Source of the DNA: Escherichia coli
GTDB taxonomy: Bacteria; Pseudomonadota; Gammaproteobacteria; Enterobacterales; Enterobacteriaceae
Reading direction: 5' to 3' (one strand)
Length of the DNA stretch: 64,000 nucleotides
Assembly (NCBI RefSeq): GCF_003334785.1
Contig: NZ_QOWV01000013.1
Shown: in pieces, positions 1 to 64,000 of the stretch
How the letters are laid out: the number at the start of each line of letters is the position of its first letter
How positions within the stretch are numbered: position 1 is the stretch's first letter
Notes under the pieces: model-generated
Databases searched by the model: none
Told to the model about the DNA's origin: nothing
What the model saw: only the letters and a program-made list of their open reading frames with translations
Made by a program: the position numbers and the translations under genes

Positions 1-1033
1 CGCCGATCATCCGCAGAAGAAAAAGTATGGCCGCGTGGAACTGGTCGGTCCGTTCTCCGTGCGTGATGGCGAAGATAATTACCAACTTTATCTGATTCGT
101 CCGGCCAGCAGTTCTCAATCCGATTTCATTAACTTACTGTTTGACCGCCCGCTATTACTGCTGATTGTCACCATGTTGGTCAGTACGCCGCTGCTGTTGT
201 GGTTGGCCTGGAGTCTGGCAAAACCGGCGCGTAAGCTGAAAAACGCTGCCGATGAAGTTGCCCAGGGAAACTTACGCCAGCACCCGGAACTGGAAGCGGG
301 GCCACAGGAATTCCTTGCCGCAGGTGCCAGTTTTAACCAGATGGTCACCGCGCTGGAGCGCATGATGACCTCTCAGCAGCGTCTGCTTTCTGATATCTCT
401 CACGAGCTGCGCACCCCGCTGACGCGTCTGCAACTGGGTACGGCGTTACTGCGCCGTCGTAGCGGTGAAAGCAAGGAACTGGAGCGTATTGAAACCGAAG
501 CGCAACGTCTGGACAGCATGATCAACGATCTGTTGGTGATGTCACGTAATCAGCAAAAAAACGCGCTGGTTAGCGAAACCATCAAAGCCAACCAGTTGTG
601 GAGTGAAGTGCTGGATAACGCGGCGTTCGAAGCCGAGCAAATGGGCAAGTCGTTGACAGTTAACTTCCCGCCTGGGCCGTGGCCGCTGTACGGCAATCCG
701 AACGCCCTGGAAAGTGCGCTGGAAAACATTGTTCGTAATGCTCTGCGTTATTCCCATACGAAGATTGAAGTGGGCTTTGCGGTAGATAAAGACGGTATCA
801 CCATTACGGTGGACGACGATGGTCCTGGCGTTAGCCCGGAAGATCGCGAACAGATTTTCCGTCCGTTCTATCGTACCGATGAAGCACGCGATCGTGAATC
901 TGGCGGTACAGGTTTGGGGCTGGCGATTGTTGAAACCGCCATTCAGCAGCATCGTGGCTGGGTGAAGGCAGAAGACAGCCCGCTGGGCGGTTTACGGCTG
1001 GTGATTTGGTTGCCGCTGTATAAGCGGAGTTAA
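1..1033 (+). CDS. cpxA: Envelope-stress sensor histidine kinase CpxA, C-terminal part (5' end outside window)
   Basis: Open frame from window edge to stop at 1031-1033; translation shows HisKA (SHELRTPLTRL) and HATPase (DDDGPGVSPEDREQIF, GGTGLGLAIV) motifs; matches recalled CpxA. Confidence 0.93.
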   Translation, partial: ADHPQKKKYGRVELVGPFSVRDGEDNYQLYLIRPASSSQSDFINLLFDRPLLLLIVTMLVSTPLLLWLAWSLAKPARKLKNAADEVAQGNLRQHPELEAGPQEFLAAGASFNQMVTALERMMTSQQRLLSDISHELRTPLTRLQLGTALLRRRSGESKELERIETEAQRLDSMINDLLVMSRNQQKNALVSETIKANQLWSEVLDNAAFEAEQMGKSLTVNFPPGPWPLYGNPNALESALENIVRNALRYSHTKIEVGFAVDKDGITITVDDDGPGVSPEDREQIFRPFYRTDEARDRESGGTGLGLAIVETAIQQHRGWVKAEDSPLGGLRLVIWLPLYKRS

Positions 1034-1045
1034 ACTTCGCATTTG

Positions 1046-1132
1046 CAGGCAGGATAAGGCGTTTACGCCGCATCCGGCATTTGAGCAGGATGCCTGATGC
1101 GACGCTGATAGCGTCTTATCAGGCCTACACTC
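1046..1132. repeat. REP/BIME palindromic units downstream of cpxA
   Basis: Imperfect palindromes gccgcatccggca and gcctgatgcgacgc...gtcttatcaggcctac typical of enterobacterial REP. Confidence 0.8.
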
Positions 1133-1138
1133 CGGGGG

Positions 1139-1813
1139 TTATTTTCCCCACAACCGGCGGGAAAAATCTTCGATCTTGCCGCTCAGTCGGCGCTTTTGCA
1201 TCGTCCGCGTCCAGCTTTTCGATAACCCGGCAGCGGAGAGTAAACGGTGATATTGATCGTCATCAAACGGCATATGCCATGCGATGGCGGCAGCCTCCTG
1301 CACGGTCACATCGCTGACACGGGAAACCAACTCCAGCGGCGCGTCCGCAGACACTTTCCCTGGCGCTATCACGCTATACAACCACCCCACCTTACCTGTG
1401 TTTTGCATCAACTGCGCTATATCGCTGATATCAAAATGGTAATTGAGTTTATAGCAAGGCGAGCGCGGCTGGCTGACCTGAATTAATGCCTCTCCCCAGC
1501 GGAAAATATCGCCCATATAAACATTACTTTCCGTCAGGCCGTCGGTTGAGAGGTTTTCACCAAACGCAGGCGCAACAAACAACTCCGCCTGTTCCGGAAA
1601 TTCCCGCGCCCAGTAGAGATAATGCTCACGAGGATAATGACACAGCGCTCTGTCTGGCCCGCCGTGAACCTTTTTCTCCGCCTGCTCGTCACCTTCCAGC
1701 CCCAGCTCCGTCAGCATCAACTCACCATCAACCTGGATTTTAGCAATTGCGCTGGGTTTGCCTTCGGGATAAGCCTGAATCTTGCCTGTGTATACATCAA
1801 CCGGATATCGCAT
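1139..1813 (-). CDS. yiiM: MOSC-domain protein YiiM
   Basis: Track ORF 1139..1843; start placed at internal Met (MRYPVDVYTG) from recalled 224-aa YiiM. Confidence 0.85.
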   Translation of the reverse strand: MRYPVDVYTGKIQAYPEGKPSAIAKIQVDGELMLTELGLEGDEQAEKKVHGGPDRALCHYPREHYLYWAREFPEQAELFVAPAFGENLSTDGLTESNVYMGDIFRWGEALIQVSQPRSPCYKLNYHFDISDIAQLMQNTGKVGWLYSVIAPGKVSADAPLELVSRVSDVTVQEAAAIAWHMPFDDDQYHRLLSAAGLSKSWTRTMQKRRLSGKIEDFSRRLWGK

Positions 1814-1961
1814 CTGTTCCCTCTCCACGAGAAATTTCCCCATTAGACCATATTTATTTTATGTCAGGCGTGCTGTTTTCGCGGTAAGTATCCAGGCAGG
1901 AACTCAATAGCAAACCGGACGAACGTTAGTTCATCCGGCTGTGGGGATTAAGGAAGCAGGT

Positions 1962-2945
1962 TTATTTCACCGTACCTAAAATTTCGATTTTCGCTGCTCT
2001 GGCTTTGACTTTACGTGACCAGATAGAGGTAAGAATTGGCACCAGAATCGAAGTCACAATGACCGCCGTCGCTACCAGCGAAGTTGCTGCCGGAGCCATC
2101 GGTTTAAACGCAGGCACCATTTCTGCAATCAGCACAGGTGTCGCTACCGCGGCCCCTGCGGAACTGGAAGCGGCAATTCCGGCAGTGCCATCGCCACCGC
2201 CAATCAATTTATCGGCGATAATCAACGGAATACCGGTCACGATAATTACTGCCACACCCAACAGGATCCCCAGCAAACCAGTCTGGGCAATCACAGTCAA
2301 ATCAATGGTATTGCCCAGCGCGAAGGCAAAGAATGGAATCAGCGTTTGCACCGCTTTGCTGAAAAATTCTCGCAATTCAGGGTCAAGGTTCCCCAGGGCA
2401 AAGCCCACCAGGAACGGTAATACTGCGCCGACGAAAACATGCGGTTCAAACGAGGCAATCCCGGCAGTGCCCAGAATAATCATCGTCATGAGCGGCCCGG
2501 ACTCCAACGACATCAACACAAATGCCCCAGCTTCTTCTTTTGTGCCGTACTGCTGCATGATGGAAGCGTAAAGTCCGCCATTGGTCATATCCATCGCCGC
2601 CACCAGCGCCAGCGTTGAAAGTCCGGCAAAGAATCCAACTTCAACACCATGTTCCGGAATAATACGCGAGGCAATTGCCGCAACCACCCACGCGACGGCA
2701 ATTTTAGTTACCACCAGCGTACCGGATTTACGCAGTACCGTTCCCGTCGCGCTTAATTTTATTGACGCCCCCATGCAAAAAAACCACACCGCCAGAATGG
2801 GCACCGTACCGGTAATCATCCCGTTGGTGAATGATCCAAAATATTTCCCCGCCCCCGGCGAGAAGGTGTGGCACAGTGCGCCAAGGAATAGCGGGACGAG
2901 CATCATCCCCCCCGGGATTTTCTCAATCGAGCGTTTTATCTGCAT
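1962..2945 (-). CDS. kdgT: 2-keto-3-deoxygluconate permease
   Basis: Track ORF 1962..2954; highly hydrophobic polytopic protein; start at [13 protein letters not shown] from recalled 327-aa KdgT. Confidence 0.9.
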
Positions 2946-3064
2946 TTCCATCACCTGTCGGCATATTTTTAAGGGCTGATGCGTAATTCCTCAATGGAGC
3001 ATCAGTGTTGATGGAAACGAAGATAGACATTCATTTAATCAATAAAAGTGATCAAAACCACATC

Positions 3065-3084
3065 AATTGAAACGCTGTTTTATT
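3065..3084. promoter_or_regulatory. Candidate KdgR operator in kdgT promoter region
   Basis: aattgaaacgctgttttatt resembles the TGAAA-N-TGTTT KdgR half-site arrangement, ~120 nt upstream of kdgT start. Confidence 0.35.
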
Positions 3085-3120
3085 TTTATCGGATCATTGT
3101 TTTTATTTTGAAATTGATCA

Positions 3121-3157
3121 CAAAAAAACCACCGCCGTTGGCGATGGTTCATTTTTT
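3121..3157 (-). terminator. Intrinsic terminator downstream of sodA (bidirectional shape)
   Basis: GC-rich hairpin accaccgcc-gtt-ggcgatggt flanked by A-run and T-run. Confidence 0.6.
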
Positions 3158-3204
3158 AAGCTGATATGCGGCCTATACGCCTCATTGCAGCAGGCGGCAA
3201 ATGA

Positions 3205-3825
3205 TTATTTTTTCGCCGCAAAACGTGCCGCTGCTTCGTCCCAGTTCACCACGTTCCAGAACTCTTTAATGTAGTCCGGACGGCGGTTCTGGAATTTCAG
3301 GTAGTAAGCATGTTCCCACACATCCAGGCCCATAATCGGGAAGCCGGAAGCGCCAGAAATAGCTTCACCCATCAGCGGAGAATCCTGGTTAGCAGTAGAA
3401 ACCACCGCCAGTTTATCGCCTTTCAGCACCAGCCATGCCCAGCCGGAACCAAAGCGGGAAGCTGCCGCTTTTTCAAATTCTGCTTTGAAGTTATCAACGG
3501 AGCCGAAGTCACGTTCGATAGCCGCTTTCAGGTCACCCTGCAGGGTGGTGCCTTTTTTCAGACCTTTCCAGAACAGGCTGTGGTTAGCGTGACCGCCAGC
3601 GTTGTTGCGCAGTACGGTTTTCTTGTCTGCTGGCAGCTGGTCCAGTTTGGTGATCAGCTCTTCAACCGGCAGGTTGGCAAATTCTGGCAGGCTTTCCAGC
3701 GCCGCGTTGGCGTTGTTTACGTAGGTCTGATGGTGTTTGGTGTGGTGGATTTCCATGGTCTGCTTATCGAAGTGCGGTTCCAGGGCATCGTAAGCATACG
3801 GCAGGGATGGCAGGGTATAGCTCAT
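3205..3825 (-). CDS. sodA: Manganese superoxide dismutase
   Basis: Track ORF 3205..3831; translation [20 protein letters not shown]...; Fe/Mn-SOD motifs ([14 protein letters not shown]). Confidence 0.95.
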
Positions 3826-3896
3826 ATTCATCTCCAGTATTGTCGGGCGGCCGATTGTTAATGCCGCGTAAGCAGTTGGTTCATTATAGTTAATTA

Positions 3897-3922
3897 AATG
3901 ATATTGAAAATGATTATCAATG
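3897..3922. promoter_or_regulatory. Candidate Fur box in sodA promoter
   Basis: aatgatattgaaaatgattatcaatg resembles the GATAATGATAATCATTATC Fur consensus; sits in the sodA-rhaT divergent intergenic region. Confidence 0.4.
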
Positions 3923-4109
3923 CCGTACTTTTCGTAAGGGTATGGTTTTGCAGGAAAATGCCCGAGATGTGAAGCAAATCACCCACTTAATGCCGTGATT
4001 GCCAGTAAATCGACAACGGCGGCAACAGGCGAAAGGTTAATCGACAGCACGATTTTTACACTCATCTCGTCGGAGATGTGACGCGACGAAAAATGATGAG
4101 GATAAGAAG

Positions 4110-5144
4110 ATGAGTAACGCGATTACGATGGGGATATTTTGGCATTTGATCGGCGCGGCCAGTGCAGCCTGTTTTTACGCTCCGTTCAAAAAAGTAAAAA
4201 AATGGTCATGGGAAACCATGTGGTCAGTCGGTGGGATTGTTTCGTGGATTATTCTGCCGTGGGCCATCAGCGCCCTGTTACTACCGAATTTCTGGGCGTA
4301 TTACAGCTCGTTTAGTCTCTCTACGCTACTGCCTGTTTTTCTGTTCGGCGCTATGTGGGGGATCGGTAATATCAACTACGGCCTGACCATGCGTTATCTC
4401 GGCATGTCGATGGGAATTGGCATCGCCATTGGCATTACGTTGATTGTCGGTACGCTGATGACGCCAATTATCAACGGCAATTTCGATGTGTTGATTAGCA
4501 CCGAAGGCGGACGCATGACGTTGCTCGGCGTTCTGGTGGCGCTGATTGGCGTAGGGATTGTAACTCGCGCCGGGCAGTTGAAAGAGCGCAAGATGGGCAT
4601 TAAAGCCGAAGAGTTCAATCTGAAAAAAGGGCTGGTGCTGGCGGTGATGTGCGGCATTTTCTCTGCCGGGATGTCCTTTGCGATGAACGCCGCAAAACCG
4701 ATGCATGAAGCCGCTGCCGCACTTGGCGTCGATCCACTGTATGTCGCTCTGCCAAGCTATGTTGTCATCATGGGCGGCGGCGCGATCATTAACCTCGGTT
4801 TCTGTTTTATTCGTCTGGCAAAAGTGAAGGATTTGTCGCTAAAAGCCGACTTCTCGCTGGCAAAATCGCTGATCATTCACAATGTGTTACTCTCGACACT
4901 GGGCGGGTTGATGTGGTATCTGCAATTCTTTTTCTATGCCTGGGGCCACGCCCGCATTCCGGCGCAGTATGACTACATCAGTTGGATGCTGCATATGAGT
5001 TTCTATGTATTGTGCGGCGGTATCGTCGGGCTGGTGCTGAAAGAGTGGAACAATGCAGGACGCCGTCCGGTAACGGTGTTGAGCCTCGGTTGTGTGGTGA
5101 TTATTGTCGCCGCTAACATCGTCGGCATCGGCATGGCGAATTAA
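4110..5144 (+). CDS. rhaT: L-rhamnose:proton symporter
   Basis: 344-aa polytopic membrane protein; matches recalled RhaT; adjacent to rhaSR. Confidence 0.92.
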
Positions 5145-5989
5145 TCTTTCTGCGAATTGAGATGACGCCACTGGCTGGGCGTCATCCCGGTTTCCCGGGT
5201 AAACACCACCGAAAAATAGTTACTATCTTCAAAGCCACATTCGGTCGAAATATCACTGATTAACAGGCGGCTATGCTGGAGAAGATATTGCGCATGACAC
5301 ACTCTGACCTGTCGCAGATATTGATTGATGGTCATTCCAGTCTGCTGGCGAAATTGCTGACGCAAAACGCGCTCACTGCACGATGCCTCATCACAAAATT
5401 TATCCAGCGCAAAGGGACTTTTCAGGCTAGCCGCCAGCCGGGTAATCAGCTTATCCAGCAACGTTTCGCTGGATGTTGGCGGCAACGAATCACTGGTGTA
5501 ACGATGGCGATTCAGCAACATCACCAACTGCCCGAACAGCAACTCAGCCATTTCGTTAGCAAACGGCACATGCTGACTACTTTCATGCTCAAGCTGACCG
5601 ATAACCTGCCGCGCCTGCGCCATCCCCATGCTACCTAAGCGCCAGTGTGGTTGCCCTGCGCTGGCGTTAAATCCCGGAATCGCCCCCTGCCAGTCAAGAT
5701 TCAGCTTCAGACGCTCCGGGCAATAAATAATATTCTGCAAAACCAGATCGTTAACGGAAGCGTAGGAGTGTTTATCGTCAGCATGAATGTAAAAGAGATC
5801 GCCACGGGTAATGCGATAAGGGCGATCGTTGAGTACATGCAGGCCATTACCGCGCCAGACAATCACCAGCTCACAAAAATCATGTGTATGTTCAGCAAAG
5901 ACATCTTGCGGATAACGGTCAGCCACAGCGACTGCCTGCTGGTCGCTGGCAAAAAAATCATCTTTGAGAAGTTTTAACTGATGCGCCAC
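5141..5989 (-). CDS. rhaR: AraC-family activator RhaR
   Basis: Track ORF 5141..6163 is an over-extension; recalled RhaR is 282 aa from a GTG start (alternative ATG at 6079 gives 312 aa); C-terminal AraC HTH. Confidence 0.85.
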
Positions 5990-6062
5990 CGTGGCTACCT
6001 CGGCCAGAGAACGAAGTTGATTATTCGCAATATGGCGTACAAATACGTTGAGAAGATTCGCG

Positions 6063-6899
6063 TTATTGCAGAAAGCCATCCCGTCCCTGGCGAATATCAC
6101 GCGGTGACCAGTTAAACTCTCGGCGAAAAAGCGTCGAAAAGTGGTTACTGTCGCTGAATCCACAGCGATAGGCGATGTCAGTAACGCTGGCCTCGCTGTG
6201 GCGTAGCAGATGTCGGGCTTTCATCAGTCGCAGGCGGTTCAGGTATCGCTGAGGCGTCAGTCCCGTTTGCTGCTTAAGCTGCCGATGTAGCGTACGCAGT
6301 GAAAGAGAAAATTGATCCGCCACGGCATCCCAATTCACCTCATCGGCAAAATGGTCCTCCAGCCAGGCCAGAAGCAAGTTGAGACGTGATGCGCTGTTTT
6401 CCAGGTTCTCCTGCAAACTGCTTTTACACAGCAAGAGCAGTAATTGCATAAACAAGATCTCGCGACTGGCGGTCGAGGGTAAATCATTTTCCCCTTCCTG
6501 CTGTTCCATCTGTGCAACCAGCTGTCGCACCTGCTGCAATACGCTGTGGTTAACGCGCCAGTGAGACGGATACTGCCCATCCAGCTCTTGTGGCAGCAAC
6601 TGATTCAGCCCGGCGAGAAACTGAAATCGATCCGGCGAGCGATACAGCACATTGGTCAGACACAGATTATCGGTATGTTCATACAGATGCCGATCATGAT
6701 CGCGTACGAAACAGACCGTGCCACCGGTGATGGTATAGGGCTGCCCATTAAACACATGAATACCCGTGCCATGTTCGACAATCACAATTTCATGAAAATC
6801 ATGATGATGTTCAGGAAAATCCGCCTGCGGGAGCCGGGGTTCTATCGCCACGGACGCGTTACCAGACGGAAAAAAATCCACACTATGTAATACGGTCAT
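6063..6899 (-). CDS. rhaS: AraC-family activator RhaS
   Basis: 278-aa [26 protein letters not shown]... with C-terminal AraC HTH. Confidence 0.93.
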
Positions 6900-7062
6900 A
6901 CTGGCCTCCTGATGTCGTCAACACGGCGAAATAGTAATCACGAGGTCAGGTTCTTACCTTAAATTTTCGACGGAAAACCACGTAAAAAACGTCGATTTTT
7001 CAAGATACAGCGTGAATTTTCAGGAAATGCGGTGAGCATCACATCACCACAATTCAGCAAAT

Positions 7063-9912
<2,850 letters not shown>

Positions 9913-9915
9913 ACA

Positions 9916-10140
9916 CTGCCGGATGCGGCGCGAGCGCCTTATCCGGCCTACGGGTCGGCAACAGTTGTAGGCCTGATAAGACGCGACAGCGTCGCATCAG
10001 GCATTGATTGCCGGATGCGGCACAAGTGCCTTATCCGGCCTACAGGTCGGCAATAGTTGTAGGCCTGATAAGACGCGACAGCGTCGCATCAGGCATTGAT
10101 TGCCGGATGCGGCGCGAGCGCCTTATCCGGCCTACGGGTC
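9916..10140. repeat. BIME cluster (tandem REP units) between rhaA and rhaD
   Basis: Three near-identical copies of gccggatgcggcgcgagcgccttatccggcctac alternating with gtaggcctgataagacgcgacagcgtcgcatcaggca. Confidence 0.9.
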
Positions 10141-10178
10141 GTGCATCCGACAACACCGAATTTACAGGAACACAGAAC

Positions 10179-11003
10179 ATGCAAAACATTACTCAGTCCT
10201 GGTTTGTCCAGGGAATGATCAAAGCCACCACCGACGCCTGGCTGAAAGGCTGGGATGAGCGCAACGGCGGCAACCTGACGCTACGCCTGGATGACGCCGA
10301 TATCGCACCATATCACGACAATTTCCACCAACAACCGCGCTATATCCCGCTCAGCCAGCCCATGCCTTTACTGGCAAATACACCGTTTATTGTCACCGGC
10401 TCGGGCAAATTCTTCCGTAACGTCCAGCTTGATCCTGCGGCTAACTTAGGCATCGTAAAAGTCGACAGCGACGGCGCGGGCTACCACATTCTTTGGGGGT
10501 TAACCAACGAAGCCGTCCCCACTTCCGAACTTCCGGCTCACTTCCTTTCCCACTGCGAGCGCATTAAAGCCACCAACGGCAAAGATCGGGTGATCATGCA
10601 CTGCCACGCCACCAACCTGATCGCCCTCACCTATGTACTTGAAAACGACACCGCGGTCTTCACTCGCCAACTGTGGGAAGGCAGCACCGAGTGTCTGGTG
10701 GTATTCCCGGATGGCGTTGGCATTTTGCCGTGGATGGTGCCCGGCACGGACGAAATCGGCCAGGCGACCGCACAAGAGATGCAAAAACATTCGCTGGTGT
10801 TGTGGCCCTTCCACGGCGTCTTCGGCAGCGGACCGACGCTGGATGAAACCTTCGGTTTAATCGACACCGCAGAAAAATCAGCACAAGTATTAGTGAAGGT
10901 TTATTCGATGGGCGGCATGAAACAGACCATCAGCCGTGAAGAGTTGATAGCGCTCGGCAAGCGTTTCGGCGTTACGCCACTCGCCAGTGCGCTGGCGCTG
11001 TAA
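10179..11003 (+). CDS. rhaD: Rhamnulose-1-phosphate aldolase
   Basis: Track ORF 10008..11003 runs back into the REP cluster; true start at atgcaaaacatt ([15 protein letters not shown]), 274 aa. Confidence 0.92.
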
Positions 11004-11012
11004 GGAGCAAAC

Positions 11013-11327
11013 ATGATCCGCAAAGCCTTTGTCATGCAGGTAAACCCCGACGCCCACGAAGAGTATCAGCGTCGGCATAATCCCATCTGGCCAGAACTGG
11101 AAGCAGTGCTGAAATCTCACGGTGCGCATAACTACGCCATCTATCTCGACAAAGCGCGTAATCTGCTGTTTGCCATGGTAGAGATTGAATCTGAAGAACG
11201 CTGGAATGCGGTTGCCAGCACTGATGTTTGCCAACGTTGGTGGAAATATATGACCGATGTTATGCCCGCTAACCCGGATAACAGCCCGGTGAGTAGCGAG
11301 CTGCAAGAAGTGTTTTACCTGCCGTAA
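11013..11327 (+). CDS. rhaM: L-rhamnose mutarotase
   Basis: 104-aa ORF immediately after rhaD. Confidence 0.9.
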
Positions 11328-11627
11328 TTGCCCAATGTGCCAGAGATGCCTCCGGCACAATATTTTAAATTTCGATTTGAAAAATTAAACATATTACATC
11401 TCCCGGTAAGTTATATTTCCCTGATACATTGTGAGTAAATCACAAAAATAATGAATAACCCATTAATGATTCATGTGGTTTATTTAAATAACCATTATGT
11501 GCATTACTCCGCAAATCTGACCTTTCACTCTGTCTCAAATTGTCATTGTTTACCGACATATCGCCTCTCATCACTTAATCGCTCCACCATTACAATTGAT
11601 TAAAATATATTTTATGGAGTCCGATTA

Positions 11628-12074
11628 ATGGCAGCTCTTACTGCAAGCTGTATTGACCTGAATATTCAGGGCAATGGCGCTTATTCCGTTCTGAAGCAGT
11701 TGGCGACAATAGCGTTACAAAACGGTTTTATCACCGACTCACACCAGTTCCTGCAAACCCTGCTGCTGCGCGAAAAAATGCACTCTACTGGATTTGGTTC
11801 CGGTGTCGCCGTGCCGCACGGTAAAAGCGCCTGCGTTAAACAACCGTTCGTATTATTCGCCCGCAAAGCGCAGGCTATTGACTGGAAAGCCAGCGATGGC
11901 GAAGACGTCAATTGCTGGATCTGCCTCGGCGTGCCGCAAAGCGGCGAAGAGGATCAGGTCAAAATCATCGGCACACTGTGTCGCAAAATTATTCACAAGG
12001 AATTTATTCATCAACTGCAACAGGGCGATACCGACCAGGTGCTTGCCTTGTTAAATCAAACCCTCAGCTCATAA
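11628..12074 (+). CDS. frvA: PTS fructose-like EIIA component
   Basis: 148-aa ORF; position and size match recalled FrvA. Confidence 0.88.
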   Translation: MAALTASCIDLNIQGNGAYSVLKQLATIALQNGFITDSHQFLQTLLLREKMHSTGFGSGVAVPHGKSACVKQPFVLFARKAQAIDWKASDGEDVNCWICLGVPQSGEEDQVKIIGTLCRKIIHKEFIHQLQQGDTDQVLALLNQTLSS

Positions 12075-12084
12075 GGAAGTGGCG

Positions 12085-13536
12085 ATGGAGTCATCCTTAC
12101 GTATTGTCGCGATCACCAACTGCCCCGCCGGGATCGCTCACACCTACATGGTGGCGGAAGCCCTGGAACAGAAAGCCCGTTCTCTCGGTCATACCATAAA
12201 AGTGGAAACTCAAGGGTCCAGTGGCGTTGAAAACCGCTTATCCAGCGAAGAGATTGCCGCTGCCGATTACGTCATTCTCGCTACCGGGCGTGGCCTGAGC
12301 GGTGATGATCGCGCGCGGTTTGCCGGGAAGAAAGTTTATGAGATTGCCATCTCCCAGGCGTTGAAAAATATCGACCAGATTTTCAGCGAATTACCGACAA
12401 ACTCGCAGCTTTTTGCCGCAGATAGCGGCGTGAAGCTTGGCAAACAGGAAGTGCAAAGCGGTAGCGTGATGAGCCACCTGATGGCGGGCGTCTCTGCGGC
12501 GCTGCCGTTTGTCATCGGCGGTGGTATCCTGGTGGCGCTTGCCAACATGCTGGTGCAGTTCGGTTTGCCGTATACCGATATGTCGAAAGGCGCGCCGTCG
12601 TTTACCTGGGTAGTTGAATCCATCGGTTACCTTGGCTTCACCTTTATGATCCCCATCATGGGCGCTTATATTGCCTCGTCGATTGCCGATAAACCGGCTT
12701 TCGCTCCGGCGTTTCTGGTTTGCTATCTGGCGAACGACAAAGCGCTGCTCGGCACCCAGTCGGGTGCGGGATTCCTCGGCGCGGTGGTGCTGGGGCTGGC
12801 GATTGGCTATTTCGTCTTCTGGTTCCGCAAAGTGCGCCTTGGCAAAGCATTACAACCGCTGCTCGGTTCAATGCTGATCCCGTTCGTTACTCTGCTGGTT
12901 TTCGGCGTGCTCACTTACTACGTTATCGGGCCGGTGATGTCCGACCTCATGGGCGGGCTGCTCCACTTCCTGAATACCATTCCTCCATCAATGAAGTTTG
13001 CGGCAGCGTTTCTGGTCGGTGCGATGCTGGCGTTCGATATGGGCGGCCCCATCAATAAAACCGCCTGGTTCTTCTGCTTCTCACTGCTGGAAAAACACAT
13101 TTATGACTGGTACGCCATCGTCGGCGTTGTCGCGCTGATGCCGCCCGTCGCGGCGGGTCTTGCGACGTTCATTGCGCCCAAACTGTTTACCCGACAGGAA
13201 AAAGAGGCTGCCAGTAGTGCCATTGTGGTCGGTGCCACAGTCGCAACCGAACCGGCTATTCCTTACGCTCTGGCAGCTCCGTTGCCGATGATTACCGCCA
13301 ATACGCTGGCGGGCGGCATTACCGGCGTGCTGGTGATCGCTTTCGGAATCAAACGTCTGGCACCTGGTTTGGGTATCTTTGACCCGCTGATCGGCCTGAT
13401 GTCGCCGGTGGGTTCGTTTTATCTGGTGCTGGCGATTGGCCTCGCGCTGAACATTTCATTCATTATCGTCCTGAAAGGATTGTGGTTACGCCGCAAAGCG
13501 AAAGCCGCGCAACAGGAGCTTGTCCATGAACATTGA
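12085..13536 (+). CDS. frvB: PTS fructose-like EIIBC component
   Basis: Track ORF 12079..13536; N-terminal EIIB-like region then polytopic EIIC. Confidence 0.88.
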   Translation: MESSLRIVAITNCPAGIAHTYMVAEALEQKARSLGHTIKVETQGSSGVENRLSSEEIAAADYVILATGRGLSGDDRARFAGKKVYEIAISQALKNIDQIFSELPTNSQLFAADSGVKLGKQEVQSGSVMSHLMAGVSAALPFVIGGGILVALANMLVQFGLPYTDMSKGAPSFTWVVESIGYLGFTFMIPIMGAYIASSIADKPAFAPAFLVCYLANDKALLGTQSGAGFLGAVVLGLAIGYFVFWFRKVRLGKALQPLLGSMLIPFVTLLVFGVLTYYVIGPVMSDLMGGLLHFLNTIPPSMKFAAAFLVGAMLAFDMGGPINKTAWFFCFSLLEKHIYDWYAIVGVVALMPPVAAGLATFIAPKLFTRQEKEAASSAIVVGATVATEPAIPYALAAPLPMITANTLAGGITGVLVIAFGIKRLAPGLGIFDPLIGLMSPVGSFYLVLAIGLALNISFIIVLKGLWLRRKAKAAQQELVHEH

Positions 13537-14596
13537 GTTACTGCAACAGTTGTGCGAAGCCAGCGCCGTCAGCGGCGATGAACAGGAAGTTCGCGACATT
13601 CTGATAAACACGCTGGAACCTTGCGTGAATGAAATCACCTTCGATGGTCTGGGCAGCTTTGTTGCCCGTAAGGGGAATAAAGGTCCAAAAGTTGCCGTTG
13701 TCGGACATATGGATGAAGTCGGCTTTATGGTCACCCACATCGACGAGAGCGGTTTTCTGCGTTTTACCACCATTGGCGGCTGGTGGAATCAGTCGATGCT
13801 CAACCACCGGGTAACCATACGCACACACAAGGGAGTGAAAATCCCTGGTGTGATTGGTTCCGTCGCGCCTCATGCGTTAACGGAAAAGCAAAAGCAACAA
13901 CCGCTGTCATTTGATGAGATGTTCATTGATATTGGCGCGAACAGTCGCGAAGAGGTGGAAAAGCGCGGCGTGGAAATTGGTAATTTTATTAGCCCGGAAG
14001 CCAATTTTGCCTGCTGGGGCGAAGATAAAGTGGTCGGCAAGGCGTTGGATAACCGCATCGGCTGCGCAATGATGGCTGAACTATTGCAGACGGTGAATAA
14101 TCCCGAAATTACGCTGTATGGCGTTGGCAGTGTGGAAGAAGAAGTTGGGCTACGCGGGGCGCAAACCTCGGCGGAACACATTAAACCGGACGTCGTGATC
14201 GTGTTGGATACCGCCGTAGCGGGCGATGTTCCGGGCATTGATAACATTAAATACCCGCTGAAACTGGGCCAGGGGCCGGGGCTGATGCTGTTTGACAAGC
14301 GCTACTTCCCCAACCAGAAACTGGTAGCAGCGTTAAAAAGCTGTGCCGCACATAACGATTTACCGCTGCAATTTTCCACCATGAAAACCGGTGCGACGGA
14401 TGGCGGGCGCTACAACGTGATGGGCGGCGGGCGTCCGGTTGTCGCGCTGTGTCTGCCAACTCGTTATCTGCACGCCAACAGCGGTATGATTTCAAAAGCC
14501 GATTACGAAGCTCTGCTCACGCTGATACGGGGTTTTCTGACGACCTTAACTGCGGAGAAAGTCAACGCGTTTAGCCAGTTCCGTCAGGTGGATTAA
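13526..14596 (+). CDS. frvX: M42-family peptidase-like protein FrvX
   Basis: Track ORF 13520..14596; start at MNIELLQQLCEASAVSGDEQEVR. Confidence 0.88.
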   Translation: MNIELLQQLCEASAVSGDEQEVRDILINTLEPCVNEITFDGLGSFVARKGNKGPKVAVVGHMDEVGFMVTHIDESGFLRFTTIGGWWNQSMLNHRVTIRTHKGVKIPGVIGSVAPHALTEKQKQQPLSFDEMFIDIGANSREEVEKRGVEIGNFISPEANFACWGEDKVVGKALDNRIGCAMMAELLQTVNNPEITLYGVGSVEEEVGLRGAQTSAEHIKPDVVIVLDTAVAGDVPGIDNIKYPLKLGQGPGLMLFDKRYFPNQKLVAALKSCAAHNDLPLQFSTMKTGATDGGRYNVMGGGRPVVALCLPTRYLHANSGMISKADYEALLTLIRGFLTTLTAEKVNAFSQFRQVD

Positions 14597-26012: not shown

Positions 26013-27002
26013 CTACTCTTCTTCGTTCCCGCCCTCTTCATACGGGCCAAATGGCTTCGCGGGCAGAACGATATACGTGCCTTCAAACACTGCACCCGGC
26101 GTCTCGTCGCCAAAGATTTCGACCTGCATCTGCACCCGTGCTTTTCGTCCGCGCGCCAGACGGTCGAGATCGCCGCTTAAGGCACCGAGGTCGGCTACCG
26201 CATGAGGTTTACCGCTAATCGGCTTGCTGTAGCGGATATGCGCATCCGCAAGAATAATCGTTCCGCCGAGGTGGCGTTCACGCAGCATCAGCCAGATAAG
26301 TCCCCAACCGGTGAGCGTCGCCAGTGAGAATAAACTCCCGGCAAACAGCGTATGGTGCGGATTCTGATTGCCGGTTTCTGGCATGGTAGTGATAAATTTT
26401 TGCCCGGTATATTGCTGAATGCGCACGCCCATTTTTTCACTAAGCGGGATATGTTCGTACCACGCCTGTTGCAGCTGCGCGCACCAGTCGCCGCGATGCA
26501 GAATGTCATCCAGAGTGGCGACGGGCTTAATCATCAAAAAATGGCGAATCGGCGTGGTGGTTGGCGTGGTGATTTCTCCCTGATTAACAAACCCCAGCTT
26601 GGCGAAAAACTCCACCGCGTCTTCACGGGCGCTACAGGTCACGCGCTTAACGCCTTCCTGACGCGCCACCGACTCCAGGGTCATCGCCATCAGCGTGCCT
26701 AACCCTTTGTCCTGCACGTCGGGATGAACGGCCATAAAGCGAATGGACGCTTCATTGTCGGCATTAATATACAGTCGGCCTACCGCCACCAGATTACCCT
26801 GCTCGTCGACGACCATCTGGTGATGCGCCATCGCATCCCACGCGTCGCGTTCCGAACCTTTTGGTTGATGCAGGGGCTTACGCAACATTTCCCAGCGAAA
26901 CTGATAGTAACGCTCTAATTCTTCTTCTGTTTGTGGAACCCGAAGGTGATACATAGCGATACTCTCTCTTGTTTCCCGTGACAACCCTGGAAGCTGGCTC
27001 AT
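26013..27002 (-). CDS. yiiD: GNAT acetyltransferase fused to a thioesterase-like domain
   Basis: 329-aa ORF; translationally coupled to dtd (4-nt overlap). Confidence 0.88.
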
Positions 27003-27436
27003 ACCTGCAACCAGAATGTCACGGGGCCATCATTGACCAGCGATACCTGCATATCCGCAGCGAAGCGTCCTGTTTGCGTGTTCATCTCTTGCTGACGGCA
27101 GCGTTCGACGAAATAGTCATATAACGCCTCTGCGCGATCCGGTGATGCACCTTTGGAGAAACTTGGGCGCATCCCCCGTTCGGTATCTGCGGCGAGGGTA
27201 AACTGGGAAACCACCAGCACACTGCCGCCCGCCTGTTGCACGTTGAGATTCATCTTGCCTTCGGCATCGCTAAAGATGCGGTAGCCGAGCACACGCTCGC
27301 ACAGACGGTTTGCTTTCTGTTCGTCGTCATCCTTTTCGACACCCAATAACACCAAAAGTCCCGCGCCAATTTCGCCCGTCACTTCTCCCTCCACGGTGAC
27401 GCTGGCACGGGTTACGCGTTGAATTAATGCAATCAT
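26999..27436 (-). CDS. dtd: D-aminoacyl-tRNA deacylase
   Basis: 145-aa [36 protein letters not shown]; DTD signature SQFTL. Confidence 0.93.
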
Positions 27437-28305
27437 GGTTCGTCGTCTTCTTCTTGTTCAGCTGCTTGTTTTAGTTTGCGGTATTCCCCGAGAGTGACAG
27501 TAATTTCCGCGCCAAGCAAGACGATACACCATGTCCAGTAGACCCAAACAAAGAGAATGGGGATCACCGCCAGCACACCATAAATGAGCTGATATGACGG
27601 GAACATGGTGATATAAAGCGCGAAACCTTTCTTTCCTGCTTCGAACAGGAGTGCGGCGACAAACGCGCCGACAATCGCGTCGCGGTTAGGTACGCGGATG
27701 GTAGGAACAATGCTGTACAGCAACCAGAAGGAGATCCACGACAACAGCAACGGAAAAATACGCAGCACGTTGTCGATGACAGTATTGAGATCGCTCGCCC
27801 AGCGCAGGGAGAGCAAATAGGAACTGATCGCCAGACTGGCCCCTGCCAGCAGCGGCCCCAGCGTTAAAATCATCCAGTACACGGCGAACGAGTAAATTTT
27901 TGGTCGCGCTCGTTTACTGCGCCAGATGGTATTCAACGCGCTATCGATGGAGTACATCAACAATAACGCGGTGACGATCAGCCCGCACGCCCCAACGGCG
28001 GTCATCTTGTTGGAATTGGCAACAAATTGTTCGATATACCGCTGAATAACATCGCCAGTAGCAGGCAGAAAGTTGGCAAAAATAAAGTGACGTAACTGAA
28101 TGCTGACGTCGGAAAACATGGGAAAAGCGGCGAAAAGCGCAAAAACAACGGCAACCAGCGGCACTAATGAGAGCAACGACACATAGGCAAGGTTACCTGC
28201 CAGGGTTGTCATGTTGTCCTCATCAATGCGTTGCCAGAGTAGTTTTAGCCAGGCCCATAGTGGACGGGTACGGTGCCTGGCTTTGTCCTGAATGGTTTTT
28301 AGCAT
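27433..28305 (-). CDS. yihY: YihY/BrkB-family inner membrane protein
   Basis: 290-aa polytopic membrane protein; 4-nt overlap with dtd. Confidence 0.88.
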
Positions 28306-28898
28306 AACACCTTCGCGAAATAGTCCGGGATGGTGGTTTTATCTTTCACCAGAATACTGGTAATGCCCAGCTGATTGGCTCCTTCTATATTATCGGCGTT
28401 ATCGTCGAAAAAGACCGTATCGCTGGGTGAAAAACCTTCCGCCTGCAAAACATGCTGGTAAATTCGTGCTTCAGGTTTGCGCATCCCCAGATCTTGCGAC
28501 AGATAGATATGGTCAGCAGCATCACGAATTTCCGGGTATTCTTCCGGCCAGAAGGTGGTATGCAGGCGGTTGGTATTGGAAAGCACCACCACGCGATGCC
28601 CCTGCTCACGCAGTTTATGCATGATGGCGATCACTTCCGGGCGCAGCGCAACAAACACCGCCTGCCAGCCGTGAGAGAACTGCTCGTAGCTTAGCGGTAG
28701 AGCCATCTCATGACACAGCGCCTCTGCGAACGCTTCGTCGCTAATTTCCCCACGCTCATGCTGATGAAACGCCTCCCCCATATGAAAACTCTTCTTAAGC
28801 GATGCCAGCGGAATACGCGTTAAATCGCTCCAGGCTCCCAGCACACGGTTAAAGTCGATATCGACAATCACATTACCTAAATCAAAGATATAGAGCAT
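28299..28898 (-). CDS. yihX: HAD-family alpha-D-glucose-1-phosphate phosphatase
   Basis: Track ORF 28299..28919; start at [15 protein letters not shown] (HAD motif I DxG), 199 aa. Confidence 0.88.
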
Positions 28899-28996
28899 TT
28901 TTGCCTCCTTTCGCGCCACAAGAAATTAACTGTAGCGGGAAAGGATGGGTTTGGCTATGTGGCAAGGTATGAAGCCAGGTTAACGGTCACAAAAAT

Positions 28997-29782
28997 CTAC
29001 GCGTCTTCCTGGGGAAGAATGATTTCAATTTGGCTGTCTTGTAAGCGTGATTTTAGCGCAGCGGGCGGCAGCTCGTCGGTAAAGAGCGCAGTGACCTGTG
29101 CCACGTTACCAATTTCAACCGCCGCCGAAGCATGATACTTAGTGTGATCGGCGACCAGCAGAATATTTCTCGCGTGCGCCATCATCGTTTTCACCACGTT
29201 AGCTTCGTTTACATCAAACTCCATCAACGCGCCATCGCTCTCAATCGCCCCAACGCTTGTTACCAGATAATCAGCACGAAAATCAGCCACAAAGGACGCC
29301 GCTGAAGGGCCAATGATCCCGCTATTATGAGAGCGCAACGTACCGCCGGGCACCATCACTTCAAAGCGCGGGTTGTGGTAAAGAATATGCGCCACACGCA
29401 GGCTGTTGGTGATTATCCGCAAATGATTATGGTTAAGTAACGCCCGGGCAACATGCTCAACAGTCGTACCAATGGTGATAAATATTGTTGAACCATCAGG
29501 AATATAGTCTGCCACCGCTTCGGCAATCGCTTTTTTTTCCTCGGTTTGCGAAACCTCACGCTGCTCGAACGCCGTATTAACGACGCTGGAAGCCCGACCC
29601 GCGCCACCGTGATGGCGCGTAATCAGGCCTTGCTCGCTTAATTTACGAATATCCCGGCGGACCGTCTGCGTGGAGACATCCAGCAGATTTGCCAGCTCAT
29701 CAATATTCATATACCCACGCTCGGCGATCAGCATGAGGAGTTGGTCGTGCCGCGGGTTACCGGTTAGTTCGGTAAGGCTCAT
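28997..29782 (-). CDS. yihW: DeoR-family repressor of the sulfoquinovose cluster
   Basis: Track ORF 28997..29806; start at MSLTELTGNPRHDQLL (261 aa); N-terminal HTH and DeoR C-terminal domain; also named csqR. Confidence 0.88.
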   Translation of the reverse strand: MSLTELTGNPRHDQLLMLIAERGYMNIDELANLLDVSTQTVRRDIRKLSEQGLITRHHGGAGRASSVVNTAFEQREVSQTEEKKAIAEAVADYIPDGSTIFITIGTTVEHVARALLNHNHLRIITNSLRVAHILYHNPRFEVMVPGGTLRSHNSGIIGPSAASFVADFRADYLVTSVGAIESDGALMEFDVNEANVVKTMMAHARNILLVADHTKYHASAAVEIGNVAQVTALFTDELPPAALKSRLQDSQIEIILPQEDA

Positions 29783-29815
29783 GAAAATTCCTCGAAAAAC
29801 CATCACCCTGGCATT

Positions 29816-30712
29816 TTATACAAAAAGTGACAAAAAAGATCGGGTTTGATCACAGTCAGGGATCCCGGCTCGTCCACCGGGACGTGTGCATTTTAACGCC
29901 GCTACACCGCTGGCGAAGCGGACTGACTCCGCTAAATCCCCACTTGTTGCCAGCGCCACCGCCAAAGCGCCGTGAAAAACATCACCCGCACCTGTGGTAT
30001 CTACCACATCAACTTTGAAGGCCGGTTGATGCTGACGCCCACCATTTTCCAGCCAGTCGCAGCCTGCGCTACCCTGGGTCACATAGACATGACCATTTGT
30101 GAGCGTTTGTGCCTGTTTTAGCGCACTGGCCATCTCTTTCACGCCCGTTAAGCGCGCCAGACCCGGTTCTGAAAAGGCCGCGTGATCGCTTAATGCCACC
30201 AGCTCACTGATATCCTGCGGCGTAATGTCCCCGTCCAGAACGGTCATCACACCCGCCTGACGGGCCAGGGTGAAGGCTTTTTTAGCGCCGTCGTGCCAGC
30301 GTACATCTGCCAGCACAACATCCCACTGAGAGAAATCAATTTCCTCCAACCACTCTGCGTCAGGCAGCAGATCCGGGCTGGGGTAGTTAATGATTATCCG
30401 CTCGCCTTTGGTATCCACCATGATGGCGGATTGCGAAGATTTCGCCTGGTTATACCGTTTGGTGTAACGGGTGTTAACGCCCCAGGATTCCAGCTCTGCC
30501 AGCAGGCTGTTGCCCGTGTCGTCATCACCTACGCGACCAATAAAATCGACCTGCGCCCCCAGCCTTGCCGCCGCAACCGCTGCCGTCGCCGCTGGCCCGC
30601 CACCAACTTCCGTATAATTTCTCGCCACGTATTTACCGCTCTCCGTCGGTAACCCTTCCACGTAATAGATGCGATCCATCACGGTTATACCTACACAAGC
30701 AACACGAATCAT
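29816..30712 (-). CDS. yihV: 6-deoxy-6-sulfofructose kinase (PfkB family)
   Basis: Track ORF 29816..30718; start at MIRVACVGITVMD; PfkB motifs (DTTGAGD). Confidence 0.88.
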   Translation of the reverse strand: MIRVACVGITVMDRIYYVEGLPTESGKYVARNYTEVGGGPAATAAVAAARLGAQVDFIGRVGDDDTGNSLLAELESWGVNTRYTKRYNQAKSSQSAIMVDTKGERIIINYPSPDLLPDAEWLEEIDFSQWDVVLADVRWHDGAKKAFTLARQAGVMTVLDGDITPQDISELVALSDHAAFSEPGLARLTGVKEMASALKQAQTLTNGHVYVTQGSAGCDWLENGGRQHQPAFKVDVVDTTGAGDVFHGALAVALATSGDLAESVRFASGVAALKCTRPGGRAGIPDCDQTRSFLSLFV

Positions 30713-30718
30713 GGTCAT

Positions 30719-30879
30719 TCCTTAAACATTTTGGGATGCGTTCATTTTAATTTCACCAATTGTTTAAAAAGTGACGGCTGTCAATTTTTTGACGATAAAT
30801 TACAAATACGGTCAAAAACAGACAAGTAAAGCATGTCATAAATGACAAAAAGTGACATCACTGTATTCAGGAGAGGGTT
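30719..30879. promoter_or_regulatory. yihV/yihU divergent promoter region with repeated AAAAAGTGAC motifs
   Basis: aaaaagtgac at 30766-30775 and 30847-30856, with local palindromes (tgtcataaatgaca, gtgacatcac); candidate operators for the DeoR-type regulator. Confidence 0.4.
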
Positions 30880-31683
30880 ATGGCAGCAATCGCGTTTATC
30901 GGTTTAGGACAAATGGGTTCGCCAATGGCGAGCAATTTATTGCAGCAAGGGCATCAACTTCGCGTCTTTGATGTGAACGCCGAAGCTGTGCGGCATCTGG
31001 TAGACAAAGGTGCGACTCCCGCCGCCAACCCGGCGCAGGCCGCTAAAGATGCCGAATTTATCATTACCATGTTGCCGAATGGCGATCTGGTGCGCAACGT
31101 GTTGTTCGGTGAAAACGGCGTTTGCGAAGGCTTATCTACCGATGCGCTGGTCATTGATATGTCCACCATCCATCCGCTGCAAACCGATAAATTGATTGCC
31201 GATATGCAAGCCAAAGGCTTCAGCATGATGGATGTTCCGGTAGGCCGTACTTCTGCAAATGCCATTACCGGTACTCTGTTACTGCTGGCTGGCGGCACCG
31301 CTGAACAAGTTGAACGTGCCACACCGATCCTGATGGCGATGGGCAGTGAGTTGATCAACGCTGGCGGTCCGGGCATGGGGATCCGCGTTAAGCTCATCAA
31401 CAACTACATGAGCATCGCGCTCAATGCGCTTTCGGCAGAAGCCGCCGTTTTGTGCGAAGCCCTGAATCTTCCCTTCGATGTTGCCGTCAAAGTGATGAGC
31501 GGTACCGCCGCCGGTAAAGGTCACTTCACCACTTCCTGGCCAAACAAAGTCCTCAGCGGAGATCTTTCTCCCGCCTTCATGATCGATCTTGCCCATAAGG
31601 ATCTTGGCATCGCCCTTGATGTCGCCAACCAGCTGCATGTGCCAATGCCGCTGGGGGCCGCCTCACGGGAGGTTTATAGCTAG
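30880..31683 (+). CDS. yihU: 3-sulfolactaldehyde reductase, C-terminally truncated by an in-frame amber codon (267 codons; 30 intact codons continue to 31776)
   Basis: Translation matches recalled YihU through ...ASREVYS, then TAG where I recall a Gln codon; downstream frame reads [30 protein letters not shown] then TAA at 31774-31776. Confidence 0.85.
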
Positions 31684-31799
31684 GCGCGCGCAGCGGGTCG
31701 CGGTCGCCAGGACTGGTCCGCCATTCTGGAACAGGTCCGTGTCAGTGCCGGGATGACTGCCAAAGTAAAAATGTAACGACTGGATAAAGGAATAAATGA

Positions 31800-32678
31800 A
31801 TGAATAAGTACACCATCAACGACATTACGCGCGCATCGGGCGGTTTTGCCATGCTGGCGGTCGATCAGCGCGAAGCCATGCGCATGATGTTTGCCGCGGC
31901 TGGGGCACCCGCTCCGGTAGCCGATAGCGTTTTAACTGATTTCAAAGTTAACGCTGCAAAGGCCCTCTCGCCTTATGCCTCGGCGATTCTGGTAGATCAA
32001 CAATTCTGCTACCGCCAGGTGGTTGAGCAAAACGCGATTGCCAAAAGTTGCGCCATGATTGTCGCCGCCGATGAGTTCATTCCTGGCAACGGTATTCCGG
32101 TCGATAGCGTGGTTATTGACCGCAAAATCAATCCGCTACAGATCAAACAAGACGGTGGCAAAGCCTTAAAACTGCTGGTGCTGTGGCGTAGTGATGAAGA
32201 TGCGCAGCAACGTCTGGATATGGTGAAAGAGTTCAACGAACTGTGCCACTCACACGGTCTGGTAAGCATCATTGAGCCAGTCGTCCGCCCACCGCGTCGT
32301 GGCGATAAATTCGATCGCGAACAAGCGATCATCGATGCCGCCAAAGAGCTGGGCGACAGTGGCGCTGACCTCTACAAAGTTGAAATGCCGCTTTATGGCA
32401 AAGGTCCGCAACAAGAGCTTCTCTGTGCTTCACAACGTCTGAATGACCATATCAATATGCCATGGGTGATCCTCTCTTCCGGTGTCGACGAAAAACTGTT
32501 CCCGCGTGCCGTACGCGTGGCAATGACGGCGGGCGCATCGGGATTCCTGGCAGGCCGTGCAGTCTGGGCATCGGTCGTCGGTTTACCAGACAACGAGCTG
32601 ATGCTGCGTGACGTTTGCGCACCGAAATTACAACAACTTGGCGATATCGTCGACGAAATGATGGCTAAACGCCGCTAA
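31800..32678 (+). CDS. yihT: 6-deoxy-6-sulfofructose-1-phosphate aldolase
   Basis: 292-aa ORF, class I aldolase family. Confidence 0.88.
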
Positions 32679-32694
32679 GATGAGGATAAAAGGA

Positions 32695-33936
32695 ATGAAA
32701 TGGTTTAACACCCTAAGCCACAACCGTTGGCTGGAACAGGAAACCGACCGCATCTTTGATTTTGGTAAAAATTCCGTAGTGCCGACTGGTTTTGGCTGGT
32801 TAGGCAATAAAGGGCAAATCAAAGAAGAGATGGGCACCCATCTGTGGATCACCGCTCGTATGTTGCACGTTTATTCCGTTGCTGCGGCGATGGGTCGACC
32901 TGGCGCTTACTCGTTGGTTGATCACGGTATCAAAGCCATGAACGGCGCACTGCGTGATAAAAAATATGGCGGCTGGTATGCCTGCGTGAATGACGAGGGC
33001 GTGGTGGATGCCTCCAAACAGGGCTATCAACACTTCTTTGCTCTGCTGGGTGCCGCCAGCGCCGTCACAACGGGTCACCCGGAAGCGCGCAAGCTGCTCG
33101 ATTACACCATTGAAATTATCGAGAAATATTTCTGGAGCGAAGAAGAGCAGATGTGCCTGGAATCCTGGGACGAAGCCTTCAGCAAAACCGAAGAGTACCG
33201 CGGCGGCAATGCCAATATGCACGCGGTGGAAGCTTTCTTGATTGTTTATGACGTCACTCACGACAAAAAATGGCTGGATCGCGCGATTCGCGTGGCTTCC
33301 GTGATTATCCACGACGTCGCCAGAAATAATCATTATCGCGTTAACGAACACTTCGATACCCAGTGGAATCCGCTGCCGGATTACAACAAAGATAACCCGG
33401 CGCATCGCTTCCGCGCGTTCGGAGGTACACCAGGCCACTGGATCGAATGGGGCCGTTTAATGCTGCACATCCATGCTGCCCTGGAAGCCCGTTGCGAACA
33501 ACCACCAGCATGGCTGCTAGAAGATGCCAAAGGTCTGTTTAACGCCACCGTGCGCGATGCCTGGGCACCCGATGGCGCGGACGGGATTGTTTATACCGTT
33601 GACTGGGAAGGAAAACCGGTGGTCCGCGAACGTGTACGTTGGCCTATCGTCGAAGCAATGGGTACGGCCTACGCGCTCTACACCGTCACTGGCGATCGCC
33701 AGTATGAAACCTGGTATCAAACATGGTGGGAGTACTGCATTAAGTACCTGATGGACTATGAAAATGGTTCCTGGTGGCAGGAGCTGGATGCGGACAATAA
33801 GGTCACCACCAAAGTCTGGGACGGCAAACAGGATATTTATCACCTGCTGCATTGCCTGGTGATCCCGCGTATCCCGTTAGCGCCCGGCATGGCTCCAGCG
33901 GTTGCAGCGGGTCTGCTGGATATTAATGCGAAATAA
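32695..33936 (+). CDS. yihS: Sulfoquinovose isomerase
   Basis: Track ORF 32680..33936; start at [15 protein letters not shown] (413 aa). Confidence 0.88.
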
Positions 33937-33960
33937 CTGATCTGAAAATAGGGTGCGGGT

Positions 33961-34001
33961 TTTCCCCTCTCCCTAACCCTCTCCCCAAAGGGGCGAGGGG
34001 A
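33961..34001. repeat. GC-rich palindromic intergenic element after yihS
   Basis: cccctctccctaaccctctccccaaaggggcgagggg forms an imperfect hairpin; family not assigned. Confidence 0.45.
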
Positions 34002-34049
34002 CCGTCCGGTGCAGTTTTTGGGTTTGACATCAGCCTCACGGGAGGCTGT

Positions 34050-34976
34050 ATGTCGTTAATTAAGGTGCCTTGTATGCAAATCACCAATATGCATTGCAGT
34101 GGACAGACCGTTTCACTTGCCGCGGGGGATTATCACGCGACCATTGTGACCGTCGGTGCTGGTCTGGCTGAATTAACCTTTCAGGGTTGTCATTTAGTCA
34201 TCCCGCACAAACCCGAAGAGATGCCGCTGGCGCATCTGGGTAAAGTGCTTATTCCGTGGCCGAACCGGATCGCCAACGGCTGTTACCGCTATCAGGGGCA
34301 GGAATATCAGTTACCCATTAATGAACATAGTTCAAAAGCCGCTATTCACGGGCTGCTTGCCTGGCGAGACTGGCAAATTAGTGAATTAACCGCCACCAGC
34401 GTTACCCTGACAGCTTTTCTGCCGCCCAGTTACGGCTATCCGTTTATGCTGGCTTCACAAGTTGTTTATTCGCTCAACGCACACACGGGTCTTTCCGTTG
34501 AGATCGCAAGCCAGAATATCGGCACTGTCGCAGCGCCTTATGGCGTGGGTATTCATCCTTATTTAACCTGCAACTTAACATCTGTTGATGAATATCTGTT
34601 CCAGCTTCCGGCAAACCAGGTTTATGCCGTCGATGAGCACGCGAATCCGACAACGCTTCACCACGTTGATGAGCTGGATTTAAATTTCACGCAGGCGAAA
34701 AAAATAGCCGCGACAAAAATCGACCACACCTTTAAAACCGCTAATGATTTGTGGGAAATGACCATTACCCATCCACAGCAGGCGCTTTCGGTAAGCCTTT
34801 GTTCCGATCAACTCTGGGTGCAGGTTTATAGCGGTGAAAAATTACAGCGTCAGGGACTGGCAGTTGAACCTATGAGTTGCCCGCCTAACGCCTTTAATTC
34901 AGGTATCGACTTATTATTACTGGAATCAGGAAAACCGCACCGCCTGTTTTTTAATATTTACGGACAGAGAAAATAA
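34050..34976 (+). CDS. yihR: Aldose-1-epimerase family protein (sulfoquinovose mutarotase)
   Basis: 308-aa ORF. Confidence 0.85.
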   Translation: MSLIKVPCMQITNMHCSGQTVSLAAGDYHATIVTVGAGLAELTFQGCHLVIPHKPEEMPLAHLGKVLIPWPNRIANGCYRYQGQEYQLPINEHSSKAAIHGLLAWRDWQISELTATSVTLTAFLPPSYGYPFMLASQVVYSLNAHTGLSVEIASQNIGTVAAPYGVGIHPYLTCNLTSVDEYLFQLPANQVYAVDEHANPTTLHHVDELDLNFTQAKKIAATKIDHTFKTANDLWEMTITHPQQALSVSLCSDQLWVQVYSGEKLQRQGLAVEPMSCPPNAFNSGIDLLLLESGKPHRLFFNIYGQRK

Positions 34977-35174
34977 CTTGTATTGATTAGCAGTCAAAAT
35001 CATTGAAGAACATTTCACTCGCTAAAGGCAACATTATGTATCTTCAATTTATTAAGTTAAAAACAGCTCAGCTTCTGTAAAGTTTTTATATATCAGTTTT
35101 ATGAGAATCATTTTACATAAGCCTGTAATAACAGGAAGGCAACAATCTCGTTCTCAACTCTATGGAGATTAGTT

Positions 35175-37211
35175 ATGGATACGCCACGTCCACAGTTATT
35201 AGATTTTCAATTTCATCAGAATAACGACAGTTTTACCCTACATTTTCAACAACGTCTTATTTTAACCCATAGCAAAGATAATCCTTGTTTATGGATTGGC
35301 TCAGGTATAGCGGATATCGATATGTTCCGCGGTAATTTCAGCATTAAAGATAAACTACAGGAGAAAATTGCGCTTACCGACGCCATCGTCAGCCAGTCAC
35401 CGGATGGTTGGTTAATTCATTTCAGCCGTGGTTCTGACATTAGCGCCACGCTGAATATCTCTGCCGACGATCAGGGGCGTTTATTGCTGGAACTACAAAA
35501 CGACAACCTTAACCACAACCGTATCTGGCTGCGCCTTGCCGCTCAACCAGAGGACCATATCTACGGCTGCGGCGAACAGTTTTCCTACTTCGATCTGCGT
35601 GGCAAACCGTTCCCGCTATGGACCAGTGAACAAGGCGTTGGTCGCAACAAACAAACCTATGTCACCTGGCAGGCCGACTGCAAAGAAAATGCGGGCGGCG
35701 ACTATTACTGGACTTTCTTCCCACAGCCTACGTTTGTCAGCACGCAGAAGTATTACTGCCATGTTGATAACAGTTGCTATATGAACTTCGACTTTAGTGC
35801 CCCGGAATACCATGAACTGGCGCTGTGGGAAGACAAAGCAACGCTGCGTTTTGAATGTGCTGACACATACATTTCCCTGCTGGAAAAATTAACCGCCCTG
35901 CTGGGACGCCAGCCAGAACTGCCCGACTGGATTTATGACGGAGTAACGCTCGGCATTCAGGGCGGGACGGAAGTGTGCCAGAAGAAACTGGACACCATGC
36001 GTAACGCGGGCGTGAAGGTCAACGGCATCTGGGCGCAGGACTGGTCCGGTATTCGTATGACCTCTTTTGGCAAACGCGTGATGTGGAACTGGAAGTGGAA
36101 CAGCGAAAACTACCCGCAACTGGATTCACGCATTAAGCAGTGGAATCAGGAGGGCGTGCAGTTCCTGGCCTATATCAACCCGTATGTTGCCAGCGATAAA
36201 GATCTCTGCGAAGAAGCGGCACAACACGGCTATCTGGCAAAAGATGCCTCTGGCGGTGACTATCTGGTGGAGTTTGGCGAGTTTTACGGCGGCGTTGTCG
36301 ATCTCACTAATCCAGAAGCCTACGCCTGGTTCAAGGAAGTGATCAAAAAGAACATGATTGAACTCGGCTGCGGCGGCTGGATGGCTGACTTCGGCGAGTA
36401 TCTGCCCACCGACACGTACCTGCATAACGGCGTCAGTGCCGAAATTATGCATAACGCCTGGCCTGCGCTGTGGGCGAAGTGTAACTACGAAGCCCTTGAA
36501 GAAACGGGCAAGCTCGGCGAGATCCTTTTCTTTATGCGCGCCGGTTCTACCGGTAGCCAGAAATACTCCACCATGATGTGGGCGGGCGACCAGAACGTCG
36601 ACTGGAGTCTCGACGATGGCCTGGCGTCGGTTGTCCCGGCGGCGCTGTCGCTGGCAATGACCGGACATGGCCTGCACCACAGCGACATTGGCGGTTACAC
36701 CACCCTGTTTGAGATGAAGCGCAGCAAAGAGCTGCTGCTGCGCTGGTGCGATTTCAGCGCCTTCACGCCGATGATGCGCACCCACGAAGGTAACCGTCCT
36801 GGCGACAACTGGCAGTTTGACGGCGACGCAGAAACCATCGCCCATTTCGCCCGTATGACCACCGTCTTCACCACCCTGAAACCTTACCTGAAAGAGGCCG
36901 TCGCGCTGAATGCGAAGTCCGGCCTGCCGGTTATGCGCCCGCTGTTCCTGCATTACGAAGACGATGCGCACACTTACACCCTGAAATATCAGTACCTGTT
37001 AGGTCGCGACATTCTGGTCGCTCCGGTGCATGAAGAAGGCCGTAGCGACTGGACGCTCTATCTGCCGGAGGATAACTGGGTCCACGCCTGGACGGGTGAA
37101 GCGTTCCGGGGCGGGGAAGTTACCGTTAATGCGCCCATCGGCAAGCCGCCGGTCTTTTATCGCGCCGATAGCGAATGGGCGGCACTGTTCGCGTCGTTAA
37201 AAAGCATCTAA
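35175..37211 (+). CDS. yihQ: GH31-family sulfoquinovosidase
   Basis: 678-aa ORF with GH31-like catalytic region (WAQDWSG, GGWMADFGEY). Confidence 0.9.
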   Translation: MDTPRPQLLDFQFHQNNDSFTLHFQQRLILTHSKDNPCLWIGSGIADIDMFRGNFSIKDKLQEKIALTDAIVSQSPDGWLIHFSRGSDISATLNISADDQGRLLLELQNDNLNHNRIWLRLAAQPEDHIYGCGEQFSYFDLRGKPFPLWTSEQGVGRNKQTYVTWQADCKENAGGDYYWTFFPQPTFVSTQKYYCHVDNSCYMNFDFSAPEYHELALWEDKATLRFECADTYISLLEKLTALLGRQPELPDWIYDGVTLGIQGGTEVCQKKLDTMRNAGVKVNGIWAQDWSGIRMTSFGKRVMWNWKWNSENYPQLDSRIKQWNQEGVQFLAYINPYVASDKDLCEEAAQHGYLAKDASGGDYLVEFGEFYGGVVDLTNPEAYAWFKEVIKKNMIELGCGGWMADFGEYLPTDTYLHNGVSAEIMHNAWPALWAKCNYEALEETGKLGEILFFMRAGSTGSQKYSTMMWAGDQNVDWSLDDGLASVVPAALSLAMTGHGLHHSDIGGYTTLFEMKRSKELLLRWCDFSAFTPMMRTHEGNRPGDNWQFDGDAETIAHFARMTTVFTTLKPYLKEAVALNAKSGLPVMRPLFLHYEDDAHTYTLKYQYLLGRDILVAPVHEEGRSDWTLYLPEDNWVHAWTGEAFRGGEVTVNAPIGKPPVFYRADSEWAALFASLKSI

Positions 37212-37256
37212 TCACATCCGCCCGTGGGGAAACTCATGGGCAAAGGGAGAACATCG

Positions 37257-38642
37257 ATGAGTCACATCACAACGGAAGATCCAGCAACTTTACGCCTGCC
37301 CTTTAAAGAGAAACTCTCTTACGGTATTGGCGACCTGGCCTCTAACATCCTGCTGGATATCGGTACGCTTTATCTTTTGAAGTTTTATACCGACGTTCTG
37401 GGGCTGCCAGGCACCTATGGCGGCATTATCTTTTTGATTTCAAAATTCTTTACTGCGTTTACCGATATGGGTACCGGCATTATGTTGGATTCCCGACGCA
37501 AGATCGGTCCAAAAGGTAAGTTCCGTCCTTTTATTCTGTATGCGTCATTCCCGGTCACCTTACTGGCGATCGCCAACTTTGTCGGCACACCGTTTGATGT
37601 CACCGGTAAAACGGTGATGGCCACTATTCTGTTTATGCTTTACGGACTGTTTTTCAGCATGATGAACTGCTCCTACGGCGCAATGGTTCCCGCTATCACC
37701 AAAAACCCCAACGAACGCGCCTCACTGGCGGCATGGCGTCAGGGCGGCGCTACGCTGGGCCTGCTGCTGTGCACGGTGGGATTCGTGCCAGTTATGAATC
37801 TTATCGAAGGTAATCAGCAACTTGGCTATATCTTCGCCGCCACGCTGTTTTCACTGTTTGGCCTGCTGTTTATGTGGATCTGCTACTCGGGCGTGAAAGA
37901 GCGTTATGTCGAAACCCAGCCTGCTAATCCGGCGCAAAAGCCGGGCCTGCTGCAATCTTTCCGCGCAATTGCGGGTAACCGCCCGCTGTTCATTCTGTGC
38001 ATTGCCAACCTCTGCACTTTAGGGGCGTTTAACGTCAAGCTCGCCATCCAGGTCTATTACACCCAGTACGTGCTTAACGATCCCATCCTGTTGTCGTATA
38101 TGGGATTTTTCAGCATGGGCTGTATTTTCATCGGCGTATTCCTGATGCCTGCCTCAGTCAGACGTTTTGGCAAGAAGAAAGTTTATATCGGCGGCCTGCT
38201 GATTTGGGTGCTGGGCGATCTGCTCAACTATTTCTTCGGCGGCGGTTCGGTCAGCTTCGTGGCGTTCTCCTGCCTGGCGTTCTTTGGCTCAGCGTTTGTT
38301 AACAGCCTGAACTGGGCGCTGGTTTCCGACACCGTCGAGTACGGCGAGTGGCGCACCGGCGTGCGTTCGGAAGGAACGGTCTACACCGGTTTTACCTTCT
38401 TTCGCAAAGTGTCTCAGGCGCTGGCTGGTTTCTTCCCCGGCTGGATGCTGACGCAAATTGGCTATGTGCCGAACGTCGCACAGGCTGACCACACCATTGA
38501 AGGGTTACGCCAGTTGATCTTCATCTACCCAAGCGCACTGGCGGTAGTCACCATTGTGGCGATGGGTTGCTTCTACAGCCTGAACGAGAAGATGTATGTC
38601 CGCATTGTGGAAGAGATAGAAGCCCGTAAACGCACGGCGTAA
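37257..38642 (+). CDS. yihP: GPH-family cation symporter
   Basis: Track ORF 37224..38642; start at MSHITTEDPATLRL; paralogous to yihO. Confidence 0.85.
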   Translation: MSHITTEDPATLRLPFKEKLSYGIGDLASNILLDIGTLYLLKFYTDVLGLPGTYGGIIFLISKFFTAFTDMGTGIMLDSRRKIGPKGKFRPFILYASFPVTLLAIANFVGTPFDVTGKTVMATILFMLYGLFFSMMNCSYGAMVPAITKNPNERASLAAWRQGGATLGLLLCTVGFVPVMNLIEGNQQLGYIFAATLFSLFGLLFMWICYSGVKERYVETQPANPAQKPGLLQSFRAIAGNRPLFILCIANLCTLGAFNVKLAIQVYYTQYVLNDPILLSYMGFFSMGCIFIGVFLMPASVRRFGKKKVYIGGLLIWVLGDLLNYFFGGGSVSFVAFSCLAFFGSAFVNSLNWALVSDTVEYGEWRTGVRSEGTVYTGFTFFRKVSQALAGFFPGWMLTQIGYVPNVAQADHTIEGLRQLIFIYPSALAVVTIVAMGCFYSLNEKMYVRIVEEIEARKRTA

Positions 38643-38684
38643 TAATAATAAACGACGCCCTGCGGGGCGTTATAAGGAGTGATT

Positions 38685-40088
38685 ATGTCTGACCATAATC
38701 CACTGACATTAAAACTGAATCTGCGGGAAAAAATCGCCTATGGTATGGGCGACGTCGGTTCGAATTTAATGCTCTGCATCGGTACTCTGTATCTCCTCAA
38801 ATTTTATACCGATGAATTAGGGATGCCTGCTTACTATGGCGGGATTATCTTTCTGGTGGCGAAGTTTTTTACCGCGTTTACCGATATGCTCACCGGATTT
38901 TTACTCGACTCGCGGAAAAATATTGGGCCTAAAGGCAAATTTCGTCCCTTTATTTTATATGCAGCGGTTCCGGCGGCGTTAATTGCAACGCTCCAGTTTA
39001 TCGCCACCACCTTTTGTTTGCCGGTTAAAACGACGATTGCCACCGCGCTGTTTATGATGTTTGGACTTTCATACAGTCTGATGAACTGCTCGTATGGTGC
39101 GATGATCCCGGCAATTACCAAAAACCCGAATGAGCGCGCGCAGCTCGCGGCTTACCGCCAGGGTGGTGCAACCATAGGGCTATTGATTTGTACCGTGGCG
39201 TTTATTCCGTTGCAGTCGCTTTTTTCTGACTCAACCGTCGGTTATGCCTGTGCGGCACTTATGTTCTCCATTGGCGGCTTTATTTTTATGATGCTGTGCT
39301 ACAGAGGCGTCAAAGAGCATTATGTGGACACAACGCCAACCGGACATAAAGCCAGTATTCTCAAATCATTTTGCGCGATATTTCGGAATCCGCCATTGCT
39401 GGTTTTATGCATTGCTAACTTGTGTACCCTGGCGGCATTTAATATCAAACTGGCGATTCAGGTCTATTACACCCAGTATGTGCTGAATGATATTAATTTA
39501 TTGTCGTGGATGGGATTCTTCAGTATGGGATGCATCCTCATCGGCGTATTACTGGTGCCATTAACTGTAAAATGTTTTGGTAAAAAACAGGTTTATCTGG
39601 CTGGCATGGTGCTGTGGGCGGTGGGTGATATACTGAATTATTTCTGGGGAAGTAACTCTTTCACTTTCGTCATGTTCTCTTGTGTCGCCTTTTTTGGCAC
39701 GGCCTTTGTAAACAGCCTGAACTGGGCACTGGTACCAGATACCGTAGATTACGGTGAATGGAAAACCGGTATTCGTGCCGAAGGTTCTGTTTATACCGGT
39801 TATACCTTCTTTCGTAAAATTTCTGCCGCACTTGCTGGCTTCTTGCCAGGCATTATGCTGACGCAAATTGGTTATGTTCCCAACATCGCGCAAAGCGATG
39901 CGACATTACAGGGTTTGCGTCAGCTCATTTTTATCTGGCCTTGTGCACTGGCAATTATTGCTGCATTGACGATGGGATTCTTTTACACACTCAATGAAAA
40001 ACGGTTTGCATTGATTATTGAGGAAATCAACCAACGCAAAAATAAAGAGATGGCGACAGAAGAAAAAACGGCTTCCGTAACGTTATAA
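38685..40088 (+). CDS. yihO: GPH-family cation symporter (putative sulfoquinovose importer)
   Basis: Track ORF 38679..40088; start at MSDHNPLTLKL; clear paralogue of yihP. Confidence 0.85.
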   Translation: MSDHNPLTLKLNLREKIAYGMGDVGSNLMLCIGTLYLLKFYTDELGMPAYYGGIIFLVAKFFTAFTDMLTGFLLDSRKNIGPKGKFRPFILYAAVPAALIATLQFIATTFCLPVKTTIATALFMMFGLSYSLMNCSYGAMIPAITKNPNERAQLAAYRQGGATIGLLICTVAFIPLQSLFSDSTVGYACAALMFSIGGFIFMMLCYRGVKEHYVDTTPTGHKASILKSFCAIFRNPPLLVLCIANLCTLAAFNIKLAIQVYYTQYVLNDINLLSWMGFFSMGCILIGVLLVPLTVKCFGKKQVYLAGMVLWAVGDILNYFWGSNSFTFVMFSCVAFFGTAFVNSLNWALVPDTVDYGEWKTGIRAEGSVYTGYTFFRKISAALAGFLPGIMLTQIGYVPNIAQSDATLQGLRQLIFIWPCALAIIAALTMGFFYTLNEKRFALIIEEINQRKNKEMATEEKTASVTL

Positions 40089-40155
40089 ATGTCAATAGCC
40101 GCTATTTCCATCCTGGTGGGTGGCGGCCTCCCTACGTTTAAAAAATGGACTTATT

Positions 40156-40848
40156 ATGAAAAAGATTAATGCAATAATTTTATTATCTTCTCTGACCTCT
40201 GCCTCGGTATTTGCTGGCGCATACGTCGAAAACAGGGAGGCATATAATCTTGCCTCCGATCAGGGCGAGGTTATGCTACGTGTGGGTTATAACTTCGATA
40301 TGGGCGCGGGTATTATGTTAACCAATACCTACAACTTTCAGCGAGAAGATGAACTAAAACATGGATATAACGAAATTGAAGGCTGGTATCCGTTATTTAA
40401 ACCAACCGATAAATTAACCATCCAGCCCGGTGGCTTAATTAATGATAAGAGTATCGGTTCGGGTGGTGCAGTGTATCTGGACGTCAACTATAAATTTGTA
40501 CCATGGTTTAATCTGACAGTACGAAATCGCTATAACCATAATAACTATAGTTCAACAGATTTGAGCGGGGAACTGGATAATAATGACACCTATGAAATTG
40601 GCACCTACTGGAATTTTAAAATCACCGATAAATTTTCCTATACATTTGAGCCACATTACTTCATGCGAGTGAATGACTTTAATAGTAGCAACGGGAAAGA
40701 TCATCATTGGGAAATCACTAACACCTTCCGTTACCGTATTAATGAACACTGGCTCCCTTATTTCGAATTGCGCTGGTTAGACCGCAACGTCGAACCGTAC
40801 CACCGCGAGCAAAACCAGATCCGTATCGGGACGAAGTATTTCTTCTGA
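40156..40848 (+). CDS. ompL: Outer membrane porin L
   Basis: Track ORF 40120..40848; start at MKKINAIILLSSLTSASVFAGAY (signal peptide); C-terminal Phe typical of beta-barrel OMPs. Confidence 0.85.
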   Translation: MKKINAIILLSSLTSASVFAGAYVENREAYNLASDQGEVMLRVGYNFDMGAGIMLTNTYNFQREDELKHGYNEIEGWYPLFKPTDKLTIQPGGLINDKSIGSGGAVYLDVNYKFVPWFNLTVRNRYNHNNYSSTDLSGELDNNDTYEIGTYWNFKITDKFSYTFEPHYFMRVNDFNSSNGKDHHWEITNTFRYRINEHWLPYFELRWLDRNVEPYHREQNQIRIGTKYFF

Positions 40849-40857
40849 TGTGAAACT

Positions 40858-40933
<76 letters not shown>

Positions 40934-40938
40934 ATTAA

Positions 40939-42204
40939 TTAAGCTTCAGCCGCCAGCATCTCTTTCTTACGTTGGCTAATACGCTTAACCAGCATTACGG
41001 AAACCACCGCACCACTGAATGCGAAGCAGGCCATAATGCCAAACACGATTTTGTAGCCAATAATCCCCGGATTTAAATCCAGAATGTAGCCATACAGACT
41101 GAAGCAGAACATCGCCGGAGCGTAACCAATAAAGCTACCCAACGCCATCGCCGCACCTGTTTTATTTTCAGCAATTTTTGCTTCGCCGATAGGTGCAAAA
41201 AATACGGCTCGCTGTGTAAAGACTATCGCGCCAAAGCCCAGCGTACATGCCATCCCTAAATAGACCGGCATACTTTCGTGCGGCAGCATAATCAACAGTA
41301 CGAGCGCAGCGGTACTAATGATAAAGGTGTAGCATAGATATTTACTTGGCGATTTCAGGATCTTATCTGAAATCATGCCACCAATCGGTCCACCAATCAT
41401 TTTCAGACAGTATTGGTTAATGATGCCGTAAGCCCCCACCAGCGCAACGGGCAATAGATAGATGTTTTTCAGGAATGGAATGAAGAATGTCAGGCCACAG
41501 TAAACCGCGTAAACGAAGAAGACGTTAAAAGCGATAAGCCAGATAGTTTTGTCTTTCAGCACCGAGGTCATACTGGTGTTTTTCGATGCTCCGTCTTCTT
41601 TTTTCACCTCAACGGACGGTGCCTCTTCTTTGTCATTCAGGACAAAGAAAATAATAATGCCTACGGCAATCACAATAAGGGAATAGAACCAGATGCCTGC
41701 TTTAAAACCTAATAAGCCACTGCCAAACCAGGTAAATACTGCCAACGCAGAAAATGCCACCACGGTATCGACAATGCCACGCCCTGTTTCGAAGAAGCCA
41801 AACAACAGACCTTGTTGTTCGCTATTGCCCAATCGACTTACCGACTTGAGCAAGACCGGCCAGTTCATCATGTCGCAAGTAACGCCAAATAGCGCCCAGA
41901 CAAAGAGGATGCCCCAATACCCCGGCATTGTCGTCAAATAAACACCCAGTAATCCTGTCGCAATGAGTGAGAATGACATGGTGTATCTGCGCGGTAGTTT
42001 ATCGGCAAAATAAATAGACAGAAAAAAGCCCACTGTGGTGACAAATGAGTTTACCGACATAGCATTACCAATTTGACCATTGGTCAAATGGAAATATTCC
42101 TGCATCGGGATATAAAACGCATCTTTCAGCGACGGTAATTTATAAATTGTACCGCCACACAGTGTTAATAGACTAAATAACGCCCATTTCTTTTTCGTGA
42201 GCAT
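40939..42204 (-). CDS. yihN: MFS transporter YihN
   Basis: 421-aa polytopic membrane protein. Confidence 0.85.
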   Translation of the reverse strand: MLTKKKWALFSLLTLCGGTIYKLPSLKDAFYIPMQEYFHLTNGQIGNAMSVNSFVTTVGFFLSIYFADKLPRRYTMSFSLIATGLLGVYLTTMPGYWGILFVWALFGVTCDMMNWPVLLKSVSRLGNSEQQGLLFGFFETGRGIVDTVVAFSALAVFTWFGSGLLGFKAGIWFYSLIVIAVGIIIFFVLNDKEEAPSVEVKKEDGASKNTSMTSVLKDKTIWLIAFNVFFVYAVYCGLTFFIPFLKNIYLLPVALVGAYGIINQYCLKMIGGPIGGMISDKILKSPSKYLCYTFIISTAALVLLIMLPHESMPVYLGMACTLGFGAIVFTQRAVFFAPIGEAKIAENKTGAAMALGSFIGYAPAMFCFSLYGYILDLNPGIIGYKIVFGIMACFAFSGAVVSVMLVKRISQRKKEMLAAEA

Positions 42205-42305
42205 AACATCCCCTAAGCGATTTTTAAAATCACTGTTTTAAAGGCAATAAGATACCGACCATTCATATGGAATGGTTTTATTAACTGCGTATGAGTTAAA
42301 ACTTA

Positions 42306-43286
42306 TTAGTGGTTCAGAAGATGGTTTGCCTCTTGTTTGATTTGTTGTAGTACGTTACGCACATGATTTATCTGATTAATTGCATCTTCTTTTTCTTTAC
42401 GTAACCGCGCATCCAGTAAATGATTTTCTGGCAATGGTGTTTCACTCATCTGGCGATAAGGGATCCACGGATTATCATCTTCGTCTTCAAAGCGGAACGC
42501 CGGCGCATAGTAATCAACCTCTTCTTCCAGGCCATATGCCGTCACCTGCGGCTCATCATCACCCAGGCAGATAAGGTGCGTTAATAACGCTTTGAACGGC
42601 ATATCACCCTGACCTGAAATACAGGCTTTATGACCCAGGCCACCCGGTTCTTTAACGATCAAGGCATCTTTGATATGGACCTGGGTAATATGCGGTGCCA
42701 TCGTTTTTAAAGCGTCGATGGGATGCTCATTTGCATTGATCATGTTCGCAAAATCTAACAGTAAGGAAAGAGATTCCATCTCACTTTCTTTGACCAGCGA
42801 CACCAGCTCATGACTTTTTAAATCTTCATGCTGCTCGATCGTAAAAGTCAGGCCGCTGTCCTGATACGTTTCCCGTACATAGGCAATGTCGTTAGCGATA
42901 ATCGATAATACGTCGCGCAAATTACCTTCATAACGTGGATAAAAACGTACGGACGATGCCCCAGTTTTCAACGCGATGGCGACGGCTTCGTCAATAGATG
43001 CCTTATCTGAGGCGCTGGTTTCAATATGAATATCAAGGTTCAGACGGCGGGCTTTATCCCCAAAGGCAGAGAGTTCTTTATCGTCCATATTACCAAGAGA
43101 AAAACGCTCGCCATCGAGAACATGGATTTTGACGCCACGTAGATTATTTTCACTTGCGATATCAAGTAAATCAGCAGGCAACACTCTTTCCAGCCGCATA
43201 TTTAAATGAAAGGCATAAGCATGTAAATAAAGAGGAAGAGTGTCGACACGTTGTAGAATCTTTCTTGCGTTATTTATTGTCACCAT
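42306..43286 (-). CDS. yihM: Sugar-phosphate isomerase/epimerase (xylose-isomerase-like TIM barrel) YihM
   Basis: 326-aa ORF. Confidence 0.82.
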   Translation of the reverse strand: MVTINNARKILQRVDTLPLYLHAYAFHLNMRLERVLPADLLDIASENNLRGVKIHVLDGERFSLGNMDDKELSAFGDKARRLNLDIHIETSASDKASIDEAVAIALKTGASSVRFYPRYEGNLRDVLSIIANDIAYVRETYQDSGLTFTIEQHEDLKSHELVSLVKESEMESLSLLLDFANMINANEHPIDALKTMAPHITQVHIKDALIVKEPGGLGHKACISGQGDMPFKALLTHLICLGDDEPQVTAYGLEEEVDYYAPAFRFEDEDDNPWIPYRQMSETPLPENHLLDARLRKEKEDAINQINHVRNVLQQIKQEANHLLNH

Positions 43287-43293
43287 AAAACAC

Positions 43294-44004
43294 CTACAGA
43301 TTAATGATGAGGTCTACGGCCTCAAATCGCCAATATTCAATATCTATTTGGACAATATTGCCTTGCTGGTCGGCGCGATGCTTTTCAATTAAGATCGCTG
43401 GCATACCCGCAGAACCGCCAAGATACTTGCTGATATCGCCCGGCATTCTGACGGGTTTGAAAATCAATTTTTTTACTACCGTCTCTTTTTGGTAGCACTT
43501 TTCCCAGACTGCAGAAAATGAGTGGTTTTCAAGTTGTTCAATAAAGCCCGGAGCAACTTCAGGATTAATATATGTTTCGTGATAGAAAACTTTATGTCCT
43601 TCCAGCGCCCCCCAGCCGGTGATGCGATAGAGTTCAGTTGATGGCGTCACTGCAATCAGTGGCGCGAGCGTCTCGGGAATATCGCTGGTACGGTTTTTCT
43701 CGGTAAACCCCCAGGAAGGCTCTCGCCCTTGCTCAATTGCGGCCCGCTGAAAGCTCGCCGACAGCTCCGGACTGTAATTAAATCGCGGCTGGGTCACGAA
43801 CCACCCCTTACGATCCTTACGGAAGATTTTGGATTCTGCCTCGAGGTTCAACAACGCCTGGCGCAGCGTCATACGTTTAATGCCCAGCAGTTCTCCCAGC
43901 TCTCTTTCTGAAGGGAGTTTTCCACCCGGCGTGGTGATGCCATCTTTCAACCACCGATCCAGTTTCTCTTTTGCATTTTCTACGGTGGATTGATTCTCCG
44001 CCAT
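43294..44004 (-). CDS. yihL: GntR-family transcriptional regulator YihL
   Basis: 236-aa ORF; N-terminal winged HTH (ERELGELLGIKRMTLRQAL) and UTRA-like C-terminus. Confidence 0.85.
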   Translation of the reverse strand: MAENQSTVENAKEKLDRWLKDGITTPGGKLPSERELGELLGIKRMTLRQALLNLEAESKIFRKDRKGWFVTQPRFNYSPELSASFQRAAIEQGREPSWGFTEKNRTSDIPETLAPLIAVTPSTELYRITGWGALEGHKVFYHETYINPEVAPGFIEQLENHSFSAVWEKCYQKETVVKKLIFKPVRMPGDISKYLGGSAGMPAILIEKHRADQQGNIVQIDIEYWRFEAVDLIINL

Positions 44005-44169
44005 TGTTTAATCCTTTTGGTTTAAACCAGATGAAGCATCTTACGCTTACGCCAAAAAAGAAAGCAATTAACGGCGTATGACTTTGCAGATAATTGTGAC
44101 AAAGCTCTCTATTGACGTAACCACAGACTTATAAGGGAGATACTCGCATTGGTGTGCGCTCACGACAGG

Positions 44170-44204
44170 CAAAAAAAAACCTGCCATCGCTGGCAGGTTT
44201 TTTA
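44170..44204 (-). terminator. Intrinsic terminator of typA (bidirectional shape)
   Basis: A-run, cctgcca-tcgc-tggcagg hairpin, T-run, 17 nt after the typA stop. Confidence 0.75.
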
Positions 44205-44220
44205 TGACTAAAAAACGAAA

Positions 44221-46044
44221 TTAATCGTCTTTCGGTGCGCGGTTGGCGCGGCGACGATCGTTTTCCGTCAGGTGACGTTTACGAATACGGATAGAGGTCG
44301 GAGTCACTTCTACCAGTTCGTCATCATCGATGAACTCCAGAGCTTGTTCCAGAGTCATGCGGATAGGCGGAACCAGAACAACGGCTTCGTCAGTACCGGA
44401 AGCACGCATGTTGGTCAGTTTCTTACCGGTCAGGCAGTTTACAGTCAGGTCGTTAGAGCGGCTATGAATACCGATAATCTGACCTTCGTAAACTTCTGCA
44501 CCGTGACCGAGGAACAGCTTACCGCGATCCTGCAGACCGAACAGCGCGAACGCGACCGCTTTACCCTGACCGTTAGAGATCAGTACGCCGTTCTGACGCT
44601 GACCCACTTCACCCGGACGTACGTCGTCGTAGTGGCTGAAGGTGGAGTACAGCAGACCAGTACCGGAAGTCATGGTCATGAACTCAGAACGGAAGCCAAT
44701 CAGACCACGGCTTGGGATCACGTAGTCGAGACGTACGCGGCCTTTACCGTCTGGATTCATGTTTTTCAGGTCGCCTTTACGTTCGCCCAGCGCCTGCATT
44801 ACAGAACCCTGATGCTGTTCTTCAACGTCCAGAGTCACGTTTTCATACGGCTCTTGTTTACGACCGTCGATTTCACGGAAGATAACTTTCGGACGGGATA
44901 CCGCCAGTTCGAAACCTTCACGACGCATGTTTTCGATCAGAACAGACAGGTGCAGTTCGCCACGACCAGAAACGCGGAACGCATCGGCGTCTTCGGTTTC
45001 TTCTACGCGCAGCGCAACGTTGTGTACCAGTTCTTTGTTCAGACGATCCAGGATCTGACGAGACGTTACGAACTTACCTTCTTTACCGCAGAACGGCGAG
45101 GTGTTAACGCAGAAGAACATAGAAACGGTCGGCTCATCAACGGAGAGTGCCGGCAGCGCTTCAACGTTTTGCGTGTCGCAAACGGTGTCAGAAATGTTCA
45201 GTTCGCCAAGGCCCGTGATCGCAACGATATCGCCAGCTTCCGCCAGATCGGTTTCGATACGTTCCAGACCGAGGTGGCCCAGCACTTTACCGACTTTCGC
45301 GTTGCGGGTTTTGCCTTCGCTATCGATGATAGTGACCTGCTGGTTCGGCTTCACTTTACCGCGCTTGATGCGGCCAATGCCGATAACGCCAACATAGCTG
45401 TTGTAATCGAGCTGAGAAATCTGCATCTGGAACGGACCGTCAAGGTCAACGTCCGGCGCAGGAACGTGGTCAACAATCGCCTGGTACAGCGGGGTCATGT
45501 CTTCCGCCATATCTTCGTGGTCCAGACCCGCGATACCGTTCAGCGCAGAAGCGTAAACGATCGGGAAGTCCAGCTGCTCGTCGGTCGCGTCGAGGTTAAC
45601 GAACAGATCGAATACCTGATCCACAACCCAATCAGGACGCGCGCCAGGGCGGTCAACTTTGTTGATAACAACAATCGGCTTCAGGCCGTAAGCAAACGCT
45701 TTTTTGGTTACGAAGCGCGTTTGCGGCATCGGGCCGTCAAATGCGTCAACCACCAGCAGCACTGAGTCTACCATGGACATTACACGTTCAACTTCACCAC
45801 CGAAGTCGGCGTGCCCCGGGGTATCAACGATGTTGATACGGTAATCATTCCATTTGATAGCGGTGTTTTTCGCGAGGATGGTAATCCCACGCTCTTTCTC
45901 CAAATCGTTGGAGTCCATCACGCGCTCTTGGGTTTCGGCACGAGAGTCGAACGTACCGGATTGTTGGAGCAGCTTGTCTACCAGGGTGGTTTTACCATGG
46001 TCTACGTGCGCGATGATGGCGATATTACGCAATTTTTCGATCAC
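44221..46044 (-). CDS. typA: Ribosome-associated translational GTPase TypA/BipA
   Basis: 607-aa [29 protein letters not shown]; G-domain motifs ([21 protein letters not shown]). Confidence 0.95.
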
Positions 46045-46195
46045 AACTTTGCCTCAGGCATTAGAAATAGCGCGTTATTGTACACGGATTAATCGCACTA
46101 CAAAACAGGATCACAAACATCCTCCGCAAACAAGTATTGCAGAGTCCCTTTGTGATCGCTTTCACGGAGCATAAAAAGGGTTATCCAAAGGTCAT

Positions 46196-46287
46196 TGCAC
46201 CAACATGGTGCTTAATGTTTCCATTGAAGCACTATATTGGTGCAACATTCACATCGTGGTGCAGCCCTTTTGCACGATGGTGCGCAT
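46196..46287. promoter_or_regulatory. NtrC binding sites upstream of glnAp2
   Basis: Repeated TGCACCA-N-TGGTGC dyads: tgcaccaacatggtgct, gcactatattggtgcaa, tggtgcagcccttttgcacgatggtgcgca. Confidence 0.8.
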
Positions 46288-46316
46288 GATAACGCCTTTT
46301 AGGGGCAATTTAAAAG

Positions 46317-46334
46317 TTGGCACAGATTTCGCTT
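46317..46334 (+). promoter_or_regulatory. Sigma-54 promoter glnAp2
   Basis: TTGGCACagattTCGCT fits the -24/-12 consensus (TGGCAC-N5-TTGCW) about 85 nt upstream of the glnA ATG. Confidence 0.85.
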
Positions 46335-46416
46335 TATCTTTTTTACGGCGACACGGCCAAAATAATTGCAGATTTCGTTACCACGACGACCATGACCAAT
46401 CCAGGAGAGTTAAAGT

Positions 46417-47826
46417 ATGTCCGCTGAACACGTACTGACGATGCTGAACGAGCACGAAGTGAAGTTTGTTGATTTGCGCTTCACCGATACTAAAGGTAAA
46501 GAACAGCACGTCACTATCCCTGCTCATCAGGTGAATGCTGAATTCTTCGAAGAAGGCAAAATGTTTGACGGCTCCTCGATTGGCGGCTGGAAAGGCATTA
46601 ACGAGTCCGACATGGTGCTGATGCCAGACGCATCCACCGCAGTGATTGACCCGTTCTTCGCCGACTCCACCCTGATTATCCGTTGCGACATCCTTGAACC
46701 TGGCACCCTGCAAGGCTATGACCGTGACCCGCGCTCCATTGCGAAGCGCGCCGAAGATTACCTGCGTTCCACTGGCATTGCCGACACCGTACTGTTCGGG
46801 CCAGAACCTGAATTCTTCCTGTTCGATGACATCCGTTTCGGATCATCTATCTCCGGTTCCCACGTTGCTATCGACGATATCGAAGGCGCATGGAACTCCT
46901 CCACCCAATACGAAGGTGGTAACAAAGGTCACCGTCCGGCAGTGAAAGGCGGTTACTTCCCGGTTCCACCGGTAGACTCGGCTCAGGATATTCGTTCTGA
47001 AATGTGTCTGGTGATGGAACAGATGGGTCTGGTGGTTGAAGCCCATCACCACGAAGTAGCGACTGCTGGTCAGAACGAAGTGGCTACCCGCTTCAATACC
47101 ATGACCAAAAAAGCTGACGAAATTCAGATCTACAAATATGTTGTGCACAACGTAGCGCACCGCTTCGGTAAAACCGCGACCTTTATGCCAAAACCGATGT
47201 TCGGTGATAACGGCTCCGGTATGCACTGCCACATGTCTCTGTCTAAAAACGGCGTTAACCTGTTCGCAGGCGACAAATACGCAGGTCTGTCTGAGCAGGC
47301 GCTGTACTACATTGGCGGCGTAATCAAACACGCTAAAGCGATTAACGCCCTGGCAAACCCGACCACCAACTCTTATAAGCGTCTGGTCCCGGGCTATGAA
47401 GCACCGGTAATGCTGGCTTACTCTGCGCGTAACCGTTCTGCGTCTATCCGTATTCCGGTGGTTTCTTCTCCGAAAGCACGTCGTATCGAAGTACGTTTCC
47501 CGGATCCGGCAGCTAACCCGTACCTGTGCTTTGCTGCCCTGCTGATGGCCGGTCTTGATGGTATCAAGAACAAGATCCATCCGGGCGAAGCCATGGACAA
47601 AAACCTGTATGACCTGCCGCCAGAAGAAGCGAAAGAGATCCCACAGGTTGCAGGCTCTCTGGAAGAAGCACTGAACGAACTGGATCTGGACCGCGAGTTC
47701 CTGAAAGCCGGTGGCGTGTTCACTGACGAAGCAATTGATGCGTACATCGCTCTGCGTCGCGAAGAAGATGACCGCGTGCGTATGACTCCGCATCCGGTAG
47801 AGTTTGAGCTGTACTACAGCGTCTAA
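46417..47826 (+). CDS. glnA: Glutamine synthetase
   Basis: 469-aa [27 protein letters not shown]; adenylylation-site region NLYDLP present. Confidence 0.96.
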
Positions 47827-47895
47827 GTGTTTTAGTTGCCGTGGAAACTTTTCGCCTGTCTCTGGCAGGCCTGGGATCGGTGGCAAGCACATCAC

Positions 47896-47957
47896 GCCGG
47901 ATGCGACGCAAATGCGTCTTATCCGGCCTACACGGTGATGATGTGGTAGGCCGGAGC
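47896..47957. repeat. REP element downstream of glnA
   Basis: gccggatgcgacgcaaatgcgtcttatccggcctac plus partial unit gtaggccggagc. Confidence 0.8.
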
Positions 47958-47996
47958 AGGTGAGTCGCTCTCCAACGTGAAGTTTGTCAGCTATCT

Positions 47997-48026
47997 GTAG
48001 CCCATCTCTGCATGGGCTTTTTTCTC
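47997..48026 (+). terminator. glnA intrinsic terminator
   Basis: agcccat-ctctgc-atgggct hairpin followed by TTTTTTCT. Confidence 0.8.
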
Positions 48027-48111
48027 CGTCAATTCTCTGATGCTTCGCGCTTTTTATCCGTAAAAAGCTATAATGCACTAAAATGGTGCAACCTGTTCAG
48101 GAGACTGCTTT

Positions 48112-49161
48112 ATGGCAACAGGCACGCAGCCCGATGCTGGGCAGATCCTCAACTCGCTGATTAACAGTATTTTGTTAATCGATGACAACCTGGCGATCCA
48201 TTACGCCAACCCTGCCGCGCAACAACTGCTCGCCCAAAGCTCCCGCAAATTGTTTGGTACACCGTTACCGGAACTGTTGAGCTACTTCTCATTAAATATC
48301 GAGCTGATGCAAGAAAGTCTGGAGGCGGGGCAAGGTTTTACCGATAACGAAGTGACGCTGGTCATCGACGGGCGCTCGCATATCCTTTCTGTGACGGCCC
48401 AGCGTATGCCGGACGGCATGATCCTGCTGGAGATGGCTCCGATGGATAACCAGCGCCGCTTAAGTCAGGAACAGCTACAGCACGCCCAGCAGGTTGCTGC
48501 CCGTGATTTAGTGCGCGGCCTGGCACATGAGATTAAAAATCCGCTTGGCGGTTTACGTGGCGCGGCGCAGCTGCTCAGCAAAGCGTTACCTGACCCATCA
48601 CTACTCGAATATACCAAAGTGATTATCGAACAGGCGGACCGGCTGCGAAATCTGGTCGACCGTCTGTTGGGGCCGCAGCTGCCCGGTACGCGCGTTACCG
48701 AAAGTATTCACAAAGTGGCTGAACGCGTGGTAACGCTGGTGTCGATGGAACTGCCGGACAACGTGCGGTTGATTCGTGATTACGATCCCAGCCTACCGGA
48801 ACTGGCGCACGACCCGGATCAAATTGAACAGGTCTTGCTGAATATTGTGCGCAATGCGCTACAGGCGCTGGGGCCGGAAGGCGGTGAAATCATTCTGCGT
48901 ACCCGCACCGCGTTTCAACTGACCTTACACGGCGAGCGCTACCGGCTGGCGGCGCGGATTGATGTGGAAGATAACGGGCCGGGCATTCCGCCTCATTTGC
49001 AGGATACGCTGTTTTACCCGATGGTCAGCGGCCGCGAAGGTGGCACCGGGCTTGGCTTATCCATCGCTCGTAATTTGATTGATCAGCATTCAGGCAAAAT
49101 TGAATTTACCAGTTGGCCAGGGCATACCGAGTTCTCGGTTTACCTGCCTATCAGGAAATAA
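48112..49161 (+). CDS. glnL: Nitrogen regulation sensor kinase NtrB
   Basis: 349-aa ORF with PAS, HisKA ([11 protein letters not shown]) and HATPase ([13 protein letters not shown]) motifs. Confidence 0.95.
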
Positions 49162-49172
49162 AGGTGACGTTT

Positions 49173-50582
49173 ATGCAACGAGGGATAGTCTGGGTAGTCG
49201 ATGACGATAGTTCCATCCGTTGGGTGCTTGAACGTGCGCTCGCTGGGGCAGGTTTAACCTGTACGACGTTTGAGAACGGCGCAGAAGTGCTGGAGGCGCT
49301 GGCGAGCAAAACGCCGGATGTGCTGCTTTCAGATATCCGTATGCCGGGAATGGACGGGCTGGCGCTGCTCAAGCAGATTAAACAGCGCCATCCAATGCTT
49401 CCGGTCATCATTATGACCGCACATTCCGATCTGGATGCTGCCGTCAGCGCCTATCAACAAGGGGCGTTTGATTATCTGCCCAAACCGTTTGATATCGACG
49501 AAGCAGTGGCGCTGGTTGAGCGCGCTATCAGTCATTACCAGGAACAGCAGCAGCCGCGTAATGTTCAGCTTAACGGCCCAACGACCGATATCATCGGCGA
49601 AGCGCCAGCCATGCAGGACGTGTTCCGTATTATCGGTCGGCTTTCGCGTTCTTCTATTAGCGTGCTGATTAACGGCGAATCCGGCACCGGTAAAGAACTG
49701 GTCGCTCATGCCCTGCATCGCCACAGTCCGCGCGCCAAAGCGCCGTTTATCGCGCTGAATATGGCAGCTATCCCAAAAGATTTGATCGAATCAGAACTGT
49801 TTGGCCACGAGAAAGGCGCGTTTACTGGCGCGAATACCATTCGTCAGGGGCGTTTTGAACAGGCCGATGGCGGTACATTATTCCTCGACGAAATTGGTGA
49901 TATGCCGCTGGATGTGCAGACGCGTTTGCTGCGCGTGCTGGCAGACGGTCAGTTTTACCGCGTTGGCGGCTATGCGCCGGTGAAAGTGGATGTGCGGATT
50001 ATCGCTGCCACTCACCAGAATCTCGAACAGCGAGTGCAGGAAGGTAAGTTCCGTGAGGATCTGTTCCACCGCCTGAACGTTATCCGCGTTCATCTGCCGC
50101 CGCTGCGCGAACGTCGGGAAGATATTCCCCGTCTGGCGCGCCATTTTTTACAGGTTGCCGCGCGCGAACTGGGCGTAGAAGCGAAGTTACTGCATCCGGA
50201 AACCGAAGCTGCTCTGACGCGTCTGGCGTGGCCAGGCAACGTGCGCCAGCTGGAAAACACCTGCCGCTGGCTAACGGTGATGGCCGCCGGGCAGGAAGTG
50301 TTGATTCAGGATTTGCCCGGCGAACTGTTTGAATCAACGGTTGCGGAGAGTACTTCGCAAATGCAACCGGACAGCTGGGCGACGCTTCTTGCGCAGTGGG
50401 CAGACAGAGCGCTGCGTTCCGGTCATCAAAATCTGCTTTCCGAAGCGCAGCCAGAGCTGGAGCGGACGTTACTGACGACCGCGTTGCGACATACGCAGGG
50501 GCATAAACAGGAAGCGGCGCGGCTACTCGGCTGGGGCCGCAACACCCTGACGCGTAAGTTAAAAGAGCTGGGGATGGAGTGA
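49173..50582 (+). CDS. glnG: Sigma-54-dependent response regulator NtrC
   Basis: Track ORF 49113..50582; start at [21 protein letters not shown] (469 aa); receiver, AAA+ ([14 protein letters not shown]) and Fis-type HTH. Confidence 0.95.
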
Positions 50583-50693
50583 TTCACAGCTTGTGTGTAA
50601 AGATTGATTATTGAGCGCAAATTGCTGGTATTTTACGCTTTACTGTTCCGATAAGTTCAGTATGATCTTGCCCGGAAAACGGGGAGAGTCATT

Positions 50694-50804
50694 ATGCTGG
50701 AATCAATAATTAATCTGGTATCGAGTGGCGCAGTTGACAGCCACACACCGCAAACTGCCGTTGCTGCCGTGCTGTGTGCCGCAATGATTGGGCTGTTTAG
50801 CTGA
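50694..50804 (+). CDS. yshB: Small hydrophobic protein YshB (36 aa)
   Basis: ATG after SD ggggagagtc; encodes MLESIINLVSSGAVDSHTPQTAVAAVLCAAMIGLFS; below ORF-track cut-off; matches recalled YshB between glnG and hemN. Confidence 0.65.
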   Translation: MLESIINLVSSGAVDSHTPQTAVAAVLCAAMIGLFS

Positions 50805-50817
50805 AGCTCGTTGTTTA

Positions 50818-50922
50818 TGCCGGATGCGGAGAAAGTCGTAGGCCTGATAAGACGCGACCAGCGCCGCATCAGGCATCATGCTCAGATGCCTGATGCGGCG
50901 TAAACGCCTTATCCGGCCTACA
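50818..50922. repeat. REP/BIME elements between yshB and hemN
   Basis: gccggatgcgg...gtaggcctgataagacgcgaccagcgccgcatcaggca...gcctgatgcggcgtaaacgccttatccggcctac. Confidence 0.85.
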
Positions 50923-51032
50923 AAAGCAATAATTTCAACAGGTTTTGTTGCCCAGCGCATCAGGCAATCTTGTTCTCAGCACATTGATGGCGCTTTCGTT
51001 TTCTACTTTGTAAACGAAGCGCCATTCACTAT

Positions 51033-52406
51033 TTAAATCACCCGAGAGAACTGCTGCATCCGCGCTTTCTGGCGCAGATAGGTATCAAAGCACATGCAAA
51101 TGTTGCGGATCAGCAAGCGACCTTTCGCCGTCACCTGTATTCCCTTCTCATCCACATCCACCAGCCCATCTTTTGCTAACGGGGCGAGCAGCTTGAGATC
51201 TTCCGCAAAGTAATCAGCGAAGTGCAAATCCCACTGTTTCTCAATAGGGGCGTAATCCAGACGGAAGTTGCAGATGAGCGACTTAATCACATCGCGGCGA
51301 ATACAGTCATCACGCGTTAGCGCAATACCACGCCACAGCGCATTGCCTTGTTCATCCACTTGCTGATAGTACTGCTTCAACTCTTTCTGGTTCTGCGCGT
51401 AGCAGTCGCCAATCATGCTGATGGCGGAAACGCCCATCCCCAGCAGATCGGTATCGCCCTGAGTGGTGTAGCCCTGGAAGTTACGATGCAGCACGCCTTC
51501 ACGCTGGGCCACCGCCAGCTCGTCATCCGGACGGGCAAAGTGATCCATACCGATAAACTGATAGCCCGATTGCGTCAGGAAGGCGATGGTTTCCTGCAGG
51601 ATATCGAGTTTTTGCTGCGGACTCGGCAGGTCAGCATCTTTGATTTTGCGCTGAGCAGCAAAAATGGTCGGCAGATGCGCGTAGTTAAAGACACTCAGAC
51701 GATCGGGGTTCAGCTCCGCCACACGTTTCAGGGTAAAGGCGAAACTCTCCGGCGTCTGTTTCGGCAGGCCGTAAATCAGGTCGATGTTGGTGGAGGTAAA
51801 ACCAATCTCACGCGCATGGTTAAGCAGTGCAAAGATGAACTCTTCATCCTGCTCGCGGTTAACCAGACGTTGCACTTCTTTGTTGAAGTCCTGCACGCCC
51901 ATGCTCAGGCGATTAAAGCCTTCGGCGCGTAAATGATCGAGTACATCCAGTTCGATTTCCCGCGGATCGACTTCGATCGAAATCTCCGCATCGGCATTGA
52001 ACTGGAAGTTTTCGCGCAGCAGCTTCATCAGGCGGCTGATTTGCGCTTTATTCAGATACGTCGGCGTTCCGCCGCCCCAGTGCAATTGGCTGACGTGACG
52101 CCCGGCGAACAGCGGTGCACGATGGACGATTTCTTGCTCCAGCGCGTCCAGATACTGATCGGCCTTGTGCTGCTGGCGAGTAACAATCTTATTGCAACCG
52201 CAGAAGTAACAAAGCTTATGGCAGAACGGGATATGTACGTAGAGAGATAATGGACGCTCAGGATAGCGCGCCACGGCTTGTAAAAACGCCTGTTCGCCGA
52301 AGTCTTCTGAAAACTCCAGCGCGGTCGGGTACGAGGTGTATCGTGGCCCGGAATAGTTATATTTCTGGATCAGGGCCAGATCCCAGTCGATTTGCTGTAC
52401 AGACAT
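51033..52406 (-). CDS. hemN: Oxygen-independent coproporphyrinogen III dehydrogenase (radical SAM)
   Basis: Track ORF 51033..52412; start at MSVQQIDWDLALIQKY (457 aa); radical-SAM CxxxCxxC (CHKLCYFCGC). Confidence 0.93.
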   Translation of the reverse strand: MSVQQIDWDLALIQKYNYSGPRYTSYPTALEFSEDFGEQAFLQAVARYPERPLSLYVHIPFCHKLCYFCGCNKIVTRQQHKADQYLDALEQEIVHRAPLFAGRHVSQLHWGGGTPTYLNKAQISRLMKLLRENFQFNADAEISIEVDPREIELDVLDHLRAEGFNRLSMGVQDFNKEVQRLVNREQDEEFIFALLNHAREIGFTSTNIDLIYGLPKQTPESFAFTLKRVAELNPDRLSVFNYAHLPTIFAAQRKIKDADLPSPQQKLDILQETIAFLTQSGYQFIGMDHFARPDDELAVAQREGVLHRNFQGYTTQGDTDLLGMGVSAISMIGDCYAQNQKELKQYYQQVDEQGNALWRGIALTRDDCIRRDVIKSLICNFRLDYAPIEKQWDLHFADYFAEDLKLLAPLAKDGLVDVDEKGIQVTAKGRLLIRNICMCFDTYLRQKARMQQFSRVI

Positions 52407-52594
52407 GCTCACTCCTTCCGATGGCGTCTCTGGCGGCTACGGCGTACCGGCGGATGCCCGTTTCGGGTCATCAGCCGGTTGCGCAGCCACTTTTGTCGCC
52501 GCGACAACCGCTGTAGTTTAACGAATAACCACACCAGATAACATATAACCGGAAGGGTTATCAGCAGAACGGGAAGGCCCACGGCGGCAATCCG

Positions 52595-53104
52595 TTAGTT
52601 GCCCCGCAGCAGACGCATCATGTCTTCTTGCTTCTCGTCTTCTTCCTCTTCTTCGTCATCGTCATAAGAGAGGCCGAGTTTCTGCATCAACTCATCAATA
52701 CGATCCAGTTTAGCATCCACCCAGGATTGCTCTTCGGCACTCAGGGTTTCGCCTGCTTCCAGACGTTCCAGCAGCGCATCCAGACGCTCATCCGTTTCCA
52801 GTAATTCCAACTCCGCCTGCGGTGAAAGCATAGGTTTCTCACTCTTCGGTTTGTGCTGTTTGGTGACTTTTTCAGTCACGCCCAATGGAATAGGGGTTTT
52901 ACTGCCAATACGTGGATCTTTTGGTGCGTTCTGGCCTTTGCTGCCTGACGTGGTGTTTCCGCCCGCTGCGCGGCTGCCCGGCGCATGACCACGACGTTTT
53001 TTCTGACGCTTGCGATCACGAGCTTCCTGATCCAGCTCCTCGCGTGTTTTTCGACGCGCTTTTGCATGACCTTTGCTGCGTGAGTTTGAAGATGATGGTT
53101 TCAT
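52595..53104 (-). CDS. yihI: Der GTPase-activating protein YihI
   Basis: Track ORF 52595..53167; start at [19 protein letters not shown] (169 aa); basic N-terminus, acidic C-terminus. Confidence 0.88.
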
Positions 53105-53170
53105 AATGGTTCGTCTTTTAGCCGTTTTATTCAGTATAGATTTGCGGCGGAATCTAACAGAAAGCAAGCA

Positions 53171-53415
53171 AAGAAAAAAGGCGACAGATTACTCTGTCGC
53201 CTTTTTTCCTGACTCATAACCCTTAACGGGTCTTACAATCCTTGCAGGCCGCCAACACACCCTGTTTTTCCTTTAGCCGGAACAATCCGTGTTGATTCCA
53301 TTTCCGTTTAATTACGTCTCCGGACGTTTGTCTTCCTGACAATCCTCTGTCTTCGCCTCCTGGCGCTCCTGACCCTCATCCTGAGTCATTGTTCCTGTTA
53401 GCGTCCTCGCTCTAT
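53171..53415 (-). ncRNA. csrC: CsrA-sequestering small RNA CsrC
   Basis: Minus strand matches recalled CsrC (atagagcgaggacgctaacaggaacaatgactcaggatgagggtcaggagcgccaggagg...), many GGA motifs, ends in hairpin ggcgacagagtaatctgtcgcc plus T-run. Confidence 0.85.
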
Positions 53416-53685
53416 GGGTGCTACTTTACGCCTTTGCTTTAAACAAACAATCAACCGCCATCAGTATTTGCACATTTTCAGAGTTTTATATAAAAGCAAT
53501 TCACTGATTTATATAGCTTATTTGACATGCATCGCAGAATTTTCTCTGCTATTTCGCATAAAGACTATCGGCAATGTCTCACAAAGCGTATGGCTTTTAC
53601 TTACAACGCTCACGCCGAAAAATCCGCCTTTTATTATGGTTCAGGTATAATCGCCACAAAGCTTTGACTGACGGAGACGACCGCT

Positions 53686-54318
53686 TTGACTAATTTGAAT
53701 TATCAACAGACGCATTTTGTGATGAGTGCGCCTGATATTCGCCACCTACCTTCCGATACCGGAATTGAAGTGGCTTTTGCAGGCCGTTCCAACGCAGGTA
53801 AATCCAGCGCGCTGAACACGCTGACTAACCAGAAAAGCCTGGCTCGTACCTCAAAAACCCCAGGGCGCACCCAGCTTATCAACCTGTTTGAAGTGGCTGA
53901 CGGCAAGCGTCTGGTTGACTTGCCTGGGTACGGTTATGCGGAAGTCCCGGAAGAGATGAAGCGCAAATGGCAGCGTGCGCTCGGCGAATACCTCGAAAAA
54001 CGTCAGAGCCTGCAAGGTCTGGTGGTGCTAATGGATATTCGCCATCCGCTGAAAGATTTGGATCAGCAGATGATTGAGTGGGCGGTAGACAGCAATATCG
54101 CCGTTCTGGTGCTGCTGACCAAAGCGGACAAACTGGCAAGCGGCGCACGTAAAGCGCAATTGAATATGGTGCGTGAAGCTGTACTGGCGTTTAACGGTGA
54201 TGTGCAGGTTGAAACGTTTTCTTCGTTGAAGAAACAAGGCGTGGACAAGCTGCGGCAGAAACTGGATACCTGGTTTAGCGAGATGCAGCCTGTAGAAGAA
54301 ACGCAGGACGGCGAATAA
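53686..54318 (+). CDS. engB: Ribosome biogenesis GTPase EngB/YihA
   Basis: 210-aa ORF from a TTG start; G-motifs ([20 protein letters not shown]). Confidence 0.92.
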
Positions 54319-54329
54319 TTTTCTTGCCT

Positions 54330-54425
54330 TAATGCTTGTGCCGGATGTGGCGTATCCGGCCCGTAAATTCAATAGATTACAATTCTACCGTTGGCCTGAT
54401 AAACATAGCGCATCAGGCATTACGG
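54330..54425. repeat. REP-like palindromic units between engB and spf
   Basis: gccggatgtggcgtatccggc and gcctgataaacatagcgcatcaggca. Confidence 0.7.
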
Positions 54426-54443
54426 ATCTTTTCTTTCGCCCAA

Positions 54444-54552
54444 TAAAAAACGCCCCAGTCATTACTGACTGGGGCGGCTAAAATATTCAGCCAAATCCGA
54501 TTACGTGAAGTAAAAGGTCTGAAAGATAGAACATCTTACCTCTGTACCCTAC
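54444..54552 (-). ncRNA. spf: Spot 42 small RNA
   Basis: Minus strand matches recalled Spot 42 (gtagggtacagaggtaagatgttctatctttcagacc...cccagtcagtaatgactggggcgttttttattg), ending in intrinsic terminator. Confidence 0.9.
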
Positions 54553-54698
54553 GCGACTAACTTTACTCTTTTTTGTTCAGTTCAGAAAGCACTTTTTGTA
54601 ATTTTTTTTCAGTTGTTGCATAGGAATTTCTAATAGCCATCACAAAACGTGACAGCTTATGTTGCTTACTTACGAAAAAAGGCATGTTCAGGCGAATC

Positions 54699-57485
54699 TT
54701 AGTGCGCCTGATCCCAGTTTTCGCCACTCCCCACTTCCACCAGCAACGGCACATCCAGACGGGTACAGTTTTCCATCAGTTGATGAATCTGCTTCGCGAC
54801 GGCATCAACATCATCTTTATGAACTTCAAATACCAGTTCATCGTGTACCTGCATGATCATACGTACACGCGGTTGCTCAGCCTGTAACCACGCATCAACG
54901 GCAATCATCGCCCGTTTGATAATGTCGGCGGCGGTTCCCTGCATTGGCGCGTTAATGGCTGCACGTTCAGCCGCTGCACGACGAGCACCATTGCTGGATT
55001 TGATATCCGGCAGATACAGACGGCGTCCGTCCAGCGTTTCAACGTAGCCCTGCTCTTTCGCCTGAGCACGGGTGCGTTCCATATACTCCAGCACGCCAGG
55101 GTAGCGTTCGAAGTAAAGGTCCATGTACTTCTGCGCTTCTTTACGTGGAATGTTCAATTGCCGCGCCAGACCGAAAGCACTCATGCCATAAATCAGACCA
55201 AAGTTGATCGCTTTCGCGCTACGGCGTTGCTCGCTGGTGACGGTTTCCAGTGGCAAACCAAACACTTCTGCCGCCGTTGCCCGGTGGATATCTTTTCCTT
55301 CCGCGAATGCGGTCAGCAAGCCTTTGTCACGCGAAAGATGCGCCATAATGCGCAGTTCAATCTGCGAGTAGTCCGCTGAGACAATCACATAATCCTCTGG
55401 CGCAATAAACGCCTGGCGGATACGACGACCTTCTTCGTTACGCACCGGAATGTTTTGCAGGTTAGGATCGGTTGACGATAAACGTCCCGTTGCAGTTACT
55501 GCCTGGTGATAAGAGGTATGCACACGCCCGGTTTTCGGGTTGATCATCAGCGGCAGCTTGTCGGTGTAGGTCGATTTCAGCTTCGCCAGACCACGATACT
55601 CCAGAATCACTTTTGGCAACGGATAGTCCAGCGCCAGTTCTTCCAGTACCTCTTCCGACGTTGACGGCGCGCCACCCGGCGTTTTCTTCAGCGGTTTAAT
55701 GCCCTGTTTTTCAAAGAGAATGGTTTGTAACTGCTTGGTGGAAGAAAGGTTAAATTCCTCACCTGCAATTTCATGCGCTTTCTTTTCCAGCTCAGCCAGA
55801 CGAAGGGTGAGCTCTTCAGAATGATTGTGCAGCACTTTCGGATCGATCTTCACACCGTTACGTTCAATGCGTGAAAGCACCGGCACCAGCGGCATTTCGA
55901 TATTCTCGAAGACGTTCAACGGCCCTTTGTGTTTTTGCAGATCCGGCCACATTTTCAGATGCAACTGCAAGGTGACATCTGCATCTTCGGCGGCGTAACG
56001 TCCGGCTTCTTCGAGGGCAATCTGGTTAAAGGTCAGTTGATTTTTGCCTTTACCAGCAATCTCTTCAAAAGTGATGGTTTTGTGCTTCAACCAACGTTCC
56101 GCGAGGCTGTCCATATCGTGACGCCCGGCAACGCTATTGAGAATGTAGGACTCCAGCATGGTATCAAACGCAATCCCACGCAGTTCAATGCCGTAGTTCG
56201 CCAGAATACCGCGATCGTATTTCAGGTTTTGCCCGACCTTCAGCGCCTTTTCATCTTCCAGCAGCGGTTTTAGCAACTCGAGTGCACGCTCGCGAGAGAT
56301 TTGATCGGGCGCATCAAGATAATCATGAGCAACCGGAATATATGCCGCTACGCCTGGCTCGATAGCAAAAGAAAGCCCGACCAGGTTAGCAGAGATGTTA
56401 TCAAGGCTGTCGGTTTCGGTATCAAATGCAAATACCGGCGCTTTTTCCAGCTTCGCAATCCACGCTTTCAGTGTTTCTTCATCAAGGATGGTGACGTAGT
56501 TGTCATAAGAAATCACCGTTGCCGTCACTTCTGGTGCTTCGTCTGCAACACTGGTTTCCTGTGGCTTCGCGGCTGGTTTTGCCCCTTTGGCCTGTAACCA
56601 TTTGCCCGCTTCGACATCAGCAGTCCAGCGTTTGAACTCATACTTTTTGAACAGCCCCAACAACTCTTCCGCTGCCGGTTGCTGCACTTCCAGTTGTTCA
56701 CAGGTCAGCTCCAGTTCAACGTCGGTTTTAATCGTCGCCAGCTGGTATGAGAGATAAGCAACTTCTTTGTTTTGCTCGAGCTTCGCTGCCATTGTTTTCG
56801 CGCCACGGAAGCTCAACCCAGCAATTTTTTCTGGCTCGGCATACAGCGTATCCAGTCCGCCAAGACCTTGCAGCAATGCCTGCGCGGTTTTTTCACCGAC
56901 GCCCGGTACGCCAGGAATGTTATCAGAGGAGTCACCCATCAGCGCCAGGAAATCGATGATCAGTTCTGGCGGCACGCCGTACTTATTCACCACCTCTTCC
57001 GGTCCGAGGATGGTATTCGTCATGGTATTGATAAGCGTAATATTTGGCGTCACCAGCTGCGCCATATCTTTATCGCCAGTGCTGATCAGCACCGGACGCC
57101 CGGCTTTTTCGGCTTCGCGCGCCAGAGTACCGATAACGTCGTCCGCTTCTACGCCAGAAACCGCCAGCAGCGGCAGTCCCATCGCTTTAACCATCGCGTG
57201 CAAGGGTTCGATTTGTGCACGCAGATCGTCCGGCATTGGCGGGCGATGTGATTTGTAATGTTCAAACAGTTCATCACGAAAGGTTTTTCCCTTGGCGTCA
57301 AAGACCACCGCTGCATGCGTCGGTTTATATTGCATGATCAGACTGCGCAGCATGTTGAGGACACCATACATCGCACCGGTCGGCTCGCCTGCGCTGTTAG
57401 TCAGCGGGGGAAACGCGTGATATGCGCGATAAAGATAAGATGAACCATCTACAAGGATAAGTGGATTTTGGGGGATCTGAACCAT
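54699..57485 (-). CDS. polA: DNA polymerase I
   Basis: 928-aa [28 protein letters not shown]...; Pol A family motifs. Confidence 0.97.
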
Positions 57486-57848
57486 AATGTCCGTGCCTGT
57501 TTATCAGATTATGGGTAAAGGATGCCACAGACAGGATGAAAACATGAGTTTTTCACCGCTTTTCGTGAAAATCTTTTGTAGATCTTCTGGATCGCTCGCA
57601 AATCGTCATGTGGATAACTTTGTGCATAAATTATTTACATCGCTTTTAATTTATTATCATGCTTTTTACAGCATGATGTTTGTCTTTGTTTTTCATGCAG
57701 TTAAAAATAAATCCATCCCTAATAATTGAGATAATGGGATTTTTTCTAATGTGGATAGATATGAATTATTTTTCTCCTTAAGGATCATCCGTTATTTGGG
57801 TCGTTTTCTGCTAAAATCTGCGCCTTGCGCTTCTTTAGCGCACTGTCT

Positions 57849-58781
57849 ATGGCTAACCTTTTGAATAAATTCATTATGACGAGAATACTCGCTGCGATAA
57901 CCCTTTTGCTGAGTATCGTATTGACCATTTTGGTCACTATTTTTTGTTCCGTCCCGATCATCATTGCCGGGATTGTAAAACTATTGCTACCTGTGCCAGT
58001 CATTTGGCGAAAGGTTTCGCGTTTTTGTGATTTTATGATGTATTGCTGGTGTGAAGGTCTGGCGGTATTACTGCATCTGAACCCACACCTTCAATGGGAA
58101 GTTCACGGGCTGGAAGGGTTAAGTAAGAAGAACTGGTATCTGCTTATTTGTAACCACCGTAGTTGGGCAGATATTGTCGTACTGTGCGTGCTGTTTCGTA
58201 AGCACATTCCGATGAATAAATATTTCCTCAAGCAACAGCTGGCCTGGGTGCCATTTCTTGGCCTGGCGTGCTGGTCGCTGGATATGCCGTTTATGAAGCG
58301 TTATTCCCGCGCTTATTTATTACGTCATCCGGAGCGACGTGGTAAAGATGTTGAAACCACTCGGCGTTCTTGTGAAAAGTTTCGCCTGCATCCCACCACC
58401 ATTGTCAATTTCGTTGAAGGCTCCCGTTTCACGCAAGAAAAACATCAGCAAACCCACTCCACTTTTCAAAACTTGTTGCCACCAAAGGCGGCAGGCATTG
58501 CGATGGCGCTAAATGTACTGGGTAAACAATTCGATAAACTGCTTAATGTTACGCTGTGTTATCCGGACAATAACCGTCAGCCGTTCTTCGATATGTTAAG
58601 CGGTAAACTGACGCGGATTGTCGTACATGTGGATTTACAGCCTATTGCCGATGAGTTACATGGCGACTACATCAATGACAAAAGCTTTAAGCGCCATTTT
58701 CAGCAATGGCTGAACTCATTGTGGCAGGAAAAAGACCGGCTTCTGACGTCTCTCATGTCATCACAGCGTCAGAATAAGTAA
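57849..58781 (+). CDS. yihG: Acyltransferase YihG (PlsC-like)
   Basis: Track ORF 57825..58781; start at [14 protein letters not shown] (310 aa); acyltransferase HxxxxD-like motif (NHRSWAD). Confidence 0.85.
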
Positions 58782-58785
58782 GTTT

Positions 58786-58822
58786 TACTCGCCTCTGAAT
58801 GAGCAGAGGCGAGTGAGTATTT
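58786..58822. terminator. Bidirectional hairpin between convergent yihG and yihF
   Basis: actcgcctctg-aatgag-cagaggcgagt then T-rich tract; overlaps the yihF stop. Confidence 0.6.

Positions 58823-64000: not shown

Follow-up and report, generated by a model that had tools for sequence, protein, structure and literature searches.

A BIME-2 array between rhaA and rhaD

The spacer between rhaA and rhaD in the rhaBADM operon of Escherichia coli holds a textbook BIME-2 with five REP units. The reading that we favour, with a probability of roughly 60%, is that this BIME-2 occupies a permissive site, that its copy number is labile, that the operon is read through it, and that the generic effects of REPs are modest here. 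REP and BIME sequences were first described in the 1980s; the rha array is an element of this already known kind, in the bacterial genome that has been studied best. In the window (the whole stretch of 64 kb that was analysed), an earlier note had placed a BIME/REP cluster of about 225 nt at 9916-10140 within rhaBAD(M), which is borne out by repeat finding, consensus typing and annotation.

BIME-2 elements are defined by a tandem succession of Y and Z2 REPs that alternate in orientation and are joined by short linkers, by an extragenic location and by a strain-variable copy number (PMC3333891). At rha we found Y and Z2 (not Z1) REPs, inverted alternation, short linkers, tandem units and a copy number that varies among strains. 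The array is extragenic, lying entirely between the stop codon of rhaA (9910-9912) and the rhaD ATG (10179), and makes up most of this 266-nt spacer. Its five REP hairpins at 9917-10135 are ordered Y(+), Z2(-), Y(+), Z2(-), Y(+). Tandem Repeats Finder reported a single array at 9917-10141 (period 92, 2.4 copies, 93% matches, score 415), and a repeat search of the window returned three 92-nt copies in register within it; the units show 5 differences in 92 nt. A chance match to the 36-nt REP pattern was ruled out, the expected number of matches being 0 in 100 shuffles of the window. Compared with the published consensuses (that of Y as quoted in PMC11208160), REP1, REP3 and REP5 are identical to Y at 31-32 of 35 positions, and REP2 and REP4 to Z2 at 35 of 37; each REP scores higher against the consensus of its own type than against those of other types.

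REP1 (9917-9951, plus strand, TGCCGGATGCGGCGCGAGCGCCTTATCCGGCCTAC) is of type Y, with 32 of 35 consensus positions and a hairpin of -21.3 kcal/mol. Between its CTAC/GTAG end and that of REP2 lies a 14-nt linker (9952-9965, GGGTCGGCAACAGT). REP2 (9966-10002, minus strand, reading GCCTGATGCGACGCTGTCGCGTCTTATCAGGCCTACA on that strand) is of type Z2, agrees with this consensus at 35 of 37 positions, matches the REP pattern exactly and folds at -21.9 kcal/mol; it carries a natural IS621 target, ATCAGGCCTAC. The next linker is the 6-nt ATTGAT (10003-10008), contained in an end-to-end match of the Rfam naRNA4 model at 9970-10040. REP3 (10009-10043, plus strand; 31 of 35, -20.0 kcal/mol) is a Y variant that differs from REP1 at the positions corresponding to 9930, 9932 and 9935 of the latter. 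Its loop-proximal stem reads GCAC...GTGC instead of GCGC...GCGC, a compensatory change from G-C to A-U. A second 14-nt linker (10044-10057, AGGTCGGCAATAGT) leads to REP4 (10058-10094, minus strand), which is identical to REP2 and provides a second IS621 target site. After another ATTGAT (10095-10100), the array is completed by REP5 (10101-10135, plus strand), a Y unit identical to REP1. The linkers were typed by length and sequence. In total, the window contains 15 REP-like units at 8 sites, and a query carrying the array had a median of 9 matching places per E. coli genome.

Gene order and the start of rhaD

The gene calls were confirmed by RefSeq, in which E. coli strain H2, 100% identical here, is annotated. 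The first gene of the operon, rhaB (rhamnulokinase, 7187-8656, plus strand as all four genes; ORF list and RefSeq of strain H2), overlaps by 4 nt with rhaA (L-rhamnose isomerase, 8653-9912), whose TAA is followed by the 5 nt ACACT and then by the first REP stem. Downstream of the array are rhaD (rhamnulose-1-phosphate aldolase, 10179-11003) and, 9 nt 3' of it, the last gene rhaM (L-rhamnose mutarotase, 11013-11327). A mechanical ORF call extends rhaD upstream to a TTG (10008-11003, 331 aa), with the start placed in REP3. Since RhaD is annotated as a protein of 274 aa beginning at the ATG at 10179, this N-terminal extension (10008-10178, plus strand) is spurious, as the earlier note had maintained; RhaD homologues agree, all aligning from residue 1 at this ATG. 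For annotation purposes, the ORF start at 10008 should thus not be taken for the start of rhaD.

Copy number and sequence of the spacer vary within and beyond E. coli

In E. coli the rhaA-rhaD spacer contains 1, 3, 5, 7 or 9 REPs and measures 82-460 nt, with lengths of 82/92, 174, 266/276, 358 and 448-460 nt corresponding to these five numbers. When 59 of 5,363 E. coli genomes were sampled systematically, one REP was found in 15 genomes, three in 11, five in 9, seven in 2 and nine in 13, counts that may be blurred by a possible collapse of the array in some short-read assemblies. The remaining allele (241 nt, 9 of the 59) combines one REP with a different repeat. K-12 (MG1655) and LF82 both have nine REPs, the window five. 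In 14 genomes of the sample the flanks (600 nt) were 100% identical, and the REP count still ranged from 1 to 9. If the array were tuned to fix a stoichiometry, a copy number of 1-9 in strains with identical flanks would hardly be expected, and the exact number of REPs at rha is not conserved as such. What is kept is at least one Y REP, present in all 59 sampled genomes and always 5 nt 3' of the rhaA stop codon. One hairpin could therefore be under selection and be more than a mere passenger.

Among the at least 120 loci of the cross-genus comparison, ten genera outside the Enterobacteriaceae proper have a gap of 4-24 nt between rhaA and rhaD that lacks any hairpin, and in two Enterobacter genomes the gap is empty as well, at 35-43 nt (the closest outgroups, such as Salmonella, Klebsiella, Shigella and other Escherichia species, were not among the matches listed). 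In other Enterobacteriaceae the gap is filled by genus-specific palindromic repeats that differ from those of E. coli, for example a 466-nt array in Superficieibacter, and the inserted hairpin begins 3-8 nt 3' of the rhaA stop.

These findings bear on the view that the array is a mere passenger, a repeat, selfish or neutral, that alters neither rha expression nor fitness to a measurable degree. It would be tolerated since the rhaA-rhaD junction offers one of the rare positions in the operon at which inserted DNA does no damage. The short, hairpin-free ancestral gap, its occupation by different repeat families in different genera and the span from one to nine REPs behind identical flanks all favour such a view, as does one natural isolate that tolerates an insertion of IS621 in a Z2 REP of the spacer. 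Yet the Y REP retained 5 nt from the stop codon in every sampled E. coli genome argues against it, and five stable mRNA hairpins would, by analogy to other REPs, very likely slow PNPase and RNase II at least a little. A complete lack of effect is thus possible, if somewhat unlikely, in our judgement.

The allele distribution is also relevant to a role of the array mainly at the level of DNA, either as a site of binding and cleavage by DNA gyrase or as a topological insulator absorbing positive supercoils from the rha promoter, whose induction is very strong. BIME-2 elements are reported as gyrase targets in vivo and as barriers to transcription-induced supercoiling, with most BIME-2 sites at borders between supercoiling regions; for binding and cleavage by gyrase in vivo, the literature cites Espeli and Boccard (1997). 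A lone Y REP does not make a BIME-2, however, and strains that have just this are as common as strains with an array; we regard a DNA-level role as very unlikely.

RNA structure of the spacer

The folding energy of a 286-nt RNA with the whole spacer was -142.6 kcal/mol, compared to -102.9 +/- 5.2 for shuffled sequences (z = -7.6). Individual REP hairpins contribute -20 to -22 kcal/mol each and a paired Y:Z2 unit -55 kcal/mol. The array is followed by a rhaD leader of 43 nt (10136-10178, plus strand) with an AGGA Shine-Dalgarno sequence 9 nt 5' of the ATG. This leader is unstructured (-5.7 kcal/mol, z = +1.0) and contains more C than G (GC skew -0.25); related genera share the sequence towards its 3' end (aatt[t/a]acaggaac...). 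An intrinsic (Rho-independent) terminator was considered and rejected: no site was found in 6800-11800 or in the LF82 locus, nor any REP followed by a T run.

The position of the first hairpin raises the question of whether REP1 acts as a brake on translation, stalling terminating ribosomes so that the mRNA would be cleaved and RhaA tagged via tmRNA, with a lowered RhaA output. According to Liang, Rudd and Deutscher (2015), as represented in PMC12306157, translation is down-regulated by REPs that follow a stop codon at 15 nt or less. In every E. coli allele the distance from the TAA across ACACT to the stem is 5 nt and falls within this limit, and the hairpins of other genera start 3-8 nt from the stop. 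This proximity may nevertheless be a matter of geometry: with a very short ancestral spacer and retention of the segment in which ribosomes bind to initiate rhaD, any insertion falls beside the rhaA stop. By analogy to these other REPs such a brake may exist, but we rate it as rather unlikely. It would be compatible with the other explanations discussed here.

Matches to the naRNA4 model

Rfam model RF02564 (naRNA4) represents one Y-linker-Z2 unit of REP325. It matched both rha Z2-Y units from end to end (model positions 1-77 of 77) on the minus strand, with 77.0 bits at 10062-10132 and 76.6 bits at 9970-10040, at a gathering score of 59.5. The array might hence be seen as a source of naRNA4-like RNAs that act in trans, bind HU and organise the nucleoid, as originally claimed for REP325 (PMC4550694). 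The above-threshold matches are antisense to the rha operon, however; the strand that is transcribed with the operon scores 56.5 and 53.2 bits, below the threshold, and a scan of 6800-11800 found no promoter-like site for minus-strand transcription through the array. In addition, a 2026 preprint, with the senior author of the 2015 naRNA4 paper among its authors, reports no nucleoid compaction by REP325/naRNA4. The model also matches every other BIME-2 unit in the window, so that a match identifies the repeat and says nothing on function. We therefore consider a trans-acting RNA from this array extremely unlikely, and the naRNA4 matches at rha should be annotated as marking the repeat unit, not a demonstrated small RNA. 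Two further Rfam matches, Termite-flg and mir-1992, were weak (E = 0.42) and were dismissed as chance.

Expression across the array

The general mechanism invoked in the earlier note, in which REPs protect the mRNA on their upstream side or dampen expression of what lies downstream, is real and has been shown directly for REP325. This array in yjdMN stabilises the upstream mRNA, while the downstream yjdN is attenuated about 8-10-fold; the RNA ratio of yjdM to yjdN is 35 with the array and 1 after its deletion. If the rha array acted in the same manner, as a partial terminator and upstream stabiliser, RhaB and RhaA would markedly exceed RhaD and RhaM. In favour of such a strong regulator, the architecture is alike, with a Y/Z2 array between two co-transcribed genes, and the attenuation by REP325 is partly Rho-dependent. 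The rhaD leader, unstructured and with more C than G, also occupies the position after REP hairpins where Dar and Sorek place rut sites.

Published expression data point in another direction. In PHL628, an MG1655 derivative assumed from its pedigree to have the nine-REP allele, the log2 induction of rhaB/rhaA/rhaD by rhamnose was 11.6/11.0/10.2, 10.2/10.4/9.2 and 9.1/8.4/8.4 in published RNA-seq. The value of rhaD lay within 0.06-1.35 of those of rhaA and rhaB (0.06 in one condition), so that any polarity is modest, at most about 2.5-fold. In LF82, also with nine REPs, rhaD RPKM equalled or exceeded those of rhaA and rhaB in both conditions of the published table. Such gene-level tables, being in fold changes or RPKM, do not report stoichiometry in absolute terms, and they refer to strains with nine REPs, not to the five-REP allele of the window. 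Fold-change comparison is further complicated by the basal rhaD RNA, which was about 5-fold above that of rhaB in two datasets from nine-REP strains. An internal promoter was considered as an origin of this abundant basal RNA; a crude scan, sensitive to consensus-like promoters only, found no sigma-70-like promoter in the spacer of either the window or LF82.

A marked upstream bias of RNA across the array, as seen with REP325, is thus absent from the published tables of nine-REP strains, and a strong block of downstream expression by the rha array is not seen in published data. Neither the small difference in induction (at most 1.35 log2) in the K-12 derivative nor the rhaD RPKM of LF82, not below that of rhaA or rhaB, fits a strong regulator. 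The same is true of the REP count of 1 to 9 in near-identical strains, and of REP325 constructs with 2-4 hairpins, which were Rho-independent, only the full array of 12 hairpins being Rho-dependent; the window has five. Loss of RhaD activity leads to a build-up of rhamnulose-1-phosphate, which is harmful, and this also counts against strong attenuation of rhaD. Taken together, we hold a REP325-like strong regulator to be clearly unlikely.

A modest effect on the downstream genes, up to about 2.5-fold, is possible. The proposal that the REPs set the stoichiometry of RhaB/RhaA versus RhaD/RhaM thus finds partial support at best: a modest version is possible, and the strong version agrees poorly with the near-uniform induction and with the variation from one to nine REPs. 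Uniform transcript coverage had been named in the earlier note as an outcome speaking against its proposal, and the near-uniform induction of rhaB, rhaA and rhaD comes close to it. For a repeat without any effect, the almost uniform induction is an argument in favour, and the slightly but consistently lower fold changes of rhaD relative to rhaB in PHL628 are one against. A full-text literature search for REPs in connection with rhaD gave nothing relevant, and the RepRanger supplements have no entry for rha loci. Among the entries listed in the Rho-binding/REP table of the 2026 preprint, rhaA-rhaD does not occur, which is not evidence of absence.

Proposed course of events at the rha array

According to our preferred reading, of a labile BIME-2 at a permissive site, the insertion site would be the junction of two compact halves of the operon, rhaB-rhaA with their 4-nt overlap and rhaD-rhaM spaced by 9 nt. 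REP-type repeats would insert at this junction and then grow or shrink by 92-nt steps (Y plus Z2), probably as units recombine or slip against each other, a REP-associated transposase possibly taking part. Transcription from the rhaBAD promoter would include the array in the operon mRNA, RNA polymerase mostly reading through. In the mRNA, five hairpins would, by analogy to other REPs, block 3'-to-5' exonucleases and give rise to stable decay intermediates ending after rhaBA; some transcripts might also be lost ahead of rhaD, a minor effect of about 2.5-fold at most. As the first hairpin lies only 5 nt 3' of the rhaA stop, termination of RhaA translation may be slowed. Such generic REP effects are summarised in PMC12306157 and PMC6061677.

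A more speculative extension, which we consider rather doubtful, is that the number of REPs (1 to 9) serves as a fast-mutating heritable dial of the balance between RhaB/RhaA and RhaD/RhaM. It could work via decay barriers, via weak attenuation, or via a REP hairpin with which a rhaDM fragment would begin after processing, and the roughly 5-fold basal excess of rhaD over rhaB in two nine-REP strains might be part of it. If so, lineages would differ measurably in rhamnose flux or in tolerance to rhamnulose-1-phosphate. The natural alleles with 1, 3, 5, 7 and 9 REPs in near-identical backgrounds, combined with a cheap and strong inducer, make the locus a well-suited test bed. It could show how the number of hairpins affects read-through, decay and translation termination, an effect that the work on REP325 left as "context-dependent".

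Comparison with known REP systems

The rha array shows no substantive difference from canonical BIME-2 elements. It begins and ends with a Y unit, and for this reason comprises 2.4 units instead of whole pairs.

The intercistronic REPs of malE-malF and hisJ-hisQ, known as upstream stabilisers (Higgins 1982 and Newbury 1987, as cited in later papers), resemble those at rha in that hairpins within a polycistronic operon directly follow the upstream stop codon, and by analogy a similar block of 3'-to-5' exonucleases is expected at rha. In these two systems the upstream product is needed in large excess, whereas such a need for RhaA over RhaD is not known. With the stop-proximal REPs of Liang (2015; as conveyed by PMC12306157) the rha array shares a first stem 5 nt after the TAA of rhaA, which makes an effect on rhaA putative; at rha this proximity can, however, be explained by the short ancestral spacer.

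REP325 (the naRNA1-6 array of yjdM-yjdN), of all sibling arrays the one studied best, likewise consists of Y-linker-Z2 units in an intercistronic position between co-transcribed genes. It has 12 hairpins, compared to five in the window and nine in K-12, and the naRNA4-sense strand is antisense to the operon at rha, unlike at REP325. Finally, the gene downstream of REP325 is attenuated about 10-fold; at rha, the induction of rhaD stays within 0.06-1.35 log2 of that of rhaA and rhaB.

Layout of the REP array between rhaA and rhaD

The 1.1 kb surrounding the array is 100% identical to E. coli strain H2 and is matched in all 5,426 complete E. coli genomes of the collection. According to the RefSeq annotation of an identical genome, rhaB (7187-8656) and rhaA (8653-9912) overlap by 4 nt, and rhaD (10179-11003) and rhaM (11013-11327) are spaced by 9 nt, all on the plus strand. 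The rhaA-rhaD spacer comprises 266 nt: it opens with TAA (9910-9912) and ACACT, followed by three Y REPs on the plus strand (REP1, 9917-9951; REP3, 10009-10043; REP5, 10101-10135) alternating with two Z2 REPs on the minus strand (REP2, 9966-10002; REP4, 10058-10094), with linkers of 14 nt and 6 nt. REP5 is followed by an unstructured 43-nt leader with the rhaD Shine-Dalgarno sequence. Tandem Repeats Finder reports an array at 9917-10141 (period 92, 2.4 copies, score 415), almost exactly where an earlier note had placed a REP cluster (9916-10140).

The array is far beyond chance. Zero matches to the REP pattern are expected in the shuffled window, and the predicted RNA fold of the spacer lies 7.6 standard deviations below shuffled controls. 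Single REPs fold with -20 to -22 kcal/mol each, and in an alternative fold a neighbouring Y:Z2 pair forms one long hairpin of -55 kcal/mol. Two Y variants differ in the upper stem by a compensatory exchange of a G-C for an A-U pair.

A mechanically called ORF (10008-11003) starts at a TTG within REP3. This N-terminal extension of rhaD is spurious, being contradicted both by the annotated start at 10179, which yields a RhaD of 274 aa, and by the homologues, all of which align starting at that ATG. Since the palindromic repeat is stop-free, a 92-aa minus-strand ORF extending out of the BIME into the 3' end of rhaA (9719-9997) is likewise an artefact. The earlier observation is thus confirmed in every detail, i.e. 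array, gene context and ORF artefact.

Classification and other elements of the window

The odd-numbered REPs best match the Y consensus (31-32/35) and the even-numbered ones the Z2 consensus (35/37), both as quoted in PMC11208160. BIME-2 elements are defined as tandem Y and Z2 units of alternating orientation with short linkers (PMC3333891). As judged from sequence, the rha array is a BIME-2, with every sequence-level defining feature of REP and BIME-2 present. The Rfam model RF02564 (naRNA4; gathering score 59.5) derives from a single Y-linker-Z2 unit of REP325, the 12-hairpin BIME-2 inside yjdMN and closest studied relative of the rha array. It matches both Z2-Y units of the rha array end to end, with 77.0 and 76.6 bits. 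Together with the consensus matches and the alternating tandem layout, this bears out the earlier identification as a REP/BIME cluster. Relative to the operon, the above-threshold matches are antisense (minus strand); the transcribed strand scores 56.5 and 53.2 bits. A promoter scan revealed no promoter-like site to drive minus-strand transcription through the array. RF02564 also matches the other BIME-2 units of the window, each a single Y and Z2 pair, above the gathering threshold (1048-1125, plus strand, 78.6 bits; 50841-50918, minus strand, 75.2 bits), and therefore detects BIME-2 units in general.

Altogether, the 64-kb window holds 15 REP-like units at 8 sites, the rha array being the largest. 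Single REPs were seen at 40858-40887, 47896-47927, 54394-54418 and 63556-63587. At 24334-24431, a short Z1-like REP (GCCTGATGCGCTGCGCTTATCAGGC) has an inverted Y REP 43 nt away, and the two look like a BIME-1-type pair. Further Rfam matches above gathering score are CsrC (53162-53415), Spot 42 (54444-54562), ES222 (46126-46233), STnc370 (44168-44236) and, at the window end, a 5S rRNA gene (63817-63932), all on the minus strand, as well as a plus-strand SECIS element in the formate dehydrogenase region (19211-19269). All of these are to be expected in this region of the E. coli chromosome.

Spacer alleles within E. coli

A query restricted to the 300-nt flanks of the spacer matched 5,363 genomes, 60 of which were sampled in even steps along the ranking, giving 59 intact loci; representative alleles were fetched and parsed for REP content. 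Spacers of 82/92 nt contain one REP (15 of the 59 genomes), those of 174-184 nt three (11 genomes), of 266/276 nt five (nine genomes), of 358 nt seven (two genomes) and of 448-460 nt nine (13 genomes). K-12 MG1655 has a 450-nt spacer with nine REPs, and the window allele equals the K-12 allele less two internal 92-nt units. ACACT and the Y REP directly 3' of the rhaA stop are kept in every allele. Fourteen sampled genomes whose 600-nt flanks are 100% identical to those of the window carry one, five, seven or nine REPs; REP number thus evolves at a faster pace than point substitutions build up. Copy-number variation at a given BIME-2 locus has been described before (PMC3333891).

The remaining nine genomes (~15%) have a 241-nt spacer with one Y REP and an unrelated, GC-rich palindromic element of ~156 nt. 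In NZ_CP081724.1 (345-500 of the fetched locus), this nested palindrome ('ccctcacccc...ccctctccc...gggagagggttagggtgagggg') lies 3' of the Y REP, at a position equivalent to 9952-10135 of the window. The element is a repeat dispersed at low copy number (a median of 2 sites per genome; 944 genomes contain at least 80% of its length) and may be boxC-like.

In the sixtieth genome, NZ_AP021933.1, a Z2 REP of the array is interrupted by IS621 (2446-4000 of the fetched locus), a bridge-RNA-guided element of the IS110 family, which splits the rha operon by ~1.3 kb. The insertion site is the published natural target of the element, ATCAGGCCTAC (PMC11208160), which is present in both Z2 REPs of the window (9966-10002 and 10058-10094). 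In the same genome, which is that of a natural isolate, rhaM and frvA are separated by a gene for a carbohydrate porin.

The junction in other genera

Searching with a degenerate DNA pattern that encodes a conserved peptide of RhaD gave at least 120 loci, and rhaA and rhaD were located in 27 of them; the matches listed include no Salmonella, Klebsiella or other Escherichia species. Among these matches, a gap of 4-24 nt without a hairpin was found in Yersinia, two Serratia, two Pectobacterium, Brenneria, Erwinia, Pantoea, Budvicia, Hafnia, Acerihabitans and Cricetibacter (Pasteurellaceae), and an empty gap of 35-43 nt in two Enterobacter genomes. The gap holds one Y-like REP in Citrobacter sp. 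FP75 and two REPs in Pseudescherichia vulneris. Superficieibacter electus has a 466-nt spacer (~3256-3721 of the fetched locus), in which a Y-like REP is followed by about ten hairpin repeats in tandem that belong to another REP type (gcccggtaagcgcagcgccaccgggc); this constitutes an independent BIME-like array at the position orthologous to that in E. coli. Palindromes of the form 'ccctctccc...gggagaggg' occupy the gap in Enterobacter cloacae, Pseudocitrobacter, Kluyvera and isolate RIT691; those of E. cloacae and Kluyvera are related to the ~156-nt element of the E. coli 241-nt allele, which the Pseudocitrobacter faecalis element also resembles. In nearly all filled gaps the first hairpin begins 3-8 nt past the stop codon of rhaA, with 18 nt in Enterobacter sp. 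Bisph1 as an exception, and the leader at the 3' end, aatt[a/t]acaggaac..., is retained. On these sequence comparisons, the simplest reading is that the junction, with a tightly packed gene pair on either side, is permissive and would have been colonised independently by several repeat families; the closeness of the hairpin to the stop would then follow from geometry.

Expression across the array and comparison with REP325

REPs are reported in the literature to be a barrier to 3'-to-5' exonucleases, stabilising upstream mRNA, to cause partial termination, in some cases Rho-dependent, and, at no more than 15 nt from a stop, to lower translation of the upstream gene; BIME-2 elements additionally bind gyrase and act in topological insulation. 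In PHL628, an MG1655 derivative for which nine REPs are assumed, planktonic log2 fold changes on rhamnose for rhaB, rhaA and rhaD were 11.59, 10.96 and 10.24 in minimal medium at 28 °C, 10.17, 10.44 and 9.18 in rich medium at 28 °C, and 9.07, 8.41 and 8.36 in rich medium at 37 °C (PMC11434101, Table S5). Driven by the rhaBAD promoter through the array, rhaD induction thus amounts to 300- to 1,200-fold, 0.06-1.35 log2 units off the upstream genes. For the AIEC strain LF82, whose 460-nt spacer was checked to contain nine REPs, RPKM values in two conditions were 452/65 for rhaB, 376/39 for rhaA and 554/303 for rhaD (PMC6379400). Scanning found no intrinsic terminator in the spacer of the window or of LF82. 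The rha expression data found argue for a small effect of the array. The near-equal induction, the LF82 values, the lack of an intrinsic terminator and the polymorphism from one to nine REPs fit with RNA polymerase mostly reading through, with a polarity of at most ~2.5-fold. By analogy, the array would probably still be an exonuclease barrier, and possibly a brake on translation termination of RhaA.

Basal rhaD RNA exceeds that of rhaB ~5-fold in LF82 (PMC6379400), and also ~5-fold per kb in MG1655 in LB (baseMean 80.7 vs 25.3). The excess in these two independent datasets suggests either that some rhaD RNA comes from elsewhere than the rhaBAD promoter or that the rhaDM part is more stable. 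A weak internal promoter is one possible cause, but the spacer yielded no sigma-70-like promoter; other possibilities are reads of antisense RNA in unstranded libraries and an rhaDM fragment of greater stability that starts with a REP hairpin.

According to a 2026 preprint, REP325 has no compacting effect on the nucleoid; with the array present, yjdM mRNA is higher and yjdN mRNA ~8-10-fold lower, the yjdM/yjdN ratio being 35 in the wild type vs 1 after deletion, and a ladder of hairpin-ended RNAs arises from it. Its Rho dependence is partial and confined to the full array, constructs of 2-4 hairpins being insensitive to bicyclomycin. By this analogy, the stabiliser/attenuator mechanism through which, according to the earlier note, the array may set rhaB/rhaA versus rhaD/rhaM stoichiometry is reasonable; the strong upstream bias of the REP325 type, however, is not seen in published rha data, and the proposal that stoichiometry in the operon is determined by the array has only partial support. 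The rha element belongs to an already known class and its locus is well known; its copy-number series and the repeated colonisation of the junction across genera give useful context but exemplify phenomena already described for BIMEs.

Follow-up and report, generated by a model that had tools for sequence, protein, structure and literature searches.

The yiiD gene downstream of dtd in Escherichia coli is the known malonyl-ACP decarboxylase gene fabY/madA, most likely translated from Met17

A predicted acetyltransferase fused to a thioesterase-like domain, encoded directly downstream of a tRNA proofreading enzyme and a membrane protein, raises the question of what this protein does and why its gene is found in such company. 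We addressed this question in a 64,000-nucleotide stretch of E. coli DNA (the window), for which the open reading frame list contains an ATG-to-TAG frame of 329 codons at positions 26013–27002 on the minus strand. This frame corresponds to E. coli yiiD, an already characterised gene also known as fabY and madA, and as lcmM in Salmonella (PMC13353551), and the window derives from the E. coli chromosome. Over 15 kb the region is colinear with K-12 at 99.96% identity, and the FabY, Dtd, YihY and YihX proteins are each identical to their K-12 counterparts; fabY differs from K-12 b3888 by a single synonymous base at window position 26310. The locus is present and annotated as fabY in 5426 of 5426 complete E. 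coli genomes. The coding sequence that we prefer spans 26013–26954 (Met17 to TAG, 313 aa), in agreement with the PGAP model, distant homologues and the substitution pattern, and its product matches K-12 b3888 throughout their shared part. The operon genes and features described here lie on the minus strand, and residues are numbered according to the 329-aa model, which is also the numbering of the published N214 and H216 residues (PMC13353551). The open reading frame list also includes unsupported antisense frames inside fabY, such as 26352–26702.

We hold with high confidence the overall account in which this is the known fabY/madA, the last gene of a yihX-yihY-dtd-fabY operon, encoding a decarboxylase that would start at Met17 and followed by a 3′ hairpin. 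The gene and its operon were already known and we identified no new protein-level feature; the present analysis re-discovers a gene already characterised in E. coli.

The four genes of the operon share one strand, with a 7-nt overlap, a 4-nt overlap and then, depending on the fabY start codon, either a 4-nt overlap or a 44-nt spacer. The first gene, yihX (28299–28898), encodes a HAD-family glucose-1-phosphatase (NCBIfam NF006991, 405.8 bits against a cutoff of 295) and carries the sole strong Shine-Dalgarno (SD) sequence of the operon (AAGGAGG, duplex −11.6 kcal/mol). It is followed by yihY (27433–28305), encoding a BrkB/YihY-family inner-membrane protein (NF002457, 477 bits; TIGR00765, yihY_not_rbn), the ATG of which overlaps the yihX stop codon by 7 nt (ATGCTAA) and is preceded by a weak SD (−3.9 kcal/mol). 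The D-aminoacyl-tRNA deacylase gene dtd (26999–27436; TIGR00256 equivalog, 256.5 bits against a cutoff of 101.5) overlaps the yihY stop codon by 4 nt (ATGA), and its very weak SD (−1.9 kcal/mol) together with this overlap is consistent with translational coupling to yihY. In RegulonDB, as used in PMC4421995, yihXY-dtd-yiiD is a single transcription unit. Short overlaps are commonplace in this DNA, with six other same-strand pairs in the window overlapping by 1–19 nt according to the K-12 annotation.

The ends of the transcript were less clearly marked. A consensus scan for promoters and terminators across 25200–30000 returned fewer sites than shuffled controls; within the cluster no signal exceeded expectation, and no site marked either end of the operon. 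The operon promoter presumably lies in the 98-nt csqR-yihX intergenic region (28899–28996), where we picked by eye a weak candidate, TAGCCA-17-TACAGT; this yihX promoter is a guess because the consensus scan yielded none there. At the opposite end, a 10-bp GC-rich hairpin, GAGAGGGGCG-GUGC-UGCCUCUCUC (25983–26006), begins 6 nt past the fabY stop codon. Its 86-nt context has a predicted folding energy of −28.1 kcal/mol (z = −2.3). The hairpin lacks a clean U tract and was not called by a simple terminator scan, and it probably acts as a terminator at the end of the operon or as a 3′ stabiliser. Entries for yiiD, dtd, yihX and yihY were absent from the SMRT-Cappable-seq supplements, and Rfam gave no match inside the operon; the Rfam matches that we did obtain are REP-related only and lie between fdhE and yiiF. 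Judging from these sequence signals, transcription would begin upstream of yihX, yihY and dtd would be translated by coupling through their 7-nt and 4-nt overlaps, fabY would be translated from Met17 via its own SD, and the GC-rich hairpin would mark the 3′ end of the transcript.

The grouping of these genes recurs in other genomes. A contig scan gave a set of best 80 loci, all from Enterobacteriaceae or Erwiniaceae, and the order yihX-yihY-dtd-fabY was found in 70 of the 72 loci of this set whose flank reaches yihX. The two exceptions are Mangrovibacter loci in which yihY was unmatched. More distant lineages were sampled by 12 exact-protein look-ups, with short contigs (L086 in part, L089 and L096) being uninformative. 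At 35–50% protein identity, dtd lies within ~2 kb of madA in seven of the eight informative distant gammaproteobacterial loci, and yihY and/or dtd are found beside madA in Vibrio, Moritella, Thalassotalea and others. Among the loci examined, yihX is part of the cluster only in Enterobacterales; elsewhere an alpha/beta hydrolase gene or a spermidine-synthase-like gene X replaces or interrupts the cluster. The linkage of dtd to the GNAT-fused MadA is thus conserved far beyond enterics, across gammaproteobacterial orders.

The original prediction had called the rationale for grouping this gene with dtd and yihY unclear, and this judgement stands: among the accessible papers, we found none that addresses the grouping and none that connects dtd, an N-acetyltransferase, D-amino acids and the operon. 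We somewhat favour the explanation that the linkage carries no biochemical meaning and reflects an old housekeeping operon with shared low-level expression that responds to stress or growth phase, held together by overlaps that are hard to break. The four genes belong to unrelated pathways (sugar phosphatase, membrane protein, tRNA proofreading and ACP metabolism), and the partners are exchanged between lineages, as described above for yihX. In one distant locus (L093) dtd and madA are divergent and not co-transcribed. Expression of yiiD rises in the stringent response, according to the account of Sanyal 2019, the study that discovered fabY, given in PMC13353551. However, the persistence of dtd near madA at such low protein identity, through rearrangements, is unusual for functionally unrelated genes, and dtd was not found beside the stand-alone MadB in the two contexts seen (L088 and Xanthomonas).

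Whether fabY is physically overlapped with dtd depends on its start codon, for which existing records disagree. The K-12 record places the start of fabY at the first ATG (27002–27000), giving a protein of 329 aa. This ATG overlaps the dtd TGA, and it is only with this start that the 4-nt dtd/yiiD overlap exists. The RefSeq PGAP annotation instead starts fabY at Met17 (window position 26954), giving 313 aa and a 44-nt spacer after dtd. The 48-nt stretch between these alternatives (26955–27002) represents either codons 1–16 of the 329-aa model or the dtd stop codon (26999–27001) plus a 44-nt spacer (26955–26998). Several lines of evidence make the latter more likely. The starts of all 18 distant full-length homologues coincide with Met17 or lie only a few residues from it. 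In a set of 58 unique enterobacterial sequences, substitutions in the 15 extension codons are not biased towards the third position (0.153/0.175/0.187 for the three positions), in contrast to the codons just after Met17 in the same sequences (0.041/0.035/0.243) and to the 3′ end of dtd (0.043/0/0.314). Among Enterobacterales the length of the dtd-fabY spacer varies from 18 to 80 nt. Within this spacer we identified a purine-rich block, AAGAGAGAG (26962–26970), which is nearly invariant in the 58 sequences and, lying 7–15 nt upstream of the ATG at 26954, is a probable ribosome-binding site for the Met17 start. The predicted anti-SD duplex is −5.1 kcal/mol for the Met17 site versus −3.4 kcal/mol for the poorly spaced site at the first ATG. 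The TRAINSPOTTER N-terminomics supplements had no entries for yiiD, fabY or b3888. Based on these comparisons, fabY most likely initiates at Met17 as a 313-aa protein with its own conserved purine-rich SD, 44 nt past the dtd stop codon, and the annotated K-12 start is probably 16 codons too far upstream.

The competing view is that the native form is the 329-aa protein, with ribosomes that finish dtd reinitiating at the ATGA and the 16-residue tail forming an unconstrained disordered leader. We regard this as unlikely. In its favour, the first ATG is the annotated K-12 start and the published residue numbering follows from it; the yihY and dtd genes of the same operon clearly use overlap coupling; and an in-frame start codon overlaps the dtd stop codon in ~63 of 78 loci from the best 80. 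Most core Enterobacteriaceae have an uninterrupted frame and such an overlapping start codon; the spacer lengths of 44, 47, 41, 32, 59, 50 and 80 nt are all 2 mod 3, and the frame is retained by 6 of 10 independent spacer-length variants. The upstream ATG may therefore still be used, either by itself or in addition to Met17. Against this, the extension codons lack the codon periodicity of substitution, the extension is missing from every homologue outside the family, and Cedecea, Buttiauxella and several other loci have no overlapping in-frame start. The AGG beside the first ATG lies too near to act as an SD, whereas the conserved AAGAGAGAG block is correctly spaced from Met17, the start chosen by PGAP. 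We also considered the conserved ATGA as proof of dtd-fabY coupling and rejected it, because three of the four possible bases before TGA give a table-11 start codon by chance.

With initiation at Met17, the supposed dtd/fabY overlap would disappear. The chain of genes predicted to overlap by 4 to 7 nt is accordingly retained for yihX/yihY (7 nt) and yihY/dtd (4 nt) and, for dtd/yiiD, is tied to the upstream ATG. Likewise, the predicted co-translation is plausible from yihX through yihY to dtd, given their overlaps, but doubtful from dtd to yiiD in view of the probable Met17 start with its own ribosome-binding site.

The two-domain nature of the protein was borne out by domain searches. Pfam Acetyltransf_1 (PF00583) matches residues 31–138 (8.6e-16) and YiiD_C (PF09500) matches residues 174–313 (3.6e-50, covering 143 of 144 model positions), and the NCBIfam TIGR02447 score of 164.3 bits exceeds the cutoff of 97.1. 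The AF2 model likewise contains two well-folded domains (pTM 0.55), with a pLDDT of ~52 for residues 1–10. The two domains fold independently, with a Thr/Pro-rich linker between them. In the original prediction this was a 329-aa fusion of a GNAT domain with a thioesterase-like domain; the GNAT domain and the fusion are confirmed by Pfam, NCBIfam and AF2, and the length is annotation-dependent, becoming 313 aa when counted from Met17.

The GNAT domain spans residues 17–162 (26517–26954) and is supported by Pfam (PF00583 as above; PF13673, 3.4e-11; PF13508, 4.1e-10) and by Foldseek similarity to SACOL1063 (TM 0.83–0.89, the highest value being for 5jph). The translation contains a GNAT motif A, Q97-D-K-G100-L-G102 (26697–26714), in which G100 and G102 reach at least 90% conservation across a 27-sequence alignment. 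Motif A, Q/R-x-x-G-x-G/A, is the acyl-CoA pyrophosphate-binding loop of GNAT enzymes. In the distant-homologue alignment this domain has 12 invariant residues, and its identity to distant homologues (39%) is close to that of the decarboxylase domain (40%). E51, D53 and H61 are invariant among homologues and form part of an S-E-x-D...H motif in common with SACOL1063. Judged by its sequence, the GNAT half thus retains the motif for acyl-CoA binding and equals the decarboxylase half in conservation. The GNAT domain is dispensable for decarboxylation (PMC8666670), and in Salmonella it has been implicated in the tuning of cAMP while cells are in lag phase on succinate (PMC13353551).

These features bear on a functional reading of the dtd linkage, in which the GNAT domain of MadA would share with Dtd a pathway of D-amino-acid or aminoacyl-tRNA quality control. 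One possibility is that it N-acetylates D-amino acids set free by Dtd and thereby blocks their recharging, with acetyl-CoA, or acetyl-ACP from its own C-terminal domain, as the donor, and with YihY handling the product at the membrane. In yeast, Hpa3 acts alongside Dtd1 in D-amino-acid detoxification. Hpa3 is itself a GNAT-family D-amino-acid N-acetyltransferase (PMC12273574), and the closest solved relative of the MadA GNAT domain, SACOL1063, together with an Acinetobacter homologue, is reported to transfer acetyl groups to free amino acids, for example Thr (PMC10267138). MadA has the invariant residues of the motif that it shares with SACOL1063; acetyl-ACP already serves another acetyltransferase as a high-affinity acetyl donor, namely GlmU (PMC8666670); and the deep dtd-madA synteny concerns the GNAT-fused form and not the two MadB contexts available. 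However, the connection of the GNAT domain to Dtd is purely inferential, with no paper found in our literature search that links them, and the sample of MadB contexts is tiny. Moreover, the sole phenotype known to be linked to the GNAT domain concerns cAMP and not D-amino acids (PMC13353551), the spermidine-synthase-like neighbour in other lineages equally suggests a polyamine acceptor, and similarity of GNAT folds predicts the acceptor poorly. We consider a shared pathway improbable, and slightly less probable still the specific proposal that the MadA GNAT domain N-acetylates D-amino acids, or else mis-acylated or aminoacyl-tRNA-derived products of Dtd, perhaps fed by acetyl-ACP and with YihY as its membrane partner. 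If true, this proposal would supply a substrate for the orphan GNAT domain and tie ACP metabolism to translational quality control.

The C-terminal domain (residues 171–314; 26061–26492) adopts a predicted hot-dog fold with pLDDT above 90 in the AF2 model and is assigned to malonyl-ACP decarboxylation and dimerisation based on PF09500, PDB 1t82, Foldseek and PMC8666670. The sequence of PDB 1t82 matches this domain at 2.8e-30, and Foldseek superposes the two with TM 0.94 and rmsd of 1.3–1.6 Å; it also matches P. putida MadB (8ayv, TM 0.82). The catalytic loop, N212-Q-N214-P-H216-H-T218-L-F220 (26343–26369), corresponds to N43/N45/H47/T49/F51 of MadB, and the N212, N214, H216, T218 and F220 positions are intact in the window protein. 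The 27-homologue alignment shows no variation at N212, N214 or F220 and at least 90% conservation at H216. The equivalent loop residues of MadB have been mutagenised, N45 being the invariant catalytic Asn (PMC8666670), and N214A and H216A alleles have been used in Salmonella (PMC13353551).

K-12 MadA has been characterised as a malonyl-ACP decarboxylase (Whaley et al, 2021; PMC8666670). Turnover of malonyl-ACP into acetyl-ACP and rescue of a fabH deletion were shown experimentally for the identical K-12 protein, and the acetyl-ACP product, which has lost CO2 but retains its thioester, was identified by gel and LC-MS/MS (PMC8666670). The domain dimerises, binds ACP and decarboxylates malonyl-ACP via its conserved Asn loop, and the resulting acetyl-ACP is condensed with malonyl-ACP by FabB or FabF, providing a FabH-independent entry to fatty-acid synthesis; the literature shows these steps for exactly this protein (PMC8666670). 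A synthetic-lethal phenotype of fabY with fabH has also been described (PMC13353551). That the domain is instead an acyl-CoA or acyl-ACP thioesterase, as in the old Pfam/TIGRFAM label and the thioesterase role first proposed for this protein, is exceedingly improbable: the hot-dog fold is common to many thioesterases, several Foldseek matches are putative thioesterases and the legacy family description reads "putative thioesterase", but PDB entry 8ayv was deposited under the name malonyl-ACP decarboxylase MadB, and thioesterase as the principal activity is refuted by the assays of the identical K-12 enzyme, because these give acetyl-ACP with the thioester kept and CO2 lost (PMC8666670).

No source of acetyl-ACP other than FabY/MadA is known, and the enzyme opens a route into fatty-acid synthesis that bypasses FabH, making it relevant to FabH-targeting antibiotics. 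To this our analysis adds that the annotated K-12 start is probably misplaced upstream and that dtd and madA remain neighbours across gammaproteobacterial orders, the latter not being discussed in the accessible papers. Taken together, the revised start, the dtd-madA synteny and the kinship with SACOL1063 offer a testable lead for the orphan GNAT domain.

The closest known system is K-12 MadA/FabY/YiiD itself (b3888; Sanyal, 2019; Whaley, 2021; PMC8666670), with an identical protein, the same neighbours and the same operon; the K-12 and PGAP records differ in the annotated start (329 aa versus 313 aa). The stand-alone MadB proteins of S. oneidensis (1T82), P. putida (8AYV) and Xanthomonas have the same PF09500 hot-dog fold, N-x-N-x-H-x-T-x-F loop and reaction as MadA, but lack the GNAT domain, show 26–38% identity to the C-terminal half of MadA and occur in contexts without dtd, namely L088 and the Xanthomonas cluster glt-madB-hp1-hp2-secB-gpd. 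For the N-terminal domain, the best matches are S. aureus SACOL1063 (PDB 5JQ4/5JPH) and the B. subtilis YjcF/glyphosate N-acetyltransferase group. These share motif A and the S-E-x-D...H motif with MadA (E ~4e-7, TM 0.89), but they are stand-alone proteins of ~145 aa with ~25% identity to the MadA domain, and amino-acid acetylation is reported for SACOL1063 and its homologue and not for MadA (PMC10267138). Yeast Hpa3 is an analogue of the MadA GNAT domain in concept, serving as a lead and not as a proposed family member (PMC12273574). Finally, in the LnmK-type (methyl)malonyl thioester decarboxylases, compared here by their published description, an asparagine on a similar loop also serves to decarboxylate a malonyl-type thioester, but, unlike MadA, these enzymes are built as a double hot-dog and serve secondary metabolism in polyketide pathways (PMC8666670).

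The ORF at 26013–27002 (minus strand) comprises 329 codons with an ATG start and a TAG stop, and it ends a same-strand chain in which it is preceded by ORFs identified with NCBIfam as YihX (glucose-1-phosphatase), YihY (BrkB-family membrane protein) and Dtd (D-aminoacyl-tRNA deacylase). All 5,426 complete genomes of E. coli matched this locus, and their annotation names the gene fabY (also yiiD or madA). The stretch is colinear with K-12 MG1655 (99.96% identity across 15 kb); FabY, Dtd, YihY and YihX each match the K-12 protein exactly, and fabY carries a single synonymous difference. The window therefore contains the yihX-yihY-dtd-fabY region of E. coli, which lies between the sulfoquinovose (yih) genes and yiiE/yiiF-fdhE-fdoIHG. 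The mechanical ORF of yihX (28299–28919, minus strand) begins with GTG and encodes 206 residues; the annotated ATG at 28898, giving 199 residues, seems correct because a perfect AAGGAGG precedes it.

The two-domain fusion put forward in the original prediction was borne out by profile, sequence and structure comparisons. Pfam placed Acetyltransf_1 (8.6e-16), along with two sibling GNAT models, at residues 31–138 and YiiD_C (PF09500, 3.6e-50) at residues 174–313, and the NCBIfam model TIGR02447 scored 164 bits (cutoff 97). Sequence searches of the PDB matched the C-terminal half to Shewanella oneidensis 1T82 (2.8e-30) and the N-terminal half to Staphylococcus aureus SACOL1063. An AlphaFold2 model based on 27 homologues showed two confidently folded domains, with pLDDT >90 in most blocks and lower confidence at residues 1–10, in the linker of Thr and Pro and in the acidic tail at the C terminus; its pTM of 0.55 is as expected of two domains that do not pack against each other. 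Foldseek aligned the C-terminal half with the stand-alone decarboxylase MadB (1T82, TM 0.94; also Pseudomonas putida MadB 8AYV) and the N-terminal half with SACOL1063 (TM 0.89).

The "thioesterase-like" description of the C-terminal domain is a legacy label rather than a function, because its decarboxylase activity is published and the catalytic loop is intact. Purified MadA converts malonyl-ACP to acetyl-ACP, as verified by LC-MS/MS, and acts neither as a condensing enzyme of the FabH type nor as an acetyl-CoA:ACP transacylase; the hot-dog domain alone is necessary and sufficient for this reaction and also forms the dimer (Whaley et al, 2021; PMC8666670). The key catalytic residue is Asn45 of MadB, located on a conserved loop, and the acetyl-ACP product supplies FabB/FabF and is a high-affinity substrate of GlmU (PMC8666670). 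In the window protein this loop reads N212-Q-N214-P-H216-H-T218-L-F220 (329-residue K-12 numbering), and N212, N214 and F220 are invariant in the alignment of 27 homologues.

The GNAT domain was described as a monomeric "ball on a chain", dispensable for decarboxylase activity and for rescue of a fabH deletion (Whaley et al, 2021; PMC8666670). Salmonella lacking YiiD shows a longer lag on succinate through lowered cAMP, an effect largely independent of decarboxylase activity that implicated the GNAT domain and led to the proposed name LcmM (2026 study; PMC13353551). In our alignment the GNAT and decarboxylase domains showed 39% versus 40% identity to 18 distant homologues. The former retains 12 invariant residues, including E51, D53 and H61. 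It also carries motif A (Q97-x-x-G100-x-G102), in which G100 and G102 are conserved at ≥90%. Because of this equal conservation, the invariant residues and motif A, the GNAT domain is very likely a working enzyme, as judged from its sequence.

Of the overlapping gene chain previously proposed, the yihX/yihY (7 nt, ATGCTAA) and yihY/dtd (4 nt, ATGA) overlaps are real. A strong Shine-Dalgarno sequence precedes yihX only (AAGGAGG, −11.6 kcal/mol), and its near absence at yihY (−3.9 kcal/mol) and dtd (−1.9 kcal/mol) fits translational coupling. Short overlaps are common here, with six further same-strand gene pairs overlapping within the window. The dtd/yiiD overlap is present solely in the K-12 gene model, in which the first ATG lies at 27002; PGAP RefSeq records start fabY at Met17 (26954), yielding 313 residues and a 44-nt spacer. 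Four observations favour Met17. Distant full-length homologues (34–50% identity) all start at, or a few residues from, the position aligned with it. Among 78 Enterobacterales loci the dtd stop and Met17 are 18 to 80 nt apart, with 11 different lengths, and several genera wholly lack an in-frame upstream start. In 58 unique sequences, all with the 44-nt spacer, the three codon positions vary about equally over putative codons 2–16 (0.153/0.175/0.187), whereas strong third-position bias marks both the dtd 3′ end (0.043/0/0.314) and the region after Met17 (0.041/0.035/0.243). Finally, the sole conserved block of the spacer, AAGAGAGAG, lies 7–15 nt upstream of Met17 and pairs with the anti-Shine-Dalgarno (−5.1 kcal/mol) better than any stretch preceding the first ATG. 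Translation from the first ATG would agree with the open frame and overlapping start codon found in ~63 of the 78 loci and with a frame kept in 6 of 10 spacer-length variants; this is weak evidence, because A, G or T ahead of the TGA stop always yields a start codon. There is thus a good likelihood, on these sequence comparisons, that Met17 is the main native start, and the dtd/yiiD overlap and 329-residue protein length, as opposed to the ATG-to-TAG frame itself, are probably annotation artefacts.

Under either start, dtd and fabY are separated by at most 44 nt. RegulonDB lists yihX, yihY, dtd and yiiD as one transcription unit (PMC4421995), and a 10-bp GC hairpin lies 6 nt 3′ of the fabY stop. 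The AT-rich, gene-poor islet that follows (25200–26000) contains a partial pseudogene (~25537–25653, minus strand; PGAP). The fabY-to-fdhE distance ranges from ~150 to 3,500 nt among Enterobacteriaceae, and this is therefore a variable insertion spot. yiiF (24485–24724, minus strand) and yiiE (24945–25160, minus strand) encode paralogous small ribbon-helix-helix/CopG-like proteins (40% identity across 58 residues). The ~100-nt blocks upstream of each (24762–24861 and 25200–25299) share 73% identity; the duplication therefore took in both the gene and its presumed promoter/operator. The yiiF model differs between records (219 nt in K-12 RefSeq, 243 nt in a PGAP record), a second minor disagreement over a start codon close to fabY. 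Palindromes of REP/BIME type at 24355–24437, between fdhE and yiiF, are most likely ordinary REP elements because both Rfam scores are sub-threshold (ES036, 36.8 bits, gathering score 37.6; naRNA4, 38.2 bits, gathering score 59.5).

The grouping with dtd and yihY is more than an E. coli accident. In the best 80 genomic relatives, all Enterobacteriaceae or Erwiniaceae, dtd and fabY are always adjacent. Of the 72 loci with a flank long enough to include yihX, 70 keep the four-gene order, and the other two, both from Mangrovibacter, gave no yihY match. Ten GNAT-fused representatives at 35–50% identity gave eight informative loci. The order is yihY-dtd-madA on the same strand in Vibrio, hydrolase-dtd-madA in Moritella and one further lineage, and yihY-hydrolase-dtd-madA in Thalassotalea (2-nt spacer). 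In two lineages a spermidine-synthase-like gene X, inserted in opposite orientation, separates dtd from madA, distant locus L093 has X-yihY-dtd divergent from madA, and Catenovulum/Marinifaba has X-madA with dtd not found within 5 kb. Local rearrangements notwithstanding, dtd lies within ~2 kb of madA in seven of the eight. It was not found beside stand-alone MadB in one metagenomic locus or in the published glt-madB-secB cluster of Xanthomonas; this is suggestive of dtd linkage tracking the GNAT domain, two MadB contexts being far too few to claim it.

Gene X encodes 206–265 residues, is divergent from madA in non-enteric Gammaproteobacteria and is absent from the E. coli fabY locus. It occupies the minus strand of the distant-homologue loci L084 (4276–4896), L086 (2–406), L090 (2840–3634), L091 (536–1258) and L093 (4227–4937), the last assigned by position and size only. 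The first four copies are homologous to each other (28–36% identity); the match to PRK04457 is weak and far under cutoff. The alpha/beta-hydrolase (Abhydrolase_1/Hydrolase_4, ~320–336 residues) lies directly upstream of dtd, in the slot between yihY and dtd (L085, 271–1281; L087, 2–439; L095, 3577–4545), in Moritella, Thalassotalea and one more lineage.

The MadA literature examined nowhere mentions dtd or an operon in connection with MadA. We somewhat favour an old housekeeping operon kept together by shared regulation: yiiD reportedly rises in the stringent response, according to work cited in PMC13353551, and overlapping genes are difficult to separate. A functional link, in which MadA would remove D-amino acids freed by Dtd, possibly with acetyl-ACP from its own decarboxylase domain, would account for the synteny if true, and we regard it as improbable. 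By analogy, SACOL1063, the nearest solved GNAT relative, and an Acinetobacter homologue reportedly acetylate free amino acids (PMC10267138), MadA shares their S-E-x-D...H motif, and yeast Hpa3 is a GNAT with D-amino-acid N-acetylation (PMC12273574). However, this idea stays conjectural because the spermidine-synthase-like neighbour elsewhere would point equally well to polyamines as acceptor, and the one phenotype known so far concerns cAMP.

Overall, the original prediction holds for the fusion and its linkage with yihX, yihY and dtd, fails for the thioesterase label, and probably fails for the dtd/yiiD overlap. The analysis yields a probable start-codon correction and a deeply conserved dtd-madA neighbourhood, the latter a lead that experiments on the orphan GNAT domain could follow. 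The object itself is already known as FabY/MadA/LcmM in the yihXY-dtd-fabY operon, and the deep conservation of dtd with madA is the sole result that goes beyond the literature examined.

Follow-up and report, generated by a model that had tools for sequence, protein, structure and literature searches.

GlpR, the closest Escherichia coli paralogue of CsqR (YihW) by NCBIfam, binds cooperatively and with looping to arrays of 10-bp half-sites (about WATGTTCGWT), some of them in coding sequence. CsqR itself matches the NCBIfam DeoR/GlpR models with E = 2e-76. Its best model is the GlpR-type PRK10906 with 257 bits, below the cut-off of 331, and CsqR is thus not GlpR. The CsqR orthologues match Pfam HTH_DeoR (PF08220) and DeoRC (PF00455). 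In the repeats described below the core would be TGTCA/TGATCG, versus TGTTCG in GlpR.

By analogy, the closest precedent for the array proposed here for CsqR is FruR of Bacillota, also a DeoR-family regulator of a sugar pathway and, like CsqR, released or remodelled by a sugar derivative. At each promoter, FruR occupies four to eight 10-bp direct repeats, TGAWWGWTTT, lying side by side across the −35; the units, with TG at the 5′ end and a T-rich 3′ end, lie over the −35/−10 region (PMC11906611). The TG...TTT layout of FruR recurs in the putative CsqR units TGTCACTTTT, TGTCTGTTTT, TGATCGTATT, and TGTAATTTAT, and a 10-nt phasing may be common to both. On the other hand, the core word is TGTCAY in CsqR and TGAWWG in FruR. 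Unlike the FruR operator, the CsqR array would mix direct and inverted units (with a 24-bp palindrome), and it would serve two divergent promoters together with an autoregulated third; the individual CsqR units are predicted.

The CsqR circuit is already known at the level of DNA fragments (Shimada et al. 2019; Gao et al. 2021), with the same loci, repression, autoregulation, and release by sulfoquinovose. In gSELEX and EMSA, CsqR binds the yihU/yihV spacer, strongly, and the DNA preceding yihW. The effectors that release it are sulfoquinovose, sulfoquinovosyl glycerol, and sulforhamnose. All three transcription units are repressed by CsqR (csqR being autoregulated), and on the probe it forms large cooperative complexes that are polymer-like (PMC8249747, PMC8006165, PMC12608037). 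There is also one in vivo footprint. In the published work, binding is defined by a fragment or by a 41-bp ChIP-exo interval. A full-text literature search found no CsqR recognition sequence or decamer (Shimada et al. 2019, outside that search, may define sites); PMC10991401 contains none of the terms “consensus,” “operator,” “footprint,” and “palindrom.” The present analysis shows the repeat family, its placement, and its conservation. A known regulator–target circuit is refined at the site level, and this is no surprise.

The window, which is the whole 64,000-nt stretch of E. coli DNA analyzed, contains the yih (sulfoquinovose) cluster in the reverse strand relative to K-12 (Table 1). Strain JKHS016 is 100% identical to the stretch, which occurs at ≥90% identity in about 4000 complete E. 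coli genomes. An Rfam scan of positions 28900–31900 gives nothing at E up to 1, which excludes a known RNA element for the region of the repeats.

Table 1. Genes, promoter elements, repeat units, and projected in vivo binding interval at the csqR–yihV–yihU locus (positions in the window)
Feature	Position	Strand	Remarks
csqR (yihW)	28997–29782	−	DeoR/GlpR-family repressor; RefSeq annotation; ATG 29780–29782
csqR promoter block within yihV 3′ end	29813–29854	−	CRP-like, site 1, −10
csqR −10 TATAAA	29815–29820	−	includes yihV stop codon
yihV	29816–30712	−	stop codon 29816–29818
Site 1, GTCACTTTTT on csqR-sense strand	29822–29831	−	exact match; last yihV codons
CRP-like TGTGATCAAACCCG	29838–29854		adjoins site 1
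Intragenic yihV block, codons 198–208	30089–30121		TGTGAGCGTT-TGTGCCTGTT on + strand
yihV/yihU spacer	30713–30879		167 bp
Putative yihV −10 hexamer TAAAAT	30744–30749	−	majority 0.99; TSS ~30737–30739
Site 2, GTCACTTTTT	30766–30775	−	exact match; right arm of 24-bp palindrome
Inverted copy GTCAATTTTT	30780–30789	+	one mismatch; partner is site 2
Projected YihW ChIP-exo peak	30793–30833	.	accurate to about 1 nt
Invariant block, consensus TGATCGTATT-TGTAATTTAT	30795–30814	−	under ChIP-exo peak
Degenerate copy TGTCTGTTTT	30815–30824	−	within ChIP-exo peak; over yihU start −62/−63
Tandem partner of site 3, TGTCATTTAT	30838–30847	−	10 bp downstream in yihV sense
Site 3, GTCACTTTTT	30847–30856	−	exact match; 24–33 nt upstream of yihU ATG
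yihU	start 30880	+	

The decamer AAAAAGTGAC occurs in three exact copies in the window, all on the + strand. In 100 dinucleotide-preserving shuffles, the mean is 0.19 copies and the maximum one, and none of the 100 has three. With three exact copies against 0.19 expected, chance is excluded. Both the count, obtained here by exact search, and the placement relative to yihV, csqR, and yihU agree with what the first-pass annotation of this DNA had reported. Copy 1 is within the final five codons of yihV, with the csqR/yihW ATG 40 nt further downstream in the csqR sense, and copies 2 and 3 are inside the yihV/yihU spacer; an exact 13-mer, ACAAAAAGTGACA, is common to copies 1 and 3. In the following, the three copies are called sites 1, 2, and 3.

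Copy 3 had been placed within two palindromes. Inverted repeats are indeed present, namely tgtcataaatgaca (30834–30847, a 6-bp inverted repeat with a 2-nt center) and gtgacatcac (30852–30861, with arms of 4 bp only, where K-12 has GTGACATAAC), but they are without conservation outside Escherichia. Both are Escherichia- or strain-specific. A one-mismatch inverted copy, GTCAATTTTT, was absent from the first-pass annotation. Together with copy 2, it forms the 24-bp palindrome AAAAAGTGAC-GGCT-GTCAATTTTT (30766–30789). There are at least six related copies at the two regions, versus the three noted before.

All three decamers are inside DNA that is experimentally bound by CsqR and released by sulfoquinovose, at the fragment level only. 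Across the cluster, the decamer is confined to these two CsqR-bound regions. That the other promoters of the induced cluster in the window are without a copy counts against the array proposed below. One-mismatch copies of the decamer elsewhere in the window lie outside the promoters of the cluster and were set aside. In Enterobacter and Citrobacter, further GTCACTTTTT matches are found downstream of csqR, at a distance of about 3.3 kb; they fall within an ORF of 329 aa and are, therefore, a coding coincidence.

The mapped transcription starts are at −25/−27 from the ATG for yihV, at −27/−28 for yihW (with a CRP site at −41.5 relative to the TSS), and at −15, −25, −35, −62/63, and −82/92 for yihU; CRP binds both regions in vitro (PMC5816610). 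At yihV, csqR, and yihU, the repeat units lie over core elements of the promoters. Site 1 is in the spacer of the csqR promoter, at about −14 to −23 relative to the mapped start, since the blocks follow each other in the order CRP-like TGTGATCAAACCCG, TTTTTTGTCACTTTTT, GTATAAAAT. Site 2 is where the −35 element of the yihV promoter would be (about −28 to −37 relative to its TSS). The mapped yihV promoter is without a good −35 hexamer, and TAAAAT is probably its −10. A scan with the sigma-70 consensus gives no promoter including the decamers; site 2 is still at the −35 position of yihV. At yihU, the starts fall on site 3 (which covers those at −25/−35), on its partner, on the copy at 30815–30824, and on the stretch 30785–30804, so that units lie over the starts at −25, −35, −62/63, and −82/92.

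Conservation was followed in 67 loci encoding CsqR relatives, with one genome per species, of which 62 were aligned. The exact word GTCACTTTTT is present at the site 2 position in about 45 of the 67 loci and at the site 1 position in about 35. On the csqR-sense strand, the conservation of sites 1 and 2 extends over more than 20 genera. At site 1, TGTC is invariant in the 62 loci and ACTTTT almost so; at site 2, the mean column majority is 0.94. In the last 13 codons of yihV, which make up the site 1 block, third-position conservation reaches 0.94 versus a gene mean of 0.59. The conservation of sites 1 and 2 could come partly from promoter function. The exact decamer of site 3 occurs, among the 67 loci, only in Escherichia, Mangrovibacter, Superficieibacter, and Rahnella; outside those genera, the region is conserved only as TGTCA-N5-TGTCA. 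In orthologous clusters, where the first-pass annotation had advised a search, the motif is thus recovered for copies 1 and 2 but not for the exact form of copy 3.

The other units of the spacer are conserved to different degrees. The tandem partner of site 3 has a TGTCA majority of at least 0.8 in the 62 loci and matches the 12-mer of the csqR promoter at 9 of 12 positions. The degenerate copy at 30815–30824 matches the site 1 12-mer at 10 of 12 positions, with a mean majority of 0.92. The adjacent block at 30795–30814 has a mean majority of 0.98 in the 62 loci, the highest of the spacer; the version present in the window is TGACCG, a rare variant. In the alignments, a near-invariant 80-bp block reads TTGTCTGTTTTTGATCGTATTTGTAATTTATGGTCAAAAAATTGACAGcCGTCACTTTTTAAACAtTTggTGAAATTAAAAT.

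A strong YihW ChIP-exo peak is reported at NC_000913.2 4071641–4071681 with a signal/noise of 168 (PMC8464067, supplementary file 5). The peak was transferred to the window by means of the yihV start (4073739 in NC_000913.3) and of the spacer, which has identical length. The projected interval is between sites 2 and 3, and it overlaps no exact decamer and not the 24-bp palindrome, only the degenerate copy and the invariant block TGATCGTATTTGTAATTTAT. At 29822–29831, no ChIP-exo peak is reported (PMC8464067). The first-pass annotation expected a footprint at the decamers, and the published peak maps elsewhere. The peak is the only in vivo datum at nucleotide resolution, and nothing else speaks as strongly as its position against the exact decamers being primary sites. 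The claim that the decamers are YihW operators is favored by the published fragment binding, by the promoter overlap, and by the conservation of copies 1 and 2, but the peak misses all three copies and the T-run of copy 3 is unconserved. The proposed autoregulation is in line with the published fragment-level data.

The decamer is best read, from sequence comparison, as a half-site plus a T-rich flank, and not as the operator itself: the peak misses the decamers, the T-run and palindromes of copy 3 are unconserved, only the core is kept in distant lineages, and there are at least six related copies. The definition of the half-site and the contacts of CsqR at these particular bases are inferred.

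Several counts describe the repeat family. The density of TGTCA/TGACA peaks in the spacer (four per 170 bp, versus 1.4 per kb for the background in the 64-kb window). In an unbiased 5-mer test, TGACA/TGTCA or GTCAC is ranked first or second in 7 of 8 lineages; in K-12, TGACA is observed 5 times versus 0.78 expected. The best 12-mer shared between the region upstream of csqR and the spacer is anchored on site 1 in 62/62 aligned loci. Its targets in the spacer are site 2, site 3 and its partner, the copy ending at 30824, and the inverted copy. There are 4–5 such matches per spacer in the main lineage (P 0.000–0.004 vs. shuffles), and in the distant lineages the 12-mer similarity is non-significant against shuffles. 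Among the TG–TG lags, 10 nt ranks first in 7 of 8 lineages (P from <0.002 to 0.13); this measure, like the half-site definition, was framed after inspection of K-12, and the lineages are related by descent. Along the array, the phase is broken in places, and one unit is inverted. No significant 10-nt period is seen in a plain autocorrelation of the spacer, and a simple EM motif search collapsed onto the T-runs and was uninformative.

Five distant lineages were compared: the short-cassette E. coli, Dongshaea, Limnobaculum, a metagenomic contig (L072), and L076. The short cassette yihU-yihV-csqR has 65% DNA identity and occurs in 1327 of 5426 E. coli genomes in a different downstream context (typA). 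In L076, the homologue is 56% identical and the gene layout is the same. Two further loci with 48% identity (L077 and L078), outside sulfoquinovose clusters or on short contigs, were left out. Down to 67% identity, the lineages have an unchanged recognition helix, VSTQTVRRDIRKLS. In orthologues with the same helix, only the core TGTCA/RTCAC is kept and not the T-run; the full decamer and site 3 are not universal. The distant DNA keeps TTTGTCAC at site 1 and RTCACT at site 2, and the T5 run varies, with CTCTTT, CTAATT, and GTTTAT among its forms. The palindrome core TGAC-A-N3-RTCAC is kept in all lineages examined, as is GTCAC/RTCAC at sites 1 and 2, and the decamer core co-occurs with csqR orthologues in every one of them. 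TGATCnTATT-TGTAATTTAT is kept as well; the block at 30795–30814 persists in short-cassette E. coli, Dongshaea, Limnobaculum, and L072 and is degenerate only in L076. In the short cassette of E. coli AH19D088 (L069, 2540–3710), site 2 is ATCACTAATT and site 1 is GTCACTTTAT, and the yihU-proximal module of site 3 in the short cassette is on the opposite strand.

In several lineages that keep csqR, yihV appears disrupted. The yihV of Dongshaea marina is split into two PfkB ORFs (L070, 5068–5963); in L072 (5295–6000), the gene is absent or degraded; and in Candidatus Symbiopectobacterium endolongispinus (L064), it carries a long G-run insertion (alignment A3, columns about 412–430).

We propose, with a probability of roughly 0.6, that an array of CsqR half-sites of about 10 bp, TGTCAY(T)n, overlaps all three promoters. 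The decamers would be the best E. coli copies of a repeated half-site, with TGTCAY in the yihV/csqR sense followed by a T-rich tail. The array would comprise a tandem pair at yihU, a degenerate mid-spacer copy, a palindrome on the −35 of yihV, and one copy at csqR. In the absence of sulfoquinovose, CsqR oligomers would bind the array and the invariant block cooperatively and cover the −35/−10 elements and the starts of yihV, yihU, and csqR, so that RNA polymerase would be excluded. Sulfoquinovose, its glyceryl glycoside, or sulforhamnose would then cause CsqR to be released. Few organosulfur compounds are as abundant as sulfoquinovose, whose breakdown in E. coli and relatives is switched by CsqR. 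An operator model at the nucleotide level would allow regulon prediction in other genomes and the design of sulfoquinovose-responsive reporters. It would also help to explain the Nissle-type locus, with its degenerate or inverted copies in the short cassette. At that locus, its own YihW is bound weakly and there is no induction (PMC12608037). Site changes of the L069 type may be related to this weak binding and non-induction in Nissle 1917.

An alternative, which we hold to be unlikely, is that the central invariant block TGTCTGTTTT-TGATCGTATT-TGTAATTTAT (30795–30824) is the sole true CsqR operator. The decamers would then be kept for the −35 of yihV, for the spacer and extended −10 of csqR, and for T-tract bending, without specific contact to CsqR. 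The ChIP-exo peak coincides with this block and has no decamer, no other part of the spacer is as well conserved as the block (0.98), which survives in the 65%-identical cassettes, and sites 1 and 2 coincide with promoter elements. However, the yihV/W fragment bound in EMSA is without TGATCGTATTTGTAAT, and the word it has in common with the spacer is TGTCACTTTTT. Promoter spacers are normally free to vary, whereas the TGTC in the csqR spacer is invariant. The inverted module of site 3 in the short cassette suits a protein site better than promoter geometry, and in L076 the block is degenerate while the palindrome is kept.

An extended CsqR repressosome, formed on the palindrome, the half-sites, and the central block and perhaps looping to sites in coding DNA, is quite unlikely in our estimate. 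The coding sites would be the last 13 codons of yihV and the intragenic block at 30089–30121, and, if true, they would resemble the operators that GlpR and DeoR have within genes. In the intragenic block (consensus AAAAAAGCACAAACGCTCACAAATGGACATGT), third codon positions are conserved at 0.9, which places it among the top 1% of the gene; its conservation at synonymous sites is as strong as that of the csqR promoter, and it retains non-preferred codons. An inverted 12-mer, CACAAACGCTCA, is common to this block and to Enterobacter-type spacers. In the short-cassette, Dongshaea, and Limnobaculum lineages, there is no conservation of the block.

It is improbable that another protein, either CRP or a nucleoid protein (IHF, Fis, H-NS) drawn by phased A/T tracts, is what the decamers serve. 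The region is A/T-rich, and GGTCAAAAAATTG resembles part of the IHF consensus, which is WATCAANNNNTTR. CRP does bind both regions in vitro, with its site at −41.5 of the csqR promoter. Yet the decamer does not match the cAMP-CRP dyad TGTGA-N6-TCACA, and the CRP-like TGTGATCAAACCCG is a separate element adjoining site 1. In the 64 kb, the decamer is also confined to the two regions bound by CsqR, and the word co-occurs with csqR orthologues in all lineages examined. For the invariant block, CRP, IHF, and Cra were considered and gave no convincing match (by eye, with their consensus sequences). Finally, the three copies could be taken for a chance recurrence or for a functionless duplication of recent, local origin, given the ease with which short A/T-rich words recur and the few genera with the exact form of copy 3. 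This view is effectively refuted by the conservation of copies 1 and 2, which spans more than 20 genera and includes synonymous sites, and none of the 100 shuffles has three copies.

Apart from the half-site array that we favor, minor YihW ChIP-exo peaks are reported at ssuE (signal/noise 8) and glpA (signal/noise 14) (PMC8464067). In K-12 (NC_000913.3), they are at about 997548–997578 and 2352631–2352636, respectively. The first is the promoter of a sulfonate-utilization gene and the second is a GlpR-regulated promoter. The TGTCAC word is absent from both minor peaks, a point against the array; the peaks may be cross-talk or noise. Among the sequences collected, an 885-bp contig filed under Bacillus coahuilensis (L055) has a fragment 100% identical to E. 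coli CsqR and is almost certainly an assembly contamination.

In the strain of the window, codon 268 of yihU (31681–31683) is an in-frame TAG, where K-12 has Gln, and the reductase is truncated to 267 of 298 residues. In the identical strain JKHS016, yihU is annotated as a pseudogene (“internal stop”). The spacer differs from that of K-12 at three positions (30811, 30827, and 30859), and one of these differences changes the almost invariant TGATCG into TGACCG, with loss of a GATC site. The exact 61-bp central segment of the window occurs in 5 of 5426 complete E. coli genomes. Given the stop codon in yihU and the rare spacer variant, the sulfoquinovose locus of this strain may be decaying.

Follow-up and report, generated by a model that had tools for sequence, protein, structure and literature searches.

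Part of the sulfoquinovose (yih) cassette of Escherichia coli lies within the window, which is the whole 64,000-nucleotide stretch of DNA analysed here, and its sulfolactaldehyde 3-reductase gene is interrupted by an amber codon. The features around this codon are as follows.

29816–30712, minus strand: yihV, sulfofructose kinase, divergent from yihU and intact (open reading frame list).
30811–30827, no strand assigned: two single-nucleotide polymorphisms (SNPs), 30811 G and 30827 T, in the promoter region between yihV and yihU, linked to the amber codon in the window and in seven complete genomes.
30880–31776, plus strand: yihU (squU), which codes for sulfolactaldehyde 3-reductase and is a pseudogene in the window, broken by one internal stop; its only difference from the MG1655 gene is at 31681.
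30880–31683, plus strand: truncated open reading frame encoding YihU residues 1–267 (open reading frame list; exact product on 707 public contigs).
31680–31684, no strand assigned: mutated Dcm site, CTAGG here versus CCAGG in MG1655, with the inner cytosine changed (sequence comparison).
31681–31683, plus strand: amber codon TAG in place of Gln268 CAG, carried by 8 of 4018 complete genomes.
31684–31776, plus strand: orphaned yihU 3' end (codons 269–298 plus TAA), now untranslated; identical to MG1655 and encoding the conserved G273/D278 loop and helix 279–289.
31800–32678, plus strand: yihT, sulfofructose-phosphate aldolase; intact, and the first gene downstream of yihU (open reading frame list; the protein of carriers is identical to that of K-12, WP_001046453.1).

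The yihU reading frame that starts at 30880 encodes 267 amino acids, ends with ...ASREVYS and stops at TAG (31681–31683). The same frame runs on through 30 more sense codons to TAA at 31774–31776, and translation of 30880–31776 in this frame gives one internal stop. Both ends of the frame had been given in the original prediction, and the open reading frame list and translation confirm them; its distances to yihT (start 31800), 116 nt from TAG and 23 nt from TAA, also match the coordinates. The truncation by an in-frame amber codon stands, but it costs YihU 31 residues (268–298) and not the 30 first counted. An open run of 30 codons has a ~24% chance of occurring in random sequence, and the open frame beyond TAG means little when taken alone. 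The amber codon is noteworthy because the window differs from K-12 MG1655 at only four bases over 6.2 kb (30811, 30827, 30859 and 31681), one of which is the C>T change at 31681; the other three all lie within the yihV-yihU intergenic region. The 93 nt that follow TAG are identical to the 3' end of K-12 yihU. Alignment to the reference gene places CAG (Gln268) at the amber codon in MG1655, where YihU has the 298 amino acids given in the original prediction. A single C>T change in a Gln codon, as was proposed there, thus created the amber codon. With Gln at position 268, the window product is identical to the crystal chain of 6SM7/6SMY/6SMZ over residues 1–298. Orthology to K-12 YihU rests on one nucleotide difference in 897 nt, and the gene order of the yih cassette (csqR-yihV / yihU-yihT-yihS-...) is the same as in MG1655. 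Every test run identifies the locus as yihU, with an encoded product that would be without a complete C-terminal domain. In annotation, yihU should here be called a pseudogene with an internal stop and not a 267-residue enzyme.

Differences from MG1655 also occur elsewhere in the window. At 9917–10141, between rhaA and rhaD, a 92-bp REP-like tandem repeat has 2.4 copies versus 4.4 in MG1655, and the window is 184 bp shorter. Three of the four MG1655 differences in the last 12.6 kb fall at 63790–63923, at the 5S rRNA gene with which the window closes, two of them inside rrf; this cluster may be variation among rRNA operon copies.

The mutated base lies in a site for Dcm methylation, a point absent from the original prediction. 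Nucleotides 801–805 of K-12 yihU are CCAGG in the codon context AGC-CAG-GCG, and of these five bases it is the inner C that has mutated; the ancestral CCWGG site and its C>T derivative are AGCCAGGCG in MG1655 and AGCTAGGCG in the window. There are 160 CCWGG sites in the 64-kb window, and CTAGG occurs once, at the yihU amber codon. The tetranucleotide CTAG is itself scarce in the window (6 observed versus ~250 expected from base composition). The closest complete genome, LR-64-2, carries both dcm and vsr in intact form. Dcm sites in lacI are the classical amber hotspots of Coulondre and Miller. Deamination of 5-methylcytosine produces a T:G mismatch, and Vsr repair normally restores the original pair (PMC2715241). 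For yihU, the inner C of CCAGG would have been methylated by Dcm and would have deaminated spontaneously to T, and the T:G mismatch would have escaped very-short-patch repair by Vsr, giving CTAGG and turning CAG into TAG. Judging from the sequence context, 5-methylcytosine deamination at a Dcm hotspot is the most likely cause of the amber codon.

Other yihU truncations provide a wider setting for this mutation. An exact look-up took in eight other possible truncations, with contig counts that reflect clonal expansion and not mutation rate. Stops at other Dcm-type sites (W220* on 43 contigs, Q277* on 36) are about as frequent as those at non-Dcm sites (W279* on 74, Q285* on 53, Q143* on 40 and Q251* on 10), and these counts, which track clonal expansion, do not separate Dcm from non-Dcm nonsense sites within the eight-truncation look-up. 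A Dcm-type transition accounts for one (17914) of the 25 remaining variable sites in 40 kb, versus 0.5% of positions, with an estimated probability of ~0.12 for at least one. This site in fdhD is a synonymous G>A change opposite the inner C of a CCAGG, and it sets FDAARGOS_1248 and 200112 apart from the other carriers. That yihU nonsense alleles are common in E. coli suggests weak purifying selection on this step.

The allele is present well beyond the window. A 60-nt query centred on the amber codon was searched in complete E. coli genomes, 4018 of which have the locus. Eight have an exact TAG match and the other 4010 differ; in all eight, PGAP labels yihU in RefSeq as a pseudogene with an ‘internal stop’. 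The contigs with the exact 267-residue product are in NCBI, ENA and Logan, and named protein entries include BEB02735.1 and that of E. coli HVH 209. A table of variable sites covering 39.7 kb (window positions 12000–51711) has the combination 30811G/30827T/31681T in perfect linkage in the window and seven genomes (LR-64-2, FDAARGOS_1248, JKHS016, 200112, AST198, OZ121069 and E423), versus A/C/C in MG1655 and the most similar non-carriers (FDAARGOS_1337, MS 124-1 and NCTC9087). The seven carriers come from four continents (Ecuador, USA, Mali, Cambodia, China and, for two of them, Japan). In the same table, carriers differ from each other at up to ~8 sites and form nested subclades. LR-64-2 is the closest relative, with 3 mismatches to the window in 40,060 bases; no complete genome matches the window exactly, which has two private SNPs (25515 and 41807). 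Coding differences among carriers include the private change at 41807, an Arg133 to Leu missense in yihN, a Phe177 to Leu change at 42756 in yihM common to the window, JKHS016 and AST198, and yihQ T161I and yihP I249N in the subclade of FDAARGOS_1248 and 200112.

The haplotype appears to have been built up in steps. Among 3612 genomes, 30811G/30827T is confined to these carriers. Isolate NRZ101541 has the intermediate G/C/CAG, and two metagenome scaffolds have G/C/TAG. These intermediates set the order of events as 30811 A>G, then the amber mutation, then 30827 C>T, as read from the haplotypes. The two linked SNPs are at −69 and −53 from the yihU ATG in an intergenic region that spans 30719–30879. 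Transcription starts of yihU have been mapped at −15 to −92 (PMC5816610), and both SNPs fall inside this cluster; a consensus promoter scan of the yihV-yihU intergenic region found no sites. Haplotype linkage and spread indicate that the yihU amber codon has been inherited within a K-12-like natural E. coli lineage that has diversified and spans continents. Of the three origins raised in the original prediction, strain polymorphism thus holds and sequencing error does not, given the linked SNPs and the 707 contigs, while a recent mutation is only partly right for a lineage that has diversified and spread between continents.

The same Q268* stop also occurs on a second yihU background, with N73S and G84S, that is ~2% divergent in DNA, on 66 + 23 contigs (89). 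The 267-residue product of OkiPb01695 (N73S, G84S, W220S, Q268*) is on the 66, which are further to the 707, and N73S/G84S with Q268* and an intact W220 is on the 23. The full-length N73S/G84S allele is very common in the public protein collection, in which full-length YihU with W220S is absent. Since Q268* is present with W220 intact and full-length W220S is not found, W220S arose after the stop. The sequences indicate that a second real lineage carries Q268*. A Dcm hotspot would plausibly explain the recurrence of the stop on this background. The two backgrounds are identical over the 417 bp around the stop, so it could also have arrived by a short recombination patch and not by an independent mutation. 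OkiPb01695 has three ambers in the cassette (yihV Q213*, yihU Q268* and yihQ W639*), all of Dcm type, and its YihU W220S change is at another Dcm position. Between yihR and yihQ, its divergent yih cassette (18165–26336 of its own sequence) contains an additional gene for a TauE/SafE sulfite exporter. That its three ambers are Nanopore artefacts is largely rejected by the exact product on the 66 other contigs. The cassette of this lineage appears to be decaying, and its later yihV, yihQ and W220 changes fit a dead pathway.

The consequence for the protein can be predicted from the domains that are lost and kept. Translation would end at codon 268 and yield a 267-residue protein. Pfam matches are NAD_binding_2 (PF03446) at residues 4–160 (E = 1e-48) and NAD_binding_11 (PF14833) at residues 165–284; the stop removes the last 17 residues of the second match and leaves the C-terminal domain incomplete. 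The Rossmann domain and the catalytic Lys171 lie upstream of the stop and would be retained. An alignment of 76 homologues with 31–48% identity, selected for full length, has K171 invariant and G273 and D278, both beyond the stop, conserved at 90% or more. The lost segment thus holds two of the ~20 nearly invariant residues of the family, and all 75 of 75 full-length homologues reach at least position 288, in a set chosen for length. An AlphaFold model built from the alignment (pLDDT 97.6) has a helix at 257–271, a loop at 272–278, a helix at 279–289 and a tail. On this model and alignment, the 267-residue product is without the last turn of helix 257–271, the G273-x-G275-x-x-D278 loop, helix 279–289 and the tail. 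The view that the stop removes C-terminal helical elements of a beta-hydroxyacid dehydrogenase fold is therefore upheld by Pfam, the homologue alignment and the model alike. Since the conserved loop that holds G273 and D278 is lost together with the final helix, loss or severe reduction of YihU function is likely on this model. Sulfolactaldehyde reductase would be null or severely weakened, with the rest of the sulfoquinovose cassette intact.

Effects on neighbouring genes would probably be small. In the seven K-12-like carriers every yih gene besides yihU is intact and the cassette has no excess of SNPs (~6 of 18 derived SNPs in 28% of the region, by our own tally), and accelerated cassette decay in these carriers is rejected on that account. 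Strong Rho polarity on yihT would be unlikely: the 116 nt that are no longer translated contain 38 G and 27 C, a G-rich composition, and promoters of yihT itself have been mapped (PMC5816610).

The alternative that survives best is a functionally mild allele, in which either the 267-residue protein is active enough or tRNA-Gln(CUG) reads through UAG, so that the pathway works and the stop is near neutral. Insertion of Gln at UAG occurs in suppressor-free E. coli, and the retained Rossmann domain and K171, the intact remainder of the cassette without a SNP excess and the wide distribution of the lineage all agree with such an allele. Basal readthrough, however, is usually well below 1%. The lost part includes two nearly invariant residues and one complete helix from a domain that was modelled with confidence, the length-selected homologues all extend to position 288 or beyond, and the cassette has decayed further in the second lineage. 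We consider a mild allele unlikely.

Selection for yihU inactivation, possibly together with the two promoter-region SNPs, is a second alternative; the benefit could be, for example, to stop NADH-consuming formation of DHPS or gamma-hydroxybutyrate. Three changes lie close together, within 870 bp, in 40 kb that do not otherwise vary, two of them in the cluster where yihU promoters have been mapped, Q268* outnumbers every other yihU truncation tested by about ten to one, and the stop recurs on a second background. Against this, drift within a clone explains the stepwise build-up of the haplotype equally well, clonal expansion can account for the allele frequency, and the consensus promoter scan gave nothing to interpret. 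Selected inactivation is thus very doubtful. There is a similarly slim chance that the amber codon is maintained by selection, either because a knock-out or knock-down of sulfolactaldehyde/succinic-semialdehyde reduction is adaptive and was selected along with the promoter SNPs, or because the stop is leaky and near-cognate readthrough with Gln leaves a deliberately low level of wild-type enzyme. If this were true, recurrence at a Dcm site would give gut E. coli a hotspot-driven and reversible way to switch its sulfoquinovose metabolism.

Suppression of the amber codon, by supE (glnV with a CUA anticodon) or another suppressor tRNA, would allow full-length wild-type YihU still to be made. As the original prediction said, supE inserts Gln at UAG, and this would restore the wild-type residue; as genetics the point is sound, but it does not carry over to this lineage. 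A search of the genome collection for the supE44 form of glnV matched 155 genomes, yet the 40 genomes among the matches listed are all K-12 laboratory derivatives, and the window is not K-12 (30811, 30827, 30859). The 64-kb window has no tRNA genes. In LR-64-2, the metT-leuW-glnUW-metU-glnVX cluster was found by synteny; glnV and glnX have the wild-type CTG anticodon and glnU and glnW have TTG, with no CUA-anticodon tRNA-Gln among these four genes. Taken as a proxy, these wild-type glnV and glnX genes of the closest relative indicate that supE suppression is not at work, and suppression of any kind is highly improbable. A sequencing or assembly artefact, such as a Nanopore basecalling error at Dcm-methylated CCAGG, can hardly be entertained: CCAGG is indeed a Dcm motif, modified DNA is known to provoke Nanopore read errors (PMC11610603) and OkiPb01695 has its three Dcm-site ambers in one cassette, but TAG is inherited with two non-Dcm SNPs ~860 bp upstream in the window and seven independent genomes, the window and LR-64-2 agree at all of the other 200 Dcm positions in 40 kb, 707 independent contigs from several sources carry the exact product and 66 further ones the OkiPb01695 version, and current R10.4.1 models are ~99% accurate within CCWGG (PMC11610603).

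Taken as a whole, a genuine, vertically inherited yihU nonsense allele that most likely originated by Dcm-site deamination and would leave YihU null or severely weakened is the best explanation, and we hold it to be quite probable. The carriers are K-12-like E. coli of commensal and clinical origin, and this sub-lineage is probably unable to complete the sulfo-EMP pathway normally at the step from sulfolactaldehyde to DHPS. This is relevant to genome-based prediction of sulfoquinovose use and of DHPS cross-feeding in the gut. The allele is also a natural example, on two yihU backgrounds, of the textbook CCAGG to CTAGG amber mutation.

Several known systems can be compared with this locus. Structures of YihU (6SM7/6SMY/6SMZ) and of other beta-hydroxyacid dehydrogenases (3CKY, 1VPD, 2GF2) share the same two-domain fold, and residues 1–267 of the window product are identical to 6SM7; residues 268–298 are in the 6SM7 chain sequence and are absent from the window product, whereas 16 other PDB homologues all align through the C-terminal part to about residue 275–290. 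The Dcm amber hotspots of lacI and their Vsr repair (PMC2715241) have the same change of CCAGG to CTAGG at the inner C, with CAG (Gln) becoming TAG; the lacI hotspots belong to a laboratory mutation spectrum, whereas the yihU amber codon is a natural polymorphism fixed in a lineage. Nissle 1917 has a short yihTUVW form of the yih cassette, a large structural truncation with loss of induction (PMC12608037), and is likewise a case in which particular strains have lost sulfo-EMP capacity, or have it weakened, at this locus; there a large part of the cassette is truncated, whereas here a single nonsense codon lies in one enzyme gene of a long cassette that is otherwise complete. The closest counterparts are the yihU pseudogenes called by PGAP in RefSeq (FDAARGOS_1248 I6J78_RS01045 and LR-64-2 AABJ48_RS13460) and the deposited 267-residue proteins, which have the same TAG, flanks and linked SNPs; these pseudogenes have no difference from the window at the locus. 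Papers on yih cassette diversity and yihU mutations make no mention of the amber allele. It is already known from public databases, where it is annotated as a pseudogene, and no new mechanism is needed: the yihU amber codon is a natural pseudogene allele of an ordinary, already-known kind.

Follow-up and report, generated by a model that had tools for sequence, protein, structure and literature searches.

The window analysed here (the whole stretch of DNA, 64,000 nucleotides long) carries a sulfoquinovose (yih) cluster with the + strand order yihU, yihT, yihS, yihR, and yihQ. Locally, it is the reverse complement of MG1655, and a window coordinate and its MG1655 counterpart add up to 4,104,451. 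The yihS reading frame ends with a TAA stop codon at 33934..33936 (+ strand), as given by the open reading frame list and by the PGAP annotation of an identical record, where the CDS ends at 33936. Between this stop codon and yihR lie a BoxC repeat and, adjoining it, a hairpin.

The inner stem of the hairpin, CAGCCTC / GAGGCTG, is a perfect 7-bp stem (34031..34048, + strand) with arms at 34031-34037 and 34042-34048. The first-pass annotation had described this stem correctly, with a loop of three nucleotides (acg); the sequence gives a loop of four, ACGG at 34038-34041. RNAfold extends the stem to 34026-34054 (GACAU-CAGCCUC-ACGG-GAGGCUG-U-AUGUC, + strand), and the full K-12-type stem-loop has 12 bp, a bulged U34049, and the ACGG loop. 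Its 3′ arm contains GGAGG (34041..34045, + strand), a sequence resembling a Shine-Dalgarno site, and an ATG (34050..34052, + strand) at which the MG1655 annotation starts yihR. The earlier observation that GGAGG lies in the 3′ arm 4 nt upstream of this ATG held, and the extension to 12 bp sequesters the ATG as well. A second GC-rich palindrome, previously placed at 33961-34001, is also real, and its positions 33964-33999 are a catalogued repeat, BoxC/PIT/TMECO no. 21.

The hairpin is real and is no chance stem. Its folding energy is -19.1 kcal/mol, against -6.7 ± 2.3 for dinucleotide shuffles (z -5.4; none of the 200 shuffles equalled it). In the window-wide energy scan, 47 of the 63,970 31-nt windows on the + strand of the 64 kb fold equally well, which places it within the best 0.07%. 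The other loci with comparable folding energy in the window are mainly REP elements and terminator-like hairpins.

At the sequence level, the motif is confined to the junction between yihS and yihR in the loci that carry it, where no further copies were found. The outer pattern GACAT...ATGTC has a single occurrence in the window, roughly as many as chance would give for so loose a pattern. Searches with Rfam covariance models returned nothing relevant, either for the K-12 region at E ≤ 10 or for six orthologous loci at E ≤ 1. A REP or BIME identity was rejected: the consensus GCCGGATGCGGCG...CGCCTTATCCGGC is absent from the yihS/R hairpin and is present in the window's own REPs, e.g., at 9918, 24402, and 40858.

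The adjoining palindrome belongs to a family first named BoxC and later PIT elements (PMC4666352). Its core (33964..33999, - strand, CCCTCGCCCCTTTGGGGAGAGGGTTAGGGAGAGGGG, type A mm) is the exact reverse complement of TMECO no. 21, located at MG1655 4,070,452-4,070,487 in Table 1 of Holder et al. 2015 (PMC4666352), and on the - strand it follows the TMECO consensus 5′-CCCTCNCCC N3-6 GGGNGAGGG N3 GGGNGAGGG-3′. By BLAST, other copies match query positions 16-99, and E. coli genomes hold a median of 4 (megablast) to 14 (blastn) copies. BLAST and alignment together define an extended BoxC-family unit at 33955..34038, made of core, linker, and tail (TTTGACATCAGCCTCA), with an approximate left boundary.

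We aligned six other copies, from the gabP/gabT, ppc/argE, fimH/gntP, iscR/trmJ, yjbD/rluF, and purK/ybcF regions. Five of these six are entirely intergenic, and the sixth overlaps the end of trmJ by 4 nt. The repeat unit runs about 40 nt past the 36-nt core, into a tail with the consensus TTTGTCATCAGCCTGA. Compared with the six copies, the window matches 35-37 of 39 positions in the core and 11-16 of 19 in the tail (34020-34038), and then 0-5 of the next 16 nt. Thus, the homology to the repeat ends at the hairpin loop. From this alignment, the hairpin appears to be a chimera, with a 5′ arm derived from the tail of a BoxC-family repeat and a 3′ arm of local sequence. In our search of the BoxC literature, we found no description of the tail, or of a tail that rebuilds a local hairpin.

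Orthologous junctions were collected via protein clusters and the contigs that encode them; a contig scan with YihR gave just six loci. An element of the form ACGGCATAT-(variable)-ATATGCCGT was found in 14 lineages, 9-15 nt past the yihS stop codon. The carriers are short-allele E. coli, E. whittamii, Salmonella, Citrobacter sedlakii, C. farmeri, Superficieibacter, the MAG UBA5654, and six metagenomic relatives. Its ancestral form reads ACGGCAUAU-(8-18 nt of variable inner stem and loop)-AUAUGCCGU.

The outer 9-bp stem of this element covaries. All 126 of 126 cells in the alignment of the 14 sequences form standard pairs, and three of the pairs show compensatory double changes (G-C / G.U / A-U; C-G / U-A; and U-A / G-C / C-G). 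The covariation score is 0.260 vs. 0.155 ± 0.019 in shuffled alignments, with 0 of 500 shuffles reaching the observed value, and sliding the partners by 1-3 columns drops the paired cells to 18-48%. RNAalifold independently gives the same outer stem. Nine cells are G.U pairs, which pair on the sense strand only, as the opposite strand would have C.A. This indicates that selection has acted on the structure in the sense (mRNA) strand. Inside the outer stem, sequence and length differ wholly between lineages: with RNAfold, 13 of the 14 have a predicted inner helix of 1-5 bp, and E. whittamii has none. Folding energies range from -10.8 to -19.5 kcal/mol across 15 alleles, i.e., those of the 14 lineages with the ancestral hairpin and that of K-12. 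A role for CsrA or for any other loop motif was ruled out by the lack of conservation in the loops.

In the 14 BoxC-free lineages, the distance from the stop codon to the stem stays within the 9-15 nt given above, vs. 9-36 nt from the stem to the yihR start. The narrow spacing on one side and the wide spacing on the other tie the element to the end of yihS, and not to the ribosome-binding site of yihR. The K-12 hairpin lies 88 nt past the yihS stop codon. More distant Enterobacterales, namely Klebsiella huaxiensis, Franconibacter, Kluyvera, Budvicia, and Limnobaculum, have spacers of 3-33 nt without the hairpin, so the element is dispensable for the pathway. Judged by this distribution, the stem-loop is a clade-specific addition of the Escherichia-Salmonella-Citrobacter group. 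Our search of the yih literature found no mention of a hairpin or terminator in the spacer between yihS and yihR.

Within E. coli, three or more alleles segregate at the yihS/R site. The K-12-type spacer is present in 2248 of 5426 complete genomes, and 2247 of these 2248 copies are at least 99% identical. A BoxC-free spacer, about 71 nt shorter, is present in 1667 genomes. All the BoxC-free alleles have a different hairpin at the same place, ACGACATATCAGGCTGCACGCCGGGTATGTCGT, with a folding energy of -18 kcal/mol. One strain, Z1323CEC0013, combines K-12-type flanks with the ancestral hairpin and has no BoxC. In the divergent CS6L allele, BoxC is truncated on its left side; the inner stem is kept and the outer stem is lost (-11.9 kcal/mol).

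Taken with the orthologous junctions, these alleles indicate that the hairpin of the window is the form taken in K-12 by a conserved stem-loop at the end of yihS. In a K-12-type lineage, a BoxC/PIT/TMECO repeat would have inserted onto the 5′ half of the ancestral hairpin. BoxC with its tail would have replaced the A-tract and the ancestral 5′ arm, and the tail sequence TTTGACATCAGCCTC would now serve as the 5′ arm. The outer 3′ arm, TATGTCG, and all the sequence downstream of it would be ancestral. The inner 3′ arm, GAGGCTG, which makes the stem perfect, would descend from the ancestral CAGGCTG or else have arisen anew as a complement of the tail. GGAGG and the in-frame ATG at 34050 would be by-products of this rebuilding by BoxC, with yihR translated from the AAGGTG/ATG 34074 signals just outside the stem.

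Microhomology at the BoxC junction is plausible from the sequences. Reverse-complementing the tail heptamer CAGCCTG gives the ancestral arm CAGGCTG, and lineage P0004 itself carries ATCAGCCTG. The motif CAGSCTG is nearly self-complementary, and two alignments of the junction are equally good.

The locus resembles other BoxC/PIT/TMECO loci (Bachellier; Hoyne & Maher; Holder et al. 2015) in that the adjoining palindrome is TMECO no. 21 and in its small intergenic rearrangements. The hairpin is not the BoxC core: its 5′ arm alone is taken from the tail of about 40 nt found beside the core in several copies. Holder et al. describe hotspots of small intergenic change at TMECO loci (PMC4666352), and the yihS/R locus fits this pattern.

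We hold the structural and evolutionary account with high confidence and the functional assignment with moderate confidence. For the whole account –a conserved boundary stem-loop, rebuilt by BoxC in the K-12-type allele, with yihR starting at ATG 34074– we estimate a probability of roughly 0.55. It assumes that the K-12 hairpin is equivalent to the ancestral element.

A neutral scar would be another explanation for the K-12 form. The ancestral hairpin would be functional, and its K-12 counterpart would be a tolerated remnant of BoxC insertion or rearrangement with no present role, whose stem was possibly perfected by a quasi-palindrome template switch. Where TMECOs are tandem and inverted (palindromic), hairpin-forming sequence often survives small deletions (PMC4666352), and this hotspot behaviour fits the scar, as do the three or more alleles at the site and the strain CS6L, which does without the outer stem. 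Besides, the near-identity of the K-12 allele in 2247 of its 2248 genomes leaves no variation in which selection could be tested. However, the rebuilt stem is no weaker than its ancestral counterparts (-19.1 vs. -10.8 to -19.5 kcal/mol), the distance to the yihR start was nearly kept (18 nt vs. 17-21 nt in Escherichia-like lineages), and a random junction would seldom recreate 12 bp. We consider a neutral scar unlikely.

The first-pass annotation had read the hairpin as one that buries the yihR Shine-Dalgarno sequence, and the outcome depends on which ATG starts yihR. In the MG1655 annotation, b3879 begins at ATG 34050 and encodes 308 aa. In the nine other E. coli records fetched (9 of 9), PGAP places the start at the equivalent of ATG 34074, which gives a protein of 300 aa (34074..34976, + strand, MQITNMHCSGQ...). 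Among 120 cluster representatives, the Escherichia-like N-termini read MQIT.MH or MRLTSMH and nearly all the others MH(S/K)(S/G)G, and the extension of eight residues, MSLIKVPC, is confined to one small cluster of 37 sequences. In K-12-type alleles, ATG 34050 is in frame with the yihR reading frame. The upstream ATG of the O157-type alleles and of E. whittamii is out of frame, at 28 nt from the one at 34074; CS6L has ATA in its place.

The conserved start has its own ribosome-binding site. AAGGTG at 34062..34067 (+ strand, opening energy 3.0 kcal/mol) has AAGG at the same place in Escherichia-like relatives, and E. coli and these relatives conserve AAGG(T)G with a spacing of 6 nt to ATG 34074. 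Opening the mRNA from GGAGG through 12 nt past ATG 34050 would cost 15.8 kcal/mol, compared with 7.0 from AAGGUG through 12 nt past ATG 34074, whose AUG is computed to be 95% unpaired. In all 14 lineages with the ancestral hairpin, yihR is called to start 9-36 nt past the stem, and wherever the Shine-Dalgarno sequence was read, it falls outside the stem. We found no YihR structure in the PDB to fix the N-terminus. On these comparisons, ATG 34050 is very probably not a functional yihR start, with ATG 34074 as the probable working start; most simply, the buried GGAGG and ATG 34050 would be by-products of the stem sequence.

If ATG 34050 and its GGAGG were nevertheless the true start in K-12-type strains, the hairpin would damp or condition YihR translation, in a conditional variant for instance through ribosomes or helicases that open the stem. 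The MG1655 annotation, the strong Shine-Dalgarno sequence 4 nt upstream, the burial of both signals in a stem that is costly to open, and the in-frame position of the ATG all speak for this. The yihS/R hairpin also resembles translational operators and RNA thermometers in having GGAGG and ATG paired within a stable stem. Unlike in those systems, the buried site is not conserved, since GGAGG is limited to the alleles rebuilt by BoxC and is absent from alleles and orthologues without it, and 24 nt further downstream there is a ribosome-binding site that is both conserved and accessible. The PGAP start, the lack of the eight-residue extension in orthologues, and the out-of-frame or ATA codons of other alleles likewise argue against it. 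The conserved start is not sequestered in K-12, and the Shine-Dalgarno sequence is sequestered in no orthologue where it was read. Thus, the burial that had been proposed is there, for a site that is probably unused, and we regard control of yihR translation through it as improbable.

At the functional level, we propose that the stem-loop would act in the sense mRNA as a transcript-boundary element between yihS and yihR. It would shield the yihUTS segment from 3′-to-5′ decay, serve as a leaky intrinsic terminator, or both; yihS mRNA would stay above yihR mRNA, and read-through into yihR...ompL would continue. Both the role as decay barrier or terminator and its retention by the K-12 form are inferred from the analyses described here. 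The first-pass annotation had also suggested that yihR translation could be damped or conditioned relative to yihS. A lower yihR level may still hold, through mRNA and not through occlusion of the Shine-Dalgarno sequence.

Published counts for MG1655 grown on sulfoquinovose (replicates 1/2) are 547/612 reads for yihS, 142/148 for yihR, and 676/699 for yihQ, with 0-7 reads for these three genes on glucose (PMC12608037, Table S3). Per kb, the sulfoquinovose values correspond to about 440-490 reads for yihS, 155 for yihR, and 335 for yihQ (n = 2, low raw counts). The coverage steps down about threefold at the hairpin and then rises again in yihQ, as seen in two replicates with a few hundred raw reads. 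Either a leaky terminator or a barrier protecting the 3′ end, or the two together, would account for a step-down with read-through, and these thin counts do not separate them. The genes from yihR through ompL are induced by sulfoquinovose (PMC12608037). The literature uses the term 'yihUTS operon', and CsqR has a single strong gSELEX binding site, in the yihU/V spacer.

Decay-barrier hairpins within operons are an established mechanism (malE-malF, puf; PMC5927463). As with the malE-malF REP, the puf hairpin, and the protective structures of Dar & Sorek 2018 (PMC5927463), here a stable stem-loop lies between cistrons of one transcription unit. It is a spacer stem-loop downstream of yihS that covaries in the sense RNA, and it shares with decay barriers its conservation across genera and its location downstream of the apparently more abundant cistron (yihS > yihR, in reads per kb from the two low-count replicates). 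Unlike the malE-malF REP, the yihS/R element is single-copy and locus-specific, and its function is deduced from position and covariation only.

The element also has features of a Rho-independent terminator, with its short distance to the stop codon, an A-rich tract before it, and a U-rich tract after it in most lineages. In contrast to intrinsic terminators and attenuators, the U-tract is short and interrupted, with 1-5 U in the 8 nt past the stem across alleles (4 in K-12, almost none in C. sedlakii and lineage P0026). An intrinsic terminator is expected to have at least 5 U in the 8 nt right after a G+C-rich stem, and the K-12 hairpin has fewer. The consensus terminator scan found 0 sites in four species (K-12, E. 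whittamii, Salmonella, and L024), and our search of the Term-seq and terminator literature found nothing specific to yihS and returned no Term-seq or 3′ RACE data from cells grown on sulfoquinovose. Since the downstream genes are still induced by sulfoquinovose, a yihS/R terminator would be leaky at most. Earlier work, as cited in PMC4666352, reported no terminator or promoter activity for PIT/BoxC elements.

At the DNA level, a perfect -35-like hexamer, TTGACA, lies at 34024..34029 (+ strand), produced by a T-to-A change in the BoxC tail relative to the family consensus TTTGTCAT. That this hexamer and the palindrome form part of a sigma-70 promoter or of a protein-binding site driving independent yihR-yihQ transcription is highly improbable: RNA polymerase with sigma-70 does band-shift the K-12 yihS/R spacer in vitro and yihR and yihQ did not follow yihS on lactose (PMC5816610), but there is no acceptable -10 hexamer at 16-18 bp past TTGACA, promoter scans gave 0 sites in K-12 and none in E. 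whittamii, Salmonella, and L024, TTGACA is restricted to alleles with the BoxC tail, the variable arm spacing (8-18 nt) and the sense-only G.U pairs favour RNA over an operator, the strong CsqR site lies elsewhere, in the yihU/V spacer, and sulfoquinovose takes yihR from 0 to about 145 reads. A palindromic operator was ruled out by the arm spacing and the G.U pairs.

Overall, the yihS/R element is most likely an unnamed intercistronic boundary stem-loop, remodelled by a known repeat in K-12-type strains. In Escherichia, Salmonella, and Citrobacter, the sulfoglycolysis operon contains a covarying RNA stem-loop that is not in Rfam. The unit-like behaviour of 'yihUTS', despite the co-induced genes downstream, could be explained concretely by this stem-loop. 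At this site, nature provides a clean case of a presumably functional hairpin remodelled by a BoxC/TMECO repeat, and it could be used to test whether these repeats have any effect on expression. These findings do not overturn current understanding of the locus.

A bolder extension of the boundary stem-loop, which we consider very doubtful, is that the element is a lineage-specific cis-regulatory RNA whose conserved base ACGGCAUAU/AUAUGCCGU is read by a factor such as an RNase or RNA-binding protein, tuning the ratio of YihS to YihR (-TauE-YihQ) in sulfoglycolysis, and that BoxC spreads by microhomology that targets hairpins. If true, this would provide the first mechanistic insertion rule and the first regulatory consequence for BoxC/PIT elements.

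Finally, at the annotation level, the reference start of b3879 (308 aa) is probably eight codons too early, which affects expression constructs and ribosome-binding-site models.

Among the other BoxC-family copies, a strong hairpin directly abuts the repeat tail (…CATCAGyCTGA) in two of six, those at fimH/gntP (L015) and yjbD/rluF (L017), and at the latter a T-run lies 3' of the hairpin. The copies considered also included that at ppc/argE (L014). BoxC-family repeats may be sited preferentially next to hairpins.

Within E. coli, Z1323CEC0013 (L034) and CS6L (L003) carry two rare alleles of the yihS-yihR spacer. In Z1323CEC0013, where the yihS and yihR proteins are K-12-type and the TTAATT spacer is present, we found the ancestral hairpin without BoxC; this allele could be the pre-insertion state, the product of an excision, or a patch recombinant. 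In CS6L, the left side of the BoxC core is truncated and the outer stem of the hairpin is gone. A 2.9-kb contig labeled 'MAG: Bacillota bacterium' (L006, JAEWTL010000022.1) presented 99% protein identity to E. coli in YihR, and its yihS-yihR junction, including BoxC and the K-12-type hairpin, differed by one base over the 261 nt compared. Most likely, this contig derives from E. coli and was mis-binned.

At the conserved yihR start, the real Shine-Dalgarno (AAGGUG) can itself be paired in part by a weak local hairpin, GGUG..UUG....CAA..CACC (34064-34083), with an opening cost of 3.0 kcal/mol. The O157-type allele keeps this pairing incompletely.

Downstream, every hairpin-bearing relative inspected 3' of yihR harbors, between yihR and yihQ, a gene of the TauE/sulfite-exporter family (PF01925) that encodes about 291 aa (2464-3339 in locus L019; likewise in L022 and L024-L030). 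In E. coli K-12 the same interval is only a 198-nt spacer (34977-35174), devoid of any coding remnant. The flanks of tauE in L019 align to this K-12 spacer over 70 nt at 84% identity and 36 nt at 78%.

For yihS, the longest ORF would begin at 32680 and encode 418 aa, while the MG1655 and PGAP annotations both start at 32695 (413 aa), making yihS a second site of the yih cluster where the annotated start differs from that of the longest ORF. Finally, the energy scan of the window detected canonical REP elements (GCCGGATGCGGCG...CGCCTTATCCGGC) at 9918-10132 (a triple array), 24402-24432, 40858-40888, and 47897-47927.

What the first reader, a model, noticed from the sequence alone, without database searches (positions are those of the whole stretch)
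40939..44004. yihLMN: regulator-enzyme-transporter module of unknown substrate
A GntR/UTRA-type regulator (yihL), a xylose-isomerase-like TIM-barrel sugar-phosphate isomerase/epimerase (yihM) and an MFS transporter (yihN) are co-directional and tightly spaced, the architecture of a small catabolic or salvage module. To my knowledge the substrate is unassigned. It borders the sulfoquinovose cluster but reads as a separate unit.
Basis: partly seen in the sequence, partly recalled or inferred. Interest (0 to 1): 0.4.

Follow-up and report, generated by a model that had tools for sequence, protein, structure and literature searches.

The report
Orphan yihLMN catabolic gene cassette
Three adjacent E. 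coli genes (a repressor, a metal-dependent barrel enzyme and a membrane importer) form a self-contained, transferable nutrient-use cassette that switches itself off through a conserved DNA site; which nutrient it handles is still unknown, but it is probably a small nitrogen-containing acid.

Summary
On the minus strand of an almost K-12-identical E. coli window lie yihL (43294-44004, GntR+UTRA), yihM (42306-43286, xylose-isomerase-like TIM barrel) and yihN (40939-42204, MFS). I found no functional assignment in the searchable literature.

What this work adds:
- The L>M>N order recurs in about 60 genomes from many genera, with unrelated flanks.
- About 19% of complete E. coli genomes lack yihM. 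In the one such genome examined, the slot holds a different gene block.
- A perfect palindrome, TGGTTTAAACCA, sits 14 nt upstream of yihL. It is conserved in 59 of 62 loci and coincides with the single strong published YihL ChIP-exo peak, so the module is autorepressed.
- YihM belongs to a small uncharacterised family that keeps an E-D-H-E metal site. Its closest solved relatives are the isomerase Art22 and the dehydratase AsbF.

In other lineages the cassette recruits:
- RidA imine deaminases
- a histidinol-phosphatase-like enzyme
- Na/Pi-type transporters
- aminoethylphosphonate-type ABC importers
- MocR regulators

YihL's nearest relative is PhnR. The substrate is therefore probably a small amine-bearing anion, possibly containing phosphorus, but this is inference only. 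This is an ordinary kind of system with an unknown reaction, and the interest is moderate.

The parts
43294..44004 (-). yihL: HutC-subfamily GntR repressor (winged-helix domain plus UTRA effector domain)
   Evidence: ORF. Pfam GntR plus UTRA. The best NCBIfam hit is PhnR, 183 bits, below the 297-bit cut-off. It is 33% identical to Salmonella PhnR over both domains.
42306..43286 (-). yihM: metal-dependent xylose-isomerase-like TIM-barrel enzyme of an uncharacterised family. A C-terminal extension (residues ~255-326) ends in a long helix.
40939..42204 (-). yihN: 12-TM MFS transporter, the presumed importer of the substrate
   Evidence: Pfam MFS_1. Distant profile relation to GlpT/UhpT, but without their substrate-binding Arg. 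A knockout lowers dye uptake (PMC8131027).
44018..44029 (.). YihL operator: the perfect palindrome TGGTTTAAACCA, 14 nt upstream of the yihL ATG
   Evidence: Unique exact match in the window. Present upstream of the yihL ortholog in 59 of 62 loci. Coincides with the YihL ChIP-exo peak of S/N 60 (PMC8464067 supplement).
44038..44067 (-). Inferred sigma-70 promoter of yihL: -35 TTGCTT (44067-44062), 18-nt spacer, -10 TAAGAT (44043-44038). This places the operator at about +3 to +14.
   Evidence: Read from the sequence. A -10-like hexamer lies 8-11 nt upstream of the operator in Aeromonas and Serratia as well. A SELEX RpoD holoenzyme site lies between typA and yihL (PMC3946193). The promoter was not mapped here, and the consensus scan did not call it.
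44095..44110 (.). Weak CRP-like site TGTGACAAAGCTCTCT (2 mismatches), centred about -71.5 from the inferred start
   Evidence: matches of this quality occur at chance frequency in the window. Its only support is the transcriptome-based prediction of Crp activation of yihLM (PMC8085971).
42259..42275 (-). Hairpin 1 in the yihM-yihN spacer: CCATTC-N5-GAATGG
   Evidence: Conserved in 12 Enterobacteriaceae loci, 7 pairs, 3 of them with a compensatory change. Function unknown; it has no U-tract.
42216..42234 (-). Hairpin 2, directly 5' of the yihN Shine-Dalgarno sequence
   Evidence: The stem sequence differs between genera but pairs in 8 of the 9 loci folded (dG -4.5 to -9.0 kcal/mol); the ninth, L016, gives only 4 pairs at -1.0. 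Function unknown.
40856..44209 (.). Extent of the replaceable cassette. It contains REP elements, yihN, yihM, yihL, its promoter/operator and the typA terminator hairpin (44171-44197).
   Evidence: Homology to UPEC-774U stops at 40855 and resumes at 44210. That genome carries an STM4010-4015-like block instead.

Best explanation
yihLMN is a self-contained, horizontally exchangeable, substrate-inducible catabolic cassette.

Regulation (shown). YihL, a HutC-type GntR repressor, sits on the palindrome TGGTTTAAACCA just downstream of its own promoter. The binding site is shown; that it keeps yihL-yihM, and probably yihN, off until a small molecule binds its UTRA domain is inferred from family behaviour.

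Transport and catalysis (inferred). YihN imports the compound. YihM holds a divalent metal on E151/D178/H204/E252, with H153, K206 and R114 placed as in the dehydratase AsbF. It enolises a carbonyl or carboxylate-adjacent carbon and then isomerises or beta-eliminates. One step would turn the compound into products that core metabolism can use, which would explain why a single enzyme suffices.

Substrate (inferred from context only). Most likely a small amine-bearing anionic compound, possibly a phosphate ester or phosphonate. The reaction would release ammonia through an imine or enamine.
For: Cassette:
- The L>M>N order is conserved in about 60 loci with unrelated flanks.
- 1,038 of 5,426 complete E. 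coli genomes have no yihM match, and the one examined carries a different block in the slot.

Repression:
- The operator is conserved in 59 of 62 loci, with four copies between divergent operons in Oceanospirillales.
- A ChIP-exo site of S/N 60 lies on it; the only other sites have S/N about 5.

Enzyme:
- Confident TIM-barrel model.
- Nearest solved relatives are Art22, then epimerases, IolI/IolE and AsbF; endonuclease IV ranks lower.
- AsbF's E-x-H, D, H-x-K and Arg motifs align with invariant YihM residues.

Amine in the substrate:
- RidA was inserted independently into the operon in Photobacterium and in Proteus.
- Rhizobia use MocR-type regulators, which sense amines.
- Rhizobia and two beta-proteobacteria use PotD/PhnS-type ABC importers.
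- An agmatinase-family gene or a SugE/Gdx-like gene lies next to yihM homologs in two lineages.

Phosphorus in the substrate:
- YihL's nearest paralog family is PhnR.
- The rhizobial ABC ATPase scores 434 bits against PhnT2 (cut-off 458).
- A HisN-like phosphatase lies directly downstream of yihM homologs in the rhizobial loci and in one Rhodobacterales locus.
- A Na/Pi-cotransporter-family gene is adjacent in two lineages.
Against: - No experiment links any compound to the module.
- RidA occurs only in the paralogous 'type 2' cassettes, about 60% identical to the E. coli proteins. The phosphatase occurs only with 45%-identical homologs. The chemistry may therefore not transfer to E. coli.
- YihN lacks the phosphate-binding arginine of GlpT/UhpT: R269 aligns with the invariant Y235.
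- Oceanospirillales pair the enzyme with an NCS1 transporter and a Dpp/NikA-type transporter. These families are not known for phosphate esters.
- I saw no Pho box upstream of yihL by eye.
- PhnR identity is only 33%.
- Other single-locus neighbours point elsewhere: shikimate dehydrogenase, HutF, betA.
- Inclusion of yihN in the transcript is not documented.
Confidence: 0.5

Rival explanations
1. A plain sugar or sugar-phosphate module, as the annotation implies. YihN would import a rare ketose or sugar phosphate. YihM would epimerise or isomerise it into a sugar that existing E. coli pathways take over.
For: - The fold and metal site are those of ketose 3-epimerases and UlaE.
- HutC-type regulators often sense sugar phosphates, and the closest solved regulators are NagR/YvoA and DasR.
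- Crp activation is predicted.
- YihN is distantly related to sugar-phosphate antiporters.
Against: - No kinase, aldolase or dehydrogenase ever accompanies the cassette.
- The recruited accessory genes are RidA, MocR regulators, polyamine/aminoethylphosphonate-type ABC systems and ureohydrolases, not sugar genes.
- NCBIfam scores to known epimerases are negligible.
- Profile similarity is higher to the dehydratase AsbF than to epimerases.
Confidence: 0.18
2. A phosphodiester module for lipid head groups such as glycerophosphocholine or glycerophosphoethanolamine. YihM would act hydrolytically, as endonuclease IV (a member of the same fold) does, and release an amino alcohol plus a phosphate monoester.
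For: - The layout of ABC importer, enzyme and IMPase-family phosphatase mirrors, from my memory, the agrocinopine acc operon.
- betA (choline dehydrogenase) lies beside the rhizobial cluster, and a related oxidoreductase plus aldehyde dehydrogenase lie beside L087.
- The eut operon is the divergent neighbour in Morganella.
- PhnR and PhnS/PhnT2 resemble proteins that recognise aminoethyl-phosphoryl groups.
- From memory only, TCDB groups YihN with the Mycoplasma glycerophosphocholine permease GlpU. I could not test this.
Against: - It has the four-ligand isomerase-type site; a His-rich three-metal site was not aligned explicitly.
- RidA would be unexplained.
- E. coli already has GlpQ and UgpQ.
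- The neighbour evidence is one locus type each.
Confidence: 0.1
3. A dehydratase module for a carbocyclic or keto-acid substrate resembling 3-dehydroshikimate, with YihM working as AsbF/QuiC do.
For: - AsbF is the second-best solved relative by profile (3.3e-15), with catalytic motifs aligned.
- A 45%-identical homolog sits next to a shikimate dehydrogenase and a TAXI-type binding protein.
Against: - E. coli, Morganella and Proteus are not known to degrade protocatechuate (my own knowledge), so the product would be a dead end.
- No aromatic-catabolism genes accompany the cassette.
- The amine-related recruitments are unexplained.
- The shikimate link is a single locus.
Confidence: 0.08
4. In E. 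coli the cassette is cryptic or decaying and has no current physiological substrate. The phenotypes of yihN mutants would reflect unspecific uptake of cationic dyes.
For: - 19% of complete genomes lack yihM.
- Several genomes carry IS insertions in the cassette.
- This window carries R133L in an invariant YihN motif and F177L in YihM.
- A yihN knockout lowers uptake of many unrelated dyes.
Against: - All three ORFs are intact in over 4,000 genomes at 95-100% identity.
- The operator is perfectly conserved and occupied in vivo.
- The cassette is kept across many genera.
Confidence: 0.08

Closest known systems
PhnR and the 2-aminoethylphosphonate utilisation locus of Salmonella (phnR-phnSTUV, phnWX)
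   Same: YihL is a HutC-type GntR/UTRA regulator whose nearest non-orthologous relatives are PhnR proteins: 33% identity over both domains, and 183 bits to TIGR03337. In rhizobia the YihM homolog is served by an ABC system closest to the PhnS/PhnT2 models.
   Different: The score is below the PhnR cut-off of 297. No phnW, phnX or phnSTUV genes accompany yihLMN. The enzyme is a TIM barrel unrelated to the transaminase and phosphonatase. The importer in E. coli is an MFS protein.
frlABCDR (fructoselysine) and nagR/dasR-type HutC-regulated amino-sugar operons
   Same: Both have a GntR/UTRA repressor acting on a GT-N-TA-N-AC type palindrome, a dedicated transporter and, in frl, a xylose-isomerase-like TIM-barrel enzyme (FrlC; from my own knowledge). 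The closest solved regulators are NagR/YvoA and DasR.
   Different: yihLMN has no kinase or deglycase; one enzyme has to do the whole conversion. YihM is not close to any curated epimerase family.
AsbF/QuiC 3-dehydroshikimate dehydratases and the isomerase Art22 (PDB 3dx5, 8z1i)
   Different: Only 15-20% identity. YihM has a family-specific C-terminal extension with invariant R265, S281 and E298. Its genomic context is unrelated to siderophore or aromatic pathways.
GlpT/UhpT/PgtP organophosphate:phosphate antiporters
   Same: YihN is an MFS protein whose best NCBIfam hit is the PgtP subfamily (2.4e-19). The profile-profile relation to GlpT/UhpT has probability 99%.
   Different: The score is far below the cut-off (70 vs 408 bits). 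GlpT R269 aligns with an invariant Tyr, and K80 and H165 are not kept. There is no PDB hit at E<0.01.

Membership tests
GntR family, HutC subfamily | N-terminal GntR winged helix-turn-helix plus C-terminal UTRA effector domain | tested here: met
   Pfam PF00392 at residues 8-70 (1.7e-19) and PF07702 at residues 91-230 (1.6e-21).
GntR family, HutC subfamily | Binds a palindromic operator of the GT-N-TA-N-AC type near its own or target promoter | tested here: met
   TGGTTTAAACCA lies 14 nt upstream of yihL and is conserved in 59 of 62 loci. The published ChIP-exo peak lies on it. Direct binding to this exact sequence was not assayed here.
PhnR (TIGR03337, equivalog) | Score at or above the curated cut-off, and location in or beside 2-aminoethylphosphonate catabolic genes | tested here: not met
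   183.4 bits against a cut-off of 296.75. The neighbours are yihM and yihN, not phnSTUV or phnWX.
Xylose-isomerase-like TIM barrel (Pfam PF01261) | (beta/alpha)8 barrel with the family's Glu-Asp-His-Glu metal ligands at the strand ends | tested here: met
Known enzymes of that fold (UlaE/SgbU epimerase, IolE dehydratase) | Match to the curated family model above its cut-off | tested here: not met
   IolE 16 bits (cut-off 290) and L-ribulose-5-P 3-epimerase 15 bits (cut-off 200).
3-dehydroshikimate dehydratase (AsbF/QuiC type) | Catalytic E-x-H and H-x-K motifs plus a carboxylate-binding Arg; association with quinate/shikimate or siderophore genes | tested here: inconclusive
   The motifs align with E151-x-H153, H204-x-K206 and R114. 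Only one distant homolog lies next to a shikimate dehydrogenase, and none of the L-M-N cassettes does.
Endonuclease IV type phosphodiesterases | His-rich trinuclear zinc site | tested here: inconclusive
Major facilitator superfamily | MFS_1 profile over two six-helix halves | tested here: met
   PF07690, 4.8e-26, residues 33-364.
Organophosphate:phosphate antiporter family (GlpT/UhpT/PgtP) | Family model above cut-off; conserved arginine pair in TM1 and TM7 that binds phosphate | tested here: not met
   69.6 bits against a cut-off of 407.75. GlpT R269 aligns with the invariant Y235 of YihN, and TM1 did not align.
Sulfoquinovose (yihO-yihW, ompL) cluster | Co-inheritance with the sulfoglycolysis genes | tested here: not met
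   The cassette occurs without those genes in Aeromonas, Serratia, Morganella, Hafnia and others. In a UPEC genome it is replaced while ompL-yihO stays. Regulation by CsqR was not tested.

The most novel reading that the evidence does not exclude
YihM is the founding member of a new enzyme activity in the xylose-isomerase-like superfamily: a cofactor-free, metal-dependent lyase or deaminating isomerase. In one step it would break down a small amino-phosphate, aminophosphonate or amino-sugar-phosphate compound to a central metabolite plus ammonia, and possibly phosphate. That would give enteric bacteria a one-enzyme route which in known pathways needs pyridoxal-phosphate enzymes or several steps.
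Probability: 0.2. Interest if true: 0.65.

Novelty: new member of a known kind. Interest (0 to 1): 0.4.

Why it matters
yihLMN is one of the remaining uncharacterised operons of E. coli K-12. The same cassette is carried by many gut and environmental Proteobacteria, including Citrobacter, Klebsiella aerogenes, Serratia, Morganella, Proteus and Aeromonas.

Assigning its substrate would remove three genes from the list of unknown E. coli genes. It would name a nutrient that these bacteria take up, and would probably define a new reaction for a small, distinct enzyme family.

This work makes the question directly testable. It supplies a defined operator, one dominant regulatory target, a short list of candidate ligand classes, and simple read-outs (ammonia or phosphate release).

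Tried and rejected
- **Published function.** Literature searches for a function of yihL, yihM or yihN found nothing beyond screens, strain markers and candidate lists. Searches for Art22 found no paper.
- **Phosphonate papers.** The two phosphonate-catabolism papers searched do not contain the term 'TIM barrel' or a related enzyme of this kind.
- **Curated families.** YihM has no informative NCBIfam match.
- **Fold searches.** Searches of PDB and AFDB50 returned only uncharacterised close relatives and generic isomerases and epimerases.
- **YihN as a phosphate antiporter.** This idea failed the arginine test.
- **Distant homolog contigs.** Contigs for P0123, P0126 and P0129 were too short to show context.
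- **Promoters and terminators.** The consensus scan found nothing above chance and did not call the inferred yihL promoter.
- **RNA families.** The Rfam scan found no riboswitch in the module.
- **Flanking genes.** Flanks of the cassettes in Citrobacter and Buttiauxella are unrelated genes: yiiM, cpxAR, narK/narX and tyrosine phenol-lyase.
- **Histidine-related substrate.** I considered this because of the HisN-like, HutF and agmatinase/HutG-family neighbours. I judged it over-reading of single loci.
- **Metagenome scan.** Not run. Extra contexts of distant homologs were unlikely to settle the E. coli substrate at that cost.
Full report
**Observation.** The window is E. coli chromosome. It is about 99.97% identical to strain JKHS016 over the 3.7-kb query (one mismatch, shown as 100.0%) and differs from K-12 MG1655 by three SNPs over 16 kb. 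Three ORFs lie on the minus strand at the stated coordinates:
- yihL, 43294-44004, 236 aa
- yihM, 42306-43286, 326 aa
- yihN, 40939-42204, 421 aa

Pfam gives GntR+UTRA, a weak AP_endonuc_2 (xylose-isomerase-like TIM barrel) hit, and MFS_1 respectively. RefSeq annotates them the same way. yihL and yihM are 7 nt apart; yihM and yihN are 101 nt apart. typA lies upstream on the same strand, with its own terminator hairpin at 44171-44197. ompL is convergent downstream.

**A unit, and a separate one.**
- YihM relatives are few: 47 representatives below 1e-30 among 1.84 billion clusters.
- I fetched 80 genome loci plus loci around individual homologs, called ORFs and clustered them.
- The order L>M>N recurs in about 60 loci from Escherichia, Citrobacter, Klebsiella/Raoultella, Serratia, Hafnia, Buttiauxella, Morganella, Edwardsiella, Aeromonas, Photobacterium, Neisseriaceae and Acinetobacter.
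- The flanks differ from genus to genus: eut genes in Morganella, thiamine genes in Serratia, narK/narX in Buttiauxella, cpxAR or tyrosine phenol-lyase in Citrobacter. Some Citrobacter genomes carry two paralogous cassettes.
- Within E. coli, yihM is present in 4,388 of 5,426 complete genomes.
- In a uropathogenic strain without it, the segment 40856-44209 is replaced by a six-gene STM4010-4015-like block. ompL, yihO and typA stay in place.

**Regulation.**
- A perfect 12-bp palindrome, TGGTTTAAACCA, lies at 44018-44029, 14 nt upstream of the yihL start codon. It is the only exact copy in the window.
- The same core (GGTTTA[A/T]ACC) lies upstream of the yihL ortholog in 59 of 62 loci, although the surrounding DNA cannot be aligned.
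- In Marinobacterium and an Oceanospirillaceae genome, four copies fill the divergent region between a Dpp/NikA-type ABC operon and the L-M-transporter operon.
- It fits the GT-N-TA-N-AC operator type of HutC-family regulators (family knowledge).
- The ChIP-exo survey of Gao et al. (PMC8464067, supplementary file 5) lists three YihL sites. One is strong (S/N 60) at 4058436-4058459; the two others have S/N about 5.
- Those coordinates fit the older K-12 reference, which is 1,977 bp shorter. On that basis they correspond to about -34 to -11 of the yihL start in the current numbering, centred on the palindrome.
- YihL therefore binds its own promoter region in vivo, and essentially nothing else.
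- An inferred promoter (TTGCTT, 18 nt, TAAGAT; 44067-44038) would put the operator at about +3 to +14, a repressing position. This is read from the sequence. The consensus scan did not call it, though an RNA polymerase SELEX site is reported between typA and yihL.
- A transcriptome study predicts Crp activation of 'yihLM'. I found only a weak CRP-like site at 44095-44110.
- Both papers list the transcription unit as yihLM, so co-transcription of yihN is open.

**The yihM-yihN spacer.** It has no terminator-like site. It does hold two stem-loops that are conserved, with compensatory changes, across Enterobacteriaceae. One lies directly before the yihN ribosome-binding site. Their role is unknown.

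**The enzyme.**
- An alignment of 27 family members shows these invariant residues: G51, S91, R114, E151, H153, E154, E160, D178, N181, P189, H204, R265, S281 and E298. K206 is nearly invariant and E252 is mostly conserved.
- The AlphaFold model is confident (pLDDT 95.9). It is a (beta/alpha)8 barrel with a C-terminal extension ending in a long helix.
- By sequence profile the order is Art22 (1.7e-19), then AsbF, a 3-dehydroshikimate dehydratase (3.3e-15). AsbF's E-x-H, D, H-x-K and Arg motifs align with invariant YihM residues.
- No curated family matches, and the AlphaFold database holds only unnamed close relatives.
- The safest reading is a divalent-metal enzyme that enolises its substrate and then isomerises, epimerises or eliminates. 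A hydrolytic, endonuclease-IV-like mechanism is less likely but not excluded.

**The transporter.** YihN is an MFS protein. Its best curated relative is the PgtP/organophosphate antiporter subfamily, far below cut-off. A profile comparison with GlpT, UhpT and UhpC confirms a distant relation (probability 99%, 20% identity). However, the essential GlpT R269 aligns with an invariant tyrosine, and K80 and H165 are not kept. YihN is therefore not a canonical phosphate antiporter. Its invariant charged residues include K22, D111, E139, R142, D146, R332 and E341. A yihN knockout takes up less of many fluorescent dyes (PMC8131027), which argues for an importer but says little about the natural substrate.

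**What the substrate might be.** There is no direct evidence. The clues come from what the L-M core recruits in other lineages.

1. Links to nitrogen:
   - A RidA-family imine/enamine deaminase sits inside the operon in three Photobacterium species and, in a different position, in Proteus.
   - Rhizobia replace YihL with a MocR-type regulator; this family senses amines through bound pyridoxal phosphate (family knowledge).
   - Rhizobia, Pseudogulbenkiania and Crenobacter replace YihN with an ABC system of the polyamine/aminoethylphosphonate group.
   - An agmatinase-family gene follows the yihM homolog in a Rhodobacteraceae genome, and a SugE/Gdx-like exporter precedes it in Crenobacter.

2. 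Links to phosphorus:
   - YihL's nearest relatives outside its own orthologs are true PhnR regulators of 2-aminoethylphosphonate use.
   - The rhizobial ABC ATPase scores 434 bits against the PhnT2 model (cut-off 458). Its binding protein hits only the PhnS models, weakly.
   - A histidinol-phosphatase-like IMPase-family gene lies directly after the yihM homolog in the rhizobial loci and in one Rhodobacterales locus.
   - A Na/Pi-cotransporter-family gene is adjacent in Pseudogulbenkiania, whose YihM is 63% identical to the E. coli protein, and in Ensifer.

3. Single-locus neighbours that point in other directions:
   - betA next to the Ensifer cluster
   - eut next to the Morganella cassette
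   - shikimate dehydrogenase
   - hutF

Caveats on these clues:
- RidA is confined to the paralogous 'type 2' cassettes.
- The phosphatase is confined to 45%-identical homologs.
- Oceanospirillales use NCS1 and Dpp-type transporters.
- I saw no Pho box by eye.

Taken together, a small amine-bearing anion, possibly a phosphate ester or phosphonate, is the best guess. The expected products are ammonia, released via an imine or enamine, and a central metabolite. A one-enzyme conversion would explain why no kinase, aldolase or dehydrogenase ever travels with the cassette.

**Rivals.**
- A rare sugar or sugar phosphate.
- Glycerophosphodiesters cleaved hydrolytically.
- A 3-dehydroshikimate-like acid.
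- A cryptic, decaying cassette.

**Comparison with known systems.** The architecture is that of an ordinary HutC-regulated catabolic operon such as frl, nag or phnR-phnSTUV. YihL is a member of the HutC subfamily but not a PhnR. YihM is a member of the xylose-isomerase-like superfamily but of no characterised family. YihN is an MFS protein but not an organophosphate antiporter. The finding is a new member of a known kind of system with an unknown reaction.

**Verdict.** The literature I could search, up to mid-2026, contains no assignment. Interest is moderate. The kind of system would not surprise a specialist. The module is nonetheless a well-defined E. coli orphan that is now easy to attack experimentally, and there is a fair chance that the enzyme activity is new.

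Noticed in passing
window 41807 (yihN codon 133): The window carries CTG (Leu) where K-12, JKHS016 and all 21 aligned YihN orthologs from gamma-, beta- and alpha-proteobacteria have Arg, in the invariant motif QGR(L/M/I)FG(F/Y)(F/L)E(T/A/G)GRG. None of the 4,301 complete E. coli genomes with a yihN match appears to be identical to the window's copy (the best-ranked hits are all 99.9%). It is probably a private damaging variant or a sequencing error.
   Followed up: partly
window 42756 (yihM codon 177): The window and JKHS016 have Leu where K-12 has Phe; nearly all family members have Phe or Tyr at this position (motif L[FY]DF, next to the metal ligand D178). The effect is unknown.
   Followed up: partly
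window 42216-42234 and 42259-42275 (minus strand): Two stem-loops in the yihM-yihN spacer are conserved across Enterobacteriaceae with compensatory base changes. One abuts the yihN ribosome-binding site. Neither has a U-tract. They could be a processing, stability or translational control element.
   Followed up: partly
window 40856-44209; locus L095 1438-6974: In a UPEC genome without yihLMN, the typA-ompL slot holds a Salmonella-like block instead. It encodes the STM4015, STM4014 and STM4013 family proteins, two radical SAM proteins and a Cof-type HAD hydrolase, all of unknown function. About 19% of complete E. coli genomes have no yihM match; whether they all carry this block was not checked.
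   Followed up: partly
E. coli genomes listed: Several complete genomes carry IS903B, IS4, IS30 or ISVsa5 insertions inside yihL, yihM or yihN. One strain (HS-01) has a deletion from yihQ to yihM that leaves yihL alone.
   Followed up: no
window 44168-44236, 46126-46233, 40852-40924: Rfam matches: STnc370 on the typA terminator region (55.6 bits, just above gathering); ES222 sRNA between glnA and typA (135 bits); and below-threshold naRNA4/REP elements between yihN and ompL.
   Followed up: no
loci L068, L071, L080 (about 7115-7210): Four tandemly spaced copies of the YihL-type palindrome, 19-27 bp apart, lie between a divergent Dpp/NikA-type ABC operon and the yihL-yihM-NCS1 operon. There the regulator seems to control two transport systems.
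   Followed up: partly
proteins P0134, P0138, P0205, P0218, P0224: Distant YihM homologs (about 28-39% identity) carry N-terminal signal or lipoprotein-like sequences. Three of them (P0205, P0218, P0224) also have a long C-terminal extension ending in a shared SPPL(Y/F) motif. This suggests secreted relatives with a different role.
   Followed up: no
loci L047-L049, L053, L057, L061, L063, L066, L069: Citrobacter and relatives hold up to two extra paralogous L-M-N cassettes, about 60% identical to the E. coli proteins. Their operator variants differ slightly (ATTGGTTTAAACCAGA, ATTGGTTTATACCAGA), which implies a small family of related substrates.
   Followed up: partly

Follow-up and report, generated by a model that had tools for sequence, protein, structure and literature searches.

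The interval between yihI and polA in this stretch of Escherichia coli DNA almost certainly consists of two classical regulatory RNA genes, csrC and spf, one on either side of the GTPase gene engB (yihA). Both are already known: csrC and spf at these coordinates are textbook sRNA genes that have been characterised experimentally in E. coli K-12, and northern, RNA-seq, footprinting and tagging data have been published for the very same sequence. Both Rfam covariance models match far above their thresholds in the gaps to which the original prediction had assigned the two RNAs, and two open reading frames (ORFs) listed over their promoter regions are most probably artefacts, as that prediction had also held.

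The RNA genes and their surroundings

The window, by which the whole 64,000-nucleotide stretch is meant, is 100% identical between positions 49951 and 58451 to the reverse complement of NC_000913.3 4046000-4054500, an 8.5 kb segment of the E. coli K-12 MG1655 chromosome. A window coordinate equals 4104451 minus the K-12 coordinate, and gene positions were obtained by mapping the NC_000913.3 reference annotation onto the window (Table 1). Megablast detects the stretch 52990..54800, whose K-12 MG1655 copy is likewise 100% identical, in all 5,426 complete E. coli genomes, and when the two RNAs were checked one by one, the csrC and spf stretches each occurred in 5425 of the 5426.

The interval under study, 53105..54698, is the exact span from the start of yihI to the stop of polA. 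Since it covers that span as a whole, it also includes engB, which has a dN/dS of 0.05 across 66 loci. An Rfam search of 52300..54800 at a permissive E-value returned no further families beyond weak, terminator-driven matches. A repeat finder detected no REP-type inverted repeats with arms of at least 8 bp in the engB-spf gap; two palindromes with 7-bp arms were noticed there by eye only. Inside 53105..54698, nothing novel is left.

Table 1. Features in and around the yihI-polA interval, in window coordinates
Feature	Position	Strand	Basis	Remarks
hemN	51033..52406	-	Reference annotation	
Unannotated ORF in the yihI-hemN spacer	52409..52582 (K-12 4051869..4052042)	-	ORF list	57 codons from GTG; spacer of 188 nt
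yihI	52595..53104	-	Reference annotation	
csrC (b4457), CsrC sRNA	53170..53415	-	Reference annotation, Rfam RF00084	246 nt
CsrC intrinsic terminator	53171..53210	-	Terminator scan	A-run, 18-pair stem, T-run
Spurious ORF	53414..53650	+	ORF track	78 codons; antisense to csrC promoter, UvrY repeat and CRP-like site
Probable csrC -10 hexamer, TAAAGT	53423..53428	-	By eye	-13..-8 of annotated +1
Candidate CRP-like site upstream of csrC	53518..53539		Consensus scoring	8/10 core positions
UvrY-binding inverted repeat, TGTGAGACATTGCCGATA	53566..53583	-	Exact match to footprinted sequence	-168..-151 of csrC +1
TGTAAG half-site	53600..53605	-	As described in PMC4682653	16 bp upstream of UvrY repeat
engB/yihA, GTPase gene	53686..54318	+	Reference annotation	Between the two RNA genes
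spf (b3864), Spot 42 RNA	54442..54552	-	Reference annotation, Rfam RF00021	111 nt as annotated
Spot 42 intrinsic terminator	54451..54476	-	Terminator scan	11 pairs, 8 of them G-C, then TTTTTT
spfP (b4837)	54487..54534	-	Reference annotation, translation	15 codons inside Spot 42
spf -10 hexamer, TAAAGT	54560..54565	-	By eye	-13..-8
Spurious ORF	54563..54754	-	ORF track	63 codons; begins within polA out of frame, crosses spf promoter
Candidate CRP-like site upstream of spf, TGTGA-N6-TTAGA	54626..54647		8/10 core positions	Centre at about -84.5
polA	54699..57485	-	Reference annotation	

The CsrC RNA

The Rfam CsrC model (RF00084) aligns over its full length (model positions 1-255) with 53162..53415 on the minus strand at 278.7 bits (gathering score 61, E = 8e-89). 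This puts CsrC in the yihI-engB gap and on the strand that had been predicted. The RNA had further been described as GGA-rich and as ending in a strong terminator, and it has both properties. There are 14 GGA motifs in its 246 nt, where the window averages about 3 over the same length and shuffled sequences of the same composition give 7.8 +/- 2.2; this density is the maximum of the entire minus strand in the window. Placed on the Rfam consensus structure, six of the motifs fall in hairpin loops, five in single-stranded linkers and three in or at the edge of stems. The predicted fold has a minimum free energy of -86.3 kcal/mol (z = -6.6 against shuffles). In an alignment of 31 CsrC homologues, compensatory changes are seen in the GGA hairpins and in the terminator, the latter being almost invariant over 31 genera apart from some compensatory pairs.

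A UvrY-binding sequence upstream of csrC has been identified by footprinting and is accompanied by a TGTAAG half-site (PMC4682653). The published 18-mer is found here without a mismatch and at the published distance. A consensus sigma-70 scan of the region gave no full promoter match for either csrC or spf, and the -10 and -35 hexamers of the two genes were therefore assigned by eye; the probable csrC promoter is made up of TTGTTT, a 16 nt spacer and TAAAGT. CRP is reported to bind upstream of csrC and to compete there with UvrY (cited in PMC7591399). The candidate CRP-like site in this region is consistent with such binding, at a score (8/10 core positions, as for the candidate site upstream of spf) that is reached about 29 times per strand in the 64-kb window.

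The sequence does not differ from the known csrC (b4457, RF00084) in any respect: sequence, position between yihA/engB and yihI, strand, GGA architecture, terminator and UvrY repeat are all the same. The closest comparison is with CsrB, a larger CsrA-sequestering RNA that belongs to the same Rfam clan (CL00106). The two RNAs are alike in having many hairpins with GGA loops that titrate CsrA and in being activated by UvrY through an inverted repeat far upstream (PMC4682653). They are unlike in that CsrB is encoded at another locus and is a longer RNA. The CsrB inverted repeat, TGTGAGAGATCTCTTACA, is also more symmetrical and IHF-dependent, while that of csrC is weaker and does not depend on IHF (PMC4682653).

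CsrC of exactly this sequence binds and sequesters CsrA (PMC4682653, PMC5027483). In the proposed mechanism, phosphorylated UvrY, bound to the inverted repeat some 160 bp upstream, would activate csrC, which would be transcribed on the minus strand, away from engB, to give an RNA of about 245 nt. Transcription would stop at the strong intrinsic terminator, 65 nt before yihI. Going by the published work, the GGA motifs in the short hairpin loops and linkers would then bind dimers of the RNA-binding protein CsrA and titrate it off its mRNA targets.

Spot 42 and SpfP

The Rfam Spot_42 model (RF00021) also matches in full (model positions 1-115), at 54444..54562 on the minus strand, with 122.8 bits against a threshold of 80 (E = 4.5e-25). 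Spot 42 is thus located in the engB-polA gap, as predicted, and its strand, which the prediction had left unstated, is minus. The fold has a minimum free energy of -40.6 kcal/mol (z = -5.1).

Spot 42 had been treated as a non-coding RNA only. It is indeed an sRNA, but the non-coding part of the claim did not hold, because the RNA contains the validated 15-codon gene spfP. A GAGG Shine-Dalgarno sequence 5 nt before the AUG is followed by 15 codons that translate as MFYLSDLLLHVIGFG and by UGA, and 79 of 80 loci have an intact copy of the peptide. SpfP is translated and binds CRP, and it prevents some CRP-dependent promoters from being activated (PMC8916003). Spot 42 is a dual-function RNA with a genuine 15-codon spfP, which is missing from the ORF track because it is too short and not because the locus is non-coding. 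Here, too, there is no difference from the known genes (spf, b3864, RF00021; SpfP, b4837) in sequence, position between polA and yihA/engB, terminator or embedded ORF.

Upstream, the -10 hexamer of spf is TAAAGT or TAGAGT in all 53 loci compared. The TGTGA half of the candidate CRP site is kept in 53/53 loci, 47 of which have it at -92. Between polA and spf lie 146 nt here and 145-149 nt in 51/53.

Transcription of Spot 42 is repressed by cAMP-CRP, and the RNA base-pairs in an Hfq-dependent manner with mRNAs that serve the use of secondary carbon sources (PMC8916003). At this locus, spf, which follows polA on the minus strand at a distance of 146 nt, would be transcribed convergently with engB to yield a Spot 42 RNA of about 109 nt. 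If the published mechanism applies, cAMP-CRP would repress it; the RNA would pair with mRNAs for secondary carbon sources and also encode the 15-residue, CRP-binding SpfP.

Open reading frames in the promoter regions

The two frames in the ORF track, 53414..53650 on the plus strand and 54563..54754 on the minus strand, exist as listed and overlap the promoter regions of csrC and spf, respectively. As real genes they were ruled out by cross-species integrity, dN/dS, protein-family searches and annotation: neither has a match in NCBIfam, and both are unannotated in NC_000913.3 and in the RefSeq records sampled. EngB served as the probe for retrieving the 80 loci, from different species of enterobacteria, in which integrity was assessed.

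The first 18 full codons of the minus-strand ORF overlap polA out of frame, the 19th straddles the polA stop, and its own stop codon is the TAA with which the spf -10 box opens. The exact sequence is absent from a collection of 15 billion proteins. It contains an inner frame of 25 codons on the same strand, from an ATG at 54640 to the TAA at 54563..54565, and translation of this inner frame from transcripts that read through polA is very unlikely. The ATG-initiated frame is retained in 27 of 53 loci, and the terminator scan revealed no obvious terminator between polA and spf, both of which would favour such translation. However, the frame is lost in E. albertii, in a second Escherichia lineage, in Klebsiella and Raoultella and in most Enterobacter loci; its middle residues vary freely, and stops appear. 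Its ATG lies within a conserved CRP-like TGTGATG and its stop in the -10 box. The inner frame was rejected as a small protein on the grounds that the nearest relatives lack it and that its conserved parts are promoter elements.

It is extremely unlikely that one or both of the listed ORFs are true small protein genes that share their DNA with the sRNA promoters. Both are open for at least 60 codons in K-12, and the plus-strand frame appears as a "hypothetical protein" in a few dozen GenBank entries (about 33 contigs, all from E. coli). However, just 5 of the 80 loci keep that frame open for 80% or more of its length, and stops interrupt it in Citrobacter, Salmonella, Klebsiella and others. Four Escherichia lineages share 68-90% of its amino acids, less than the 82-96% identity of the nucleotides, and its dN/dS of 0.70 compares with 0.60 and 1.00 in the other frames and with 0.01 for the engB control, so there is no frame-specific selection within Escherichia. 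It ends in a TAA within a TATAAT box (53646..53651), 34 nt before the start of engB. Parts of the minus-strand ORF, such as EKKLQKVL, do seem conserved in tblastn, but these pieces fall on conserved promoter DNA (an A-tract, a TGTGA half-site and the -10 box), EKKLQKVL itself corresponding to the conserved A-rich promoter block. This ORF is intact in 4/80 loci, and its N-terminus is out-of-frame polA. Both frames are thus best read as the artefacts that they had been taken for.

Conservation of both RNA genes

Spot 42 scores above the Rfam threshold at the same position in all 43 loci scanned (40/40 and three more distant ones), and CsrC in 36 of 40. In three Pantoea loci and two distant ones (L083 and L084), the site gives sub-threshold matches to the CsrC clan. 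The Rfam scan detected no CsrC in locus L040, nor in locus L086, where only 95 nt separate engB from yihI. The 3' flank of polA in L086 matches a "soft rot Enterobacteriaceae" Rfam family.

There is practically no chance that the RNA matches are decayed, non-functional copies rather than active sRNA genes, a reading for which no supporting point was found and against which stand the full length of both matches, their intact terminators and upstream regulatory sites, and the identity of the sequence to that of the strain in which both RNAs were characterised. The matches are those of the two known sRNA genes.

Automatic annotation of the two loci

In one K-12 record annotated by PGAP, csrC has no ncRNA feature. 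The same record carries at this locus a pseudogene, "hypothetical protein; frameshifted; internal stop", at 53223..53389 on the minus strand, which is inside csrC. A "hypothetical protein" feature lies over csrC in 30/30 RefSeq E. coli records drawn at even intervals from the 5,425 genomes that contain the sequence, this feature being a frameshifted pseudogene in the one record inspected. For spf, most of the sampled RefSeq records have no feature at all, and a few recent ones carry an spfP or a Spot 42 feature.

A conserved small ORF between yihI and hemN

Outside the interval, the spacer between yihI and hemN contains an ORF that is probably a real, translated and so far unannotated gene, coding for a 57-residue protein that combines a single transmembrane helix with an arginine-rich tail. 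The gene after it, hemN, is that of the oxygen-independent coproporphyrinogen oxidase. The ORF begins 12 nt past the yihI stop and ends with a TGA 2 nt before the hemN ATG, and the hemN ribosome-binding site, AAGGAG, sits in its last codons. The likeliest arrangement would be translational coupling from yihI through the small ORF to hemN. The ORF is absent from NC_000913.3, from the PGAP K-12 record and from the RefSeq E. coli records, and has no family in Pfam or NCBIfam. Searches of the literature and its supplements by peptide, gene names and coordinates, including papers on ribosome profiling and gene detection, found nothing on it.

The product has a single hydrophobic segment, LPVLLITLPVICYLVWLFV, with a mean Kyte-Doolittle hydropathy of 2.5, which is predicted to form a transmembrane helix. 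The arginine-rich tail of 36 residues that follows contains 15 Arg or Lys and one acidic residue.

Conservation of the ORF at this position extends across Enterobacterales. By tblastn, 73 of 80 loci have it intact; there is a start codon in 78/79, the length is 57-60 codons in 71/78, and in 71/78 the stop precedes the hemN ATG by 2-3 nt. The dN/dS is 0.41 in the true frame versus 1.1-1.3 when the frame is shifted, variation is greatest at the third codon position, and alignment gaps come in multiples of three. When 1.84 billion representative proteins were searched with a profile, the search recovered divergent relatives of 57-59 residues that have in common the motif CYLxWLxxKLxRLSxRK and a C-terminal ...RKE. 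Members of the family are recorded from Klebsiella, Enterobacter, Lelliottia, Cedecea, Erwinia and Ewingella, among others, under the label "hypothetical protein" or under the implausible name "High mobility group protein Z". The contigs of three relatives have the same order of polA, engB, yihI, small ORF and hemN, with flanking gaps of 0-7 nt.

Constraint on the DNA adds to this conservation, since dS is 0.42, far below the 1.07-1.37 of the neighbouring genes, and since the block TGTTATCTGG.GTGGTTATTCGTTAAACTAC at 52513..52543 is nearly invariant even at synonymous sites. The block may be the hemN promoter, as it contains an invariant TAAACT, or it may be another regulatory element. The perfect palindrome TTGTCGCGGCGACAA was considered as a DNA site that would explain the conserved RLSRR motif and was rejected, being present in only 5 of 78 loci.

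Significance

The finding that CsrC and Spot 42 occupy these gaps is correct but ordinary, because both RNAs sit where the reference annotates them and both ORFs are artefacts. It serves as a check on the pipeline, and the csrC and spf loci are still mishandled by automatic annotation. The ORF track populates AT-rich promoter DNA with spurious frames, and both of the artefact ORFs stop at -10 promoter boxes. The one lead to come out of the follow-up lies outside the interval: the small ORF between yihI and hemN is perhaps worth an experiment.

Distribution and annotation of csrC

Spot 42 was found in all 43 of the loci scanned among the related enterobacterial loci fetched with EngB as the probe. 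CsrC at the position between engB and yihI is less universal than this, since two loci, L086 and L040, gave no CsrC-like match there, and three Pantoea loci, together with L083 and L084, gave only sub-threshold matches to the CsrC clan. The engB–yihI gap of L086 (2373..2468) is just 95 nt long.

Within E. coli, 5,425 genomes yielded 5,489 matches to csrC (53170..53415), and a few dozen genomes thus carry a second copy; two of the matches are plasmid-borne. A “hypothetical protein” lies on top of the sRNA gene in 30 of 30 RefSeq records sampled evenly across these genomes. In the single PGAP record that was inspected, this feature is a pseudogene, marked as frameshifted with an internal stop, and a csrC ncRNA feature is absent.

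Promoter hexamers and the engB–spf gap

The two spurious ORFs that overlap the csrC and spf promoter regions, 53414..53650 (+) and 54563..54754 (-), share a feature at their ends: the TAA stop of each is part of a -10-type promoter hexamer (see table). The putative -10 hexamer TAAAGT at -13..-8 is common to csrC and spf.

The engB–spf gap differs in length from genus to genus. Two REP-like palindromes, GCCGGAT...ATCCGGC and GCCTGAT...ATCAGGC, were seen by eye at 54340..54420, their 7-bp arms being too small for the limits of the repeat finder.

Other features of the window

Further Rfam matches in the window, all above threshold, are listed in the table. The plus-strand GGA density peaks at 35879..36124 (+), with 12 GGA in 246 nt, a density second only to that of CsrC in the window; Rfam gave no above-threshold match to this segment.

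Features in the window and in related enterobacterial loci (L083, L084, L086)
Feature	Coordinates	Strand	Remarks
naRNA4, REP-derived	1048..1125, 9970..10132, 50841..50918		Rfam, four matches
SECIS_3 selenocysteine insertion element	19211..19269	+	Rfam match
STnc370	44168..44236	-	Rfam match
ES222 sRNA	46126..46233	-	Rfam match
yihI–hemN ORF	52409..52582	-	unannotated, 57 codons; one predicted transmembrane helix, Arg-rich tail
Block TGTTATCTGG.GTGGTTATTCGTTAAACTAC	52513..52543	-	within yihI–hemN ORF
“Hypothetical protein” CDS over csrC	53223..53389	-	RefSeq/PGAP E. coli records
TATAAT hexamer	53646..53651	+	34 nt upstream of engB start; supplies spurious ORF stop
spf TAAAGT hexamer	54560..54565	-	supplies other spurious ORF stop
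5S rRNA	63817..63932	-	Rfam match
ORF counterpart, L083	3001..3177
ORF counterpart, L084	3001..3174
ORF counterpart, L086	3001..3177

A small ORF between yihI and hemN

The gap between yihI and hemN holds a small ORF whose start lies 12 nt past the yihI stop and whose own end is 2 nt short of the hemN ATG. Of 80 enterobacterial loci, 73 carry this ORF intact; its frame-specific dN/dS is 0.41, and divergent homologues sit at this position elsewhere in the Enterobacterales. The K-12 reference annotation does not include it, and neither Pfam nor NCBIfam holds a family for its product.

The dS of this ORF is 0.42, compared with 1.07–1.37 for the neighbouring genes, and one block inside it is nearly invariant between genera, synonymous positions included. 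Since it contains an invariant TAAACT, this block could represent the hemN promoter; alternatively, it could be a regulator site lying within the ORF.
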